Below are positions 1 to 64,000 of a stretch of 64,000 nucleotides of DNA, piece by piece. The position numbers and the translations under genes are program-made. The stretch lies in NCBI GenBank assembly GCA_000004985.1, contig GG738886.1; one strand, given 5' to 3'. The notes beneath the pieces were generated by a model. That model worked only from the letters and a program-made list of their open reading frames with translations. It made no database searches and had not been told where the DNA came from. The stretch comes from Naegleria gruberi. Lineage: Eukaryota. The stretch's first letter is position 1; each line of letters opens with the position of its first letter.

Positions 1-402
1 GAAGAAGATTCGGAAGAGGAAGCAGTCTTTAAAAGTTCGGAAGCTGTTTGAGCAGTGATAGAAAACTCAGTGTCAAGATAGGCCTTGTTTTGCAACTTCT
101 TGATTCCTCGATTGTCCTTCTTTGAGTGGACGGCTTGTCTCTTGGCTCCTTTTCTTGAGTGTTTTGGCATTTTTTATTCTCGTGTTGATGAAACCGTTAC
201 CAAAGTTATTTGAACATCAGATGATGAATTTAATAAAATTGAAAATTGTTACTATTATTTAATATTTGTATCGGAAGACGGACCAAGTTGTGCAAAACAA
301 ACACTACTTGATCATGCTAGAAAAATATTATTCAAAGTGATGATGATAATTTTTTCCTTACTGTATCGGATCCGTAAATAGCTTCATCATCCTTATAAAA
401 AA

Positions 403-936
403 ATGAAATGCTCTGTTAAGGCCCAATTTTTCTTGTTGGCTTTGATCGTTGTTGCAGTTATTGTGATGATGATTGATTCAACTGTTGCTCAAACAACAAC
501 AACAACACCTCAACCAGAAAAAAAGCAACCACTCTCAAAGGATTCATACACAAAGATGGTTCAAACCTTGGATTCCTTAATGAAGAAACTTCATAATCAA
601 AAGATTGTTATTGATAAGGAAGTTAATGATGCTAAAGCTGAATTGGAATTGGCAATGAAGGAAGAAGAAGAAGCTAGAAAGAAGTTTGAAGCTTTGCAAA
701 AGGAACATTTGATTGCAAAGAAAAAGACTGAAGAACAAGGGACAAAAGTTAAGGAATTAATTAATAACATTACCAAGGCTCAAAAGAATACCAAACAATC
801 ATTATCCGATTATAATAGAATTGCTAGAGATGGTCCAAATATGAAGGACAGGTCTTCGTTGAAAAAGGATAAGCAACAATTGAAATCAATCAATGACAAG
901 ATGCAAAACTTGATGGACACTAGAAAGGCCAAATAA
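403..936 (+). CDS. Small secreted K/E-rich coiled-coil protein (hypothetical)
   Basis: 177-aa ORF with a hydrophobic N-terminal signal-like segment (FFLLALIVVAVIVMMIDSTVAQ), a poly-Thr linker, then a charged heptad-like K/E-rich region. No recognisable enzymatic motif. Confidence 0.4.
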   Translation: MKCSVKAQFFLLALIVVAVIVMMIDSTVAQTTTTTPQPEKKQPLSKDSYTKMVQTLDSLMKKLHNQKIVIDKEVNDAKAELELAMKEEEEARKKFEALQKEHLIAKKKTEEQGTKVKELINNITKAQKNTKQSLSDYNRIARDGPNMKDRSSLKKDKQQLKSINDKMQNLMDTRKAK

Positions 937-1351
937 ATTAATTATTGGCTAATTTATTGGAAATCAAACGTTGAATTTGTTGAGAGATTTGTTCAGTGGA
1001 ATCAATTCCCAATATTTGTAAACAATCCTGTCGAAAATTAAGGTTCTTTGAATTGTTGATAATGCTAGCAATGGAATCAGATAGAATTGGTGAGTAAAAG
1101 TTTCTAATCATGAATAGCTTCTTCTCTTGTTTGGAGAGAAAATCATCTGGGAATTTGTTTTTGGCATGTTGAAACAAATTATTGCTCAGAGTTTGAAACA
1201 TTGACGTATTGAGCTTGTATTTTGTTGTGCATTGGGTTTGAATATTAACTGTGAGCAGTAGAGATGAGATGGTAGGGCTGGTAAATGTTACATTAGGAAA
1301 GCAAATTCTGTGTTGGAAATGTTAAATGATTCTAAATAGTTTCAAATTAAC

Positions 1352-2295
1352 TTACAGTGTTGAATGTGTGCTATTCAAGTTAGTGAATTTAATTCCATAC
1401 TTTTCCGTATTGGAAAAGAGAAGATGAAAGAGTTTTCTACTTTCATTACTGTCATTGTAAGAGCTCTCTTTCACAATCACCGTATCTTGGTTATCAACTC
1501 TAATTTCACACAACCTGTCTTTTGCAGATACAGTTTCAAGAAGAGCGAGAGCATCCTTAGAGCTTAATAACTGTCCATTCTTCAAAAAACAAATCCAAAT
1601 TTTGATCTTATTCTTGCTATTCTCCCTATCTAGAATATTTGATTGGCTGCTGTGTTGATTATTTCTCCCAACTGAAATGAATCCATTTAGGTTTGTTTTC
1701 TTAATCTCTGGTTTCACGCAAGAAATATTCGAAAGATCAGACGACCAATCCATATCATACAATTCAAAATCTTGACTATATCCAGAGAGTGCTCCCAATT
1801 CCATTCTACAAGTCTCCAAATCCTTTTCGTTCTCAACCAACAAATGAATTGCCAAACTATTCTCCTCAATAAATAAACTTTCCACCAATTGATCATGAAT
1901 CAACTCTGAATGTGCAGGAAGATCATTCAAAAGGCTTGAATTGTGAGTGATTACAGTCATTCCTCCACTCAATTCTGCATTCAAAGATGACAGCCATAAT
2001 TCCTTCAACAATTCCTCTCTCACGCTGACAGAAATCAATCCGACAATAACATTAGCCTTCTCATCCTTCAACATTTCCTCTCTCTTTCGTTTCTTCTTTG
2101 ATTCAGGGTTCACTTCATTCTGATGAAACCTTTCGAATCGAATTAATGGTTTGAAATGCCTTCCATCCGAATCATCCTTGCAACATTCCCTTCTCATCAA
2201 ATCAACAATCTAAATGTTTACATTTTTCAAACAAGCCTTTGAAATTGCAACTACTTACCCTCAACACCACCTCGTAACCAATCGATTCAGCCATT
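1352..2295 (-). CDS. Hypothetical protein, two exons (intron about 2211..2259)
   Basis: ORF 1352..2200 continues in frame upstream once a 49-nt GTAAGT...TTTAG intron is removed. Exon 1 (2260..2295) reads MAESIGYEVVLR and joins IVDLMRRECC. Function not recognised. Confidence 0.4.
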
Positions 2296-2559
2296 TTTTT
2301 TGTATTAGTAATTAGAAACAGAACGCGAATGAATGGATTAGCCTTCATCAAGCCTTGTGAAAAACAACCTCAATAAAACACGTGTGAAATTAGAAAGTAT
2401 GTGGATGAAGCAGTTTGGCTGGGAATGTTTAAGTTGATTGTTAGAATTACCAATAATTCAAGTTTCTGAGTGAAACTAAAGTTACCTAAACTAGCATATC
2501 AACATCTCTAAAATAGACAGTTTCAATTCCATGTCATTAATCCACACAACACTAAAAAA

Positions 2560-3006
2560 ATGTCACTCAATTCACTCTACACAATTTATGGAGCAAAAAG
2601 TTTACTTGCTGGATCGGTGTCTTGGCAGTTTCCTCTCCTCATCAATTCCATGTTTTTAAAGTGTTCTACCGGGAGTGGTATCAACCTCCTAGTGAGAAGT
2701 GTCGGAATTAGACAAATGGCTCTTGGTGGCTCGTTGATATTAGTGACGACGACGAACCATGCTGCTGCTGCTGGTTCATCTTCCCAAGATGATGAAAGAG
2801 ATTATGATAGTATGAAGAAATTATTGGTGAAATTGAATGTGTTTGTGGATATTGTGGAATTAATGAATCTTTTGATTGAATATAGAAAAAAAGAGTTGGA
2901 TTGGACAACTATTTCAGTATTAGGAGTAAATCATCTTGTTAGTGCATTATTTGGAGGGTTGTTATTGTTTGTGGATTCGAATAATAATAAAAATCAAAAG
3001 AAATAA
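2560..3006 (+). CDS. Hypothetical small protein (weak)
   Basis: 148-aa ORF in the spacer between two minus-strand genes. No motif. Could be non-coding. Confidence 0.15.
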   Translation: MSLNSLYTIYGAKSLLAGSVSWQFPLLINSMFLKCSTGSGINLLVRSVGIRQMALGGSLILVTTTNHAAAAGSSSQDDERDYDSMKKLLVKLNVFVDIVELMNLLIEYRKKELDWTTISVLGVNHLVSALFGGLLLFVDSNNNKNQKK

Positions 3007-3034
3007 ATTAAATAGTATTATTAACAATTGGGGT

Positions 3035-4405
3035 TTAAGTGTACATGTAGAATTCTTCCTTCTCTTGATCATTTTCAAATACAGGAACAAAATCAATAGT
3101 TTTAACTTCAGAGAAACCTTCATCCTCACTTGGTTCTTCCAATTTCTTATTATAAGTATTGTAACCAACTCCTGGAACGTGTGGATGACCTCCCTTTGAT
3201 CTATTTTCACGAAGAACATTGAGATGTTCTGCCAATTCTCTTTCAACATTGAAAGAGAAACATCTAATTGGAATTTCAAATTCTTCAGCAATATCAATAT
3301 AATTCTTTCTAGAATCGGCATCTGGATTAGTATTATCTACAACAACTGATTTACCCTTTTGAATTGCTTCTTTACATGCCTTAACACATTTTGGAATAGT
3401 ATTGAGAGTATCTCTATTTACATGAACATAACCTGCAGGAATGAAAAATCTTTTAGCAAAAGTTGTTTTTCCTGAAGCTGGCCAACCTTGGAAAACTACA
3501 ATTTCTTGTTTTGATGAAATTAAATCTTCCTTCTTATATGCACTCTTGGTTGATTTAAATTTCTTAATATCATAACCATCAAGACTCCAAGTTGGATATT
3601 CTTTTTCTCCCAAGAAATAAGGTTCTGGTGTGAAAAATTTAATTCCAAGATTGAGTGCAAACTTTCTATCACCACAACTATGATCTTTCTTAATTTTCTT
3701 ATTATTAGAATCCTTTCTTTCAGGTCTACCAGCAGCATCTCCAACATATAGACTTGTTGATTTATCCAATGAAATATTCTTTTGATGTTTTGGAATAATA
3801 GTATCTGCCAAATAATTCCACATACCAGTGCATGGTTTTCTCATATGATTATCTGATAATGCAGCAACAACAAGTATTGGAATTTCACTACCAATAGCTT
3901 CATTAATAAAACCTTCAATTCTTTTTTCCAAATCTTTCTTTGTCAATTTACCCTTCTTTACACCATTTTGATTAGTGAAAATAACTAAAAGTTTCTTATT
4001 CTTTTCATGTTCTTCTTTCAATTTTGTTGAAACACTCTTATGGAATAATTTCCAATCGGATGGACCTGTTGCAAAGGCTTTACCACTCTTTGTTACAACC
4101 AATGTAGAATCAAAGTCATAACCAGCAACTCCTAAAAGTTGAGCATTATCAAATTTTGTTGAAGCAAAGTTCTTATGAACAAAATAATAAACTTCATTAT
4201 CATCATCCGAGTACCATGATCCTAGTGATCCTTTTGATTGTTTAGCTACTGGTTCATCATCACTCGATTCATCTAAACTAGCGTCTGATTCGTAATCAGA
4301 ATCATTTTCTTCATCACGTTTTCTCTTGGTGTCGGCTTTCTTTCCTCTTGGCATTTTATATTGTTTTTTTGTGTTGATTTGGTGAATAGTAATTGCTTCT
4401 TGCAA
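3035..4405 (-). CDS. PNKP: Bifunctional polynucleotide 3'-phosphatase / 5'-kinase (PNKP-like)
   Basis: HAD phosphatase motif (GYDFDSTLV, DxDxT type) is followed by a P-loop kinase Walker A (GWPASGKTTFAKRF). N-terminus is basic/acidic with no obvious FHA domain. Domain order phosphatase then kinase matches PNKP. Confidence 0.8.
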   Translation of the reverse strand: MQEAITIHQINTKKQYKMPRGKKADTKRKRDEENDSDYESDASLDESSDDEPVAKQSKGSLGSWYSDDDNEVYYFVHKNFASTKFDNAQLLGVAGYDFDSTLVVTKSGKAFATGPSDWKLFHKSVSTKLKEEHEKNKKLLVIFTNQNGVKKGKLTKKDLEKRIEGFINEAIGSEIPILVVAALSDNHMRKPCTGMWNYLADTIIPKHQKNISLDKSTSLYVGDAAGRPERKDSNNKKIKKDHSCGDRKFALNLGIKFFTPEPYFLGEKEYPTWSLDGYDIKKFKSTKSAYKKEDLISSKQEIVVFQGWPASGKTTFAKRFFIPAGYVHVNRDTLNTIPKCVKACKEAIQKGKSVVVDNTNPDADSRKNYIDIAEEFEIPIRCFSFNVERELAEHLNVLRENRSKGGHPHVPGVGYNTYNKKLEEPSEDEGFSEVKTIDFVPVFENDQEKEEFYMYT

Positions 4406-4562
4406 GAGATTTAAACGTCATAATTTTGGCGGGACAGGTTAAAAATTCCAAATAAAAGAAGAAACAAAAAATGCTGTAATTAAATGGATTTTTTTTGGTA
4501 AGATGATGGTTTACAATCTGGTTTAACTGAGGTTTTAAGATTGTAAAATACAATTTGTGAAT

Positions 4563-7500
4563 CTACTTTCTCTTTTTTCTGCTCTTTTGTTCTTCATCTA
4601 CTTGTCTCTTGGAGGCCAATGTCTTTTTATCGGCATATTGAATGAGAATTTCACTAATTTCTGGTGATGAAATTTCTAGACAATTCTTTCCATTTAAATT
4701 TTTCAAACTCATATCTGTATTTGGAGCAAGTGATTTGATTAAATTCTTTGATTCACTTCTGATGGCAGAAAATATTGGAGTTTCATGATTGGCGTCTAAC
4801 AAATTCAATACTTGTTTTTTGGAGGCAGCAGAAAGTTTGGAGAGTAAGGAAATAATGACTGAATATTTGAAGGATTGTAGCTCTCTCTGACCAACATTGA
4901 AATAAATTGGTAAAGAGCAATCACACATTAAGTGCATAATTGTCTTTTCTGATTCCTTCTCCTTTCTCGAAAGGAATTGAAGAATCTCTTTTTCTGTTTT
5001 CAACTTTTCTTGAACTTTTTTAAGAGGATAACCTTTCAATAAACACACTTCCAACATGCTTAAATGATAGGTAATTGGTTCATGAATAGTGTTGTACATT
5101 TTTCCAACAAACTTAATAGTAGAAGGTTTGATTCTGATAATATGACTATTAAAAAATTCTTGTAATTCACTATTTTCTTTTCTTTTCGCAATTTGTACAA
5201 TACATTTTTGTTCCAAAATATCAGAATCAATAAAATCTTCAATGTATGGTTCTAAATCTGAAAAATTACTAAAGTCAGTGAAATTGAATATATAACCTGA
5301 AATTAATTTTTTATCCTCTTGTCCTAAATTTCGTTCACTAAGCTTTTGCTTCAAGCTCTCCTCTAAAATGTGATATTGCAAGTTTGCAGTAGCAATTTCA
5401 ATGATAGTAGACTTGCAATCTTCCAATGACGCACCTAAATAATTAATAATGTTTTTAGCTACATCGTAATGCCCGTATTTGATAGCCAACATCCAAGAAT
5501 TCAATTCAGTAATACTACTCTTCTCTTCCAAATACTCATTCTTATAACCTAAGAAACCGAATCCATTTTTTGCTGCAAGAGAAACATTATTGAGTCGGCC
5601 TTCTGTTTCATCAAAAAAATACACATCTCTCCATATAGCCCTATTCAAAATATAGCTCTTTCTTCCAATCAAGCCAAGATCAATAATAGTACTACTTTCA
5701 ATGCCAAGCATTAAATATGCATGTATAGGAGTAGTAGTAACTTCACCAATCTCATCAGAACTCATTGTAATCTCAATTTCAAGGCAATTTTTTAAAACTT
5801 CTAAATTCTGTTTAAAAATAAGGAAATAATCTATTGATTGCTCAAAAGCAGCCATCAAGAGTAATTTAGCTCCATTAATAAAGGATTCTCCCTTCTTGAA
5901 TTCAAAAAACTTTGATTTAACATCTAAATTGGAGAGAGCATATTCCAAGTCACAACCCTCTTTAACAAGCATATAGCTTAAATTTTCTGAGTTTTCTAAA
6001 GACTTGCAGAGCAGAGTTTTACCTTTTGCATCTCTGACTTCCAAATCCTTCTTTAGTTTCTGAAGCAATGAGGTGGATTCCAATACTTTTTTGTCAACTG
6101 CAAACAATGCTGGCATACCATCATTATTCTTGTGGGTAACATCAATTCCCAAAGTGGTAATACAATATTCTATAATATCCATTGAACTTTTAGAGAGCAC
6201 ATGAAGAAGATTACCACCATCACTGGTTCTATAATGTTTCAATTCTTGGTTATTGTTTTGGTAAATCTTATTGAAAAACTTTAAAAATTCCAGAGCATTA
6301 TAGGAACCATATGACTTTAATCTGCTTGCCCATTGTTCTATAGTGTCCAACCCATGTGAATTTTTCTTTTCCAAAGTTTCCAGCTTAATGGTTTCAAACA
6401 ACGGCAAAAGGTGTGTACTAGTAGTTGGGAAACTATTCAATAGGGATCCTTCTGGACTGGTATAGTTAATGTCAACTCCTACAATCTCTACTAAAAACTT
6501 TGCAGTATCTAGTGGAAGAGAATTGTAGCTATATCTGTATGATTTACATAAAACATAAAAAAGATTTAGATCAGCCTTGGTGCCCTCTATTATACCATTA
6601 CTATTTCCCAAATTAATAAGAGTGGGCTCTCTTTCTAATGCTTTTTTAAACAAGGATATTCTTTCATTTGAAATAAGACTTGCCAATGGATTTGTTGCAT
6701 TTTCTATTATTAGCGGAATGTACTTATTCTCTATAACTTGGTTCAGTAGATGATCATTACCATGTATAAATATTCTATTGAACATAATATTATCCATTTT
6801 GTATCTCAAATGAGGTTCTAGATCATTGTTATCAACAAACTTTTTGTAAAACTCATTAAATGTTAAATCATTACTATATAATTCACTTTCGAAATTAGAC
6901 AATTTTACAGGAATTTCCTGAGCTTTTGCATATTCAATAATTATATCAAACAACTCATCATTTTTCAAAGAGTCCACAATCTTGAATGGGTGCAGTAGAT
7001 TCCAGTTAATATTTTCCTCATAAACCAGCATGTCCCAATACTCTAATACATTATCGTATTCATTGATGGGTTTCTCAGACTTTACATTGGAGAACCTTGA
7101 CAATATATTTGAAGCTACATTATGATACTTTAAATTAATAGATTCTAGAGAACTCATAGGTATTTCGTTCTTCTTGGGTTTTCCATTAATATAATTAATT
7201 AGGTTGTTATTATGATTGTAATAGTAATAACCATCATTTTCAGTTGATCCATAAATATTAATAGTCTTTAGATAGGAGGGATGTTTACTCTTTTTGTGAC
7301 ACTCCATTAATAGATTCAATAGGTCCATAAATCCTGTTGCTACTGCAACGCATTCCAAATCAAAAAATTCAAAGGTTTCAATCTTGTTAGGTTGTTGAAA
7401 GAATATTTCCCATCCACTTTGACAAACTCTCAACTTGGTAAAATTTGGAAAATAACCGGCCATCTGTTTCAACTTGGTACTTTTAAACTTTTCAATTTGA

Positions 7501-7808
7501 TACTTTTCTCTGGTCAACAAATCAAGAACCTTCACCTTTGGAAAGAATACCTTCTCCAAATTATTCTTCCAAAATCTATTTACAGCTCTCATATTCAATT
7601 GATCAGGATAAACCGGAACAAAATCCAAAATATATTGCATTAAATCTTCATTCACTTCCTGTCCCCACAAATTAACATAAAAATCCTGATCCACCATATC
7701 ATCAGCAACAATATTGTTTTGTGATTTTTTGGTGGAACGAGATTTCCTCTTGGGAGTTGTGCCAGCCTTGTTTATTGTTTCCTTCTTGCTGGCGCGTTTT
7801 GGAGGCAT
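4563..7808 (-). CDS. Large F-box-like / ankyrin-like repeat protein (hypothetical)
   Basis: 1081-aa single ORF. N-terminal basic region is followed by an F-box-like segment (LMQYILDFVPVYPDQLNMRAVNRFWKNN). Central and C-terminal stretches resemble ankyrin repeats (NNDGMPALFAVDKK...). No catalytic motifs. Confidence 0.4.
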   Translation of the reverse strand: MPPKRASKKETINKAGTTPKRKSRSTKKSQNNIVADDMVDQDFYVNLWGQEVNEDLMQYILDFVPVYPDQLNMRAVNRFWKNNLEKVFFPKVKVLDLLTREKYQIEKFKSTKLKQMAGYFPNFTKLRVCQSGWEIFFQQPNKIETFEFFDLECVAVATGFMDLLNLLMECHKKSKHPSYLKTINIYGSTENDGYYYYNHNNNLINYINGKPKKNEIPMSSLESINLKYHNVASNILSRFSNVKSEKPINEYDNVLEYWDMLVYEENINWNLLHPFKIVDSLKNDELFDIIIEYAKAQEIPVKLSNFESELYSNDLTFNEFYKKFVDNNDLEPHLRYKMDNIMFNRIFIHGNDHLLNQVIENKYIPLIIENATNPLASLISNERISLFKKALEREPTLINLGNSNGIIEGTKADLNLFYVLCKSYRYSYNSLPLDTAKFLVEIVGVDINYTSPEGSLLNSFPTTSTHLLPLFETIKLETLEKKNSHGLDTIEQWASRLKSYGSYNALEFLKFFNKIYQNNNQELKHYRTSDGGNLLHVLSKSSMDIIEYCITTLGIDVTHKNNDGMPALFAVDKKVLESTSLLQKLKKDLEVRDAKGKTLLCKSLENSENLSYMLVKEGCDLEYALSNLDVKSKFFEFKKGESFINGAKLLLMAAFEQSIDYFLIFKQNLEVLKNCLEIEITMSSDEIGEVTTTPIHAYLMLGIESSTIIDLGLIGRKSYILNRAIWRDVYFFDETEGRLNNVSLAAKNGFGFLGYKNEYLEEKSSITELNSWMLAIKYGHYDVAKNIINYLGASLEDCKSTIIEIATANLQYHILEESLKQKLSERNLGQEDKKLISGYIFNFTDFSNFSDLEPYIEDFIDSDILEQKCIVQIAKRKENSELQEFFNSHIIRIKPSTIKFVGKMYNTIHEPITYHLSMLEVCLLKGYPLKKVQEKLKTEKEILQFLSRKEKESEKTIMHLMCDCSLPIYFNVGQRELQSFKYSVIISLLSKLSAASKKQVLNLLDANHETPIFSAIRSESKNLIKSLAPNTDMSLKNLNGKNCLEISSPEISEILIQYADKKTLASKRQVDEEQKSRKKRK

Positions 7809-7934
7809 TTTTTTTGGTGTTTTATTGGAAATTGTAACACAACATGTCGTTTACAATTTCATTTCCTGTAATAAGAATATTATGAACTTTTCAGAGAACC
7901 AAAGATTCGAATAATTGTTGAATGAGATTCTGTA

Positions 7935-9536
7935 TTGGATTCAGGAGTTTATCTTCGTTGTAAAGTTTCAAATCGTCAAAAAAAAATGATCTCACATGCA
8001 ACACCTGCTACTACGCCCCCTCAAAATTCCAAACCAAAAAACAGGAAAAAAATCGAGAAGGATTTTTCATTCCTGATCGAAAATTTCGGATATGAATTTT
8101 TTGTGAGTTATTTTCTGGCAGAGTTTTTCTCTCCGAAGGAATTGATTATGAAATTTACAATTTTGAATAGAAAGATGAGGAAATTAATTATGCAAAATTC
8201 AAAATTATGGAAAAAACAATTTGAATTCATGTATCCGAATTTGATTGGAATGGTGGAAAGTTGGATGGAGATGAAATGGTGGAATGATGAGAGGGAGGAA
8301 AGGTTGACTAGTATTTTAAATGAAGATTCGTTTAGATTTTATCAAATATATTCCAATGGTTCAAGAAAGGCCATTGAAAAGGATGTTAATATTGTCAAGA
8401 CGAGTTGTAAAAGTCAATTGGTTCATTATGTGAGTGCAATTATTTTAGATCACATGTTTTATGAAACCAATTTCAATTCAGAGTATACGTGGAATCAAAA
8501 CTCGATTGAAAATTTCAAATATCATCGAGTGAATTATTCAATTTACTTGAAATTTTTCAAATTCTTTTACTTACTAATTGAAACAAAGCAATTGAAAACT
8601 GGATTAGATGTATGTGTCAGTTATCTCATTAATTGTTTGGATACAAAAAATAGGAGTATCCAAAAACTATTCAAGAATATGATCACTGATTTGTACTTTA
8701 AAAGTAGCTTTCCATGTTCTGCTTTCTATTTGTTTGCCAGAGGATATTCCACTGCGAAAGCAAGTTTGATAAATGAGGAAAAGGGAATTTTTGAACTTCC
8801 CTTACTGGATTTTAGTGTAGAGACTGGACATAGTGATCCTTCTTTCAGAGTTTATCCTTGGATTCCACTAGATCAAATAGATGCAAATGTGAATGATTTG
8901 CAATGTAGAGTTGTTGTATTGAATGAAGAATATACATATGTCTATCCAAGAGATACTGCAGAGATGTTAAAATTATTCGAAAGATTTTGTGCCAATATTG
9001 AGGAAACATCTTACTCAATCATGATTAATAATATGCTGGAGAGATATATTGGACTAGACAATTACTTAGACACTCTCCAACGTCATACTGTCTGCCATCA
9101 TGAACATTTCAGGAGAGTAAAATGTGTAAATCCCACCAAAAGTGCAAGAATTTACTTTCAATCGCAAGTTGACAAGTATTCGAAACAAATTTTTGAAAAA
9201 TTTAAAGGTGTTAATGAAGAACTAGCTTGTGTATATTTATCCAAATTTCCATTCAGTAATGAGGTTGAATACTTGCTTAATACACATATTGGTGAACTAC
9301 TCGAGAATATTCCAGAAGATTTTTCTACCTTCTTTCCAAGTTTTACTGCTCAACGAACCAAATTGAAAGAATCCTATAGAGGAACATTTGGAGTGGATGG
9401 ATTCTTAATTAGAGCAATTGATAAGTGTTTGAGGAGATACTTGCATTTATTTGTGCTTTCTGAACCAACCCTAACTCTTGCAACAAAATCAGGCTCATTT
9501 TCTTCCAGTAAGTTATTGAATTGTTTTGAGAATTAA
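7935..9536 (+). CDS. F-box-like hypothetical protein
   Basis: 533-aa ORF. Likely true ATG is near 7986 (MISHATPATT). F-box-like segment FLIENFGYEFFVSYFLAEFFSPKELIMKFTILNRKMRKLIMQNSKLWKK. The rest is unrecognised. Confidence 0.35.
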   Translation: MDSGVYLRCKVSNRQKKMISHATPATTPPQNSKPKNRKKIEKDFSFLIENFGYEFFVSYFLAEFFSPKELIMKFTILNRKMRKLIMQNSKLWKKQFEFMYPNLIGMVESWMEMKWWNDEREERLTSILNEDSFRFYQIYSNGSRKAIEKDVNIVKTSCKSQLVHYVSAIILDHMFYETNFNSEYTWNQNSIENFKYHRVNYSIYLKFFKFFYLLIETKQLKTGLDVCVSYLINCLDTKNRSIQKLFKNMITDLYFKSSFPCSAFYLFARGYSTAKASLINEEKGIFELPLLDFSVETGHSDPSFRVYPWIPLDQIDANVNDLQCRVVVLNEEYTYVYPRDTAEMLKLFERFCANIEETSYSIMINNMLERYIGLDNYLDTLQRHTVCHHEHFRRVKCVNPTKSARIYFQSQVDKYSKQIFEKFKGVNEELACVYLSKFPFSNEVEYLLNTHIGELLENIPEDFSTFFPSFTAQRTKLKESYRGTFGVDGFLIRAIDKCLRRYLHLFVLSEPTLTLATKSGSFSSSKLLNCFEN

Positions 9537-9863
9537 TTTTCACATCTAAAGTTCAAAAAATGGTCTATAATCAACTGAAGAATATCATCTATCCCATCTT
9601 TCTCATGCTCCTTCCACATGTTTCAAATTTAATCTCATTCAGAATTGAACAATTCCAGGGAAAACTGTCTAATGAAGAATTGAATCAAAAACAAGAAGTA
9701 ATTCTCAAATCGATGAATCATTGCTTTGGACAGCTAAACTTTTTAAACAAGCCTCTCATTGATTTCTCTTCCGAGTTGAGATGATAATCTTCATAACTAT
9801 TAAGGAAGAAATCATTGCAAAAGAGGAAGAATAAAAATTACTGTAATTATTTGAAGCTTTATT

Positions 9864-11213
9864 TTACAGGTCATTCGATGAAAATAATGAATCAAAAGCA
9901 CAGTCACCTTGTTCTAAAAGGAATGATTGTTTGTCGCTTGTATCTTGTTGTTGATTATTATATTCTGTTGCTGGTTTTTCAAGAGTGAGTGGACTTGTTG
10001 GTCTCACATCAATATGATTCCACCTCGACAAGTATTGAGAGTTTTGGGCAGAGTCGTTCAATAATTCATAAAATTCTTGTTCAGTGCTCATTGAATCTTG
10101 TGGTATAATGTCATTTGTTGATAACATTGGATCATTAGGGAAGAATGGAGTGGTAAACATTTGATTATTGTGAGCCATCTGCTGTGTAATTGCCTGGCTC
10201 ATAAGGTTTTGGAATTCAGTTTGGAATTGAGCAATGATTTGCTGTTGCATTTGCTTAAAAAGTTCACTACCATTTTGTTGTAATAATTGTTGTAAAAGAT
10301 GAGCAACAACAGAGGAATCTTGCTTCTTGAGCTCTGCAGAAAGGGTATTCATAGTATCTACAAGGGAGTTGAGTAATTGACTTGCCATAATATTATCAGC
10401 AGGTTTCAATTCTGGAGGAATATAAGTATTGTTGCATTGATTTGGTTGGGCAGTATTTGTTTGATTTGTAATTGTAGTGTTGTTGTTATCTTGTTTCTGT
10501 TTCTTTGATGATGATTTGTTTTCTTTTCTCTTTCTCTTGTTTGTCTTTTCATCTGATGATCCATCAGTTGAATTGATTGAAGAGTCATCTTCACTATGAG
10601 TTGCATCTTCCTCATCTTCGTGAAGTATGAAATGCTCTGTTGGACTCTTGAAGGAGACAACTTGTGGAGTACTGGTTTTTTGACCACCCTTGTTATTAAG
10701 ATCAATCACAAAGTAATTATCTGTGAAATGATCACAACTTTTGAGTTGTTTTCTCAACTTGCATAACCTCTTATTGACTGTACGAGGTGCTCCATTAAAA
10801 TTAGAGGCTGGTTTTGATGAATTTGCATTGGCTGTACATTCTTGTTGTTTCTGATGATCGGATTCATTACCAGCTTCACTTTCATCAACAAAGGTAATTT
10901 TGGATTTTGGACTCCTCTTTTTCTTGTTGGTTGCTGTTGTGGTTGTTGTAGATGTTGTCGTTGTATTCACACACTCCTTGTCTAATTTGAAAGAAGTTGT
11001 TGAAGAACCATTGGAATTGTATTTCACCTTTGTTCTAGGCTTTTTTGTTTTTGTTGTCTTGCTGTTGGTTGGTGATGAAGACTTGTCAACTTCAGTTGGT
11101 TGTTGAATATGTTGTTCTTCTTGTTGTTGCAAGGAGAGGTTAGTGGAGGAGGTGATGGCTGTCATGATTGAGTGTAATATATCAAGTGATGAAGTTAAAC
11201 TATTGATGATCAA
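9864..11213 (-). CDS. Low-complexity Q-, T- and S-rich protein (hypothetical nuclear protein)
   Basis: 449-aa ORF with poly-Q and poly-T runs and basic K/R clusters. It is long and uninterrupted in an AT-rich background, so probably real. No domain recognised. Confidence 0.35.
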   Translation of the reverse strand: MIINSLTSSLDILHSIMTAITSSTNLSLQQQEEQHIQQPTEVDKSSSPTNSKTTKTKKPRTKVKYNSNGSSTTSFKLDKECVNTTTTSTTTTTATNKKKRSPKSKITFVDESEAGNESDHQKQQECTANANSSKPASNFNGAPRTVNKRLCKLRKQLKSCDHFTDNYFVIDLNNKGGQKTSTPQVVSFKSPTEHFILHEDEEDATHSEDDSSINSTDGSSDEKTNKRKRKENKSSSKKQKQDNNNTTITNQTNTAQPNQCNNTYIPPELKPADNIMASQLLNSLVDTMNTLSAELKKQDSSVVAHLLQQLLQQNGSELFKQMQQQIIAQFQTEFQNLMSQAITQQMAHNNQMFTTPFFPNDPMLSTNDIIPQDSMSTEQEFYELLNDSAQNSQYLSRWNHIDVRPTSPLTLEKPATEYNNQQQDTSDKQSFLLEQGDCAFDSLFSSNDL

Positions 11214-11647
11214 TAATATGAACTGTTGGAAGTTACTTTAGTGGTGAGTGTGGTGGTATGGATAGGTATGATTCTTTTTATCTCGTGTTAGGATCAAAAG
11301 ACAATGCAATCAGAAATAACGTATATTGGTTGCTGTACGGGATAATAATGTATAGTGGATAATGATAGACAATAATAATAATGGCTTGTTAGTACTATAA
11401 AATGTTAGGATCGCAGTTGTTTTGGTTTACTTTGGTAAGGTTGCAGAGTACTTTCTTCTCTGCGTCGGTAAGATCCTATTATGTTGTTTTTTTTGTCTGT
11501 GTGTTTTGAGTCGCTATGAGTGATATTGTTTTATGGCGAATGATGTTATGTGTTTTGGAATCTTCGTTTGAGTTGATGGCGGTGATCAACAATATTCTCT
11601 CTCTATTGTACTGACCACCAGTGATGTGTCTCGTATGAATTCGCTCA

Positions 11648-11700
11648 ATAGAGCAGGTGCAAACTCGCGTGTAACTCGTATTTTTTATTATTTTCATTCG
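11648..11700. repeat. Candidate left terminal/subterminal inverted repeat of the Harbinger-like element
   Basis: AATAGAGCAGGTGCAAACTCGCGTGTAACTCGTATTTTTTATTA... matches the reverse complement of 13749..13800 with a few mismatches or indels. Confidence 0.45.
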
Positions 11701-12797
11701 TTATTGTCACTCTCCGATTCATCTTCTTCCTTGTCATCCTTCGTTTGGAAATTGTCAACCAATTCGACAGTGACGTTACCTGCTTCCGTTGCTGGTTGTG
11801 GAGATGAATATTCGATGGGTTGTGTGTTTGGTTGAGTGTGTTCTGTTGCATTTGAACTGTCAATCTTCTTCTTCTTTGAATAAACCATCACTGCCCTCGC
11901 AGGTTTAACAATGTCAACTTTCTTGTCACATACAATCACAAAAATCTTGTTTCCATCAGAATCCATTTCCGTTTCAATCGGCGCCAAAGTTTGCATATCT
12001 CCGTCTTTTGGAATGTATTGTTTCAAAGTGTACAGTGAGGTCGTACCACTTTGCTTTTCGTGTATGACACCAACGTCAAACTCAATTTCATCTAATACCT
12101 TTTGCATCGTTTTTGAATCTAATATCGTTTCAATGGAAACATCAATCAACAATTGCCTTTCTTTTCTACTAACACCTTGAAAAACAAATTTCAAGTGTGA
12201 AGGGTAACGAATCGCAAAAATATGCTTGGTTGCAGTTTCGAAATGATGAAACGCTAACAAGTCGGTTTCATATTTGACTGTTTTAGTGATGTGTGATTTT
12301 GATGGAGTGCGAAATAATGATTCTTCTGATGAGTCTTCAGATGATGATGAATCATCTGTGTTCGTTTCGTATTCACTTTCGTCTTCCTCTTCGTCATCAT
12401 CAACAACTTTAGGTGCTTCTAACTTTCGTTTCTTTGCTTCCTTGACACGTACCAATTCATCAGCATATTTTGCGGATTGTTCTTCAAAGTATGCCTTTTT
12501 GTTCTCCATTTCAATTGATGACTTGTCTTTAATTGTGCTTTTGTATTTTCGTTGAACTTGAGACCAACTGTAACCGTTTTCGTTCGCGAACGCAACAAAA
12601 GCGTCTTTGTTTGTTTGATAAACTTTACCTCTATTTGCGAGCCAGAAGAGGCGTAATCTTTCTGTATCAACTTCTTGCCACTTTTTGGACTTCTTTTTCT
12701 TCAGTGACTGGGCTGTATCAACAGTACTACTATTGGCAACAGAGCTAGAAGTCGGGGCTTGTACTTTTTCTGTGTTCTTCCTCTTCTTGGTGCCCAT
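11694..12797 (-). CDS. Harbinger-associated Myb/SANT-like (trihelix) DNA-binding protein
   Basis: 367-aa ORF with real ATG. Basic N-terminus, then KKWQEVDTERLRLFWLANRGKVYQTNKDAFVAFANENGYSWSQVQRKY with three spaced Trp, typical of the Myb/SANT-like partner of Harbinger/PIF elements. Acidic DE/S-rich tail. Divergent from the adjacent DDE transposase. Confidence 0.6.
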   Translation of the reverse strand: MGTKKRKNTEKVQAPTSSSVANSSTVDTAQSLKKKKSKKWQEVDTERLRLFWLANRGKVYQTNKDAFVAFANENGYSWSQVQRKYKSTIKDKSSIEMENKKAYFEEQSAKYADELVRVKEAKKRKLEAPKVVDDDEEEDESEYETNTDDSSSSEDSSEESLFRTPSKSHITKTVKYETDLLAFHHFETATKHIFAIRYPSHLKFVFQGVSRKERQLLIDVSIETILDSKTMQKVLDEIEFDVGVIHEKQSGTTSLYTLKQYIPKDGDMQTLAPIETEMDSDGNKIFVIVCDKKVDIVKPARAVMVYSKKKKIDSSNATEHTQPNTQPIEYSSPQPATEAGNVTVELVDNFQTKDDKEEDESESDNNE

Positions 12798-12863
12798 TTT
12801 TTTTTCAATTTCGAATATCGTTTTTCACAAAAACATTCGTGTTCACTTTTGAATTATGAAAAA

Positions 12864-13748
12864 ATGCAAAACTTGTTTTCTGTGTTTCGATCATACATGC
12901 CAAAAGCAACTGAAGAAACATTCAAAGCGTTTTTTGCATTCAATCCTAAGGAATTACAAATTGTTTATGACACGTTTGTTGGTAGAGTAATAGCACCAAA
13001 GTGGTTTCTAATCACCTTAGAATGGTTAACGAATTATCCTAAACATCATGTACAACATGTTTATTGGAATATTTCTAGAAGAACACTTGTTGGAAGATTA
13101 TGGAAGACGGTTTTGTTTCTCTCTCGTCTTCTCCCTGATTTTGATTTTGATGATAGACTAGAAGAAGAACCAGCAAAACGAATTTTCAAAGATATCAAGT
13201 GTATCGTTGACGGTGTTGAAATTAGAATACGTCGCCCATCTAAAAGACGATTCACTAAAAAACAAAATTGGATCCACCAGAAAACATTTTTCTCAAACAA
13301 GAAGAAAATGCATGCGATGAAATATCAAGTGGTTGTCACTCTCCGTAAAGGGAAGATTATAAATGTCAGTCGTGCGTATAGAGGACGTGTTCATGATAAA
13401 AAGATATTTGATGATTACATAAGGGAACACGGTCACGAATTTGGTGAACAAGAACATCTTGGTGACCTTGGTTATGTTGGAGTACCAGAGATATTTACAC
13501 CTTTCAAGAAACCGCGGGGTGGTGAATTAGAACAGTATCAGAAAACAATTAACAAAGTCATTGGTGCTGCGCGTGTAACTGTTGAAAATGTGATTGGTCG
13601 TATCAAACGATTTGACATACTTAACCACACATTTAGGCACCCACTTGTCAAACACGAAGATGTGTTCATCATTTGTGCGAAACTGGCGAACTTACATCTT
13701 CGCTTTCATCCCGTTCGAAAGTGTGACGAACCGCTCTTGGACGTTTAA
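12864..13748 (+). CDS. PIF/Harbinger DDE transposase (DDE_Tnp_4 superfamily nuclease)
   Basis: Conserved blocks IVDGVEIRIRRPS (D1), HAMKYQVVVTL...RVHDKKIF, GDLGYVG (D2) and NKVIGAARVTVENVIGRIKRFDIL (E) give an intact DDE triad. The first in-frame ATG of the conserved part is at 12864 (MQNLF...). The six-frame ORF begins upstream at 12759. Confidence 0.8.
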   Translation: MQNLFSVFRSYMPKATEETFKAFFAFNPKELQIVYDTFVGRVIAPKWFLITLEWLTNYPKHHVQHVYWNISRRTLVGRLWKTVLFLSRLLPDFDFDDRLEEEPAKRIFKDIKCIVDGVEIRIRRPSKRRFTKKQNWIHQKTFFSNKKKMHAMKYQVVVTLRKGKIINVSRAYRGRVHDKKIFDDYIREHGHEFGEQEHLGDLGYVGVPEIFTPFKKPRGGELEQYQKTINKVIGAARVTVENVIGRIKRFDILNHTFRHPLVKHEDVFIICAKLANLHLRFHPVRKCDEPLLDV

Positions 13749-13800
13749 TAAAAATAAAAAATAACGTTTATTTAAAAGGTTGCACCCGCTCTAATCTAGA
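13749..13800. repeat. Candidate right terminal/subterminal inverted repeat of the Harbinger-like element
   Basis: Its reverse complement reads TAGATTAGAGCGGGTGCAACCTTTTAAATAAACGTTATTTTTTATTTTT, matching the left copy at 11648..11700. Confidence 0.45.
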
Positions 13801-15022
13801 AATTATAAAGTATTTAATAAAATGGGCTCTTTTTGTTCTAATAATTACGATTTCAACAACATATTTGGCGTTAGCAAGAAAAAGACTTAACAGTTTCCAA
13901 TTTAGCTCTTGGCATTTTTTCTCAATGGTATGAGATATACTACTGTAATGTCTGTTTCCTTATATCCACATGTTCTTGTTCGAGTGCAAATACTTGTTCA
14001 ACGACCTTTTTTGAGTAGTAATGCAACAAGAGATGAGGTGTGGAGTGTAAAATTGAGGTCAAATGAATGGTGATGTTGTTTCGGGTATGAGCAATAGATA
14101 TTTACTTTATGAAATGTTTTGAAGATATTTGCATGAAAATCTTGTCGTGAGCATCAACTTCCTAACATGTAGAAAATAAAAACAATTATTTCCGGGTATT
14201 GATTCTCTTGATACAGCAACAACCATTTCACATTCGCCAAGTTTGCCGAGATTATTAATACTCGTTGTTTCATCATTTTGGGAAGACAGATATATTTGGG
14301 CAAAATGAAAAAATTGTACATTTTAAAATCGAGATACCTGATGCCTGACGTCTTGGAACCTACCACAAACATGGACAAAAATACAACCCAAATTTCACAA
14401 AGATAACGCTAATACAACATCCAAAAACCAATCCACTATTTTCCAAATTCATATCCATTCCTCATCTCATTGTAATATGAACAAAGTCACTTTACATACA
14501 AAATCTAAAATCAAACATTCCGAATTTTTCAAGATCAACACACTTCATGATCACTAGAAAATGTAATGGTTTTTGTTTAAATGGAAAAATCTGATGGACA
14601 TCTTTTGAACAGATTTCTGAAGAGATGTTTCAAGATGTGTGTTGTATAAACATTATTACGCTTGTATTGGTAATTAAATCACCATCCATCTACAGTTTAA
14701 TACAATTCAAAGTCATCATGAAAAATCAAAAGATTTTCCTCATTTTCCTCATTGGGATTCCAATATGGAAAGAGTTATTAAGTATCCAATTTTGTAGACA
14801 TTTAGTTGTAGTTTCAAGAATCTACAAGATGTCATCTCCATCAACACTTGGTTATTTCATACATTGGATTTTATACATTGTAAACACTTATTTTCAATTA
14901 AAATCAAGTCATATTTGAAACCTTCCTTAATTGGTATGCACATTTTCAATACAAATTAAATATTAAATATTATTAATAATTGAAAAATATTTAAATTAAA
15001 TATTCTTCTTTTAATTAAAAAA

Positions 15023-16766
15023 ATGTTTCAACACTCGGTACCGAGTGAAGTTATTTTCCATGTGGCTGAATTTCTCGACTCGTTGCGTGATATTGCTCAT
15101 TTACTATTACTTCTCACCACTGAATATTCTACTTATTTTTCCTTTCATGATGGAAAAGAATTAGTAGAACAGAAAAGCAATATACAATTCTATTGGAAAA
15201 CCCTACTAGCCAATGTATTGATGGCTCACATTGAACAATTTGTTACAAGAGTTCGATCGGAGAATGATTTGAAAAAGATTAAAGAAATTAAAAAGAAAGG
15301 CTTGGCAAATTATCATCAATGTTCTGAAATTGTTCTCAAGTCGAGTGTGAGGAAAAGATTCCGATCGCTCGAGTTGAAAATTGGGGAAATGATGGAACGA
15401 TATTATGTTAGAATTTTGAATGAACAATTTGGAATAGAATCAAAGTTTGATATTTTGGAGTGTGTAGAATTGCTGACGAGGAAACGATCTAGGCAATTTT
15501 ACTCTAATTTCTTTGGGGCAATTGTGAAGAATGATAATCATGAGGAGTTTTTGAGTTCTTTGAAAGCTCTTATTAGAAGAGAAGCATTGAAATGTTATGA
15601 AAAGAATATGTTGAAAAAATTGATCAATTCTACACAATTGGAGAGTATTACCAATTCAAATTCTGAAATTATTACTGATATTTTACGTGATGGGATTGAA
15701 TTATCACCCGAGTATGCTGTTATCTTGCCAGATATCATCAAGATTTTGAAAATTAATTTATCTATTCTGCAAGTGGCAAAATTATTCACACACCTAATTG
15801 GATCTGATTTGTTAGAAACTTTTATTATGGGAAATGATTTTGAAACGATGAGTAATGAATGCATTTGACATTATTTTAAAATATGGCAAAAAGCACAACT
15901 CAATTAAGGAGATTCAGGCTTTTAAAAATTTTGTCCAAACACACGATCCATCTCTTGAAATATGGAATCATATTAAGGACGAGACAAATAGAATTGTGAA
16001 AAACCAGGAATTGATTCTAACTGATGCTCAATTTCAATTTCTTGATATTTTAGAAATTGAATCCATATGCATTGGGAATTATAAACACAGTCCAGCCAGA
16101 TTTCAGCTTATAGAATGGTTAAGAGGAAAACAGTACAGAATCGATAGAAGTGACTTGTTGAGTATTTTATTCACACCAACACCAGAATATCACTTTAGTG
16201 AATATGTGAAATTGTATCAATTTTGTAAATTGGAGTATAATTTCAGTATTTATGAGGAATATGAGTCGAGTAATTTAGTTTGTCATTTTTTCAAATCATG
16301 GAGATCAACTAATGCCAATTTATTCTTCGAGGGAATTATTCCTGATGAACTAATAATGGTAGAGCAGATATCAAGCAGATATTTATTGAGAGATTGTGTG
16401 GCTACATACTTGGATCGTATCTATTATTCTAAAAATCCAAAACCTATCATTGACTATTTACAAGACAAGTTTTATCCTTCAATATTTGATATTGATTTTC
16501 TAGTGAGTATGATCAAAAGAAAAAAGTATGCATTAGATTCTTTGAATTCCAACTACTTGTGTGAATACATACTTCCTCTTATCAAAATTAATGGAATTTC
16601 ATTTCAAGATCTGGCTGTTGGACTCATTTCTGAAAGTGGCGATGTCTTTCAAGATTGCATCTATTCTAAATATCAACAACACACAGATGAATATATCATG
16701 GCTCTATATCTTGCCTGTGTTAATATTAAGCAAATCAAAGCAGAGCAAAACCCTCTATCTCAATAA
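15023..16766 (+). CDS. Hypothetical protein(s): two consecutive ORFs offset by +1 (15023..15868 and 15855..16766)
   Basis: 281-aa and 303-aa ORFs overlap by 14 nt in different frames. No intron signals at the junction. Either two tightly packed genes or one gene with a frameshift. No domain recognised, apart from a possible F-box-like N-terminus (VIFHVAEFLDSLRDIAHL). Confidence 0.3.
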
Positions 16767-17480
16767 TTGAAGTATTGTAATAGTTTCATAATAAAATTCC
16801 TCTGAAAGAGTTTCCAATTCCGACACAGCCTCATGAAATGCTCGTTCAGCCATTTGCCTACCTAACTCATAATCTTTCATTATTTCCGTACAGAATACAG
16901 AGAAATTCAGAATTAATCCCAATCTGACTGGATGTGTAACAGGAAGAAAATTCTCAGCCATGCTTTTAGCCAAATTGTAGGTCTCTAAACAATTCTCAGT
17001 TACCTTCTTTCCAAATTCATTTTCATCATTGATAAATAACTCTGCAATATATCTATAGTAATCTGCCTTCATCTTTTGAAAGAAAACTGCAGAAACATTA
17101 TCAGATTGGTTGGATGGTATCAAATGTTGATCCAATAATTGCAAAACCTCATTGCCAAGATCCACAATTTCATTTCTGATTTTAATTCTGTAATTCTTGA
17201 TCATTTCCGATTGAGATGTATTTTCATATTTCAATTGCAATGAACTGATGATTCTCCAAGCATTTCTTTTACTACCCATCATGTTTTTATAGGCCACGGA
17301 GAGTAGAGATCGTTCATCAGGTGACAATTCAACATCCGATTGAACTATCTCTTTTAAGAGTTGTGCTATTTCTTCATTGATGGTTTCATCATTCGAAATT
17401 TTAATTTCAATGATTGGTACTGTTCTTCTTACCTTCATATCTCTCTGCTTGGTCGAAAACTTTGGCAAGGAACAAAACAT
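16755..17480 (-). CDS. 14-3-3 family protein (divergent)
   Basis: Signature blocks LSVAYKNMMGSKRNAWRIISS, YYRYIAELF, HPVRLGLILNFSVFCTEI and C-terminal SEEFYYETITILQLLR match 14-3-3 helices. The first helix seems shortened or lies in an unrecognised upstream exon. Confidence 0.8.
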   Translation of the reverse strand: MFCSLPKFSTKQRDMKVRRTVPIIEIKISNDETINEEIAQLLKEIVQSDVELSPDERSLLSVAYKNMMGSKRNAWRIISSLQLKYENTSQSEMIKNYRIKIRNEIVDLGNEVLQLLDQHLIPSNQSDNVSAVFFQKMKADYYRYIAELFINDENEFGKKVTENCLETYNLAKSMAENFLPVTHPVRLGLILNFSVFCTEIMKDYELGRQMAERAFHEAVSELETLSEEFYYETITILQLLR

Positions 17481-17685
17481 CCACTCTAGAGTTATGCATT
17501 TTGTCTATTTTTTTTGTTATGAATTTTTATATAAAGGCATCACTTAGAGTTGTCATCGTTATTGATTAGCTTTCTTTATAGAGAAGCACAAGAATTCATA
17601 TGTTGATAGTAGGAACTAGGCATTGTAGAGAAGATAAAACTGTTGAAAAAAGGGGCATTAAGGAAAAACAAAAAGAAGAAAAAGC

Positions 17686-17766
17686 TGCAGAAGGTGGGAT
17701 TTGAACCCACGAAGCTTGCGCAGTAGAACTTGAGTCTACCCCCTTTGACCACTCGGGAACCCCTGC
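17686..17766 (-). tRNA. tRNA-Leu (anticodon CAA), intronless
   Basis: Reverse complement folds as a class II tRNA. Acceptor GCAGGGG/CCTTCTGC with two G-U pairs. D-arm CCCGAGTGGTCAAAGGG. Anticodon stem GTAGA/TCTAC with loop CTCAAGT. Long variable arm. T-arm GTGGGTTCAAATCCCAC. Discriminator A. The six-frame ORF 17596..17784 overlapping it is spurious. Confidence 0.8.
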
Positions 17767-17880
17767 TTCACATCCGTTGTTCAAAATTTGTTTTTCTTAA
17801 AGAAATTGGCAAATATTCCCATCTGTTCACACAAGTTCTTTCTTGTTCGCTTCTAGCATAATCACAAAAAAATTCAACAC

Positions 17881-19408
17881 ATGACCAACAATAAGAACAC
17901 CAACAACAAACAAAAGAAGACTACCAAAAAGAAGAAGGGAATTTCATTAGATGACTTTTACAAATCGGCCAGTGCAGAAAAATTGCAAAATAATAGGAAA
18001 ATTATTAATCATCAATTTATTCCAATTGAGTTCCGATCTGATGAGGAGTATATTCTAAAATGTGTGGCCAAGAATTGGGCAATTCTTCGCTATGCATCTG
18101 ATGAGTTGACTACTTCCAAGGAATTTATGATGAAATGTGTTAAAATTTCTGGTCAATCATTTAGTTATGCTTCTAGTCAACTGAGAAATGACAAGGAATT
18201 GGTTATGGAAGTGATTAAACAAGGAAGGGAGAACTTGTATTATATTTCACAGGAATTGAGAAGTGATAGGTAGGTATAGAAAGCATTAAGTTAATAATTT
18301 ATTAACAAAAATCTCTTTCGTATTTAGACAAGTCGTTTACGAAGCTGCTATTCGAAACGAGAGTGCACTTTTTTATGCCTCTACTGAGCTACGAAATGAT
18401 AAAGAGTTTGTGAAAGATCTTGTGAGATTGAACGGTTTAATACTTGAATATGCCTCTGATGAGCTACGTAATGATAGAGAGGTGGTTATTAATGCCATTT
18501 CACAGAATGGACTAGCTCTAAAATTTGCATCCAATCTGTTGAAGAGTCAGGATGATATTGTTGAGCTAGCTTTCAGTCAAAACAAGTTGGCTTATCAATT
18601 TGCATATCCACCAAGAAAAGCAACAGATTTTTTCACAAGTGATGAATTGAAAAATGATAGAAATGTTGCATTGCAAGTGGTTGCCCTGGATGGTCTTTTA
18701 CTTGGTCAATTGAACGATAATTTTAGGAATGATAGAGAAATTGTGTTGAAAGCTGTTGAAAATAATGGAATGGCATTGAATTTTGCTTCTGAAGATTTGA
18801 GAAATGACAAGTCAATCATTCTGGAAGCTGTCAAAATTAGACAGAATGAAATTGGCAGGAAACCAATTGCTGCGTATGAGGTTGATCAAGCTAAACCTTT
18901 TGAATTAGTTTCAGATGAGTTAAAGAGTGATAAGCACTTTATTTTACAAGTCATTCAAAACAATCCTCACACATTTAAATATGTCTCCAATGAATTGAAA
19001 TGTGACACTGAATTCATTTTACAAGCTTTCAAGCAACATTCTTACAAAATCATGCACTATATTTCCAAAGATCTTCGTCAAGAAAGTACATTCCAATTGA
19101 AACTCATTCGTGATACTCTTGAAGCATTAGGATACATACCTGAAGGAATCACCAATAAGGAAGTAGTTTTAAAAGCCATTGAAAAAGATGGAAGAGCTTT
19201 GAAATGGGCTTCTTATGAGTGGCAGAATGATAAGCAAGTGGTACTAATGGCCATCAGAAGAAATGGCTATGCTATCAAATATGCTAGTGAAATATTACAA
19301 AAAGAACGTGATTTGATTTTGGAAGCTGTAAAGCAGAATGGATATTGCAGAGAATTTTCAACGGAATTACTAGATGAAAGAATGAAATATTGCTATCCAG
19401 ATTTGTAG
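17881..19408 (+). CDS. DUF4116-type repeat protein (ELRND repeats), two exons with intron about 18270..18327
   Basis: ORFs 17881..18273 and 18410..19408 join after removing a 58-nt GTAGGT...TATTTAG intron (...ELRSDR|QVVYEAAIRNESALFYAS...). About 10 tandem ~37-aa repeats of the form (E/D)ELRNDxE(I/V)VLxAVxQNGxALxYAS. Confidence 0.65.
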
Positions 19409-19704
19409 AATATGTAATCCAAATTTCTAATTAATCACAGCAATTCATTAACTATTTCAATTATTCCAATAATTCAATTAATCTTTGTAATTTGACATGT
19501 TTTGGTACTTCATTATATTGTTTCAACAAGGGGACAAATTCTTGCTAGTTGCAAGTCTTAAATTTCAACTTGGAAAATATAACTCCTTCCAATCAAAGTA
19601 ATATAACGCTGTGGTTATCAATAGTAATATAAGCGAATGTTAGTTACAATTTTTCTTTCCAAAGTTTTACATTAAAATTGTTAATAAATCAAAACTTTAA
19701 AAAA

Positions 19705-20928
19705 ATGGGGTCCAAGTCATCACACCCAATGAACAAGCCATCTCAAATCGGAGAGTCAATAACAATTCAACAAGAACAGTCAACTAGAGAAGAAAGTTGG
19801 ATTATTTTGGGAACAGCTGATAGTGGAACTTCAACGTTTTATTATATGATTGAACGTATTTTGAGTAATAATCGACACTATTCGAATCGAAATGAGTTTA
19901 ACCATGATTTACAATTAGTTTGCTTCTTGATGATTAAAAATTTGTGGACTATTTTGGAAAGTGAAAGGAGTAGAATAATCGACTTGATTCCAAAGAGTTT
20001 CGGACCATGTTTGGAGAATTTGAATGATAAATCAAATATTGATCAATCACAAATTTCAGAATTTGATTATTGTGAATTATTGATGTATATTTGGAATATT
20101 CCATTCTTTAGAGATTTATTCGAAACTAAATGGAATGCTATTAGTCCTAACATTTCCGAAAATTTCAAAGATCCCAACATTAATTATTACCATGTATTGA
20201 GCTTATTAATTTTGGAAAATTTAGAAGAATTAATTTCCAGAATCAAATCAAAAACCGAATTCTTTCCTTTGGCTCTATCCTATGAAATTACAAAGGGAGT
20301 ACGAGAGTTCAGATACAATAATATACTTGTTAAGAATGCTGGAGGATCTAGAGGTCAAAGAAAGAAATGGTTGTGTTGTTTCAATAATCAATCAATTGCC
20401 ATTTTTATAATATCACTTGCAGAGCTAGATCAATACACAGTTGAGGACACACAAACATTGAGGATACAAGAGTCGAAACTGTTGATGGAAGAGTTGATAA
20501 ATACGCGTTTTTTAAAAACAGCAAGGAAAATTGTAATCTTTACAAAACCAGATATTCTAATTAAGAAATTGCAAAAAGGACATTCCATTCATTTGGGAAA
20601 TTACAAAATGAGACCTGAATTTAAAGAAATTATTAATAAGCATGAGCTGAAGAAGGTTGTAAACTCAATAGTTTCTCATTATTTGAATTTCGAAAATGAG
20701 ATTGAATTTAAAAAGATTCATTCCTTTCATATTGTGAATACGACAGAATTGGAAGAAGTGAATTGTGTAATGGAGAGAATATTGGATCATAATTCGAAAA
20801 ATGCATTCATTTCTCCTTGTCTCTTGCATGGCTATAGGAAACCCGAACAGTTTGAAAGAGAAATGCAGGAGAGATTATTTTGGAAATGTAGAGAACAAAG
20901 ATTATCAGATATAAGGGTTTTAACTTGA
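19705..20928 (+). CDS. Divergent G-protein alpha-subunit-like protein, probably catalytically inactive
   Basis: N-terminal MGSKSS (myristoylation-type). P-loop region WIILGTADSGTSTF aligns to LLLLGAGESGKST but lacks the Lys. Switch II AGGSRGQRKKWLCCF aligns to VGGQRSERKKWIHCF, with the catalytic Gln replaced by Ser. NKxD region reads FTKPD. A helical-domain-length insert is present. Confidence 0.6.
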   Translation: MGSKSSHPMNKPSQIGESITIQQEQSTREESWIILGTADSGTSTFYYMIERILSNNRHYSNRNEFNHDLQLVCFLMIKNLWTILESERSRIIDLIPKSFGPCLENLNDKSNIDQSQISEFDYCELLMYIWNIPFFRDLFETKWNAISPNISENFKDPNINYYHVLSLLILENLEELISRIKSKTEFFPLALSYEITKGVREFRYNNILVKNAGGSRGQRKKWLCCFNNQSIAIFIISLAELDQYTVEDTQTLRIQESKLLMEELINTRFLKTARKIVIFTKPDILIKKLQKGHSIHLGNYKMRPEFKEIINKHELKKVVNSIVSHYLNFENEIEFKKIHSFHIVNTTELEEVNCVMERILDHNSKNAFISPCLLHGYRKPEQFEREMQERLFWKCREQRLSDIRVLT

Positions 20929-21443
20929 ACTACTTGAAAATTAACACAATCCATTTGAAAAGCATAAAACTCTCCCGTATATTCATCCAAACACAATCCT
21001 GAAACACCCGTGAGAACTCACAATTATGAGAATGTACTATTTCTAAATTGTCTCTAGCATTTGAAAGGATAATGTGTCGATTCAATTCGTCATGTATAAT
21101 TGAATAGAATTATGTGGTGTCCTTCATGGATGTATGAAACAATCAAATTGAGAGCTTGTTGGACTTCAGATTAAAAAAATGACTCAACTTGTTCTAATAG
21201 ATTTTCACACTCCATGATTGGACTAATTTTCACAAATTAAAAGAAAAATTCATCAAACAAGAAAAAGGACTCGTAAATTGGCTGAACGAAACTTTAAATA
21301 TAAAATCGGACAAGTTCAATCTAGACGAATATTGTTTTTTAAAAATCGAATATGCATTCGAAAGGGATGTTGTTTCGAGTCTAATTAGAAATAATGACAT
21401 TAGAATACCTAGTTGTTTCGGATGGAGGACAGATCTTGAATTT

Positions 21444-22877
21444 TTGAAAAAAGCTGCACTTTCAGGTTATACAACAGCTAGAAAAGAAATTGAGGAGCTA
21501 GTTACTGATGAGGAGGTTTGGAGATTTCTTGTTAAAACGTATAATTGGACTGGATTTAGAGATGAATTGACATTTAACAAGGAGTTTATGTTGTTTGCTA
21601 TTGAGGAAATGATTGTTAGTGCCGAAAGTTTATTGGAAAGGTGTAACGAAAGTTTCAGAAATGATCCAGAGACTGTAAGGAGTGTATATTTTGCACATGT
21701 TGTGACTCGAACATATTCTTTAGCGGGTTTTTCAGATGATGAATATATCGGAAATCCCTTCGATATTTTGCAAACTCAAACCTATCTCTATTCACATCGG
21801 TCAATTGTTGAAAATTTGAGAAATGACCCTATTTTCATTTTGGATTGTGTAAAGAAATTTGGAAGAGTTTTGGCATTTCTTGATTTGAAATACAGATCTG
21901 ATAGAAATTATGTGCTGGAAGCTATTAGACAGATAGATGGTGGAACTTATTGTTATCACAAAGGATTATTGAGATTCGCCTCTGAGGAGTTAAGAAATGA
22001 CAGAGAAATTGTTAAGGTGGCTGTGCAAAACTGGGCCTCATGTTTCCAATTTGCATCAGATAATCTCAGAAGGGATGAAGAGGTAATTCGTGAACTCATT
22101 TCAATTTCATCAGGAAATGTTTTAGAGTATGCTGAAGAAAGTATTTTGAAAAATGTAGAACTTGTACTCTTTGGATTGGAATCGGATGCTGGTTGTTTTG
22201 AATTATTTGATCAGAGTTTACAAAATGATAGAGATTTTATACTAAGATGTGCAAAAATCAATGGTAACATACAAGTTCCAGATATGTTTTCTAGTGATAG
22301 AGAAATTATGAAAACTCTATTAGAAACTTGTTTGAGGAATCGCCAAAGTGAGAATGATATTTTTTACACAATTGATGAATCTCTGTTTATGGACATTGAA
22401 TTTGTTAAGGAGCTAGTTGATCTTTATGAAATATATCCAGACACTCATTTTCCAACAAGGTTATGCAAATTTATTAATGAAGAAATAATTTGGAAAATAA
22501 TTCAACAATCTGCAAAAAAGGGGCTAATGAGATATGAAATTCGTGAGATATCTGATGTTTGGAAAGATCCATTGTTTGTGAAAAAGGTTCTCGATCTTGG
22601 AATTAAATTATCACGAGTTGATTATACAGCATTCGCTGACGATTTGAAATTAAGGATATGGAAAGACGAAACCAATATTTATTCGTTTCCATTCAAAAAG
22701 AGCAGTATGGAATTTCAAAGACAAGCTGTCAAGCTCAAACCTGAATGTATTTACGGTTCCTACTATTTTCAAACAATTTGTGGATATAGTGAAGATCGAG
22801 AAGAATTGTTGAGGTTGAGAGCAAACAGATTGGAATATTTACAATTCCACCTCCCAAAAAGATTTGATACTTGGTGA
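21444..22877 (+). CDS. DUF4116-type repeat protein, paralog 2
   Basis: 477-aa ORF with repeats ESFRNDPETVRSVYFAHV, ENLRNDPIFILDCVKKFGRVLAFLD, EELRNDREIVKVAVQNWASCFQFAS and DNLRRDEEVIRELI. Further 5' exons are possible in 21190..21440. Confidence 0.55.
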   Translation: MKKAALSGYTTARKEIEELVTDEEVWRFLVKTYNWTGFRDELTFNKEFMLFAIEEMIVSAESLLERCNESFRNDPETVRSVYFAHVVTRTYSLAGFSDDEYIGNPFDILQTQTYLYSHRSIVENLRNDPIFILDCVKKFGRVLAFLDLKYRSDRNYVLEAIRQIDGGTYCYHKGLLRFASEELRNDREIVKVAVQNWASCFQFASDNLRRDEEVIRELISISSGNVLEYAEESILKNVELVLFGLESDAGCFELFDQSLQNDRDFILRCAKINGNIQVPDMFSSDREIMKTLLETCLRNRQSENDIFYTIDESLFMDIEFVKELVDLYEIYPDTHFPTRLCKFINEEIIWKIIQQSAKKGLMRYEIREISDVWKDPLFVKKVLDLGIKLSRVDYTAFADDLKLRIWKDETNIYSFPFKKSSMEFQRQAVKLKPECIYGSYYFQTICGYSEDREELLRLRANRLEYLQFHLPKRFDTW

Positions 22878-23138
22878 GCATGTTAAACTTGTTGACTCTC
22901 AATTCTTAATTACTTAATTATTGAACTAATTCATGCCCACCACTTTCACAAATTTCCTTTTCTAGACAATTTTATTGTAAACAATTGTGATTGAAAAAAT
23001 CACAATTCTACATTTTTCACACCAAACAGCTGTACCACCAATTGAACAATGTCTCTTTCAACAACAACATTTCAATAATTGTTCAATATTATTATTATTT
23101 AAATATATTGCAAGTTAGTTTGAAAATATTAAAAAAAA

Positions 23139-24413
23139 ATGCAAAGACTTTCCCGCCATCTTTTCAAGCCTTGTTCCACAACAAATTCCTCATCCTCGCT
23201 TCTCTCCGGCAATAAGAGAGCAGCCTCTCTTCTCTTGAAGAATTTTATCTACATCAATACACAAGCACAACAGCAACAACAACAACGCTTCTTCTCATCA
23301 AGTATATTGTCTAGAAATAATGTTAGTAGTGTTGTGCCTCCTCCTCTAACAACAGAAGTTGCTACCGCTGCTGCTAATACCACTACTTCTCAAACATTGA
23401 ATACAACAACAACATCAACAGTCGATGCTGCTTCTGTTGCTGCTACTACTACACAAAAGAAGGCTTTTGATGAACCACTTCACGGACAACAAAGTTTTGA
23501 TTTGGATGATTTTGAAGATGACGTTGCTGGACAACAATTGGAAGCTGCAGAAAATATGAGTGAAATGTTTTCATCAATTACCGATTATTTGAATCCTTCT
23601 AAACTTCTTGAAGCTTGTATTATTGCTCTTCATGATGCTGGTTTGCCATGGTGGGGAAGTATTGCCACTGTTGGTTTTGCTCTTCGTCTTGTCATGTCTC
23701 CTCTTAACGTTATGAGTATGAGATCAAGTACTATTATGAGCAAGTTGGGAACATCTTTAACAAATTTGAAAAAGGACCAAGTTGACCCAAAGAAATCACC
23801 AACTGAAAGAGAACATGCCAGAAAGACTTATGAAGAAATTACAAAGAAGGAAGGTTTCAAAATGTCTCACATGTTTTTACCATTATTACAATCACCTATT
23901 TTTATTGCCTTCTTCTTCTGTATCAATAGAATGGTTAGAGAAATTGAAGGTTTACAATGGGGAGGTATGCTTTGGTTCAATGACTTGACTGTCAAAGATC
24001 CAACCTATGTTCTTCCAATTATTTCAGCTTCATGTTTTATGGCTGTTTTCCTTGTCAATACATTCCTTAGAAGTTCAGGATCGGGAAGAATTCAATCTCT
24101 GATTGCTGTTGGTATGGGTGTTTTCTCATTTGCATTGGTTCCATTCACTGGCAGACTTCCAGCTGCTCTTTTCATGTATTGGATTCCATCTAACTTTTTC
24201 CAAATTCTCTTCTATTTGCTCATGTCTAGAAAGCCAGTAAAGGCCTTCTTTAAGATTCCAGAAGTTGATCCAACAAAAGGAAGTAAGGGAGCTATGGGTA
24301 AGGCTGAAAAGGTTTTGGAAAAGTTCTTCCCATCGAAATCAAAGACTCCTTCTATTACCCAAACTAAACTTTTGACAAGACAAGCCCTCGATCAAACCAA
24401 ACGTAAGAATTAA
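23139..24413 (+). CDS. OXA1: Mitochondrial inner-membrane insertase OXA1 (YidC/Oxa1/Alb3 family)
   Basis: N-terminal S/T-rich presequence-like region. Conserved core GLPWWGSIATVGFALRLVMSPL, FLPLLQSPIFIAFFF and MLWFNDLTVKDPTYVLPIISA, plus a basic C-terminal tail. Confidence 0.8.
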   Translation: MQRLSRHLFKPCSTTNSSSSLLSGNKRAASLLLKNFIYINTQAQQQQQQRFFSSSILSRNNVSSVVPPPLTTEVATAAANTTTSQTLNTTTTSTVDAASVAATTTQKKAFDEPLHGQQSFDLDDFEDDVAGQQLEAAENMSEMFSSITDYLNPSKLLEACIIALHDAGLPWWGSIATVGFALRLVMSPLNVMSMRSSTIMSKLGTSLTNLKKDQVDPKKSPTEREHARKTYEEITKKEGFKMSHMFLPLLQSPIFIAFFFCINRMVREIEGLQWGGMLWFNDLTVKDPTYVLPIISASCFMAVFLVNTFLRSSGSGRIQSLIAVGMGVFSFALVPFTGRLPAALFMYWIPSNFFQILFYLLMSRKPVKAFFKIPEVDPTKGSKGAMGKAEKVLEKFFPSKSKTPSITQTKLLTRQALDQTKRKN

Positions 24414-24451
24414 ATTTTCAAATAGGAATTATAGGAATAAATATTTACTCA

Positions 24452-27400
24452 TTAAAGATATGAAAAGCATTTACATTTGCAATCACTGACAGGACATTCG
24501 TCATGATGCTTAAACCAATCCACTAAATGTTTTACGTGACCACCATGTTTACATCTTGTGCACCATGAAAAACAGAAATCCATTTCAGTTGTTTGGTTAT
24601 TACCCATAGAATGAGATGGTGATCCAAATGACATTAAGCAAACAGCACATTTTGGAAGTGGCTTTCTACAAGAAGGACAACTGGTTGTTTTTGGCATTGA
24701 GGAAGTATTACCATGTTTTGTGGCTAATTGAGCTTGTCTACCACCCTTACTGGCCAGTAAACTAGAATGATGGAGGGATTGAGAACAGAATGCACACTTA
24801 ATCGACACACTTGGTTGAAGAAGAGGTGCTGTTCCAGAGAAGGCGATCGATTGGGGATGGTGGTGTGGTCCTTCATGATTAATTATATTTTCTCCTCTCA
24901 CGGCTTGCTGTATGCTTATATCTAAGAATGCTCTTTGCTCCCACATCTTCCATCTATCCAATAAATCTCTATAATTTTCCATCCAAATGTCTGAGTATGA
25001 AACATTGTTAGAAAACTTGGAAGTGATTGCTCGATTAAATGCTAAACATGCTGTTTGAACATCTCCCGTCCTATCTACATATTGTTGCATCAACTTGAAA
25101 CTATCAATGGTTTGTAAACCTGTAATAATCAGTCCTTGAATATCCGCCGTGGCAAATGCCTTTTCTTTAAGTGAACTGATATACTTGCCAAGTTCAATAT
25201 CATTGAGATAATAACAAGCAAATGCAATTCTATCACTAACTGGTATGGCTTTTTGATCCAAAACATAATCAACGTTTCTAGGTTCCGAAAGTAAGAACCC
25301 AAAAGCTGCTGACAAGTATGGATCTTTCAGTTTTGGATACAAATTCTTATAAACATTTTGGAATTCTTCTCGTCTGTTTTCATTATAGCCTCCCAAAGCA
25401 TATGCCAAGAACATATAATTACTTCTCTTATCATTATCGCTTAATAACCCCAAAACATTAGCAGCAGTTTTGATATCCAAGTTGAAAATAGCAATTGCTA
25501 CACTTCTTTCATCTAACTGGTCTGCAGGTATTTGTGAATTTTTCAAATTACTTAAATATTCTTGATCCCAGCCACACACGTGCAAACAAATACTTCTTTG
25601 TGGACTTTGATATCTTATTGTTGATCCAAACTTGATTGCTTCAGATTGAGGAGGGTAGATCATATTCTTAGCTGTATTTATATTGGTTGGATACGAATAT
25701 GGAAGTGGCTTGAATGGTAAAATGTCATTTCCAACTTCTTGACCAGTATTTTGATATAAAAGAATAGATGAATCTAGAATGGCTTGGATACCTGTATAGT
25801 AGTGTTCACTTGGTTGTTGTCTATCGTTACGAATATTCAACTCTTTCATTTTGTTAATCCACGACCAAATAATCATTCCATCTGTATCTTTTAAGGATTT
25901 AGAAACTTCAATATTTTGTTTCACATCAACACCAATTCCCTTCTTGGCTCTTTCTTTCATAATACTCATAATATCATTCGATTGGGTGAAATCATTCTCT
26001 ACTACCTCATTATAGTGTGCTGATACTATTTCTTCGTTACATGAAATTGAGAATTTGACAAAATCTTTGAGGAGAGTATATTGGACTGTACCTGTTGAAG
26101 TTGACAACAGAAGGCATCTTGGAATAGTTGGGTGGAAGGAAAATGATGATATCGAGCCGTTAGATGAAAAAACTGATTTGTGGTTAGAAATTTTGTATTT
26201 CACAGACTTGGATTGTTCTGAAAGATCGCAAAGTTTGACAGTATTTGAATCCCTAATAAAGAAACATTAGCAAAAAAATATTGTTATGAAATGCTACTTA
26301 CTTTGTGAGTACACCAATTACATTCTTGTGAGATGTAGACCATTGAACTTGTGAAATTACTGGAGGAGCTTTTTGAACTAATTGTTGAGGTAAAATATTT
26401 GCAATATTGAGTTCTCTAACTGGATTTGGCATTTTTCTCATATCCCAAATCTTGACAACACTATCCTCAGAATATGTTGCAAATTGATTATTGTCGAAAG
26501 GATTAAAATGAATTCCCAAAACTGACTTGTTATGAACAGCAAAATTCTTTGGAGGTTTGTATGTCTTCATTGATGATGCATATTCTCTTAAATCAAATAA
26601 ACGAATATACTTCAAACTAGTACCTAAAAGGAAGCTAGAAGGTTGTCCTGGAATCCATGAAATACTAGTGGCACCTTCACCTGGACATAATTCATAAAGA
26701 GGTTTTGTCACTACCTTAGTTGTGAAATATGTTCTTGATGGTAATTGCAAAGAATTAGAGATGGTATGTTGTTTTTTAACAGGATTTACAAATGAACCAG
26801 TATGTAAACCACTTAATCCACCGTAATCACTACTAACAGTACTTTCAGTATCAGAAATAATACTAGCTGAAGAATTCAATCTATTTACATCCCAAATTGC
26901 AACACAATTTTGTTTTGGTACCTTGTCATAACCTGCTGCAATTAAATTAGTATCCACACTATTCCAATCAATACATCTACAAGGAGGTGATGAAGTTTTT
27001 CCTCTATTGGCTGGGTCTGTTCTTGTAAATTCAGCAAAAACATGTTGATCACTTTGAACATTATCAAACAAAATTGATCCATTAGACAATCCAACAGCAT
27101 GAATATCTCTATCCTCTGGAGACCAAGTACTGCACTATTCAAGTGTTAAAAAACAGTCAATAATAAGACTAAAAAACATACCAAAGCTTCGGATTGAAGA
27201 GAAGTTGTAGAAATTGATGTGAATTCTTGTTTTGTATCAAATTGAATTGGTTTTTCTTCAAGTAAATTATTCAATATCTGTTAATAACAATCGGATCACA
27301 ATAAATTTCAATTATCCTTCGTTACTACATTTTAAATTGATGTAACTACTTACTCTTTCATCAATTTTATAATAGTAAACATCTCTGCCCGATACTACAG

Positions 27401-27518
27401 AAAACCAATTGATTGTATTTGGATTCCATGAAGCAACCGATTGTGATCCATTCAAAAGAGAGAGTGATTGTGAGGAAGAATTTGGAAATATTGGAGGAGA
27501 AAGCACCGACGATAACAT
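24452..27518 (-). CDS. WD40-repeat protein with C-terminal RING-like zinc finger, GATOR2 subunit-like (MIOS/WDR24/WDR59 type), multi-exon
   Basis: Upstream ORFs 27312..27518 and 26298..27089 carry WD-like repeats (AIWDV, VVKIWDM). The 583-aa 3' exon ends in a Cys/His cluster (CPSCRKPLPKCAVCL...CTRCKHGGH...CPVSDCKCKC). Exon junctions are not fully resolved. Confidence 0.45.
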
Positions 27519-27940
27519 TTTCCAAGATATATATGATATTAATCAAAATTAAAAATCTAAATAATTCCGCAAACAATTAAAAATCCAGATCCAACTTTGT
27601 CCAGTTATATTGTTGTTTGATTATGTTAATAATAATAAATCAATCGCTGTGATGATGAGATTGTTCTTGCTGTGATGATGACGCTGAAAAATCGCCTCTC
27701 CAACAACAAGAATCAAAAAAAGGCTTTTTTTAAATTATTAAAAAAAATTAACCCGAGACCAAACTCCATTGTCCTGTTGTTGTGCATTCTCGCGAAGTTT
27801 TTCATTCTCCTTGTTGAATAATAATTTTTAAAAACCAACAACACAAATCGGGAGTTTTTCATCAAGATTGTATTGGCTTTTTGTATATAAAGATTAATTG
27901 TAAATAATAATATAGATAATATCAAACAGGAATTTAAAAT

Positions 27941-28393
27941 ATGGAGGATCAATCAACTTCTAGTGATATAAATACAAATTATTCAGATAATCAGAGTGAT
28001 ATTATTGATAGTCACAAAATTATAAAAAAGAAAATCTATGATGAAACGGAGGATGAAAGTAAACTGAGGTTTGAAATGGAATTGGAATTTGTTCAATTAT
28101 TAGCAAATGCCTCGTATTTACAATACCTGGCTCAATACAAATATTTTGAAGATCCTGGATTTATAGAATATTGTAAATATTTACAATATTGGAAGAACCC
28201 TGAATATGCTAGATTTGTCAAATATCCATATAGTTTATTCATTTTGGATAGAATTGTAAATGATGAACAATTTAGAGAGGATTGCAAGACAGCTCATTTC
28301 AGAGATATGCTTCATCAACAAATGCTTCGTCACTGGGGCTTTTATAGGAAAAATAGAGAGGAGGCAATCAAACAAGCACAATCATTCGAGTAA
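27941..28393 (+). CDS. MED31: Mediator complex subunit 31 (MED31/SOH1)
   Basis: RFEMELEFVQLLANASYLQYLAQYKYFEDPGFIEYCKYLQYWKNPEYARFVKYPYSLFILDRIV is an almost diagnostic MED31 core. Single exon. Confidence 0.9.
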   Translation: MEDQSTSSDINTNYSDNQSDIIDSHKIIKKKIYDETEDESKLRFEMELEFVQLLANASYLQYLAQYKYFEDPGFIEYCKYLQYWKNPEYARFVKYPYSLFILDRIVNDEQFREDCKTAHFRDMLHQQMLRHWGFYRKNREEAIKQAQSFE

Positions 28394-28406
28394 TTCAATA
28401 AATAAT

Positions 28407-29975
28407 TTATTCGATCATGATTGGTTTTGCTGAGAGAGCTACTGCTTTTTGAGATTTCTTGTCCTTAACAAGAATTCCCTTTCCAGCAACGAGATGAGCT
28501 CCTCTTTGGAGTGGGAATAGTGGAATAAATACGTGTCTTGATTTTAAAGGTTGCAATTCTCCAACAGCTTGGAGAGATGATCCATTAATTGCCAATGGAT
28601 ACATCTTGTCACTATCCAAATGAATACTCAAATCCATTACATCTTTGGAATAATTAGTAATTTCACATACAGCATAGAATGGTGTATAGAGTGTAAAGCT
28701 TTCTTGAGTATTATTATTATTATTTGATCCCAGAATGGTAAATTCGTCAGGTATAGATGAAGTAAATCCAATAATTGAAGCTTCCAGGTCTTGTTTTGGT
28801 ATTAATTTGTGAGGAATAGGGTTTGTTAAGAGCATACCACATTCTCCCATGGTATTCTTCCATTGGAGAGATATTTTACCAAGAAAGACAGAATTTTGTG
28901 TTACATTCATAGCTCTATTCTTTGAGTTTGGAACGAGTTCGAATAAAAATCTCTTTGATTCTCCTCTCAATAATGGATGTTCAAAGTAATTTTCGGAAGT
29001 ATTATGAACTGATTGATCCATCAATTCATATCCAAAATTTGGTTCAAATTTTACAGATTCAATATACAAGGATGGTGTTTGTGTTAAATTTTGTAAATCT
29101 AATTGTACAAAAACATGGTTTCCAAAAGTGTTTACCTTAACTTTCATACCAAGAGGATCATAGACTTTGAATGGAAAATGTTTTCTAAAGCTTCTCACTC
29201 TTCCCTCTTCAGGATCATAATATGAAACTAGACATGTCAAAACTGTCTTGTCCTCATCATCTTGAATGTCATCCGATGAAGTTAATGGGTGTTCAATAAT
29301 GAAATCCTACTCATCACAATAAATCCACAACAATTATAATAAATTAATTCAAAATTCCAATAATAAATAGTAAATTTCCAATTATTATTTCATCAGCATC
29401 ATCATGACAATTATTAAACTAACCTTGTTTGTCTTGGATCCGAGTTGATCCAAAGGAGTTGAACTAATATCTAATAGTGTTTGCTTTGTTGTTTTTCCTT
29501 TTCCTGTAACCAATTCAGCAGTCACTGAAATATTTTGAATAACTTTGTACGATTCATTGTGAAGAGAAATGTAACACTTGAGATGTTCTCCAACATAGAT
29601 AGCACCTGGAGCACTTGGTAAACACCAACCATCATTATAACCCAAACTATCAAATATAATACAGCGATCCAAAAGACTTTTTCCATTATCTTCAAGGCCA
29701 GGAATTTCAATGAGTGTATCTTCCTTTTGTTGTTGTTGCTGAGAAGCTCTCAGAGGCATTTCATTCCCATAGATTGATTTTACATCCGACACATAATTTG
29801 GCGTCTTGTAAAATAATTTATAATCACCAAGAGCATCAGTCTTTTCGGGAAGAATCGGAACAGTGAGAGAAAAATCAGGTTTCTTCAATCTCATCAGTTT
29901 GATGCTGATTGGATGAGGTGTCTCAACCATCGGTTGCAACATGACTGATTGTCTTCCATACAATTGATCAGACAT
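28407..29975 (-). CDS. TRAPPC13: TRAPPC13-like (trafficking protein particle complex subunit 13, DUF974)
   Basis: N-terminal exon 29385..29975 carries IKLMRLKKP (cf. LKVMRLTKP), GEHLKCYISLHNES and IQNISVTAELVTGKGK blocks. It continues in ORF 28407..29240 after short intron(s) near 29240..29385. Confidence 0.65.
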
Positions 29976-30181
29976 TTTTTTTAGATATTTTCAAATTTTA
30001 AATAAAAAGCAAAACTTTAAGCTGTTTTTTAGTTCACACAAAGAGTAAGGCACATGTTCATTATTGGTGTGCATAAATACATAATCATGAATTTGTCAAC
30101 CATCACAACACTGTCACATCACTAACAAAGGTCAGCTCTATATTTACTTACTTTAAAATTACCAAAAAAATAACTTTAAAA

Positions 30182-32147
30182 ATGCAACAAGCAACTTCAA
30201 GTCTAGAGGCTAACAAAGACAATGATAATCAACAAGACTCCACCTCACCATCATCCCATCAGTCTTTTCCATTAAATTCTAACAATGTTTCGAATAGGAG
30301 AACAACAATCACAGAAGAGTTGTTTAATCGTGGAGTTCTCTACGGAAAAGAGAAGGAATATGAAAAAGCCTTTCAATGTTTTATGAAAGTTGCTGAAGAG
30401 TGTGAGTGTGCTGATACACAATTTAAAATTGCTTATTATTATCATATTGGTTTGGGTGTTGAGAAGGATATTCGAAAGGCTTTCGAATGGTATTTGAAGA
30501 GTGCAGAGAATGGTTTTGCCAAAGCACAGTGTAATGTTGGATTGCTGTATCGTTTTGCAGAGGGAGTTGAACAGAATCTACCGAAAGCTTTCGAATTCCA
30601 TTTAAGGGCTGCTAAACAAGGTATAACAACCTCTATGCTTGCTGTTGCTTGTTCATACGAGTTGGGAATGGGAATAATGAGAGATATTTCGAAATCATTT
30701 GAATGGCTTTTGAAAGCTGCTGAGAATGGTGATGTAGGCGCTCAATATTATGTCGGCCATGCATATGAGATTGGAGAGGGTGTTGAACCAGATGATACAA
30801 AATCATTTGAATGGTATTTGAAAGCAGCTGAACAAATGGACGTAAGAGCACAATTAGCAATTGGCATTTCTTTTTATTGTGGAAGAGGAGTCACGGAAAA
30901 TCAAAGAAAATCATTCGAATGGTTTCTGAAAGCTGCTGAACAAGGTGATAAATCAGCACAATTTTATGTTGGATGTGCATACGATTCTGGAGAGGGTGTT
31001 GAGAAGAATAGGTATAAAGCATTTGAATGGTATCTTAAATCGGCTGAGAATGGTCATAAAGATGCACAATTCAATGTTGTTTATGCATACGAAAAGGGAG
31101 ATGGGGTTGAAGAGTGTTTCAGCAAAACAGTGTTTTGGTTAGCGAAAAGATTGAATGGTAATTTTCAATTCATTGAAAACCCTGAAGAGCAATTTGGATT
31201 AAAGGATTTTTTGTCTGAAGATTTGGCACATTTTGAGAATATCACTGAACCTGTGATTGTCAGATTTGAAGAGAGGGATTTTACAATTTCCTACGAGTTG
31301 TTGAAACATTCAAAATACTTTTCAACAATGTTGAATTTAAACTGGAATAGGTTTAATGAAAATGAGAACAAACATATTGTGCTCGATTTGAGATCTATTC
31401 AATCTGAAATATTTCAAGAACAACTTGATTGCAGTCAGATATTTGAGAATTATATTAATTGCTTAAGAGGTGGATTACCAACTAGTTGCGAAATGCAGTT
31501 GCCAGTGATTTATTTGGCAAGATATTTGGGAGATGATTCGTGTATTTTAAAAATTATGAAGAAGTCGAGTTTGTTAATGAGGTATTATTTTCTATTTCAA
31601 TTGGAAAGTCATACTAAACTTCATGTAGCCTTGGCAAGTTGTTTCTCTTCCAAACTAGCACCTACAAGAGACCTTTCAGAGGGTGTACTTGAAACACTAC
31701 TTGTTCAAAGTGAATTATCTTGGCCTGCGAAAGAAAGGATTTTTGGAGAGTATAGTCAAAGATTCAAAACACCAATTTCGTTAACGTTCAGTAAGTCATT
31801 CATTATTAACAATTATGATATTAAGCTTAATAGATAGTAATATACTCCATCTTTCCTTTAAGAGTTACCCAAGCTCGATAAAACGTACAGTAAAAAACGA
31901 AAATGTCACCTTTAAATTGAAAAAAGGAAAAGAGGATGAATTCAAAAAGTTGATAATCACTAGCTCTAAAATAATTAATTTCTTTGGAAACAATGCTAAA
32001 TTTTACATACAAATGGTTTTAGATGATAGATACCAATTTGGATTTTGGTTGGAGAGTGGTCAAATAGGAGGAAATGAAAACACAATTTTCAATTTACCAT
32101 CCTTTAACCAAAAATCTTTGAAAATTGATATGGTGGTGATAATGTGA
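30182..32147 (+). CDS. Sel1-like repeat (SLR/TPR-like) protein with C-terminal BTB/POZ-like domain; intron 31791..31833
   Basis: At least seven Sel1 repeats (KAFEWYLKSAENG...AQxxVGxxYxxGxGVExN). C-terminal PVIVRFEERDFTISYELLKHSKYFSTMLN is BTB-like. The 43-nt GTAAGT...AATAG intron joins ...SLTFSN to SNILHLSFKSYP (ORF 31815..32147). Confidence 0.5.
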
Positions 32148-32252
32148 ATACATTAGAGTATAAATAATTAATTGTCAAGTTAAGGTGGAATGAATACTAT
32201 GAAAGATTCAAGTGCAATTATCTATTAAAGACGCTTTGTGATAAAAGAAGAA

Positions 32253-34404
32253 TTAATATTGTGAATGTTTTAATTGTTTAATAAAGCAACAAATATTTAG
32301 AATTGGTCCTTCGTGTAAACCTGCGTTTTTCAAGGTAACTTTGAGTGTTTCCTCTTCCACAGCCAAGAGAGATTCACTATTAAAGTCCTTTTCTTCCAAA
32401 TATTGTAACAATAGTTTCAAATGATCTTCCCTTAGTTTCAAATGCTTGTTTTGGTGAGCTCGCTTTAAAAAAGTGGCAAGTTCCTTTTCATCCAAATTTG
32501 AAAAGTCCACCACTTTATCTTCTTGTGTCTTTTGCTTTTTTGAACTTCCATAAGGTGAAATATGCTTATCTGATAACTCTTGAGACTTATGTTTAGAATC
32601 AATACTTAAAAAGGTATTAGTATTTGTTACCCATTCTTGCAACAACATAAAATCTTCGGTCATTTCTAATAAATTCAAACCAGGGATAAGCTCTGGACTC
32701 TTGTCTAATTGAAAAAGCAGGAAGTTAGAATTTTGCCTTAACAGCGTATTTACAGACTTTATATTCTTTCCAGAGAGTGCTAATGGCCAAACAGTCAAAA
32801 ACAATGCAATACAAGGTGTGCAATGTGCTCTCTTTTTTTTGTTTGACTGGCTGTTGGCAGAGTTTAGGATACGATCAAAGAATATTTTTGCTTGAAGGGT
32901 GGGTTCTTTCAAACAAGTAATTTGGACAACCAAGTGGAACTTTACCCATTGATTGTCAAAACCCAAGGCAGAATATGGTAAAATTAAATCTACACATGAA
33001 CTGTCCTCACCTCCATCCCTTGCCATCATTGGTCCTATCACATCAATATCCTCAGGTTGCCCTATGAATGAGGAATAATGTTTCTTGTTCGAATCAATTA
33101 TAATAGATGAGAATTTGTTCTTTTTTGATAATACGTTGGACATGGGCACTGAGGGTTGAGTACTGGTTAAGGAGCATAATTGCAAGCCAAATTTGTACAC
33201 TGTACCCTATGACTGCAACAGTACAACAGTTATTGAAAGTGTCAAGCCACTCCTTAGGGAAATACAAAGTGTTTTCTCTAATGTACCTTAATGTGAAATT
33301 ATCTGGAATTGCTAGTGTAATTGTATCATCTCTTTCCTGATTGATTCTAACCAATCCAGAATGGTTAAAAGGAAGGAGATATTGAATAACTTGATTTGAA
33401 GTACTACCAGTCAAAACACCATTTCCATCCTTTTTCAATCCAAAATCGTTTGGAAATGAAAAAATCATTACTAATTTTTCTAATAGTGCTTCATTTTCAA
33501 ATGATTGTTTTCCGATATTGAGAAGTTGTTCCAACATTTTCTTTTGTTTGGTCTTGTAGATGTAATAAGCACCATCAAGGGTATCTTGTAGCAGTTGTTT
33601 TGTAATAGGTTTTGACTGATTTCTTAATTCTTGTAAGAAGTAGAGTATGTTCTTTGGCGTTCCTGCCACTTCTTCTTCAATCTTGTTTTTAATTTCTTCT
33701 GATTGTTCGATCGTTTGGTTTTGCATTTTCAATTCTTCCCATTTTAATACATTATTCAACACCTTTTTAACTCGTTCTGCAGTAAATGGTGGCAAAGGAG
33801 GACAAGCAATAGATTGAAAATAACTCGTTCCGTTAATTTCGTCATTTCCTAAAGCAGTTGTTCCTGTAAGTATCATCTTTACATTATGCGAGCAAGGCAT
33901 TAAGGAAGAAAGAGTTTTAAAGAACTCTTGATTCATCACTAACTGACATTCGTCTAAATGAAGAAACAGAAATGAATATTTCCCTAATACTTTCTCCACA
34001 GTCAAAGATATCATTAAGAAAGGAGTTTCCAGTCCGTGTGGATTTCTAACCATAATTGATTTGTTTGTTTGGCTAAACTCTGATATACAATCCACAACTG
34101 AACCAAAAAACTGTCGCCACCTAACCTCAGAACGTCCAATGTATCCGGATATACTTGGATGTATTGTTACTTGATAAACATTAGTATAAATTTTTGAAAT
34201 ATTATTGATAATTGTTGTCTTTCCTGTGCCTGTCGGTTCAAAAAGAGTCATTATTTTAGCCTTGTTGTTATTGGGTGGTGGAGACTGTATGAACGATACA
34301 ATACTCTGCTCTACACTAGGGGATGGATCATAGAATGGAATTTCCTCAGCAGCAAGCTTCTTTTGCATATCATTCACTCCATCTTCCTTAAACAAATGTG
34401 CCAT
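32253..34404 (-). CDS. P-loop ATPase (AAA-like Walker A/B) with C-terminal SAM-like domain (hypothetical)
   Basis: Walker A LFEPTGTGKTTIINN. Walker B FLFLHLDECQLV. Sensor-like ILTGTTA. ORFs 33094..34404 and 32253..33200 overlap in different frames (short intron or frameshift). C-terminal LKLLLQYLEEKDFNSESLLAVEEETLKVTLKNAGLHEGPILNICCFIKQL is SAM-like. Confidence 0.4.
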
Positions 34405-34584
34405 ATTTTTTATATTGGTTTATTTGCTTCAAAATTGTGGCGGGAAAATACATGGTACTAATTGAAATACAGATCAAACAACATTCTTAATATCTTCCAA
34501 AATAAATAAGGAAAGGTTAAAGACCAGCTTCAAGAGTTTGAAGATTCAACTTTGAAAGAGAAATTGATTCCAATATTTTAGATC

Positions 34585-35953
34585 ATGTTATTGATCAATC
34601 ACAAGTTTCTCTTTCTTATTAGATATTTCAAGATGATGCCAAATCCAATCTTTGGGTTCAACTTTAACTCATTGATTAATTTTACCTGGTATTGTAATAA
34701 AAAAATGAATGATGAATTGAAAGTTAAATGTCAATTAATTGATCTTTATGATGGAGATGGCACTGATCGATCGCAACAATTATTGAAAGGAAAATACAAT
34801 GATGAACGGTTCAATCATAGGAGGGAATTTATGAAGGTTTTTGTTAGGATTAGGCCTCCAAGTGTGCGGGATTTAGAATTACATCAGGGTGTGGCGATCC
34901 AAACAAATGATGATACCAAAATCGAATTAACATATCAGCACACTAATACAACAAGAGTTGGAGGAGTAGAAGGAGAAGGATTAACAGCTTGTGATCAAAA
35001 AGAAGAATTTATTGTGGATCGAGTATTTGACTTCGGACGGAATAATGATAATATTTGGAATTATTTTGGAGAGGAAATGGTTCATCAATGTTTGAAAGGA
35101 TTTAATTATTCTTTAATTTCATAGTGAGTATTTGAAATTCGATAACAAATATGGAATTATTGATGAATATTAGTGGACAAACAGGATCTGGGAAAACTTT
35201 CACCCTTCTTAATAATGAAAATGGTCTTGTTCCACTGTTTGGAGAAAGTATCTTTAGACAATTGGAAGATAAAGGCAATTTTTCACAGCTGGAATATGTT
35301 ATTGAGATGAGTGTTCTTGAAATTTATAATGAATCTTGCTATGACATGTTAAATAACAGTACAATTAAATTGAAAATAAGGTAAATAGGATTGTTGGTCA
35401 TGATTCTAATGTTAGTAGAGAGACAAGGGATGAAGGTGTTCATGTTGAAAATATAACACAACATCAAGTTAATTCAAAAGGGCAAATTGAGGAATTATTA
35501 AAAACAGCTCGTAAAAATTTGATGTTCAAGCAAACGAATATGGGACAAGCATCGTCGAGAGGAACTTTGATTTACTCATTTAGACTCTCACAACTGAACT
35601 CAAATGGACTAGTAAGAAAATCTTTTATTCATTTTGTGGACCTTGCTGGAAGTGAAAGACTAAAGAAGACTAACACCACACTACTTGAAAGAAACAAGTC
35701 CATTAGCACCTTCTCGAAGATTCTCCACGCCTTAGACTGTAGCCAACCTAAGGCATATCACATTCCATATAGAGAATCCAAGTTGACTCGTCTTTTGCAA
35801 GAGAGTTTGGGTGGAAATTGCAGGACAATAATGTTATTCCATGTATCTCCTTCCAATAGCTGCAGCCAAGAATCTCTTTCAACACTAAGAGAAGCAAAAT
35901 CAGCCAAATATGCAATGACCAGGCCAAAAAAACCTCATCACGAAAGCAAGTAA
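34585..35953 (+). CDS. Kinesin-like motor protein, three exons with micro-introns
   Basis: Removing the intron at 35124..35173 (GTGAGT...TATTAG) restores GFNYSLISYGQTGSGKTF (kinesin P-loop). A second intron at about 35381..35418 joins KIR|ETRDEGVHVEN. SSRGTLIY (SSRSH), FVDLAGSERL (switch II) and HIPYRESKLTRLLQESLGGN are present. The protein seems to end about 15 aa after the motor. Confidence 0.8.
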
Positions 35954-36147
35954 AAAAATTTTGTTTTGCAAATTCTATTTTTATTTCACTCAAAATTTTA
36001 AGCTGTATGCCTTAATGCAAATTACATGTTTTTCCAAAGCAAAAAAAAAGGAAACAAGTCACAACCCGCTTTTTTTCCTCCCTGTTAAATTACCAGTGCA
36101 TTTGCAGTTAATACTTAATAAGACCAAAAGAAAATTTCACAACTAGC

Positions 36148-37579
36148 ATGAAGATCAACAGCACCTCCTCTATCATCATTAATACTCACATCATGAAACA
36201 ACCAGAAGTTAATTTTGAGGAACAACCAGTTGTTCTTTCCTTGGATGTAACATTTTCAAGCCCATTACTTAAATCAACAATTGACAATCAAAGAAAGCTC
36301 CATGAGAATTGGTGTAAGGAGGCAGATCTATTCAGAAATGCCATTATCACTCCTTTGGAATATTGTGTCAGAGAAGAATCAAGATTTGGAAAACGAAAGC
36401 AAGAATATTCTCCTTATGTAATTAAAGGTCAAGAATTTATTTACATGAAAAAGTTAAAGAATCTTAGTGAGGACATGGAAGAATGCTCCACAACAAACGA
36501 ACGATACGATTCACCAGTGAGAGATGGTGTTGAACAATCCAAAAAGAAGAAACGTTTCTATTGTGAACAAGTTGATAGTTTGGAAGCCATTCCAATTGAA
36601 TTGAGAAACAGCAAAGAGTACATGATGGAACGTGTTAAGAAAAATGGTTTGTATCTTCATTATGCTCATCCTAGATTGCTGTTTGATCAAGAATTGTTAT
36701 TGGAAGCTATACGAAATAACGGAGATGCTTTCAAATATGTTCCATTTACATTTAGAAAAGATGAAGAATTCTTGAAAAGAGCTCTTGAATTGAATGGTGA
36801 TGCTTTTATGTTTCTTCATGGGGAGATGAGAAAGAGGAAAGATTTATTCGATTCTGCCATAATAACAAGTGGAAGAGCATTCGAACATGCAGACAATTCA
36901 ATAAGAACTGGTTATTTCAATGCAGTTCAAGCTGTGTCAAAGTACTGGAGCAATCTTTCACATTAGAGCATCTGTACCTTACTATTCTAATTTAATTAAT
37001 ATTATTCTCAGTTCTAATCAATTACAAGACTCTGAATTGGTTAATTCAAACTTGATCACCGATAGGTATGATGCATTGACATATCTTGACATTTCACACA
37101 AGGCATTTATTATGGCAACAAGAGAATGTAGGAATGATGAGGCAGTAATTATAAAGGCATTGAGAAAGAATTTAATCATTGCCAACTATCTCACTATTGA
37201 ACAATGGAATATTATCATTAACCATCCAATTATCGTGGAAATAGTTCGATTCCCAGCTCTAGAAATGAATCTTGATACAGCAACACTCATTCTTGAAAAT
37301 TCAACGTTGCTTGAGAATGTTAGAGCTCTTGTTAAAAGATATCCATCATTAACAAAAAGTTTAACCAATTTGGAAATGATATTTGATCCTTTCATATTGA
37401 GATATTTACCAAAAAGAGAACAATTTAGAATTCTCTTTGGTAAAGAAGAAAAATTCAAAAGTACTGCACAAGTTACAGACTTTGATATGAACTTGAATTT
37501 GCTGAAAGAGAGATTTGCAAAATCACATCCTGGATTAGTTATTCCTTTCCACAGATTTGGATTAATACAAAAAAAGTAA
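36148..37579 (+). CDS. DUF4116-type repeat protein, paralog 3 (two ORFs 36148..36966 and 36920..37579 offset by +1)
   Basis: Repeats IELRNSKEYMMERVKKNGLYLHYAH, FTFRKDEEFLKRALELNGDAFMFLH, ADNSIRTGYFNAVQA and RECRNDEAVIIKALRKN. No canonical splice sites at the frame change. Possible frameshift, pseudogene or sequence error. Confidence 0.5.
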
Positions 37580-37678
37580 CTTGTTTATCACTTACCTAAA
37601 ATAAAAGCATTGCAAATAAATTACAAAAAAGGGTAGAAAACAAGCAGATATTTAATAAATTAATCTTTAGAATGTAAA

Positions 37679-38776
37679 TTATTCATATCTATCAAACGCA
37701 AGAGTTTTAAGAATGTTAAATTCTTCTTTCATTTCTGGAGTAACCACCATCTTGTCAAAAAATCTTTCCAACACTATTTTGAATTCAGAAATAGAGAGCT
37801 TAAAGTAGGAGCAACATTCGAGTAGATTTTGAATTCTTTGGATTTGTTGGGTTGTGTTGACACTAATAGTTGTTTGGGAGGAGCATATTTCAAGAAGGAT
37901 TTTAGATGCATCTGCAGTTCTATTCAAACCTTGAAGGAGGGGTAAAAAATCCAACAAGTTATCATGAGTTGTCCACAGAGTTGAAATAATAGATGAAATA
38001 TCTTTCTTTGAAATTAGTAATGATTTCAAATAGCTCATAATATTGTGAGACAATTTGAATTTCTCGTTCCAAATATCGAAAAATTCATTATTGACCTTAT
38101 TTGTTTTCACTAATTTGATGTATGTTGTATAGAATTCATTCTTTAAATTCTCCAAATAATTAGTGACTATAAAAGTATTTAACCTGACTAATCTAGTTTT
38201 GTAAATCCTGGTAATATCCAAGCAGGTTTCCAAGGATTTTGAATTAAACGAAGTCTTTCCACGATACATATTTGCATTCCAAATTCTAGATTGGAATAAT
38301 TCTAATGAAAGCTTGATATTATAAAAATGATAATAAAACTTCTTAATCATTTTTTCATCTCTCTCCACAAAGGGTTTCCCATTATTGATCTTGCTCAATA
38401 AATATGGTCCAACATTTTCGAATAGAATCTTAAGGCTCTTCTTTGGATAGTAAATCATTAAAGTTTGTCGTGGTGTGAACTTTGTCAAATTTTCCCAATA
38501 TTCTTCTCCTCTCCTAAAATATTTGTGTCTAACACGAGGTAATGTCTGTCGTTTGCCCTTGAATGTTGGTTGATGACTATAATCATATTCCAATTCGGAA
38601 ATATACTGCTGCATCAATTTGAATCTAATATTGGGACAACAATTAGATACAAAGCCCGGATAACACTTCAGCAAGGCATACAATTCATTCCTATCGAGAA
38701 AATCAAAAATACGACTAAATATCTTTTGTGGTAATTGATTCATTTTTTTCTTGATTTTCTCACAATTTTTGATCAA
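37679..38776 (-). CDS. F-box-like hypothetical protein
   Basis: 365-aa ORF. N-terminal QLPQKIFSRIFDFLDRNELYALLKCYPGF matches an F-box (LPxEI...F..L). The rest is unrecognised. Confidence 0.4.
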   Translation of the reverse strand: MIKNCEKIKKKMNQLPQKIFSRIFDFLDRNELYALLKCYPGFVSNCCPNIRFKLMQQYISELEYDYSHQPTFKGKRQTLPRVRHKYFRRGEEYWENLTKFTPRQTLMIYYPKKSLKILFENVGPYLLSKINNGKPFVERDEKMIKKFYYHFYNIKLSLELFQSRIWNANMYRGKTSFNSKSLETCLDITRIYKTRLVRLNTFIVTNYLENLKNEFYTTYIKLVKTNKVNNEFFDIWNEKFKLSHNIMSYLKSLLISKKDISSIISTLWTTHDNLLDFLPLLQGLNRTADASKILLEICSSQTTISVNTTQQIQRIQNLLECCSYFKLSISEFKIVLERFFDKMVVTPEMKEEFNILKTLAFDRYE

Positions 38777-38970
38777 GAGCTAAATCATTCTCCATTCTGA
38801 AATTGAATGTTTTACAATGAAAATTAAAGTTTGAAATTGTGGTTATTATAATCCTTCTAAGAATCGTGGGTAGAGATTTTCTTTTTCTGCAAGAGTATAA
38901 TAATTAAGCTATAAAAAATCAACTTGTATTAATGTCTATATGTACACAGAGTTGCTTGAAAACAACTCTT

Positions 38971-40515
38971 TCAATAGGCAGTATTTGTTACTACAATTTC
39001 TATATCACTCACATGTCTATTTCTATATGAATTTTCCAATTGTCTAAAGAAGTATTGAATCATTTTGCTATGTTTCTCGGCTATAATCATTACCATATCG
39101 AATATATTAGCACTAGCAATACAGTAAAACTTACTTGCTACAATCAAAGAGAATTCTGAACCACCAGCAATTTTAACATCATCCAGGAAAGAAAACTTGA
39201 AAGGCAGTTCCAACTCTAATTGTCCCTTGTTCTTCTCTGTTTCATAAACTAGAACATTTTTGTAATAAATCCTACTCAAAAAATTTGAATTACATACTAT
39301 GTGATTTGTATCTGAAAAATGTTCTAGTAAATATTGGATAAATTTCTAGATTTACAACATCAGGACTATGTTGGGTAAGTGGTTGAGGAAGGTCAACATA
39401 ACTAAACATCTCACTTTCATTTTTATGCTTTGTTCCTAGTTGACCATTATCATTCCAACCATTAGCAACAACTGCAAAAGGTCCTGGCTTTTCAATCTGT
39501 TGTCCACCAGTTATAACCATGGAATGATATCCTAATTTACAAGCGTATGCTCTCAGTACATTTTGGAAAACATCCAATTTATGATAATATTCATAACTTT
39601 TAGATGCAAAGACTATTACAACAATAAACAACTCTGAAATTGCCAATCGACTTACTTTGATTATTTTCATTTGAACCTGTTACCCAAACTTCTGAATTGT
39701 CAGATAATATCAGAGTAAAATAACGTCCACAGTATAGCTCCTTAATGGTATGTTTCATTTCCTTTTGACATTTTCCATCAACGTGAAAATATGATTGAGC
39801 AAACTGTTCAGTATCTGTAGCACTTTTTGTTCCCTTAACAACGTGTTGATTTCACACAATTTTTGTAAACTTACTGTTTGAAAGAAGGAGGAATAACCAC
39901 AACCATATGCCCATCTCCTGTTCACTGCAAGACAGGTATGATATCTTCCACAGGAAAAGTGAGTAATTTCTCTTTTTATAGGTGTTTCCTCAAAGAAATC
40001 ATCTTCATCCCAAAGAAATTCACAACTTGCCTCTGTAAACTGTCCAACATTAGAATCATTCAATAATTTTCCTTTTTGTTTGAAAATTTTATCACTTCCA
40101 TAATTAAACAACCTATTACACTTTGTAACAATCCAAACATTACCCTCTCCACCATCAATAAACTTGATTTCCAAACGTTTTGATTTAAATTCGGTATGTC
40201 TAATAATTTTCAAAGCATCACCCAAACAATTTAATTCTAATATTATCATCATTATCAGAAAATCATCAAATTACTAAAGATTCTCCTACCTGTAATTGTC
40301 ATATCAGAATGTACAACAAAAAATCCTTGATTAATAGAAGAAACATATAAAATTTGTTCCGATCCAACAAAAACTGAAGCCAAATCCAGCATGTTATGAT
40401 AATCACCTGTTTTGGTGGATTGCAAAATACGATCATCCTCCGATTGCACTCTGAAAGGTGTATTTTGTTTGGTGAGAAGAACAATACGATGATCAGAAGT
40501 TTTGTTTCTTTTCAT
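38971..40515 (-). CDS. RCC1-like repeat protein, multi-exon (hypothetical)
   Basis: Consecutive minus-strand ORFs 40255..40515, 39755..40252, 39290..39670 and 38971..39279 carry RCC1-type signatures (GWNDNGQLG, FSCGRYHTCLAV). They are separated by short gaps consistent with 40-60 nt introns. Junctions not resolved. Confidence 0.35.
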
Positions 40516-40663
40516 TTTTTTTGATTAAAAACCTAAATTCAGCTTTTTTACAATGAGTATTGAAAGTATTGAAGTATTATTATTGAATATTGAATATATT
40601 TGAAATAATGTACATTTTATTTAGATAAAAAATCAAGTATTTGTGTTCTCTTCAGTTCAGAAA

Positions 40664-42584
40664 TTATTGAATGAAACATTTCTTATTGGCATCATCCAAC
40701 TGGTTTTCTTCACCTTGTTTCACCCCATCATGATCAGTTGTTGCAACTGTGTTTGAAATGGTGTGACGAGGAGAAGGATTGGTTGTGTGGCCTTCGATAC
40801 TGACATTGTTGTTGGCCATCATTTGTGAAATTTCCTTCAAATTGTCCTCAGTTAAGCCAGCAGTGAGAGCTTTGGAATTTGCATAATATTTGGATTGTCT
40901 CTTGTCCTGGGATTGATTTACATTGATACGAAAATAGGGTGTTTCTTGATCTGCTTCTGCAAAACTCTTTTCAACCAGTTGTTTCATCTTTTCATCATCT
41001 TCTGATTCATTGATACTGCTTGTGGTTGATTCATCGTCCATAGATTGATTATTTTCCTTTTGATTAATGGTATGACCGTGAATGTGAGTGCCTGATTCCT
41101 CCTCTAGTTCATAATGATTCATATCATAGTGATGCTTATCCTCTTCACCAATATCCTCTTCATATTCATCGTGTTCACTCTCATTGGAAATTTCACTTTC
41201 TGTGAATTTTTCAAAATAGTCACGATCCTGAACTGTTGGTACGAATTTTGGAACCTCAATAATCCTCTGTTTAAATGCAACATTATAATCCTCTGCCAAA
41301 CTTTCACATGTTTCATGAGCTTCATCCAAAATTCCCTTCGGTGTCACTTGCACAACCTTAGCAAAAATAGTATTAATGACATCAGTGCACAATTCATCAA
41401 TTCCTTCACCTGTTGCAGCACTTACTTCCCTATAAATAATATTCTTTTCTTTTGCCATTTCAATTGCTTCCTCTCTGGAAACATCTCTCTTTGAATCGTT
41501 TGAACCATTGTTTTCCTTTCCTGAATCAGTACTTGATGAGGAAAGTGTTGAATTGTGTCCAAATCGAGTAGATCCATGATACTTTTGAAAATTATCACAC
41601 TTATTTGCAACTAGGAAAATTGGTAAATTAGGATTTCTCTTTCTAATCATTGGCAACCACTTGTTGATTGAATTGAAATAGGAACGTTTACTTCTCACAT
41701 TGAAAACAATAATAACACAATGTGTAAATGTTCCATACATTCTGCAAACTTTCACATATGTTCCAATATCAACAATATTCGAATCATAAATTTGTAATTG
41801 AATGGAATTGTTTGGTTCGTAGGTGTGTTGAATGAGTGATGAAAATTGGGACATTCCCTCCGTACTAATTAACTTTTTAATGTATTCCTTCTTGGGTGAT
41901 TGTCTAGTGAGTAATCTAAACATGACACTTGACTTTCCGACTATTGTGAAAATGTTGATGCTAAATATTATTCGAAAGTATAATGATAAACTTACCCTTC
42001 TTATCTCCCAAAATCATGACTTTAAATTGATAATTATGAATCAAAGGAGAAAAGTAACACGGATTATTATAAAGTGGAATATTAGATTCGTCCAAAGTTT
42101 CGTCCACTTTCTCTTCATTAGTGTCTTGTTGCTCTGAGAGTAATATTTGTTTCATATCCTTTTCAACATCATAATTTCTCTCAATACCTCTCCTCCAACG
42201 CCATCTCGAATATCTCGTCAATAGAAAGTACAATTCTTTCCATTCATACTTCTTCAATGATGGTACTGCAGCAACTGTTGGTGAAGAATTTAATGATGTT
42301 GGTGATGATTTATTCAATAGTGATGGAGATGATGAGAATGTTGCAACTGATGGTGATGATGGTGTGAATTGATGAGGAAGAAATTGAAGTTTTAATTCAC
42401 GTTCCAACAAGAGTTGCCACAAGTTGGAATCCTCCAATGCTTGATTCCACTCCTTTGAGATGGTGTAGCACTGTTTGAGAATGGTTTTTGTATCGAGGAA
42501 GAGCATAATGTTACGAAAGGATAGCAGTGGACCTGTATCGGCTCCTGATGTTATTGGAAAGAATGGAGTAGCGTCTCGAGGCAT
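40664..42584 (-). CDS. F-box-like N-terminus fused to a Ras-superfamily small GTPase domain with an acidic tail
   Basis: Exon 41961..42584 carries an F-box-like segment (LLSFRNIMLFLDTKTILKQCYTISKEWNQALEDSNLWQLL) and a G1-like FKVMILGDKKGK. Exon 40664..41923 has GTPase blocks (DSNIVDIGTY, LVANKCD = NKxD, REVSAATGEGI) and a long D/E/S-rich tail. Confidence 0.45.
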
Positions 42585-42687
42585 TTTGTTAAACTAATTG
42601 GATGTCAACGTTGAAGATAAAAGAAAATTATGATGATGGGTAGTTGAGCCCTTCACAAAATTACATGTCAGATTGGGTTTTTATTGT

Positions 42688-44850
42688 TTACAAAGTTCTC
42701 AATTCAGAGAGTTTTTCAAGGAAAGATTGTGGTGTGAGGATTGAGGTAGATCCAAAGAATACATCCATACTGTGTTCTGACATCAATTCGTAACAACTTC
42801 TTGTTTCGCTGTGTGTCATACCACCAATTACAAAGACGAACATCTTCATACTATTGTCAATCTTGGTACTTGTTGTTGTTGAGATGGTTGTTTCTTCTGG
42901 TTCTGAACCGCCCTTCTTCTTATTCCATGTTGGACCACCAGTCTTTTTAGATCTCAAATCACTTGTTGTAGATTCAGACCTGCTTGATGAGGTCTTTGAA
43001 GAAGAAGCAGTAGAAGCTTTACCTGTATCCTTATTGGAAAGCTTAAAGTTACTTGGTGGATCGTTAATGTATGGATAATTTTCTGTTTCCAATTTACCAG
43101 TCATACATTTTTCAGCAAGTTCCTTAATCTTTGGAGTATATCTGGAGAGTTGATAACCAACTTCCTTATCGCTACCGCCTGACTTTTTGAACGAGTCAAA
43201 GAATTTAGACAACTTGGATGAAAATCCACTCTTTGAGGATTTGATCAAGGCAGCCAAATTATTAATAGTATCAATACGTTCGTCGGTCAATCTGGCCATT
43301 CTACATAACTTGTCCTTCTTGTCATCCATCTTTCCTTGATTGAAAATAACGAACAACATAATTAATCTCATCTTGTTTTCATCATCCACACTGTTGTTTG
43401 AGAGAATAGCTCCAATAGTAGTCATGAGTTCTTTAGTGGTAGCCTTTTGACCTTCTGGAGATTCACCAGTAGCCATATTTTGTTCTTCAATAGCAATCTT
43501 GCTCAAGCTTTGTTCACGGAAAATTGTCAATAAATCCTTGTTGATTTGTTTGTGCATAGAATACATTGAGAGATTCTTTTGGTATTGAGGGAGTTTTCTG
43601 ATCATGTCAGACATTTCAGCAGCTTCCAATTTCTTACCAACTTCCTTCTTTTGAGCATTTGAAATATCTTGATGTTCGTTCAAGAATTGGTCAATTTCCT
43701 TTTGTAATTCTTTACCGAGTTCAGCAAAGTGAACGTGTCTAAATCTTTCCCATACTGGATCATACTGTTCGTCCAATAAAACTCTCTTTGTCTTTTGTTG
43801 TTTGTCTCCACTTGTGAATGAGTAACTGTAGATATTATCCTATAATAATAATAATAAATTATAAAAAATCCAAATGAAATCAATACAGAATAATTTTGAA
43901 TTGTTAGAAAACAAGTACAAAATTAAAACATACCAAAGGTGAAACCTTGACCAAATCATAAGTCATAGCTTGATAGGTAAATTCGTGGAGAAGAGGAGCA
44001 TTAATGTCTTCAGTACGGTCTACAATTAAAACAATGGATTTATCCTTGGTAAGTCCCTTTGACTTGGCAATCAAATCATAGAGTCTACTGGCAGCAGTTT
44101 TAGAAACAACTGAATCGGAAGCATAACGAACATATGGAGCAAATCCAGAGGTCAAGAAGAAGGTATATAATTGGTCGGCAATTTGATTGGCATACTTTTC
44201 CTTTTCACGGTTGTCAACATCCAACATTCTTTGAATATCGTTTTGTTGTTTAAAAGTAAAAATTGGTCTTTCAACTGCAAGGAAATCAATATTGACTTCA
44301 GACAAGGTTTTTACACGAGCGTGAAGTCTAGATCTTGAAATTTCCTCCATTAAACTTTCAGGTAATCCTATTATTATTGTTATTATTAATGTTGTTGTAT
44401 AATAATTAATTTTGTATTCGAGTCCAATCATTCGGCATCACAAATATAATTAATAACAGTATTGTTTGGGCAATAGTGTAAATAACACATTAAAATTAAT
44501 GTATACATACTACTGGTGAAAAGTAGGTGAGCATTTCCGTAAGTTGGTTTGTTTGGAGTATTATAATCTTCAATAACCTTTTCTACAGAACTTTTAGTTG
44601 GGGAAACAAAGTAAATAGCATCCATGGTAGGGAATGGTTGTCTCTTCTTGGACAAACTTTCAATAATTGTAACATTCTTAACCATCAGATCGCTTACTTT
44701 ACAAGCTGAAGAAATGACTTGCATAGCATTATCATCAACAATTAAAACTTTCCATTGGTCCTTTTCTCCAACACCTTCCAATACCTTCAACAAGGAAGCT
44801 TTGACTTTTTCTCTAATATTGAGAGATGTAATGCCCGTTGATCTCGACAT
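42688..44850 (-). CDS. Sec1/Munc18 family syntaxin-binding protein, three exons or more
   Basis: Exon 44428..44850 (LKVLEGVGEKDQWKVLIVDDNAMQVISSACKVSDLMVKNVTIIESLSKKRQPFPTMDAIYFVSPT) aligns to the Munc18 N-terminus. Exons 43904..44431 and 42688..43776 continue domains 2 and 3. Confidence 0.8.
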
Positions 44851-45181
44851 TTTTTTTATATTATTTTAATTTTAAAAAAGAGACGTTGAAATCGCGACTC
44901 ATCATTCCATCTATTTAATTTATTATTAAATCGACTCTATGAACATGGTCACGTTTCAATGTTTTACAACTGTATTACATTATGGTCATTTCAAGTTTGT
45001 TGAAAATAATCCATTCATAAAATCATTAAGATGATCATAAATAACTTGCTTCTAGACAATCCCAATTAGTGCCACATTAATAAACCCTTCAAGGAAGATT
45101 CATCAAAGGTTGCCCCACCCAATTTGAACAATGTAATTACATTCCTCCAAACAACATCATCATTAACATTATATTGAAAAA

Positions 45182-46468
45182 ATGTTTCCACAACAGTCAC
45201 ACAAACTCATACTCCTATTGTCTTGCTGTTGCAGTCTCCTATGGTTGGGATCATGTGTTGAGGGTGTCCTATTCGAGGCCACTTCACCTCTCTTTACCTA
45301 TCGACATGGCAGATACTTGAGGGAGAAGGATGCAATTCTATTTGATTGGAGTGGAATGATTATATCAACCCAATTTGTCTATAAACAGGATGTGAATGCA
45401 ACGATGAACATTTTGAATGCAATGGTTCATTTCAAGAGTCATCGACATACTTATAATGTCTACTTGTGGAGATTGAATGAAAATAATGAAAGAGTTAAAT
45501 TGCTTCAACATTCCTTGCTGGCTTGTAATTTGACAGCAGAACACTTTGAGGTGAATTTTAATTGGCCAAAGGATACGATGAGTCAATCCTATACTATTCA
45601 AATGGAATTGGAAAAGAGAACAGAGCCACATCTTGGTATTGTCTCCTTTTATGGAATAACCTTCACTCAAGCTGTTGCACCAGTCTCAATATCGAACACT
45701 GTCAAGAGAGCTAATGATTTGAAGATTGAATTTATTGGAGATTCAATTACTTGTGGGTAACTATTTCTATATATTTAAAGGATTATTAAGCAACCTATTT
45801 ATATAGATATGGTAATTTAGGTAAGCCTCCATGTGGATTTAGTCCTCTTACTGAGGATGTTCACGAGAGTTTTGTTGAAAAAACTGCAAGATATCTGAAT
45901 GCATCTGATATTCATGTTCAATGCTGGAGTGGCAAGGGAATGGTCAGAAATCATGGTGATAAGAATACCACAAGTGCTGAACCATTCTCAACCTATTACC
46001 CAAGAACATTGGCCAATGATCCAAATATTTTATGGAATTTCCAAAAGATATTTGTTCCTGATATTGTTGTCATTACATTGGGAACCAATGATTTCAGTAC
46101 AGCTCCAAGACCTTCATACGAAGAGTTCAGTGGGGCCTATCAAAAATTCCTTGACTATGTCTTTTCACAGTATGCTCCAGTTAAGGGACCTTCTTTCAAA
46201 GTTGTAATGGTTGTAAGTTTTTTTTGATTCATATTTAGAATTAATGATTGTAGAGTCTTGTAACTTTTGGAAATTATGGAGATTACATCCAACAAGTTGC
46301 TGAGAGACAACAAGGTTATGGAAAGAATCTATTCTTTGCAAACTTGAGAGATTTATTACGTAATTTCACACCTGAAGATAAGGGATGTGGAATTCACCCA
46401 AGTGTTGCTGGAGATGAAAAGATGGCCAAAATGTTGAGTGCTTTCATTTCCCAAAAAGTAATAAACTA
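45182..46468 (+). CDS. Secreted SGNH/GDSL hydrolase with N-terminal beta-sandwich-like region (CE2-type esterase-like), three exons
   Basis: Signal peptide MFPQQSHKLILLLSCCCSLLWLGSC. Block I IEFIGDSITCG (GDS). Block III ITLGTNDF. C-terminal GCGIHPSVAGDEKMA (His motif). Introns at about 45761..45808 and about 46211..46252 were spliced by eye and keep the frame. An about 180-aa non-catalytic N-domain ahead of the SGNH fold matches the CE2 architecture. Confidence 0.6.
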
Positions 46469-46549
46469 GTTCTTTAAATAGTACTTAAACTAACTAACAT
46501 TCTTTGTTTCCTTGACTTGAAAACTCTTATTTGAAATATTTTAAATGAT

Positions 46550-49411
46550 TTATTTCTTAGATTTAATCATAGACTTGAGTTTTTGTTCTTCAGGAGTTTC
46601 TTCAGATTTAGGTTCTTCCTTTGGAAGGTTCTTCTTTCTTTCCTTTTCTTCCTCAATGATATTTCTCTTTGGTTTTGTGAAACTGGCCAAATAATTCAAA
46701 GTGTTTTGATTTTGTTGAGTGAGATAGGAGAGTGTGGCCATCTTTTGTTGCAAAACTCTGACCAGAGATCTAAAGTTTGCTCCATGAGAAGTTCCAGTCA
46801 GTTTTCTTTGAGCTAACACTGACTTGAGCCAAACCATACAGAATTGAATTCTCGTAGAATCATTAGTTTCCCTCGAGAGGAATTGCAAAAATCTATCAAG
46901 GTAATTATCTGGAATAGATCTGACAATTAAAGGAACTGAATCAACTGGTATAGCATTGAAAACTTTGACCAAAATGGAAGGTTCGTTCAATCTGATGGAA
47001 TTGATAAAAGCTTCAGTGTAGCTTTCTTCTTCCAAAAGTTTCATGATCGATTCTGGAGTTATAGATGGATCAATATCCAATGGTTGGAATGAACCTTCCT
47101 TAGAAGCATTACTGAAAATCAAAATACCTTCATTTGGAGAAACAATGGAAAACTCGGAATTAGTTGGACTGACACAAATTCTATCAACTTGAATATTTGG
47201 TTTGAGTTCCAATTGGTTACCTGGAATTGTTTGTTCACCAATCTTTTTACTCTTATTACCACTCTTTCTTGTATCCTTTCTGTCATCTCTAATCTTCTTA
47301 ATGAGAGGATTCAACAAATCCATATCGAACATTCCTTCGAGAGACATGTTGAAACTGACAATAAATCTCTTAATCAAAACCTTTTGTTTAACATTATACA
47401 TGCAAACAAATGGTTGGAATTTACCTCCACAGAGAACATGTTGACCATCTCCAGTATATGAAATACAGGAGAAGTAATCACCATTAGGATTGGTAAACAG
47501 TGTTTGAATATCTCTCTTACAATCAATGTATCCAAGTGATTTAACGTTCAAAATATCAAAGAATTGAACTTCACCATTCATAACAACAGCTGCAAGTTCA
47601 GCACCATCAGTTGGTCTGACAGCAACATCCAAAATTTCAGATGAAAATTCTATTGGTTCAGCAGCTTGTTTAGAACCAAAAATATTCCACAGTTTACATG
47701 ATTTATCCCAAGAGCTTGAAATGAGTGTCGATTCGTTGGCAATTGTAAATTGGAGGCGAGTAACTGGAGCAGTGTGAGATTTGATAACTTCAAGTAATTG
47801 ATTTGTTTGAACGTTCCACATGTAAATGTTATAAGATGTAGAACCAGAAGCAATAACAATTTCACCACTAGGATCAACTGTTAAGCATGAAAAACCTTCA
47901 GCATCAACACTGGTAAACATTCTAAATTGTTTGTATCTGAGAACGTCAAAGGCACGAACAGTACCATCAAGACTGCTAGTATATAAGGCAGCATCTCTTG
48001 ATCCAGGAGGTCTACTGAATATCATTCCAGTTATTGGACCAGAGTGAGCATTTGGTAAATTGCAAAAACATTGATTATTCTCGGTTGAGTATACTTTGAT
48101 TGTTCCTTGATAGTCACCACTGGCTAAGAGTTGACCATTTTCATTGTAGCATGATGTTGTAATTTGTGAAGAGTGGTTGGATTGGTTATAAATAAATGTT
48201 TCACTTTCATAATCAAATACAGCAAGTTGATTTTCCTTAGAGAATGCAATCCATGTACTGTTTGGTAATGTAATATCTGTCTTGATATCTGTATCTTCAT
48301 CTTCTTCTCTAACAGTTATGGATGGTGTTGATTGATTATTCTTGACCATTTGTTCAATAGTGGAAGATGATGTTAAAAATTGAATGCCATCAATATTGTG
48401 TGGCTTTCCCAATCTGTAAATAATTTGATCATTTTCAATATCATAAATTTCAAAACATCCAGCATGACCAATTCCATAAACAAGTAAATTTGATGTTGGA
48501 TGATAACTACAACACTTGATTCTCATTTTACCATCACCTCTATTTTGCTTATTCTTCTTTGAAGCATCAGTCTTGGAAGTTAAATCAACCTTCTTAATAA
48601 TTTGCCATTGCTTCTTTGCAGAGTTAAAAGACCAGTGAAGGAAACAACCTTTAGCATCAAGTGAATAAATTTGACCTGGATTTTTCTTTCTATGTTGCTT
48701 GTTAAAAACGAAAAAGCATCCAACAATTTCATCCTTATTACCAGATAATATATGATGATTTGAGAAAAGATCCACCATTTCAACTCCACTTTGTTCTAAA
48801 TCTAATTTGTAAACATGTACAATACCATCATTGGTTCCGACTGCAATAAACTTTGAATCAATCCAATCTGCACAAGTATGACAAACAGCTTCCTTAACAT
48901 CACCCAATTTGATTGGTCTAGAAGAAGTCTGATGAAGCATTGAATTATCTTGATTGTTCATTACTGCTGATTGGAATTTGTAAATTGAACATTTAGATCC
49001 TAGGAAACAAACCAAATCCCCATTTGGTGATGGTACAACACTATCTACACGAGGTTCTAAAAACTTGTCGAATTTTGACAGAATAATTCCTTTAGGATAA
49101 CTCAACAATGTAAGTGTACCATCTTGAGAGACTGTACAAACTGCTCTATTGTTATGAAGTAAGCAAAATGATTGAATATTATACTTGTGTCCATAGAAAC
49201 TTGTTTTACTAGAATTTGAAGCAAAATCCACCGAAGTAATACGATTTCCTACAGGTGAAAGTAATTTTTGTCCGTCCAATGTAAAACATATTCTATTCTT
49301 ATTATTTGTGTCATCTTCATTCTCGGTCGTGTATACTTTACCGAGGAGAGAATTGAAATAAAAATCAGTTCCGCTCGAGACTGAAACTGCTGTTGATGTT
49401 GTTGTTAACAT
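46550..49411 (-). CDS. PWP2: Periodic tryptophan protein 2 (PWP2/UTP1), SSU-processome WD40 protein
   Basis: 953-aa single exon. N-terminus FYFNSLLGKVYTTENEDD...LDGQKLLSPVGNRITSVDF aligns to PWP2 (FSNLLGTVYRRGNLNF..DGNSVISPVGNRVTVFD). Many WD repeats. C-terminal Utp12-like domain and a basic tail. Confidence 0.75.
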   Translation of the reverse strand: MLTTTSTAVSVSSGTDFYFNSLLGKVYTTENEDDTNNKNRICFTLDGQKLLSPVGNRITSVDFASNSSKTSFYGHKYNIQSFCLLHNNRAVCTVSQDGTLTLLSYPKGIILSKFDKFLEPRVDSVVPSPNGDLVCFLGSKCSIYKFQSAVMNNQDNSMLHQTSSRPIKLGDVKEAVCHTCADWIDSKFIAVGTNDGIVHVYKLDLEQSGVEMVDLFSNHHILSGNKDEIVGCFFVFNKQHRKKNPGQIYSLDAKGCFLHWSFNSAKKQWQIIKKVDLTSKTDASKKNKQNRGDGKMRIKCCSYHPTSNLLVYGIGHAGCFEIYDIENDQIIYRLGKPHNIDGIQFLTSSSTIEQMVKNNQSTPSITVREEDEDTDIKTDITLPNSTWIAFSKENQLAVFDYESETFIYNQSNHSSQITTSCYNENGQLLASGDYQGTIKVYSTENNQCFCNLPNAHSGPITGMIFSRPPGSRDAALYTSSLDGTVRAFDVLRYKQFRMFTSVDAEGFSCLTVDPSGEIVIASGSTSYNIYMWNVQTNQLLEVIKSHTAPVTRLQFTIANESTLISSSWDKSCKLWNIFGSKQAAEPIEFSSEILDVAVRPTDGAELAAVVMNGEVQFFDILNVKSLGYIDCKRDIQTLFTNPNGDYFSCISYTGDGQHVLCGGKFQPFVCMYNVKQKVLIKRFIVSFNMSLEGMFDMDLLNPLIKKIRDDRKDTRKSGNKSKKIGEQTIPGNQLELKPNIQVDRICVSPTNSEFSIVSPNEGILIFSNASKEGSFQPLDIDPSITPESIMKLLEEESYTEAFINSIRLNEPSILVKVFNAIPVDSVPLIVRSIPDNYLDRFLQFLSRETNDSTRIQFCMVWLKSVLAQRKLTGTSHGANFRSLVRVLQQKMATLSYLTQQNQNTLNYLASFTKPKRNIIEEEKERKKNLPKEEPKSEETPEEQKLKSMIKSKK

Positions 49412-49742
49412 TTTTTTTGAACACGCAAATTTTATGTTTTTTTCAAATTATTTGAAATTGTTGAACAACAATAGATTCGATATCAGAACAGAACCACCAC
49501 ACTTGTTTCTTGAATAATGATCGTGAGAGAGAAGCAATTATCGGAGTGTTGGTTTCATGATATTGAAGAATAGATATTAAAGTTAATAAACACTTCATGA
49601 ATTTTCATATTTATTTTTGTATCATCACGTGAATATTTCATGAGTTTCTCAAAGTAGTACTAATAGGGCAATCAGCAAGTTGTTGCTACTGAAATAAATT
49701 ATATCTTCTTCTTTTAATTTTTACAATAATAATAATAATAAA

Positions 49743-49964
49743 TTATTCGTAATATAATTCAAGTCCACTTCCATCACTAATTTCATAGTCATCAATGGTA
49801 ATGTCGTCCTTCAAGACTTGATTCCACCTCTGGAATCTAATCTTTTCAGGTTTGGTACCAATTTGTGCAGCAGTTAATTTCTTCAAGTCTCCGATGGTGT
49901 CGTCTTCATTACACTTGACTCTGATCTTTTTACCTAAACGATCGTTCAATACAACTTCAATCAT
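49743..49964 (-). CDS. UBL5: Ubiquitin-like protein 5 (UBL5/Hub1)
   Basis: [73 protein letters not shown] is collinear with UBL5/Hub1 over the full 73 aa. Confidence 0.9.
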
Positions 49965-50081
49965 ATTTTTTTTTAAATTGTAAATTTAATTTTCAATTCT
50001 TGAACCTGTTGCAATACTATTAAATAGTAATAATAATAAATACTCTATTTAAATTGTAAAATATTATACCAATAATAATTA

Positions 50082-50717
50082 TTGATTATGATAATGGCCA
50101 ACAAAAAGTGTCATCCATCCAGACAGAAAAAAATGTTTAAAAAACAAACCTTGTGCTGCTTGCTCTTGTTAGCAACACTCTTCTTGCTCTCAACCTTCCT
50201 TTCAACTCCAATTAATTGTCAAGAACAGAGTGATGATAACTCCTCCGAATCACCATTCTCCAATCAATATGATTACTATCAAGTTTTGGGAATTTCACAA
50301 AATGCAACCACACAAGAAATCAAGGCTGCCTATAGAAAGCTCGTCATGAAGTATCATCCAGACAAACACAGAAACAAATCAATGGAAGAACAGGAAAAGA
50401 TAAATCAAACTTATCAGAAAATTGCTCAAGCCTACGAAGTACTTTCAAATCCAGAGCAAAGACAGCAATATGATGCATTCAAGGATTTTGCAGAGTCAAT
50501 TGGATTGGATGAAGCTTTCATTGAAATGTTGGTCTATCTTTTGATTGGAAGTGGATACTTATTGTTGGCTGTCATTGTTTTAATTTTGATTATTATTGTA
50601 TTGCTTGTTTCGATTAGTTGTTATTGCATTTGTAAATGTTGTTGCTGTAGAAGTAGTGGCAGTAGTGAAAAATCCAAGAGTGAAAAGAAACATTCAAAGA
50701 AGGAAAAACAACATTAA
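50082..50717 (+). CDS. J-domain protein with hydrophobic segment and cysteine-string-like motif (CSP/DNAJC5-like)
   Basis: J domain YDYYQVLGISQNATTQEIKAAYRKLVMKYHPDKH. Later a hydrophobic stretch and a Cys cluster SCYCICKCCCC, followed by a K/S-rich tail. There is also an N-terminal signal/TM-like segment. Confidence 0.55.
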   Translation: MIMIMANKKCHPSRQKKMFKKQTLCCLLLLATLFLLSTFLSTPINCQEQSDDNSSESPFSNQYDYYQVLGISQNATTQEIKAAYRKLVMKYHPDKHRNKSMEEQEKINQTYQKIAQAYEVLSNPEQRQQYDAFKDFAESIGLDEAFIEMLVYLLIGSGYLLLAVIVLILIIIVLLVSISCYCICKCCCCRSSGSSEKSKSEKKHSKKEKQH

Positions 50718-51075
50718 TTGGAATTATTATAAATTAATTTATTGGACTAAATGTAACTAAATGTATGTGGTTATTTCGAGTGCACTGATGAAGTGAGATA
50801 TCAAAAGTTATTATTACACAAAACATATGGAGAATATTACCTAATATGGCCCAAGGTTGAGGGAATCTTTCAATTCTTTGAATTGATACATTTCATGTGG
50901 AATGTTGCATTCAAATAATGATACAATTCGGAAAACCAAATTTAATTTGTAATTAGATATTTAGGTGTTTTTATTGATTCAGCAAGAACCCTTAGTTAAT
51001 GTACAGGTTTTAGGGTTGTATTATTGTTGATTTTCGTATTGTTGGTAAGAAAGTGTTGTCTTTCCTATCATTAAC

Positions 51076-51727
51076 TTATTCTTGTGGTTGTTGAGGAATA
51101 GAGACTTCATAATTCTTAATATCATCCATGGCTTGGTTTCTGTGATAATCCTTATCAATGTTTTCAGCCTTCAAGAACCTACAAAGCTTCTTATCCGTAA
51201 TACAAATGTGTGTAATCAACCAGTCAGACAAAAACATAAGAGCTTCCATCGCAAATCTAGAATTGTGAGTTTCTTCAACCTTTGATTTCAGGGAGAAGAT
51301 CTTTGAAATGAATTTTCTGTGAGTTTCCTTATGGTTGTCTTTAACGCTTGCTTCATAAGCAATACATCTGTCCATCAAGGACTCTTCTTCTTTAAAGTGG
51401 AAGTCAGTGTAGATAGCAAGTCTTTCAAAAACTTCCAGAATGAGGTCCATATCACCCATATTGATAGCGTGGTTAAGTTTGTTGATAAGGATGACTAAGA
51501 CTTTGTGTTGTTCGTCAATCATGTTAACTCCTAACTTGTATTCTTGATCACTCCAAGGAATAAGAACCTTGCCGGTAAGGAATTCGTCTAATAAAATGTT
51601 TAACAAGAATAAAAAGTAACTTCTACTTACCATCAGAGTGTGGTTGAGCACCTTTTCCTCCCTTATTCTTCTCTGTATCTTGGTCTGAAGATTGTTTATT
51701 ACCCATGCATGAAGCTGATCCGCCCAT
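51076..51727 (-). CDS. Hemerythrin-like metal-binding domain protein, N-myristoylation-type start, two exons (intron 51588..51630)
   Basis: Exon 1 (51631..51727) reads MGGSASCMGNKQSS... The 43-nt GTAAGTAG...TTATTAG intron joins to EFLTGKVLIPWSDQEYKLGVNMIDEQHKVL...YTDFHFKEEESLM...NHKETHRKF...LSDWLITHICITDKKLCRFL. This carries the full H/HxxxE/H..H/H...D hemerythrin ligand pattern. Confidence 0.7.
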
Positions 51728-52541
51728 TTTTATTATTGTTGTTTTGTTTCAAATTGTAGTTTTTTAATTTTAATTGAGAGAGAAAAACTACTGCCAACAT
51801 TTGTAACCGATTTTAGGCGGCAAACAAAATTCAACAATAAAACATAACGGCAGCCTGCATAAGTTAAGTTCCGTTATTGTGAACATTAAAGCGCGTTCAG
51901 GGCGTTTTACCTTTTTCTCCAAATAAGGCCATTTTTAGACCTGTTTTTAAGGTGGGATATTAAATATCTCCAGTGAATATCAGTAAGCTTGCCAGTTCGA
52001 GTAGCAGTATTATAATAGAATTTACAATTCATTAAGGAACTATCCAGTAAGTGTGGTTATTAATATTCGTTAAGTGATACAACTGTTAATTCACCAATGT
52101 TCAATATAATACATTGTTTGTGTCCAAACATCAAACTCTGTGGAAAACCAAAATTTGAGATCTATGTATAAGGAGCCAATAAATATCATACTCTGTGTTA
52201 AACAAAGCTAAACAATGAGTTGCTTTTTGGGTCTCCCTTAATTGGTAGGACCGATTTGCAAAAAAGGAGCTACATCAATTATAAACGTCTGATTGTTGAT
52301 GTCGTAACCTTAATATATTACTCAGTACATAGTGTAATGTTAGTGTTATTGCATTGTTGCATGAGGGAGTCGAGTTATCAATTTTGGTAGTTACGAGTTT
52401 TCTCCAAATGAAGGTTTCCTTATTTCTAAACAAGTTTTCGTCCACAACAAGTTGGAGAATTAGCTTGAATCCCATTTTAACTCAATTGAACGATAAGGCA
52501 ATCCAAGCAAAATGGTTCTGAAATGACTCTCTAATTAAACT

Positions 52542-53663
52542 TTAAATCTTTGTTTCTACCATAACCACTCTTTCATATCCAGACAAATCTTTAGCTGTTC
52601 CTAAGAATTGAAGACTTGATCTGCTATTGATAATTCTTTCTCTCAATGAATTAGCTTGGTCATAGCCAACCTCCATTACGCAATGACCATTCAGATTATA
52701 CTTGCTAGAGAGTACATTATCCACAAGTAGGTAATTGTAAAAATCAAATCCATCCAATCCTCCATCGAGTGCCATGTGTGGTTCGTGTGTTGAGACATCC
52801 TTATCAAGTTCATTTTGCACAACATTGGTTGGAATGTATGGAGGATTACTAATGATGAGATCCATCTCCAAATCCTTATGAATCCAATCATCATCTTTGA
52901 AAATGTCGTGCTGGATAAACTCTAATTCTTTCAAATCTTTTCCTGCCAATTCCATATATTTTGGAATGAGATTTTGTGCATTTAACGTGGCAACTTTTAA
53001 AGCTCCCTCACTCTTATCAATACCAAATGCCCTCACTTTTTGAAGGCCAATTTTTTCCAATTCCAATAAGAGAGTAATCAAGAGACAACCACTCCCAACT
53101 CCAATTTCCATAATTCTCAAAGGTCTATCAAGTTGAGACAAATTTGTCACACCGTTTCTTTTCAAAATGAGTGGAACAATTTGATTGAGTGTTGTTTCAA
53201 TTAATACTTCTGAATCAACTCTTGGAATTAAAACTCTTGAATCAACATTAAAATTCCTCCCAAAAAAGTCTACATTTCCAACAATATATTCCATTGGTTC
53301 ATAATTACATCTTCTCTTGATAAATTCCTGAAATTTTAAATACTCATCATTGGATACTTTTCGTTCTCGTTTTAATTGATTATATAATTCCATAGGTGTT
53401 CTTTTCAATGATGGACAAAGGGTGTGAAATAATAATTGGCGAGCTTCTCCCTCTGCATCATGTTCAATGTGTTTAAATTGAAGTGAGTTCCGAAGTTGAT
53501 TTTCTCCAAACTCCAAAGCACTTTTAACATTTACATTTGAAAGATTAGATTGATGATGGAAGTAGCGAAATGTCAAACTATTCCGAATATTTGTTAGTGG
53601 TGATGACATGGATTTAACTTGGTTGGCAATAGTGTGGTTACACCAATAAACAACTTGTTTCAT
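52542..53663 (-). CDS. HemK/PrmC-family protein-(glutamine-N5) methyltransferase-like (MTQ1/HEMK1-like)
   Basis: SAM-binding MEIGVGSGCLLITLLLE and the substrate motif DLIISNPPYIP (NPPY), with an N-terminal extension typical of organellar HemK homologues. Confidence 0.7.
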   Translation of the reverse strand: MKQVVYWCNHTIANQVKSMSSPLTNIRNSLTFRYFHHQSNLSNVNVKSALEFGENQLRNSLQFKHIEHDAEGEARQLLFHTLCPSLKRTPMELYNQLKRERKVSNDEYLKFQEFIKRRCNYEPMEYIVGNVDFFGRNFNVDSRVLIPRVDSEVLIETTLNQIVPLILKRNGVTNLSQLDRPLRIMEIGVGSGCLLITLLLELEKIGLQKVRAFGIDKSEGALKVATLNAQNLIPKYMELAGKDLKELEFIQHDIFKDDDWIHKDLEMDLIISNPPYIPTNVVQNELDKDVSTHEPHMALDGGLDGFDFYNYLLVDNVLSSKYNLNGHCVMEVGYDQANSLRERIINSRSSLQFLGTAKDLSGYERVVMVETKI

Positions 53664-53751
53664 TTTTTTTATTTTACAATTTAATTGAGATTATCTATTC
53701 ACATGAAAGATGGCAAGTTGTAAATGTGCATTGGGACGGATAACAGGCCAA

Positions 53752-54777
53752 TTACTTTCTTTCACCAAACTTGGAGTGACCTGTCTTTTTGGCGTGAAGA
53801 GTAGCCTCTTTTTCTCCCTTAATAAATTCACCACATTGAAGACATTTCAGCGTGAAAGTGGCAGTGTCAGTAAATTGATGTTGATTGTGGAGTTGTTTTA
53901 CAAGTTCAAGGGCTTTTGTAGAGGAAATGTCATCATCTGCTGGCAGGATTGTAATGTCCAATTCTTCTGGACCTTGTGGAACTGGATTAATGGCCAATGC
54001 ATCATAGTGAATACCATCATAGAGGAGAAGAATTTTCCCCTTAATTAATGGATCTCCTTCGCCATAGACATCTCTTCTATTCGATGTCACATCAAAACTG
54101 TCCACACGAATATTGTAAAATTGAGACAAGATCATAATTTCCAAACTTCCACCCCAGCTATTATCTTTCATAATCCATTCACAGTAAGCCTTTGGACTTT
54201 GTCCCAAAATTGCTTCATTGAATTGGATAGGGTCGTTCAAAATCCAATCTCTAATGACTCTTCTCAATGCAGGAGCTCTCTTCTTTTTCCTTGATTCACA
54301 TCCTTCCAAACAATATGCAAATGCATTGAAAAGACAAGAATTGTCACTGTCTATTACTCTTTTGATAACAACACTCTCAGCAATAAGTGTCGAATCATCT
54401 GTTCCAACTGAATGTGGTCTTGGAGGCACATCAGAATATGATTCAGGCTTGATAATCTTGTAGCTTGATGGAGTTATATCATCATCTTCCACTACTATTG
54501 GTTGAGAATTATTTACAATAGAGGCATATTCACTAGTCTCCTCAACAATAAGTGATTCACCAGATTTTACTCCAATATCACTCAACTTTTTTGCATTGAA
54601 TTCCGATTGATTTTGTTGGCCAGCAATTTCTTGTGGAGGAAATCCCATCTTTAATTTTTGTTTTGATGGCTCGATTTTACTCTCTTTTTGTATTTGTTGT
54701 TTGAGCCAATCAACAGTGGAGGAAAAATCAACTCCTCTTAGGGCCATCTGAGAGGCTGGTAGTCTAATTCGAATCAT
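53752..54777 (-). CDS. OTU-domain deubiquitinase OTU1/YOD1-like (UBX-like N-term, OTU, C-terminal C2H2 finger)
   Basis: N-terminal ubiquitin-like MIRIRLPASQMALRGVDFSSTVDWLKQQIQ. OTU catalytic block VIDSDNSCLFNAFAYCLEG. C-terminal LKCLQCGEFIKGEKEATLHAKKTGH zinc finger. Architecture matches YOD1/Otu1. Confidence 0.8.
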   Translation of the reverse strand: MIRIRLPASQMALRGVDFSSTVDWLKQQIQKESKIEPSKQKLKMGFPPQEIAGQQNQSEFNAKKLSDIGVKSGESLIVEETSEYASIVNNSQPIVVEDDDITPSSYKIIKPESYSDVPPRPHSVGTDDSTLIAESVVIKRVIDSDNSCLFNAFAYCLEGCESRKKKRAPALRRVIRDWILNDPIQFNEAILGQSPKAYCEWIMKDNSWGGSLEIMILSQFYNIRVDSFDVTSNRRDVYGEGDPLIKGKILLLYDGIHYDALAINPVPQGPEELDITILPADDDISSTKALELVKQLHNQHQFTDTATFTLKCLQCGEFIKGEKEATLHAKKTGHSKFGERK

Positions 54778-54882
54778 TTTTTTGTGTTTTAAAAATAGAT
54801 GATAAATCCATAAAAAGTTGCTTCTTTACAAAATATTATTCAAATTAAAGATGAACATGTGACAATTGTTTTTGAATCCTAT

Positions 54883-55857
54883 TTATTGTTTTTTCTTTTT
54901 TAATCCAATTCGCAATTCAAAATCATCAATCTCTCTCATTTGTTTGTCTGGATTAAAGAGATCTGTTTTCCGATGTTGCTCATGAATTCTTTCAATCTTT
55001 CGTTGCTCCTTTTCTTCAGCCAAAATTTCCTTTTCAAATTCCTTGTGGTCATGTAAATTTCTCAACAGTTTGACTGTACTCTTGTGACTTGAGCTGTTAC
55101 TGAAAGTTGTGACAAAGGTGGAGCTTGTTTTTGTAGAGGACAGAGTTGCAGATTTGTTACCTAACCTCGAACTTTGTGGTCTTGAACTACTTGGACGAGG
55201 TATTGTGGATCTAGGGGTTGGGGGAATGCTCATTGAACTCTCTGATTTTGTAAAGGTGAGTCTGGCACTAGAGGAAGGTGTTGGTGATCTGGAGGTTGAG
55301 GTTGGTCTTGCATAGCTTGGAGTGCTGCTGTTTTGTTGAACTGGTCTACTTTCATTGTACAATTCTCTGGCACTCTCCAAACAATCGCTCAGGGAAAATG
55401 GATGTTCAGAGTATTGATCTGCCAGAGAGTAGGGATAGTGTTTGAAATTCTTCTTTTTAAGGTTCTGATAATTTCCAAACGACGAGTAATTAGGGGAGTA
55501 AAAACCAGCCTTCTTTTCTGCTGGAATGTGTGTTATCTTCTCTAGTTGATGTTTTCTATTGGCTGATAAGGTACCAAGGAATGCAGTAAATGTTTCAGCT
55601 TGTTGATTTGATGTTGCATAGAGTTTGGAGGGAGATACTGATTGAGGAACGTGTCTTGCTTGGGTCTTCTTATGGAAAACAGTGGGAGAGGAAGATAACA
55701 CCTGTTGATAGTTTTTAGAGATATTATCTTTGCATCCGCTGGAAATATCTGTTTTTTGTCTTAGATTTGTTGTTAAACTATAGTGATAGCCTTCGGAAGC
55801 AAAAGCACTCGATTCTACATTTCTATTGAAATGTCTTGGTGATTCTACGAGAGCCAT
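54883..55857 (-). CDS. S/T/P-rich low-complexity protein (hypothetical)
   Basis: 324-aa ORF rich in Ser, Thr and Pro, with a conserved-looking N-terminal third. No domain recognised. Confidence 0.3.
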   Translation of the reverse strand: MALVESPRHFNRNVESSAFASEGYHYSLTTNLRQKTDISSGCKDNISKNYQQVLSSSPTVFHKKTQARHVPQSVSPSKLYATSNQQAETFTAFLGTLSANRKHQLEKITHIPAEKKAGFYSPNYSSFGNYQNLKKKNFKHYPYSLADQYSEHPFSLSDCLESARELYNESRPVQQNSSTPSYARPTSTSRSPTPSSSARLTFTKSESSMSIPPTPRSTIPRPSSSRPQSSRLGNKSATLSSTKTSSTFVTTFSNSSSHKSTVKLLRNLHDHKEFEKEILAEEKEQRKIERIHEQHRKTDLFNPDKQMREIDDFELRIGLKKKKQ

Positions 55858-56594
55858 TATTTACACTATTTACAGAAGAATAAATTATTGAGGTTTTTTG
55901 AGCTATTAATTACTAGAAGCACACAGGATTACTATTGTTGCTGTTGCTATTCTTGTTGTTGATTCAGCGATTGGCCTTGATTTGTGTAACGGCTAGAGAT
56001 TGAACAATCTCTATGACAGAAGCTGACTGAAACAAAAGAGTTCCAGTGGTTTGGAGTTTAAGGTTTTTTTTTTGAAAGGCCTATTCGTTCAAGCCAACGT
56101 TCCTTTTGTTGCTTCTACAAGTACATTAACCAACTCTAACTGACATCAAGATTTCATTCTTATTTATTTGAAAAAAGTAACCTTAGAGGGAAATATGCTC
56201 CAAACAAATAGTGGGTTCATTTGTTCCAACATCATGTTTCGGAAATGTCACCCCTGGCATGTGTCAATACCATTATGTAATAATATTACTACAGTAACAA
56301 CTTCATCGACAGAGCTATATCTCTGAGAATTAATATTTGGAAACCAATAGAGTTTATTGAAGTTAGCAAATAATAATAACATTGCCTCTACGGCAGTGAC
56401 GAGAAATAATCAATCAAACTTGACAATGAATGCAGCAGTGACACAAAACCCATTATCCTCTTCAAATACTCCAACCATTGTAATTCCTAATAATAATAAT
56501 AATAATATCATACAACAACAGGATCAATCATGAAAATTTAAAGTTAATAATTTGAGGTAAAAACCTTATTAAAATTTTCCAACTCGCCACGTTA

Positions 56595-56665
56595 CCGTCT
56601 CGGGAGGAATCGAACCTCCGTCAATGGATTCAAAGTCCACTATGCTACCATTACACCACGAGACG
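56595..56665 (-). tRNA. tRNA-Gln (anticodon TTG)
   Basis: Reverse complement CGTCTCGTGGTGTAATGGTAGCATAGTGGACTTTGAATCCATTGACGGAGGTTCGATTCCTCCCGAGACGG. Acceptor is 7 bp perfect. D-arm GTGTAATGGTAGCA. Anticodon loop CTTTGAA. T-arm GGAGGTTCGATTCCTCC. Closely collinear with eukaryotic tRNA-Gln(UUG). Confidence 0.8.
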
Positions 56666-56974
56666 AGCACATTTAATAACCACTTGATTATACCATAGAT
56701 AAAGAATCAAAAATGTCACTCTCAAAATATTTTTAATTTGATATAGAGGAAAGGTACGGTTTACAATTTTAAAACTTGTTTTCCATTTTGATAAATTAAA
56801 AAATATTGAAAAAAAATAGGGGAGAAACTGTGAACTCTTTCTCGATAGATATTGTATTTGGGGTTGTGATTTTTCTACTGTATGTAGATATTAATGTCTA
56901 GTATTAATGGTAAATTTTTTTAAAAGTTAGTCTGGAAGAACACGAAGAAAAAAGATGATGTTTGCGTCGACCGG

Positions 56975-56983
56975 GAATTGAAC
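56975..56983. repeat. Target-site duplication copy 1 (GAATTGAAC)
   Basis: Identical 9-mer at 57445..57453. Corresponds to tRNA-Gly positions G53-C61 (GTTCAATTC on the minus strand). Confidence 0.6.

Positions 56984-64000: not shown

What the first reader, a model, noticed from the sequence alone, without database searches (positions are those of the whole stretch)
11648..13800. Apparently intact, very compact two-gene Harbinger/PIF transposon with candidate TIRs abutting both stop codons
Seen: an intact DDE triad in a DDE_Tnp_4-type transposase, a divergently transcribed trihelix (Myb/SANT-like) partner gene 66 bp away, and about 50-bp imperfect inverted repeats directly after both stop codons. 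Established: Harbinger/PIF elements encode exactly this gene pair. Inference: at about 2.15 kb this would be an unusually small but possibly active autonomous element, sitting about 430 bp upstream of the Q-rich gene at 9864..11213.
Basis: partly seen in the sequence, partly recalled or inferred. Interest (0 to 1): 0.6.

Follow-up and report, generated by a model that had tools for sequence, protein, structure and literature searches.

The report
Compact two-gene Pangu/Harbinger-type transposon in Naegleria
This is a real, structurally intact 2.1-kb cut-and-paste DNA transposon of the PIF/Harbinger (PHIS) superfamily in the Naegleria gruberi genome, but its ends, 3-bp AAT target duplication and unusual helper protein fit the 'Pangu' branch rather than classical Harbinger, so it is an ordinary kind of element in a new family.

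Summary
The window is Naegleria gruberi NEG-M nuclear DNA. At 11650..13792 lies a 2,143-bp element that is 93% coding. It has a 294-aa DDE_Tnp_4 transposase (E 8.8e-31) with an intact D116/D201/E241 triad. A divergent 367-aa partner gene starts 66 bp away. The 16-17-nt terminal inverted repeats (15/17 matching, beginning AGAG) each lie 28 nt beyond a stop codon and are flanked by AAT on both sides. A 42%-identical transposase on an unrelated contig (L001) shows the same gene pair, AGAG-type termini and AAT flanks, so the unit is a mobile element and not a chance arrangement. The partner hits no Myb/SANT/trihelix profile. Its N-terminal three-helix domain is weakly closest to TALE homeodomains. 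Its C-terminal domain models as an HSP20/CS-like beta-sandwich. The duplication is AAT, not TWA, and the solid repeat is about 17 nt, not about 50. These traits match the 'Pangu' (Repbase Harbinger2-like) group of the PHIS superfamily. The study that defined Pangu surveyed Naegleria and listed no family there. The transposase gene is unannotated. Copy number, empty sites and activity could not be tested because the genome was not searchable here.

The parts
11647..11649 (.). Left copy of the putative 3-bp target-site duplication, AAT
   Evidence: Read directly. It is identical to 13793-13795. The same AAT|AGAG...CTCT|AAT arrangement occurs in L001.
11650..11665 (+). Left terminal inverted repeat, AGAGCAGGTGCAAACT
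   Evidence: (I16), 13 and 29: 15/17 complementary to 13777-13793. Shuffle test: 17/5000.
11677..11701 (.). Left subterminal A/T-rich block (CGTATTTTTTATTATTTTCATTCGT). It overlaps the partner's stop codon and is loosely inverted relative to 13741-13766.
   Evidence: (I5, I17). It may be a 3'-end or poly(A) signal, a protein-binding site, or both. This is inference.
11694..12797 (-). Partner (ORF2) gene, 367 aa, equal to NAEGRDRAFT_51168 / EFC41385.1
   Evidence: Exact match. No Pfam hit. Six homologs by phmmer over 1.84 billion representatives. 29% identical over 143 aa to the partner in L001.
12498..12689 (-). Partner residues ~37-100: basic stretch plus a three-helix homeodomain-like HTH, the presumed DNA-binding domain
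   Evidence: AF2 helices 42-54, 63-74 and 78 onward at pLDDT ~80-90. The family profile hits PBX1/Exd homeodomains at E 4e-4 to 1e-2. Foldseek top hits are homeodomains but not significant (E>=0.28).
11913..12263 (-). Partner residues ~179-295: conserved C-terminal beta-sandwich with an HSP20/alpha-crystallin/CS-like fold
12798..12863 (.). 66-bp intergenic spacer between the divergent start codons, the presumed bidirectional promoter
   Evidence: Coordinates. The promoter function is inferred.
12864..13748 (+). Transposase gene, 294 aa, DDE_Tnp_4 / IS5-like. Catalytic D116 (13209-13211), D201 (13464-13466), E241 (13584-13586).
   Evidence: Pfam DDE_Tnp_4 8.8e-31. NCBIfam IS5_4 2.5e-15, below cut-off. 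Triad invariant. Absent from N. gruberi protein sets.
13741..13766 (.). Right subterminal A/T-rich block overlapping the transposase stop codon
13777..13792 (-). Right terminal inverted repeat (reverse complement AGAGCGGGTGCAACCT)
13793..13795 (.). Right copy of the putative target-site duplication, AAT
   Evidence: Read directly.

Best explanation
Window 11650..13792 is one insertion of a cut-and-paste DNA transposon of the PHIS (PIF/Harbinger-ISL2EU-Spy) superfamily in Naegleria gruberi. It fits the 'Pangu' (Repbase Harbinger2-like, IS5-like) group best.

Shown:
- A small IS5-like DDE transposase with an intact catalytic triad.
- A divergently transcribed partner gene.
- 16-17-nt AGAG-type TIRs, each flanked by AAT.

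Inferred mechanism, by analogy with reconstructed Harbinger3_DR (my own knowledge of Sinzelle et al. 2008):
- The partner carries lysine-rich NLS-like stretches and a homeodomain-like three-helix HTH.
- It binds the element ends or subterminal sequence, and it recruits and imports the transposase. Its HSP20/CS-like beta-sandwich may serve as the protein-protein interface.
- The transposase then cuts at the TIRs and integrates at an ANT trinucleotide with a 3-nt stagger, producing the AAT duplication.

The copy is structurally competent for autonomous transposition. Whether it is active now is unknown.
For: - Host identity.
- Transposase: DDE_Tnp_4 at 8.8e-31 with full model coverage; D/D/E invariant; IS5-family similarity.
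- Ends: TIR 15/17, symmetric at 28 nt from both stops, rarer than chance at p~0.003-0.007. Identical AAT flanks.
- Independent element L001: transposase 42% identical, divergent partner 29% identical, TIR TAGAGTCTGTAAAATTCC(T/C)G with 1 mismatch, and again AAT|AGAG...CTCT|AAT.
- A third relative, L009, ends ...GTCT|ATT, which also fits ANT.
- Both ORFs are full-length relative to homologs.
- Pangu as defined by Han et al. 2015 has an ANT TSD, TIRs of 11-40 bp starting AG/GG, a transposase with DDE only, an ORF2 without known motifs, and lengths down to 2,092 bp.
Against: - No empty site and no second copy in N. gruberi could be examined, because the genome is not in any searchable collection here.
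- The annotated proteome holds no second copy of the partner above 31% identity and no transposase paralog at all.
- No extra termini occur in the 64-kb window.
- A 2-bp TA duplication with GAG...CTC termini is also formally compatible with the flanks.
- Phylogenetic placement among Pangu transposases was not tested, for lack of reference sequences.
- The partner's roles in DNA binding and transposase recruitment are inferred only.
- The homeodomain match is marginal (E~4e-4).
Confidence: 0.85

Rival explanations
1. It is a classical PIF/Harbinger element: a DDE_Tnp_4 transposase plus a Myb/SANT/trihelix partner, inserting at TWA.
For: DDE_Tnp_4 transposase and two-gene architecture. The partner's N-terminal domain is a three-helix bundle of the same broad fold class as Myb/SANT, and a few SANT/Myb structures appear among the weak fold hits. 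Repbase files many Pangu families simply as 'Harbinger'.
Against: The flanks are AAT/AAT in two independent elements, not TAA/TTA. No Myb/SANT/MADF/trihelix Pfam hit in 7 family members at E<=10. Profile hits go to homeodomains only. Pfam detects no HTH_Tnp_4 in the transposase.
Confidence: 0.07
2. It is an immobile relic or a domesticated transposase-partner gene pair (as with HARBI1/NAIF1 or ALP1/ALP2), kept by the host and no longer transposing.
For: It looks single-copy. No close paralog of either protein is in the annotated N. gruberi proteome. The genome is TE-poor at 0.28%. Partner homologs occur alone, without a transposase, in N. fowleri and on contig L006, which suggests the partner family can persist as a host gene. 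The TIRs differ at 2 of 17 positions.
Against: Recognizable TIRs and a perfect 3-bp duplication are still present. The catalytic triad is intact. The same unit with its own TIRs and TSD sits at an unrelated site in another genome. Domesticated Harbinger genes normally lack TIRs and are not adjacent.
Confidence: 0.1
3. It is the same transposon but with a 2-bp TA duplication and GAG...CTC termini, so the target rule is not Pangu-like.
For: The sequence AATAGAG...CTCTAAT can also be read as TA|GAG...CTC|TA in the window, L001 and L009.
Against: This reading leaves unexplained why the further flanking bases also agree with a 3-bp repeat. The base 3 nt before AGAG is A in both elements where it can be seen. 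The base 3 nt after the end is T in 3 of 3. The middle bases are equal. I roughly estimate p~0.03 per element in 33% GC DNA. No PHIS group with a TA duplication is described in PMC4482050.
Confidence: 0.08
4. It is not a mobile element: two ordinary neighbouring host genes whose 3' flanks resemble each other by chance or through shared terminator signals.
For: The inner part of the inverted repeat is A/T-rich and overlaps the stop codons, as 3' signals would. The 17-nt core alone is only moderately significant.
Against: The protein is a DDE transposase. The core TIR is G/C-rich. L001 repeats the gene pair, the AGAG termini and the AAT flanks in a different genomic context.
Confidence: 0.02

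Closest known systems
Pangu group of the PHIS superfamily (Han et al. 2015, Mob DNA 6:12; many filed in Repbase as Harbinger2-*/Harbinger-*)
   Same: 3-bp ANT-type duplication (AAT here). TIR of 16-17 bp starting AG. Transposase with only a DDE_Tnp_4 domain (294 aa, within the 216-537 aa range). Second ORF of ~170-590 aa without a recognised Pfam domain. Compact size (2,143 bp against 2,092 bp for Pangu-2_PInf).
   Different: The host is a heterolobosean. No PHIS family was listed for Naegleria although both N. gruberi and N. fowleri were in that survey. Here ORF2 can be given a homeodomain-like HTH plus an HSP20/CS-like beta-sandwich. Whether Pangu ORF2s share this is unknown. Phylogenetic membership is untested.
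Classical PIF/Harbinger (e.g. Harbinger3_DR, PIF, Pong)
   Same: Same superfamily of DDE transposase. Requirement for, or presence of, a second gene encoding a DNA-binding protein. Short TIRs. 3-bp duplication length.
   Different: The target is TWA there and AAT here. The partner there is Myb/SANT/MADF/trihelix, which is not detected here. Those elements average ~4.1 kb. The transposase there usually has a detectable HTH_Tnp_4.
Bacterial IS5-family insertion sequences (NCBIfam transpos_IS5_4; HTH_Tnp_4 + DDE_Tnp_4 proteins P0003-P0012, P0038)
   Same: Closest non-eukaryote-like relatives of the transposase, at 33-36% identity over 70-80% of the protein. Similar protein length (~300 aa). Han et al. 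note that the ANT duplication is IS5-like.
   Different: Those are single-gene elements in bacterial contexts. The window element has a second gene and sits in a eukaryotic nuclear genome.
ISL2EU and Spy groups of PHIS
   Same: Related DDE_Tnp_4 catalytic domain.
   Different: ISL2EU has an AT duplication in an A|AT|T target, a THAP domain and a YqaJ-nuclease partner. Spy has no duplication and a single ORF. None of these features is present here.

Membership tests
PHIS superfamily (PIF/Harbinger sensu lato) | DDE_Tnp_4 / IS5-like transposase with an intact DDE triad | tested here: met
   Pfam PF13359 at 8.8e-31 and 107 bits against a cut-off of 24.8. D116/D201/E241 invariant.
PHIS superfamily (PIF/Harbinger sensu lato) | Terminal inverted repeats bounding the coding unit | tested here: met
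   15/17 nt at 11649-11665 / 13777-13793. The homologous element L001 has a 22-24-nt TIR with the same AGAG start.
Classical PIF/Harbinger | 3-bp TWA (TAA/TTA) target-site duplication | tested here: not met
   The flanks are AAT/AAT in the window and in L001. No register gives TAA or TTA on both sides.
Classical PIF/Harbinger | Second ORF with a Myb/SANT/trihelix-type DNA-binding domain | tested here: not met
   No Pfam match in the partner or 6 homologs at E<=10. Profile-vs-PDB hits are homeodomains only. The fold is a generic three-helix 'homeodomain-like' bundle, so a very remote Myb relationship cannot be excluded.
Classical PIF/Harbinger | HTH (HTH_Tnp_4) N-terminal to the DDE domain of the transposase | tested here: inconclusive
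   Pfam does not detect it at E<=1. Residues ~47-80 do align with the HTH_Tnp_4-bearing region of bacterial relatives.
Pangu group (PHIS) | 5'-ANT-3' target-site duplication | tested here: met
   AAT in the window, AAT in L001, and a right flank ATT in L009. No empty site was available, so the 3-bp register is inferred rather than proven.
Pangu group (PHIS) | TIR of 11-40 bp beginning AG or GG | tested here: met
   AGAGCAGGTGCAAACT / AGAGCGGGTGCAACCT, 16 nt. Definition.
Pangu group (PHIS) | Transposase with a DDE domain only, and a second ORF without known motifs | tested here: met
   Definition.
Pangu group (PHIS) | Transposase clusters phylogenetically with Pangu reference transposases | not testable with these tools
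   No Pangu/Repbase reference sequences were obtainable. The supplement gives only coordinates and an image alignment.
ISL2EU | AT duplication, THAP domain, YqaJ-exonuclease partner | tested here: not met
   None found. Definition.
Active autonomous transposon | Multiple near-identical copies, insertion polymorphism, or an empty site in the same genome | not testable with these tools
   The N. gruberi genome is not in any searchable collection. N. gruberi proteins P0024 and P0025 are 'not on record' for loci. Within the window there are no further termini and no further protein matches.

The most novel reading that the evidence does not exclude
The element could represent a previously undescribed PHIS lineage, so far seen in Naegleria and a few unidentified microbial eukaryote contigs. 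Its helper protein would not be Myb/SANT-type but would combine a TALE-homeodomain-like DNA-binding domain with an HSP20/CS-like beta-sandwich. The same helper family appears to have been retained as stand-alone host genes in N. fowleri and elsewhere, which would be a new accessory-protein architecture and a possible case of domestication. The element could also be one of the very few still-mobile DNA transposons in the TE-poor Naegleria genome.
Probability: 0.35. Interest if true: 0.45.

Novelty: new member of a known kind. Interest (0 to 1): 0.3.

Why it matters
Naegleria genomes carry very few transposable elements (about 0.28%). A dedicated survey of PHIS transposons that included N. gruberi and N. 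fowleri listed none there.

An intact two-gene element with an unannotated transposase therefore does three things:
- It corrects the genome annotation.
- It extends the host range of Pangu/IS5-like eukaryotic transposons to Heterolobosea.
- It offers a very compact candidate (2.1 kb, 93% coding) for a transposon tool in an organism with limited genetics.

The helper protein's domain make-up gives a first structural handle on the 'motif-less' ORF2 of Pangu-type elements. None of this changes how such transposons are thought to work.

Tried and rejected
- Pfam scans of the partner and all 6 homologs at E<=10 found nothing relevant.
- A word-indexed homology search with the partner found only itself. 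Exhaustive phmmer was needed to find 6 relatives.
- Locus look-ups for the N. gruberi paralogs P0024 and P0025 failed because they are not on record. I could not see whether they sit next to unannotated transposases.
- The metagenome scan with the transposase profile gave one partial locus, L007. The viral-contig scan gave none.
- L003 (P0002) looks like a 5'-truncated copy without a recognisable partner or TIR.
- Around the N. fowleri and L006 partner homologs I found no transposase and no convincing TIRs. An AATAGAGACATTGCAA string in L004 lies in the wrong position, upstream of the gene, and I treated it as chance.
- The profile of the transposase clade hit no solved structure.
- afdb50 was unavailable for fold search.
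- The Foldseek search of the isolated N-terminal domain was not significant (E>=0.28).
- Literature searches for Naegleria plus Harbinger and for Repbase-style names (Harbinger-1_NGr and similar) found no description of this element.
- The bacterial promoter/terminator scan is irrelevant for a eukaryote and showed nothing above shuffles.
- Codon-usage and GC comparison with host ORFs was only mildly atypical and not informative about age or horizontal transfer.
- The bacterial relative L008 showed no clear IRs within 250 bp.
Full report
**Host and context**

Ten long ORFs of the window were looked up by exact sequence. Eight are annotated Naegleria gruberi proteins on one 358,576-bp scaffold. 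Other ORFs encode typical eukaryotic housekeeping proteins, including Utp12/WDR3, MIOS, a VPS9-domain protein, Oxa1 and PNKP, and a DUF4116 repeat protein. The window is about 33% GC, densely coding and mostly intron-free. So the finding lies in a nuclear genome of a heterolobosean amoeba. A 2026 preprint reports that this genome has only 0.28% transposable-element content.

**Checking the observation**

- ORF 12864..13748 (+) encodes 294 aa. It matches Pfam DDE_Tnp_4 end to end (E 8.8e-31, 107 bits, cut-off 24.8), and DDE_Tnp_1 more weakly.
- In an alignment with eight relatives, D116, D201 and E241 are invariant in the expected motifs VDGxE, LxDxG(Y/F) and RVxVE. I verified the codons at 13209-13211, 13464-13466 and 13584-13586 in the sequence.
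- The ATG at 12864 is the first in-frame ATG. The N-terminus aligns from residue 4 with the closest homolog.
- ORF 11694..12797 (-) encodes 367 aa. It starts 66 bp from the transposase ATG, in divergent orientation.
- The inverted repeat is real but shorter than described. It is a 17-nt core, TAGAGCAGGTGCAAACT / TAGAGCGGGTGCAACCT, with 15/17 matching.
- Each arm lies exactly 28 nt beyond a stop codon.
- An equal or better ungapped match between the two 100-nt flanks arose in 17 of 5000 shuffles and in 37 of 5000 random window pairs.
- Further in, both ends share an A/T-rich block (TATTTTTTATT) that overlaps the stop codons. This part may be ordinary 3'-end signal similarity.
- Immediately outside AGAG...CTCT both flanks read AAT (11647-11649 and 13793-13795).
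- The element proper is 11650..13792, which is 2,143 bp and 92.8% coding.

**Evidence that the unit is mobile**

- The transposase's best database hit is P0001 (42% identity). It lies on a 3,158-bp contig of assembly GCA_050043615.1.
- That locus, L001, has the same layout. A divergent 330-aa gene has a C-terminal half 29% identical to the window partner (E 7e-15).
- L001 has TIRs TAGAGTCTGTAAAATTCC(T/C)G with one mismatch. Its junctions are identical in form: AAT|AGAG...CTCT|AAT.
- Its flanks are unrelated to the window. The left AAT overlaps the TAA stop of a host ORF.
- So there are two independent insertions of diverged family members with the same architecture, the same terminal tetranucleotide and the same 3-bp flank. 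This excludes chance and excludes a mere pair of host genes.
- A third, single-ORF relative (L009) ends ...GTCT followed by ATT.
- The flanks can also be read as TA|GAG...CTC|TA. That reading leaves the agreement of the outer bases unexplained in every case. I therefore favour a 3-bp ANT duplication. An empty site is still needed for proof.

**The partner protein**

- The partner is annotated as NAEGRDRAFT_51168, 'predicted protein'.
- No Pfam family matches it or any of its six homologs, even at E<=10.
- Exhaustive phmmer found a small family:
  - three further N. gruberi proteins (EFC49158, EFC39267, EFC50541);
  - one N. fowleri protein (FDP41_012129);
  - the L001 partner;
  - two metagenomic proteins.
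- The family alignment shows four regions in order: a lysine-rich N-terminus, a ~60-aa conserved block (KxF...L...F..FA...GFT.SQV...Y), an acidic linker, and a ~120-aa conserved C-terminal domain.
- AlphaFold2 with this alignment gives three helices for the first block and a beta-sandwich for the last. pLDDT is about 80 for both, and the rest is disordered.
- A profile of the family, or of the N-terminal block alone, hits only homeodomains among PDB sequences. PBX1 scores E 4-5e-4 across the whole homeodomain including the TALE-length loop, followed by Extradenticle and engrailed.
- Structure search of the isolated domain also lists homeodomains first, but not significantly, with a few SANT/Myb domains among them.
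- The supportable statement is 'homeodomain-like three-helix HTH, closest to TALE homeodomains, marginal significance'.

**Classification**

Han et al. 2015 (PMC4482050) divide the PHIS superfamily by target duplication and coding capacity:

| Group | Target duplication | Partner or other trait |
|---|---|---|
| PIF/Harbinger | TWA | Myb/SANT partner |
| ISL2EU | AT | THAP domain, YqaJ partner |
| Spy | none | single ORF |
| NuwaI / NuwaII | CWG / TNA | Myb partner |
| Pangu | ANT | see below |

- Pangu has TIRs of 11-40 bp starting AG or GG, a transposase with only the DDE domain, and a second ORF without known motifs. Its target rule is IS5-like.
- Their Table S3 lists Pangu elements of 2,092-7,867 bp with 13-40-bp TIRs. 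Many are filed in Repbase as Harbinger or Harbinger2.
- The window element meets every descriptive Pangu criterion. It fails two defining criteria of classical PIF/Harbinger.
- Its nearest relatives outside its own small clade are bacterial-type HTH_Tnp_4 + DDE_Tnp_4 proteins and the NCBIfam IS5_4 model. This agrees with the IS5-like character of Pangu.
- I could not test phylogenetic membership because no reference sequences were available.
- Size is at the low end but not unprecedented (Pangu-2_PInf, 2,092 bp).

**Novelty and status**

- Han et al. screened N. gruberi and N. fowleri (their Table S9), but Naegleria appears in none of their family tables.
- Literature searches found no description of this element.
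- The transposase ORF is absent from all protein sets searched. The exact look-up failed, and the best hit in 5.8 billion clusters is 42% identical. It is an unannotated gene.
- Whether the copy is active is open.
  - In favour: both ORFs intact, triad intact, perfect duplication, TIRs 88% matched.
  - Against, or unknown: no close paralog of either protein in the annotated proteome, no additional termini in the window, and no access to the rest of the genome.

**Mechanism**

- Shown: the parts list above.
- Inferred from the family's known biology (reconstructed Harbinger3_DR, my own knowledge):
  - The partner provides nuclear import through its KKRK / KKKKSKK stretches.
  - It provides end recognition through its HTH.
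  - It contacts the transposase, plausibly through the HSP20/CS-like domain.
  - The transposase excises at the AGAG termini and integrates at ANT with a 3-nt stagger.

**Verdict**

This is a correct detection of an intact, compact two-gene PHIS transposon. It should be reclassified from classical Harbinger to Pangu-like, with a partner that is not Myb-type by any test available here. It is a new family of a known kind, of modest interest. Its main value lies in annotation, in extending the host range, and in a first structural view of a Pangu-type ORF2.

Noticed in passing
window 12864-13748 (+): The intact 294-aa transposase ORF has no counterpart in the N. gruberi protein sets (NCBI, UniRef, EukProt). 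Its partner and both neighbouring genes are annotated. It is a missing gene model.
   Followed up: yes
L004 6001-6984 (N. fowleri VFQX01000013.1); L006 1626-2771 (ENA contig): Full-length homologs of the partner protein occur without any DDE transposase within the retrieved flanks and without recognisable TIRs. N. gruberi also has three diverged paralogs (EFC49158, EFC39267, EFC50541). They may be domesticated or orphaned helper genes.
   Followed up: partly
L007 ~130-140 (VFQM010031116.1): A very A/T-rich transposase relative has an in-frame TGA exactly where the relatives have a conserved Trp (DEW motif). This suggests a host that reads TGA as Trp, or a pseudogene. A different ORF follows the transposase in tandem.
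   Followed up: no
L001 420-424: In the related element the AAT duplication overlaps the TAA stop codon of the upstream host ORF (L001 3-422). The insertion sits precisely at a gene end without destroying the stop.
   Followed up: partly
L009 1-1139 (Logan SRR12687326): A 1.14-kb single-ORF, IS-like relative (33% identity) with 18-nt inverted repeats TAGACA(A/T)TATTGGAAAGT. It may link bacterial IS5-type elements and the two-gene eukaryotic form.
   Followed up: partly
window 17686-17766 (-), 56594-56666 (-), 57433-57504 (-): Three tRNA genes (Leu-CAA, Gln-TTG, Gly-GCC) lie scattered among protein-coding genes.
   Followed up: no
window 21444-22877 (+): A protein with four DUF4116 repeats. Other repeat proteins in the window include Sel1 (30182-31837) and ankyrin (4563-7808).
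   Followed up: no
window 11694-12797 and 12864-13748: Both element genes are slightly GC-richer (37-38% against 34.4 +/- 2.5%) and further from the local codon usage than most host ORFs of the window. The difference is within the range of short host genes.
   Followed up: partly

Follow-up and report, generated by a model that had tools for sequence, protein, structure and literature searches.

A divergent G-alpha protein of Naegleria gruberi with replaced nucleotide-handling residues, a candidate pseudo-GTPase apparently kept by selection

The standard example of a nucleotide switch is the G-alpha subunit, and G-alphas that are kept by selection without the chemistry of the switch reveal GTP-free functions of the fold. 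A gene in a 64,000-nucleotide stretch of Naegleria gruberi DNA from contig GG738886.1 (the whole stretch is here named the window) raises the question of whether it encodes such a protein. A preliminary description had presented its product as a G-alpha-like protein with substitutions at every nucleotide-handling hotspot, and had left the choice between a constitutively nucleotide-free pseudo-G-alpha and a decaying paralog.

The gene is an intron-less complete coding sequence for a divergent G-alpha paralog on the plus strand (19705-20928), a single unbroken reading frame of 407 codons plus a stop codon, running from the ATG at 19705 to the stop at 20926-20928. Its translation is 100% identical to the N. 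gruberi protein NAEGRDRAFT_70767 (P0001; XP_002674060.1, D2VP86), which bears the public label "predicted protein". The Pfam G-alpha profile PF00503 matched it over profile positions 3-331 of 333 with a score of 158.5 bits (gathering cut-off 48.8; E = 3.2e-46), a full-length match that bears out the earlier alignment to heterotrimeric G-alpha. A PDB sequence search with the protein as query found 352 G-alpha sequences at E < 0.01, and the top matches were all G-alpha. NAEGRDRAFT_70767 is a full-length G-alpha family protein, although its Pfam score of 158 bits is below the 350-615 of the longer G-alphas scanned, canonical ones among them.

The nucleotide-handling motifs were compared residue by residue, with equivalents in Gαi1 numbering read from the family alignment. 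Replaced residues are Lys46 (Thr42), Arg178 (Tyr193), Asp200 (Asn211) and Gln204 (Ser215), while Ser47 (Ser43), Thr181 (Thr196), Gly203 (Gly214), Lys270 (Lys281) and Asp272 (Asp283) are retained; the claim that every hotspot is substituted therefore holds for several of them and fails for these five. The degenerate P-loop or G1 motif (residues 36-44; 19810-19836, plus strand) reads GTADSGTST, as described earlier, where GxGESGKST was expected, and departs from the consensus GxGxSGK[ST] by Thr42 (codon ACT) in the place of Lys. The P-loop position was occupied in 111 of 122 aligned representatives and was Lys in 107 of these 111, among which the Lys was clearly absent only in NAEGRDRAFT_70767, P0037 and P0002, all from N. 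gruberi. P0002 is the paralog NAEGRDRAFT_73162, located on a different scaffold, and its GTADSGTST is identical.

The switch I equivalent, SYEITKGVREF (residues 192-202; 20278-20310, plus strand), differs from the RxxTxG consensus in that Tyr193 occupies the arginine finger position, with Thr196 kept (Ser in P0002); its linker is 5 residues shorter, and the alignment here includes an indel, which makes these residue assignments less certain. A phmmer pairwise alignment to Gq had offered SRIKSKTEFF as switch I; this candidate was dropped for SYEITKGV, the reading of the family alignment, where NLEELISRI and FFP pair with the conserved YYLNDLDRI and YIP motifs. The G3 or switch II region, KNAGGSRGQRKKWLCCFNNQS (residues 210-230; 20332-20394, plus strand), carries NAGGS in the place of DxxGQ, with Asn211 and Ser215 as the replacements and Gly214 kept. 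The preliminary description had contrasted NAGGSRGQRKKWLCCF with the canonical DVGGQRSERKKWIHCF and had read the catalytic Gln as Ser, and both readings hold in the family alignment. Gly214, Arg219 and Trp222 are invariant in the subfamily described below and in canonical G-alphas.

At G4 (residues 280-283; 20542-20553, plus strand) the motif is TKPD, with Thr for Asn269 of NKxD, and its Lys281 and Asp283 are invariant across all aligned sequences, including the members without the P-loop Lys. The TKPD noted earlier is present, but it need not be disabling by itself: it falls within the general GTPase consensus (N/T)KxD (PMC8584482) and is common to the whole subfamily, members with an intact P-loop included. 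The G5 equivalent, FHIVNTTEL (residues 341-349; 20725-20751, plus strand), has VNTT for the canonical TCAT, a subfamily signature; this change and Tyr193 for Arg178 are additions to the substitutions first described.

Outside these motifs the architecture of the family is recognizable. The protein begins with MGSKSS (19705-19722, plus strand), the myristoylation-type start seen earlier, with Gly2 and Ser6; the subfamily consensus is MGxKxS, and we take the sequence to fit the N-myristoyltransferase consensus. An AF2 model built from an alignment of 14 sequences reached a pLDDT of 78.7 and a pTM of 0.79, and was weak at residues 1-26 and in the C-terminal extension (pLDDT 55-67). All 50 PDB matches listed by Foldseek for this model were G-alpha (E about 1e-13, probability 1.00, TM 0.5-0.67), and matches to G-alpha structures covered both of its domains, so that the two-domain fold, Ras-like plus helical insertion, is predicted to be retained. 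According to AF2 and Foldseek, the all-helical domain (about residues 57-187; 19873-20265, plus strand) lies within the Ras-like domain, the arrangement of every G-alpha, with helices 62-182 of the model between beta1/alpha1 and beta2, and it is 85% identical to that of P0002. A subfamily-specific C-terminal extension (residues 363-407; 20791-20925, plus strand), recognized by alignment, motif scan and AF2, bears a FISPC motif and an L[ST]DI tail and stands in the alignment where canonical G-alphas have their short receptor-coupling tail; it is 84% identical between the paralogs, and a helix is predicted within it at 380-396 (pLDDT 55-67). The alphaN equivalent is short, proline-containing and fast-evolving, judging from the model and the paralog comparison, which weakens the case for G-beta-gamma as a specific partner.

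The preliminary description lacked one piece of context, namely that NAEGRDRAFT_70767 is one extreme of a lineage-specific divergent subfamily. We defined this subfamily by [TSV]KPD at G4, H[IV]VNxT at G5, a C-terminal extension with [FY]ISPC and the L[ST]DI tail, and monophyly; NAEGRDRAFT_70767 carries all three signatures, as TKPD, HIVNTT and FISPC. It was revealed by an exhaustive search of representatives, since word-indexed search gave 3-4 matches even with the subfamily profile, and its members come from N. gruberi, N. lovaniensis, and environmental and read-archive contigs. A metagenome scan with alignment A3 gave 233 pattern matches and no confirmed relatives. The subfamily was monophyletic in 294 of 300 neighbor-joining (NJ) bootstraps, and the clade of NAEGRDRAFT_70767, P0002 and P0003 was recovered in all 300. 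Most subfamily members already lack the catalytic Gln with the P-loop intact, and P0003 keeps Lys and Asp and lacks Gln. As read from these sequences, catalytic residues were lost stepwise within the subfamily, Gln first and then Lys and Asp, and the P-loop Lys was lost twice, independently. NAEGRDRAFT_70767 originated inside this Naegleria-type TKPD/HIVNTT/FISPC subfamily, mostly Gln-less beforehand, and the loss of its P-loop Lys is placed in the common ancestor with P0002.

The paralog P0002, at its other locus, has the same motifs: the two proteins are 80-83% identical, with the substitutions in common. The least conserved stretches between them are the N-terminal 31 residues (58%) and switch I (residues 188-204, 59%, with ITK versus SSM), and the most conserved are the P-loop segment (residues 32-56, 92%) and the G4-to-alpha5 block (88%). 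A fast switch I beside a slow degenerate P-loop and a slow G4-to-alpha5 block is consistent with a lost switch.

The explanation we favour, and judge moderately probable from the sequence comparisons, is a functional, selectively maintained pseudo-GTPase of the G-alpha family that acts as a nucleotide-independent adaptor. The protein would probably be tethered to the membrane, because the N-myristoylation-type start is kept. With neither catalytic Gln nor arginine finger, it is predicted to be unable to hydrolyse GTP; with Thr for the P-loop Lys and Asn for the DxxG Asp, it would most likely also have lost useful affinity for Mg-GTP or GDP. We infer from these residues that the "constitutively nucleotide-free" state proposed earlier may apply. 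In place of cycling, the protein would serve as a constitutive binding partner or adaptor, with its conserved surfaces as candidate binding sites: switch II (RKKW...CF), the alpha3-to-alpha5 half and the subfamily-specific C-terminal extension. Sequence and predicted structure together indicate what distinguishes a pseudoGTPase, a fold kept while G-motif residues are lost. The invariance of Lys281 and Asp283 counts against the adaptor reading, being unexpected without any guanine binding, and the loss of a canonical lysine need not abolish nucleotide binding, as in WNK kinases, which supply the lysine from elsewhere.

In a tentative alternative, possible but rather unlikely, the protein binds guanine nucleotide through Ser43, Thr196, Gly214, Lys281 and Asp283 and does not hydrolyse it, forming a permanently "on" subunit with no cycle and an output set by abundance or localisation. 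In its favour, besides the invariant G4 pair, both Mg-ligand hydroxyls are kept even without the P-loop Lys, and the degenerate P-loop segment is among the most conserved between paralogs. A hydrolysis-dead, binding-competent state also looks ancestral for the clade, because most members are Gln-less with an intact P-loop. However, two of the changed residues are the P-loop Lys, in contact with the beta and gamma phosphates, and the DxxG Asp, which positions Mg; the P-loop has no evident basic residue that could compensate, and switch I, which senses gamma phosphate and Mg, is one of the stretches that diverge fastest between the paralogs.

The second choice of the preliminary description, a recent non-functional duplicate in which a stop codon has yet to appear, is very improbable. 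Several key catalytic residues are gone, the gene is lineage-specific, with no relative above about 45% identity found outside N. gruberi, and in the literature searched the gene was not found named and no expression evidence was found, all of which would fit decay. Against it, the 407 codons are uninterrupted in AT-rich DNA, with no in-frame stops versus 21-41 in each of the five remaining frames, and the disabling mutations elsewhere in the reading frame that had been considered as a sign of decay were not present. The reading frame of P0002 (a gene model) is likewise intact and colinear, with 82.75% identity over 400 aligned positions and protein gaps of whole residues only. The selection tests were made at the protein level, and span the entire paralog-to-paralog path rather than the window branch alone. 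Neutral simulation to equal divergence gave an expectation of 4-7 stop codons against none observed (P of no stop, 0.0003-0.017), and the replacements are strongly conservative: their mean BLOSUM62 score, +0.54 against -0.3 to -0.44 simulated, was matched in 0 of 3000 runs in each of six settings. NAEGRDRAFT_70767 shows no significant acceleration relative to P0002 (relative-rate test, 8 versus 14, p = 0.29), and the differences avoid family-conserved columns, where paralog identity is 0.91 versus 0.79 elsewhere (p = 0.006). Since the key substitutions are common to both paralogs, they would predate the ~17% divergence accumulated under constraint. On this protein-level evidence the gene appears to be maintained by purifying selection and not to be a pseudogene; decay is rejected by the paralog, the simulation and the rate tests, which favours the pseudo-G-alpha alternative. 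It is of negligible probability that an artefact of assembly or sequencing hides a canonical gene, since an independent paralog, encoded on another scaffold, has these residues too, Thr42 (ACT) and Ser215 (TCT) are each at least two base changes from Lys or Gln codons, and the translation of the window sequence agrees in every residue with the public protein record.

The gene was described as lying between two DUF4116 genes, and Pfam agreed on both sides. The upstream DUF4116 repeat gene (17881-19408, plus strand) consists of two ORFs (E = 2.3e-26 and 3.2e-115) joined by a 58-nt GT..AG intron at 18270-18327, as read from the sequence. The downstream gene (21444-22877, plus strand; Pfam E = 7.5e-34, and tblastn) may have its true start or first exon further upstream, because similarity begins at about 21420.

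DUF4116 genes adjoin subfamily G-alphas in 3 of 9 loci (the window, on both sides, and contigs L002 and L007), head-to-tail or divergently. No G-alpha-DUF4116 fusion was found among ten long G-alpha matches. In N. lovaniensis, one DUF4116 locus had no G-alpha within 10 kb and one subfamily G-alpha locus had no DUF4116 within 10 kb, so the link is not universal. It is conceivable, but doubtful, that the TKPD/FISPC subfamily, NAEGRDRAFT_70767 included, and the DUF4116 alpha-solenoid repeat proteins form a lineage-specific, nucleotide-independent signalling or adaptor module, their adjacency reflecting co-regulation or co-duplication. If true, it would be the first functional context for DUF4116 and a rare eukaryotic case of a conserved functional gene pair.

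The worked example of a G-alpha without switch chemistry has so far been the plant XLG family, and the Naegleria case would be one of independent origin in a free-living amoeba. Graded intermediates within one subfamily and two losses of the P-loop Lys offer a natural series in which to see what surfaces are constrained once the cycle is gone. Nothing is overturned by this gene, an uncharacterised "predicted protein"; the phenomenon was already noted for Naegleria at the family level.

Compared with canonical G-alphas (human Gαi1 and Gαq, N. fowleri Gα1-13), NAEGRDRAFT_70767 shares full-length homology with a Ras-like domain and helical insertion, an MG...S lipidation-type start, the switch II core GG.R..RKKW..CF, and the Lys and Asp of G4, at about 19-24% identity to the canonical sequences aligned. 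It differs from them in the replaced P-loop Lys, arginine finger, DxxG Asp and catalytic Gln, in the shortened switch I, and in an insertion after G4 and the C-terminal extension (roughly 25-30 inserted residues). Other pseudoGTPases, such as CENP-M, the p190RhoGAP pG domains and Rnd/RhoH, have kept the fold under selection with G-motif residues lost, but theirs are small-GTPase-type domains, whereas this one is of the G-alpha type.

Within the genus, N. fowleri Gα1 is another G-alpha with natural P-loop variation, an unusual 23-TAQ-25, and its hydrolysis is slow and its engagement of RGS altered (Bosch et al. 2022, PMC9283941); in the reported assays both activation and GTP hydrolysis persisted (PMC9283941), whereas NAEGRDRAFT_70767 is without the Lys, Gln, Arg and Asp. 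A total of 44 G-alpha subunits is given for N. gruberi in PMC8584482, which cites Anantharaman et al. 2011 (Gene 475:63) for it, and also for the suggestion that deviant catalytic motifs in Dictyostelium, Naegleria and plants reflect reduced or lost nucleotide-dependent activity. Deviant Naegleria motifs are already in the literature at this family level, and NAEGRDRAFT_70767 is one such case.

Plant XLG1-3, homologues of G-alpha whose G boxes are degenerate, bind very little GTP, are probably nucleotide-free in vivo, and function without GTP binding and independently of nucleotide exchange (PMC8584482). They are reported as plant-only and have a long N-terminal extension that includes a Cys-rich region and an NLS (PMC8584482), whereas NAEGRDRAFT_70767, in which G-alpha homology begins at residue 11 of 407, has no such extension and bears a myristoylation-type start instead. 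It also arose independently, nested in the Naegleria subfamily in the NJ tree. G-beta-gamma binding has been shown for XLGs. As an analogue and not a member of their family, NAEGRDRAFT_70767 would find its best functional analogy in the plant XLGs.

The window comes from the nuclear genome of Naegleria gruberi, a heterolobosean amoeba, and its G-alpha-like gene (19705-20928, +) starts at an ATG at 19705, in A-rich surroundings, and runs for 407 uninterrupted codons to a stop at 20926-20928, while the other five frames contain 21-41 stops each. Translated, 19705-20925 gives a protein 100% identical to NAEGRDRAFT_70767 (XP_002674060.1, D2VP86), publicly labelled "predicted protein". The window protein matches nearly the whole Pfam G-alpha profile (E=3.2e-46, 158.5 bits, cut-off 48.8), confirming the block-by-block alignment to G-alpha reported in the preliminary description, and in a sequence search its top matches among solved structures were G-alpha subunits without exception. 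An AlphaFold2 model, computed from an alignment of 14 subfamily sequences (pLDDT 78.7, pTM 0.79), displays a helical domain inserted in a Ras-like domain, and was matched by Foldseek to G-alpha structures with probability 1.00. Homology to G-alpha is far beyond chance.

Substitutions at the nucleotide-handling residues were read from a family alignment including human Gαi1. This alignment was preferred to a phmmer pairwise alignment to Gq, in which switch I was misplaced, because the conserved helical-domain motifs line up in it. The three replacements originally described were all recovered: the P-loop (G1) reads GTADSGTST, with Lys46 replaced by Thr42 (codon ACT, two changes away from a Lys codon); the catalytic Gln204 is Ser215; and Asn269 of G4 is Thr280, giving TKPD. 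In addition, the arginine finger Arg178 corresponds to Tyr193, Asp200 in G3 (NAGGS) is Asn211, and G5 contains VNTT where canonical proteins have TCAT. The claim that every hotspot is substituted was overstated, since the equivalents of Ser47, Thr181, Gly203, Lys270 and Asp272 are kept. Nor should TKPD be counted as disabling by itself, because it fits the superfamily G4 consensus (N/T)KxD (PMC8584482) and also occurs in relatives whose P-loop is intact. Throughout the range from human Gαi1 to the window protein, the switch II core (Gly214, Arg219 and Trp222, in RKKW..CF) shows little or no variation.

The window gene is a predicted pseudo-GTPase of a divergent Naegleria G-alpha subfamily, for which we infer a mechanism from these residues. 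Its product is probably a G-alpha-like adaptor that is tethered to membranes and works independently of nucleotide; the MGSKSS start, together with the subfamily consensus MGxKxS, points to the tethering. The loss of GTP hydrolysis appears secure, as both the catalytic Gln and the arginine finger are missing. A GTP-locked protein, which would hold guanine nucleotide and not hydrolyse it, is kept in play by the Ser, Thr, Lys and Asp ligands that remain; we consider it rather unlikely, replacement of the Lys by Thr and of the Asp by Asn making absence of nucleotide binding probable. For the nucleotide-independent adaptor, G-beta-gamma is a possible partner given the conserved switch II, although the poor αN would argue against the canonical G-beta-gamma mode, and the modified C-terminus would argue against canonical receptor coupling.

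An exhaustive search of 1.84 billion representatives returned 2648 G-alpha relatives, only three of them with E<1e-30. The nearest relatives share a signature composed of [TSV]KPD in G4, H[IV]VNxT in G5, an insertion after G4 and a C-terminal extension that contains [FY]ISPC and has L[ST]DI at its end. Named members belong to two species, N. gruberi (at least six) and N. lovaniensis, and the remainder come from environmental metagenomes and read-archive (Logan) assemblies. In 294 of 300 neighbour-joining bootstraps the 12 full-length members analysed formed a single clade, and the window gene clustered with its N. gruberi paralog P0002 (NAEGRDRAFT_73162) and with P0003 in 300/300.

Residue loss within this subfamily was stepwise and repeated. 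The catalytic Gln is replaced in most members (by A, S, K, R, Y, V, T or D), being kept only in two (P0004 and P0067), and the arginine finger is mostly unalignable. The P-loop Lys is intact except in the window gene, P0002 and P0037 (NAEGRDRAFT_50404, located outside the window). P0002, 80-83% identical to the window protein, carries its motifs exactly, while P0003, the next nearest relative (41-44% identity), keeps both the Lys (GTANSGKST) and the Asp (DVGGA). In P0037 the P-loop is shortened and Lys-free (PGSGAST) and G3 is EIGGS; this protein was sister to the window pair in 0/300 bootstraps, and therefore the P-loop Lys was lost twice independently. This position is occupied in 111 of 122 aligned representatives, by Lys in 107, and the Lys is clearly missing only in the three N. 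gruberi genes.

Selection was tested at the protein level, comparing the window protein with P0002. They differ at 69 of 400 aligned positions, with gaps of whole residues in an otherwise colinear alignment. When the window CDS was evolved neutrally to equal amino-acid divergence (six mutation settings, 3000 runs each), a mean of 4-7 premature stops was expected, and the probability of no stop was 0.0003-0.017. The observed replacements were far more conservative (mean BLOSUM62 +0.54, versus -0.30 to -0.44 simulated, SD 0.2), a value attained in 0/3000 runs under every setting. The window copy is not evolving significantly faster than P0002, with 8 versus 14 private changes using P0003 as outgroup (p=0.29) and 33 versus 20 using the rest of the subfamily (p=0.10). 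Differences between the two cluster where the subfamily itself varies, with an identity of 0.91 in the most conserved third of columns and 0.79 elsewhere (Mann-Whitney p=0.006). Small corroboration of constraint, for the subfamily, comes from two environmental copies of member P0012 (L006 587-1684 and L007 907-2004; ENA and JGI metagenomes), in which all three CDS nucleotide differences are third-position and synonymous; the two contigs diverge more downstream of the CDS. These results disfavour both the decaying paralog that had been offered as an alternative and an assembly or sequence error. The window gene is alive, and its "disabling" substitutions predate a substantial span of constrained evolution.

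Constraint is uneven along the protein. Identity to P0002 is lowest in the N-terminal 31 residues (58%) and in switch I (59%; ITK versus SSM). The former correspond to the αN helix, which binds Gβ; in the window protein this stretch is short, with two prolines and no predicted helix. In working G-alphas the αN helix and switch I are both tightly constrained. Identity is highest in the β1/P-loop/α1 segment (92%), degenerate P-loop included, followed by the G4-to-α5 block (88%), the helical domain (85%) and the C-terminal extension (84%). From this pattern we infer that nucleotide sensing by switch I would have been lost, and protein-protein surfaces on switch II/α3 and the C-terminal half retained.

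As first described, the gene sits between two DUF4116 repeat genes, both on the same strand: one upstream (17881-19408, +), in which a GT..AG intron of 58 nt (18270-18327) separates two ORFs, and one downstream (21444-22877, +), identified by Pfam. The second ORF of the upstream gene had no near-identical protein in a large collection (best match 30% identical, word-indexed search); this gene may be absent from or differently modelled in the public annotation, or may have been missed by that search. A third DUF4116 gene (36148-36966, +; E=4.5e-37) adjoins no G-alpha. DUF4116 repeats are of alpha-solenoid type and unknown function, and are widespread, with occurrences in Naegleria, several bacteria and dinoflagellates. 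Two unrelated contigs also have DUF4116 directly beside a subfamily G-alpha: in L002 a 667-aa protein with 14 repeats (4793-6796) immediately precedes P0008 in the same orientation, and in L007 a gene (2-841; E=2.4e-35) lies divergently upstream of P0012. Together with the window, where both sides are occupied, DUF4116 adjoins a subfamily G-alpha in 3/9 independent loci (Fisher p=0.005 for adjacent versus non-adjacent genes, a rough count with approximate gene numbers and mostly short contigs). The link is not universal: in N. lovaniensis the subfamily locus had no DUF4116 within 10 kb and a DUF4116 locus had no G-alpha within 10 kb, and no fusion of the two was seen among ten long G-alpha matches. 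The adjacency is a lead rather than a finding, and may reflect a functional or co-duplicated pair, or chance.

Elsewhere in the window, a tRNA-Leu (CAA) gene (17686-17766, -) maps between a 14-3-3 gene and the upstream DUF4116 gene; a 62-aa ORF at 17596-17784 is merely its translation. ORF 12759-13748 (+), some 6 kb before the G-alpha gene, encodes a DDE_Tnp_4 transposase domain (E=6.9e-31), and is either a transposable-element remnant or a domesticated gene. The first ~185 residues of a 419-aa ORF (40664-41923, -) contain a small GTPase domain of Ras/Roc type, and the long C-terminal part of this ORF had no Pfam match.

None of the papers searched names the window gene, which is an uncharacterised case of an already known kind, the pseudo-GTPase G-alpha. 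The passages of PMC8584482 that cite Anantharaman et al. 2011 give 44 G-alpha subunits for N. gruberi and describe catalytic-motif deviation in Dictyostelium, Naegleria and plants. Lineage-specific diversification of G-alpha in N. gruberi has been reported (PMC3971589), and natural P-loop variation alters the kinetics of N. fowleri Gα1 (PMC9283941). Added here are the selection evidence, the subfamily definition and the stepwise, repeated loss of residues. The result is a clean natural series in which G-alpha function without nucleotide can be tested, of moderate interest as the kind is already known and the mechanism here a proposed one. The closest functional analogue would be the plant XLG family, whose members are G-alpha homologues in which the G boxes are degenerate; they are probably free of nucleotide in vivo and functional without GTP binding (PMC8584482). 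Unlike XLGs, the window protein has no N-terminal extension, and its origin is independent.
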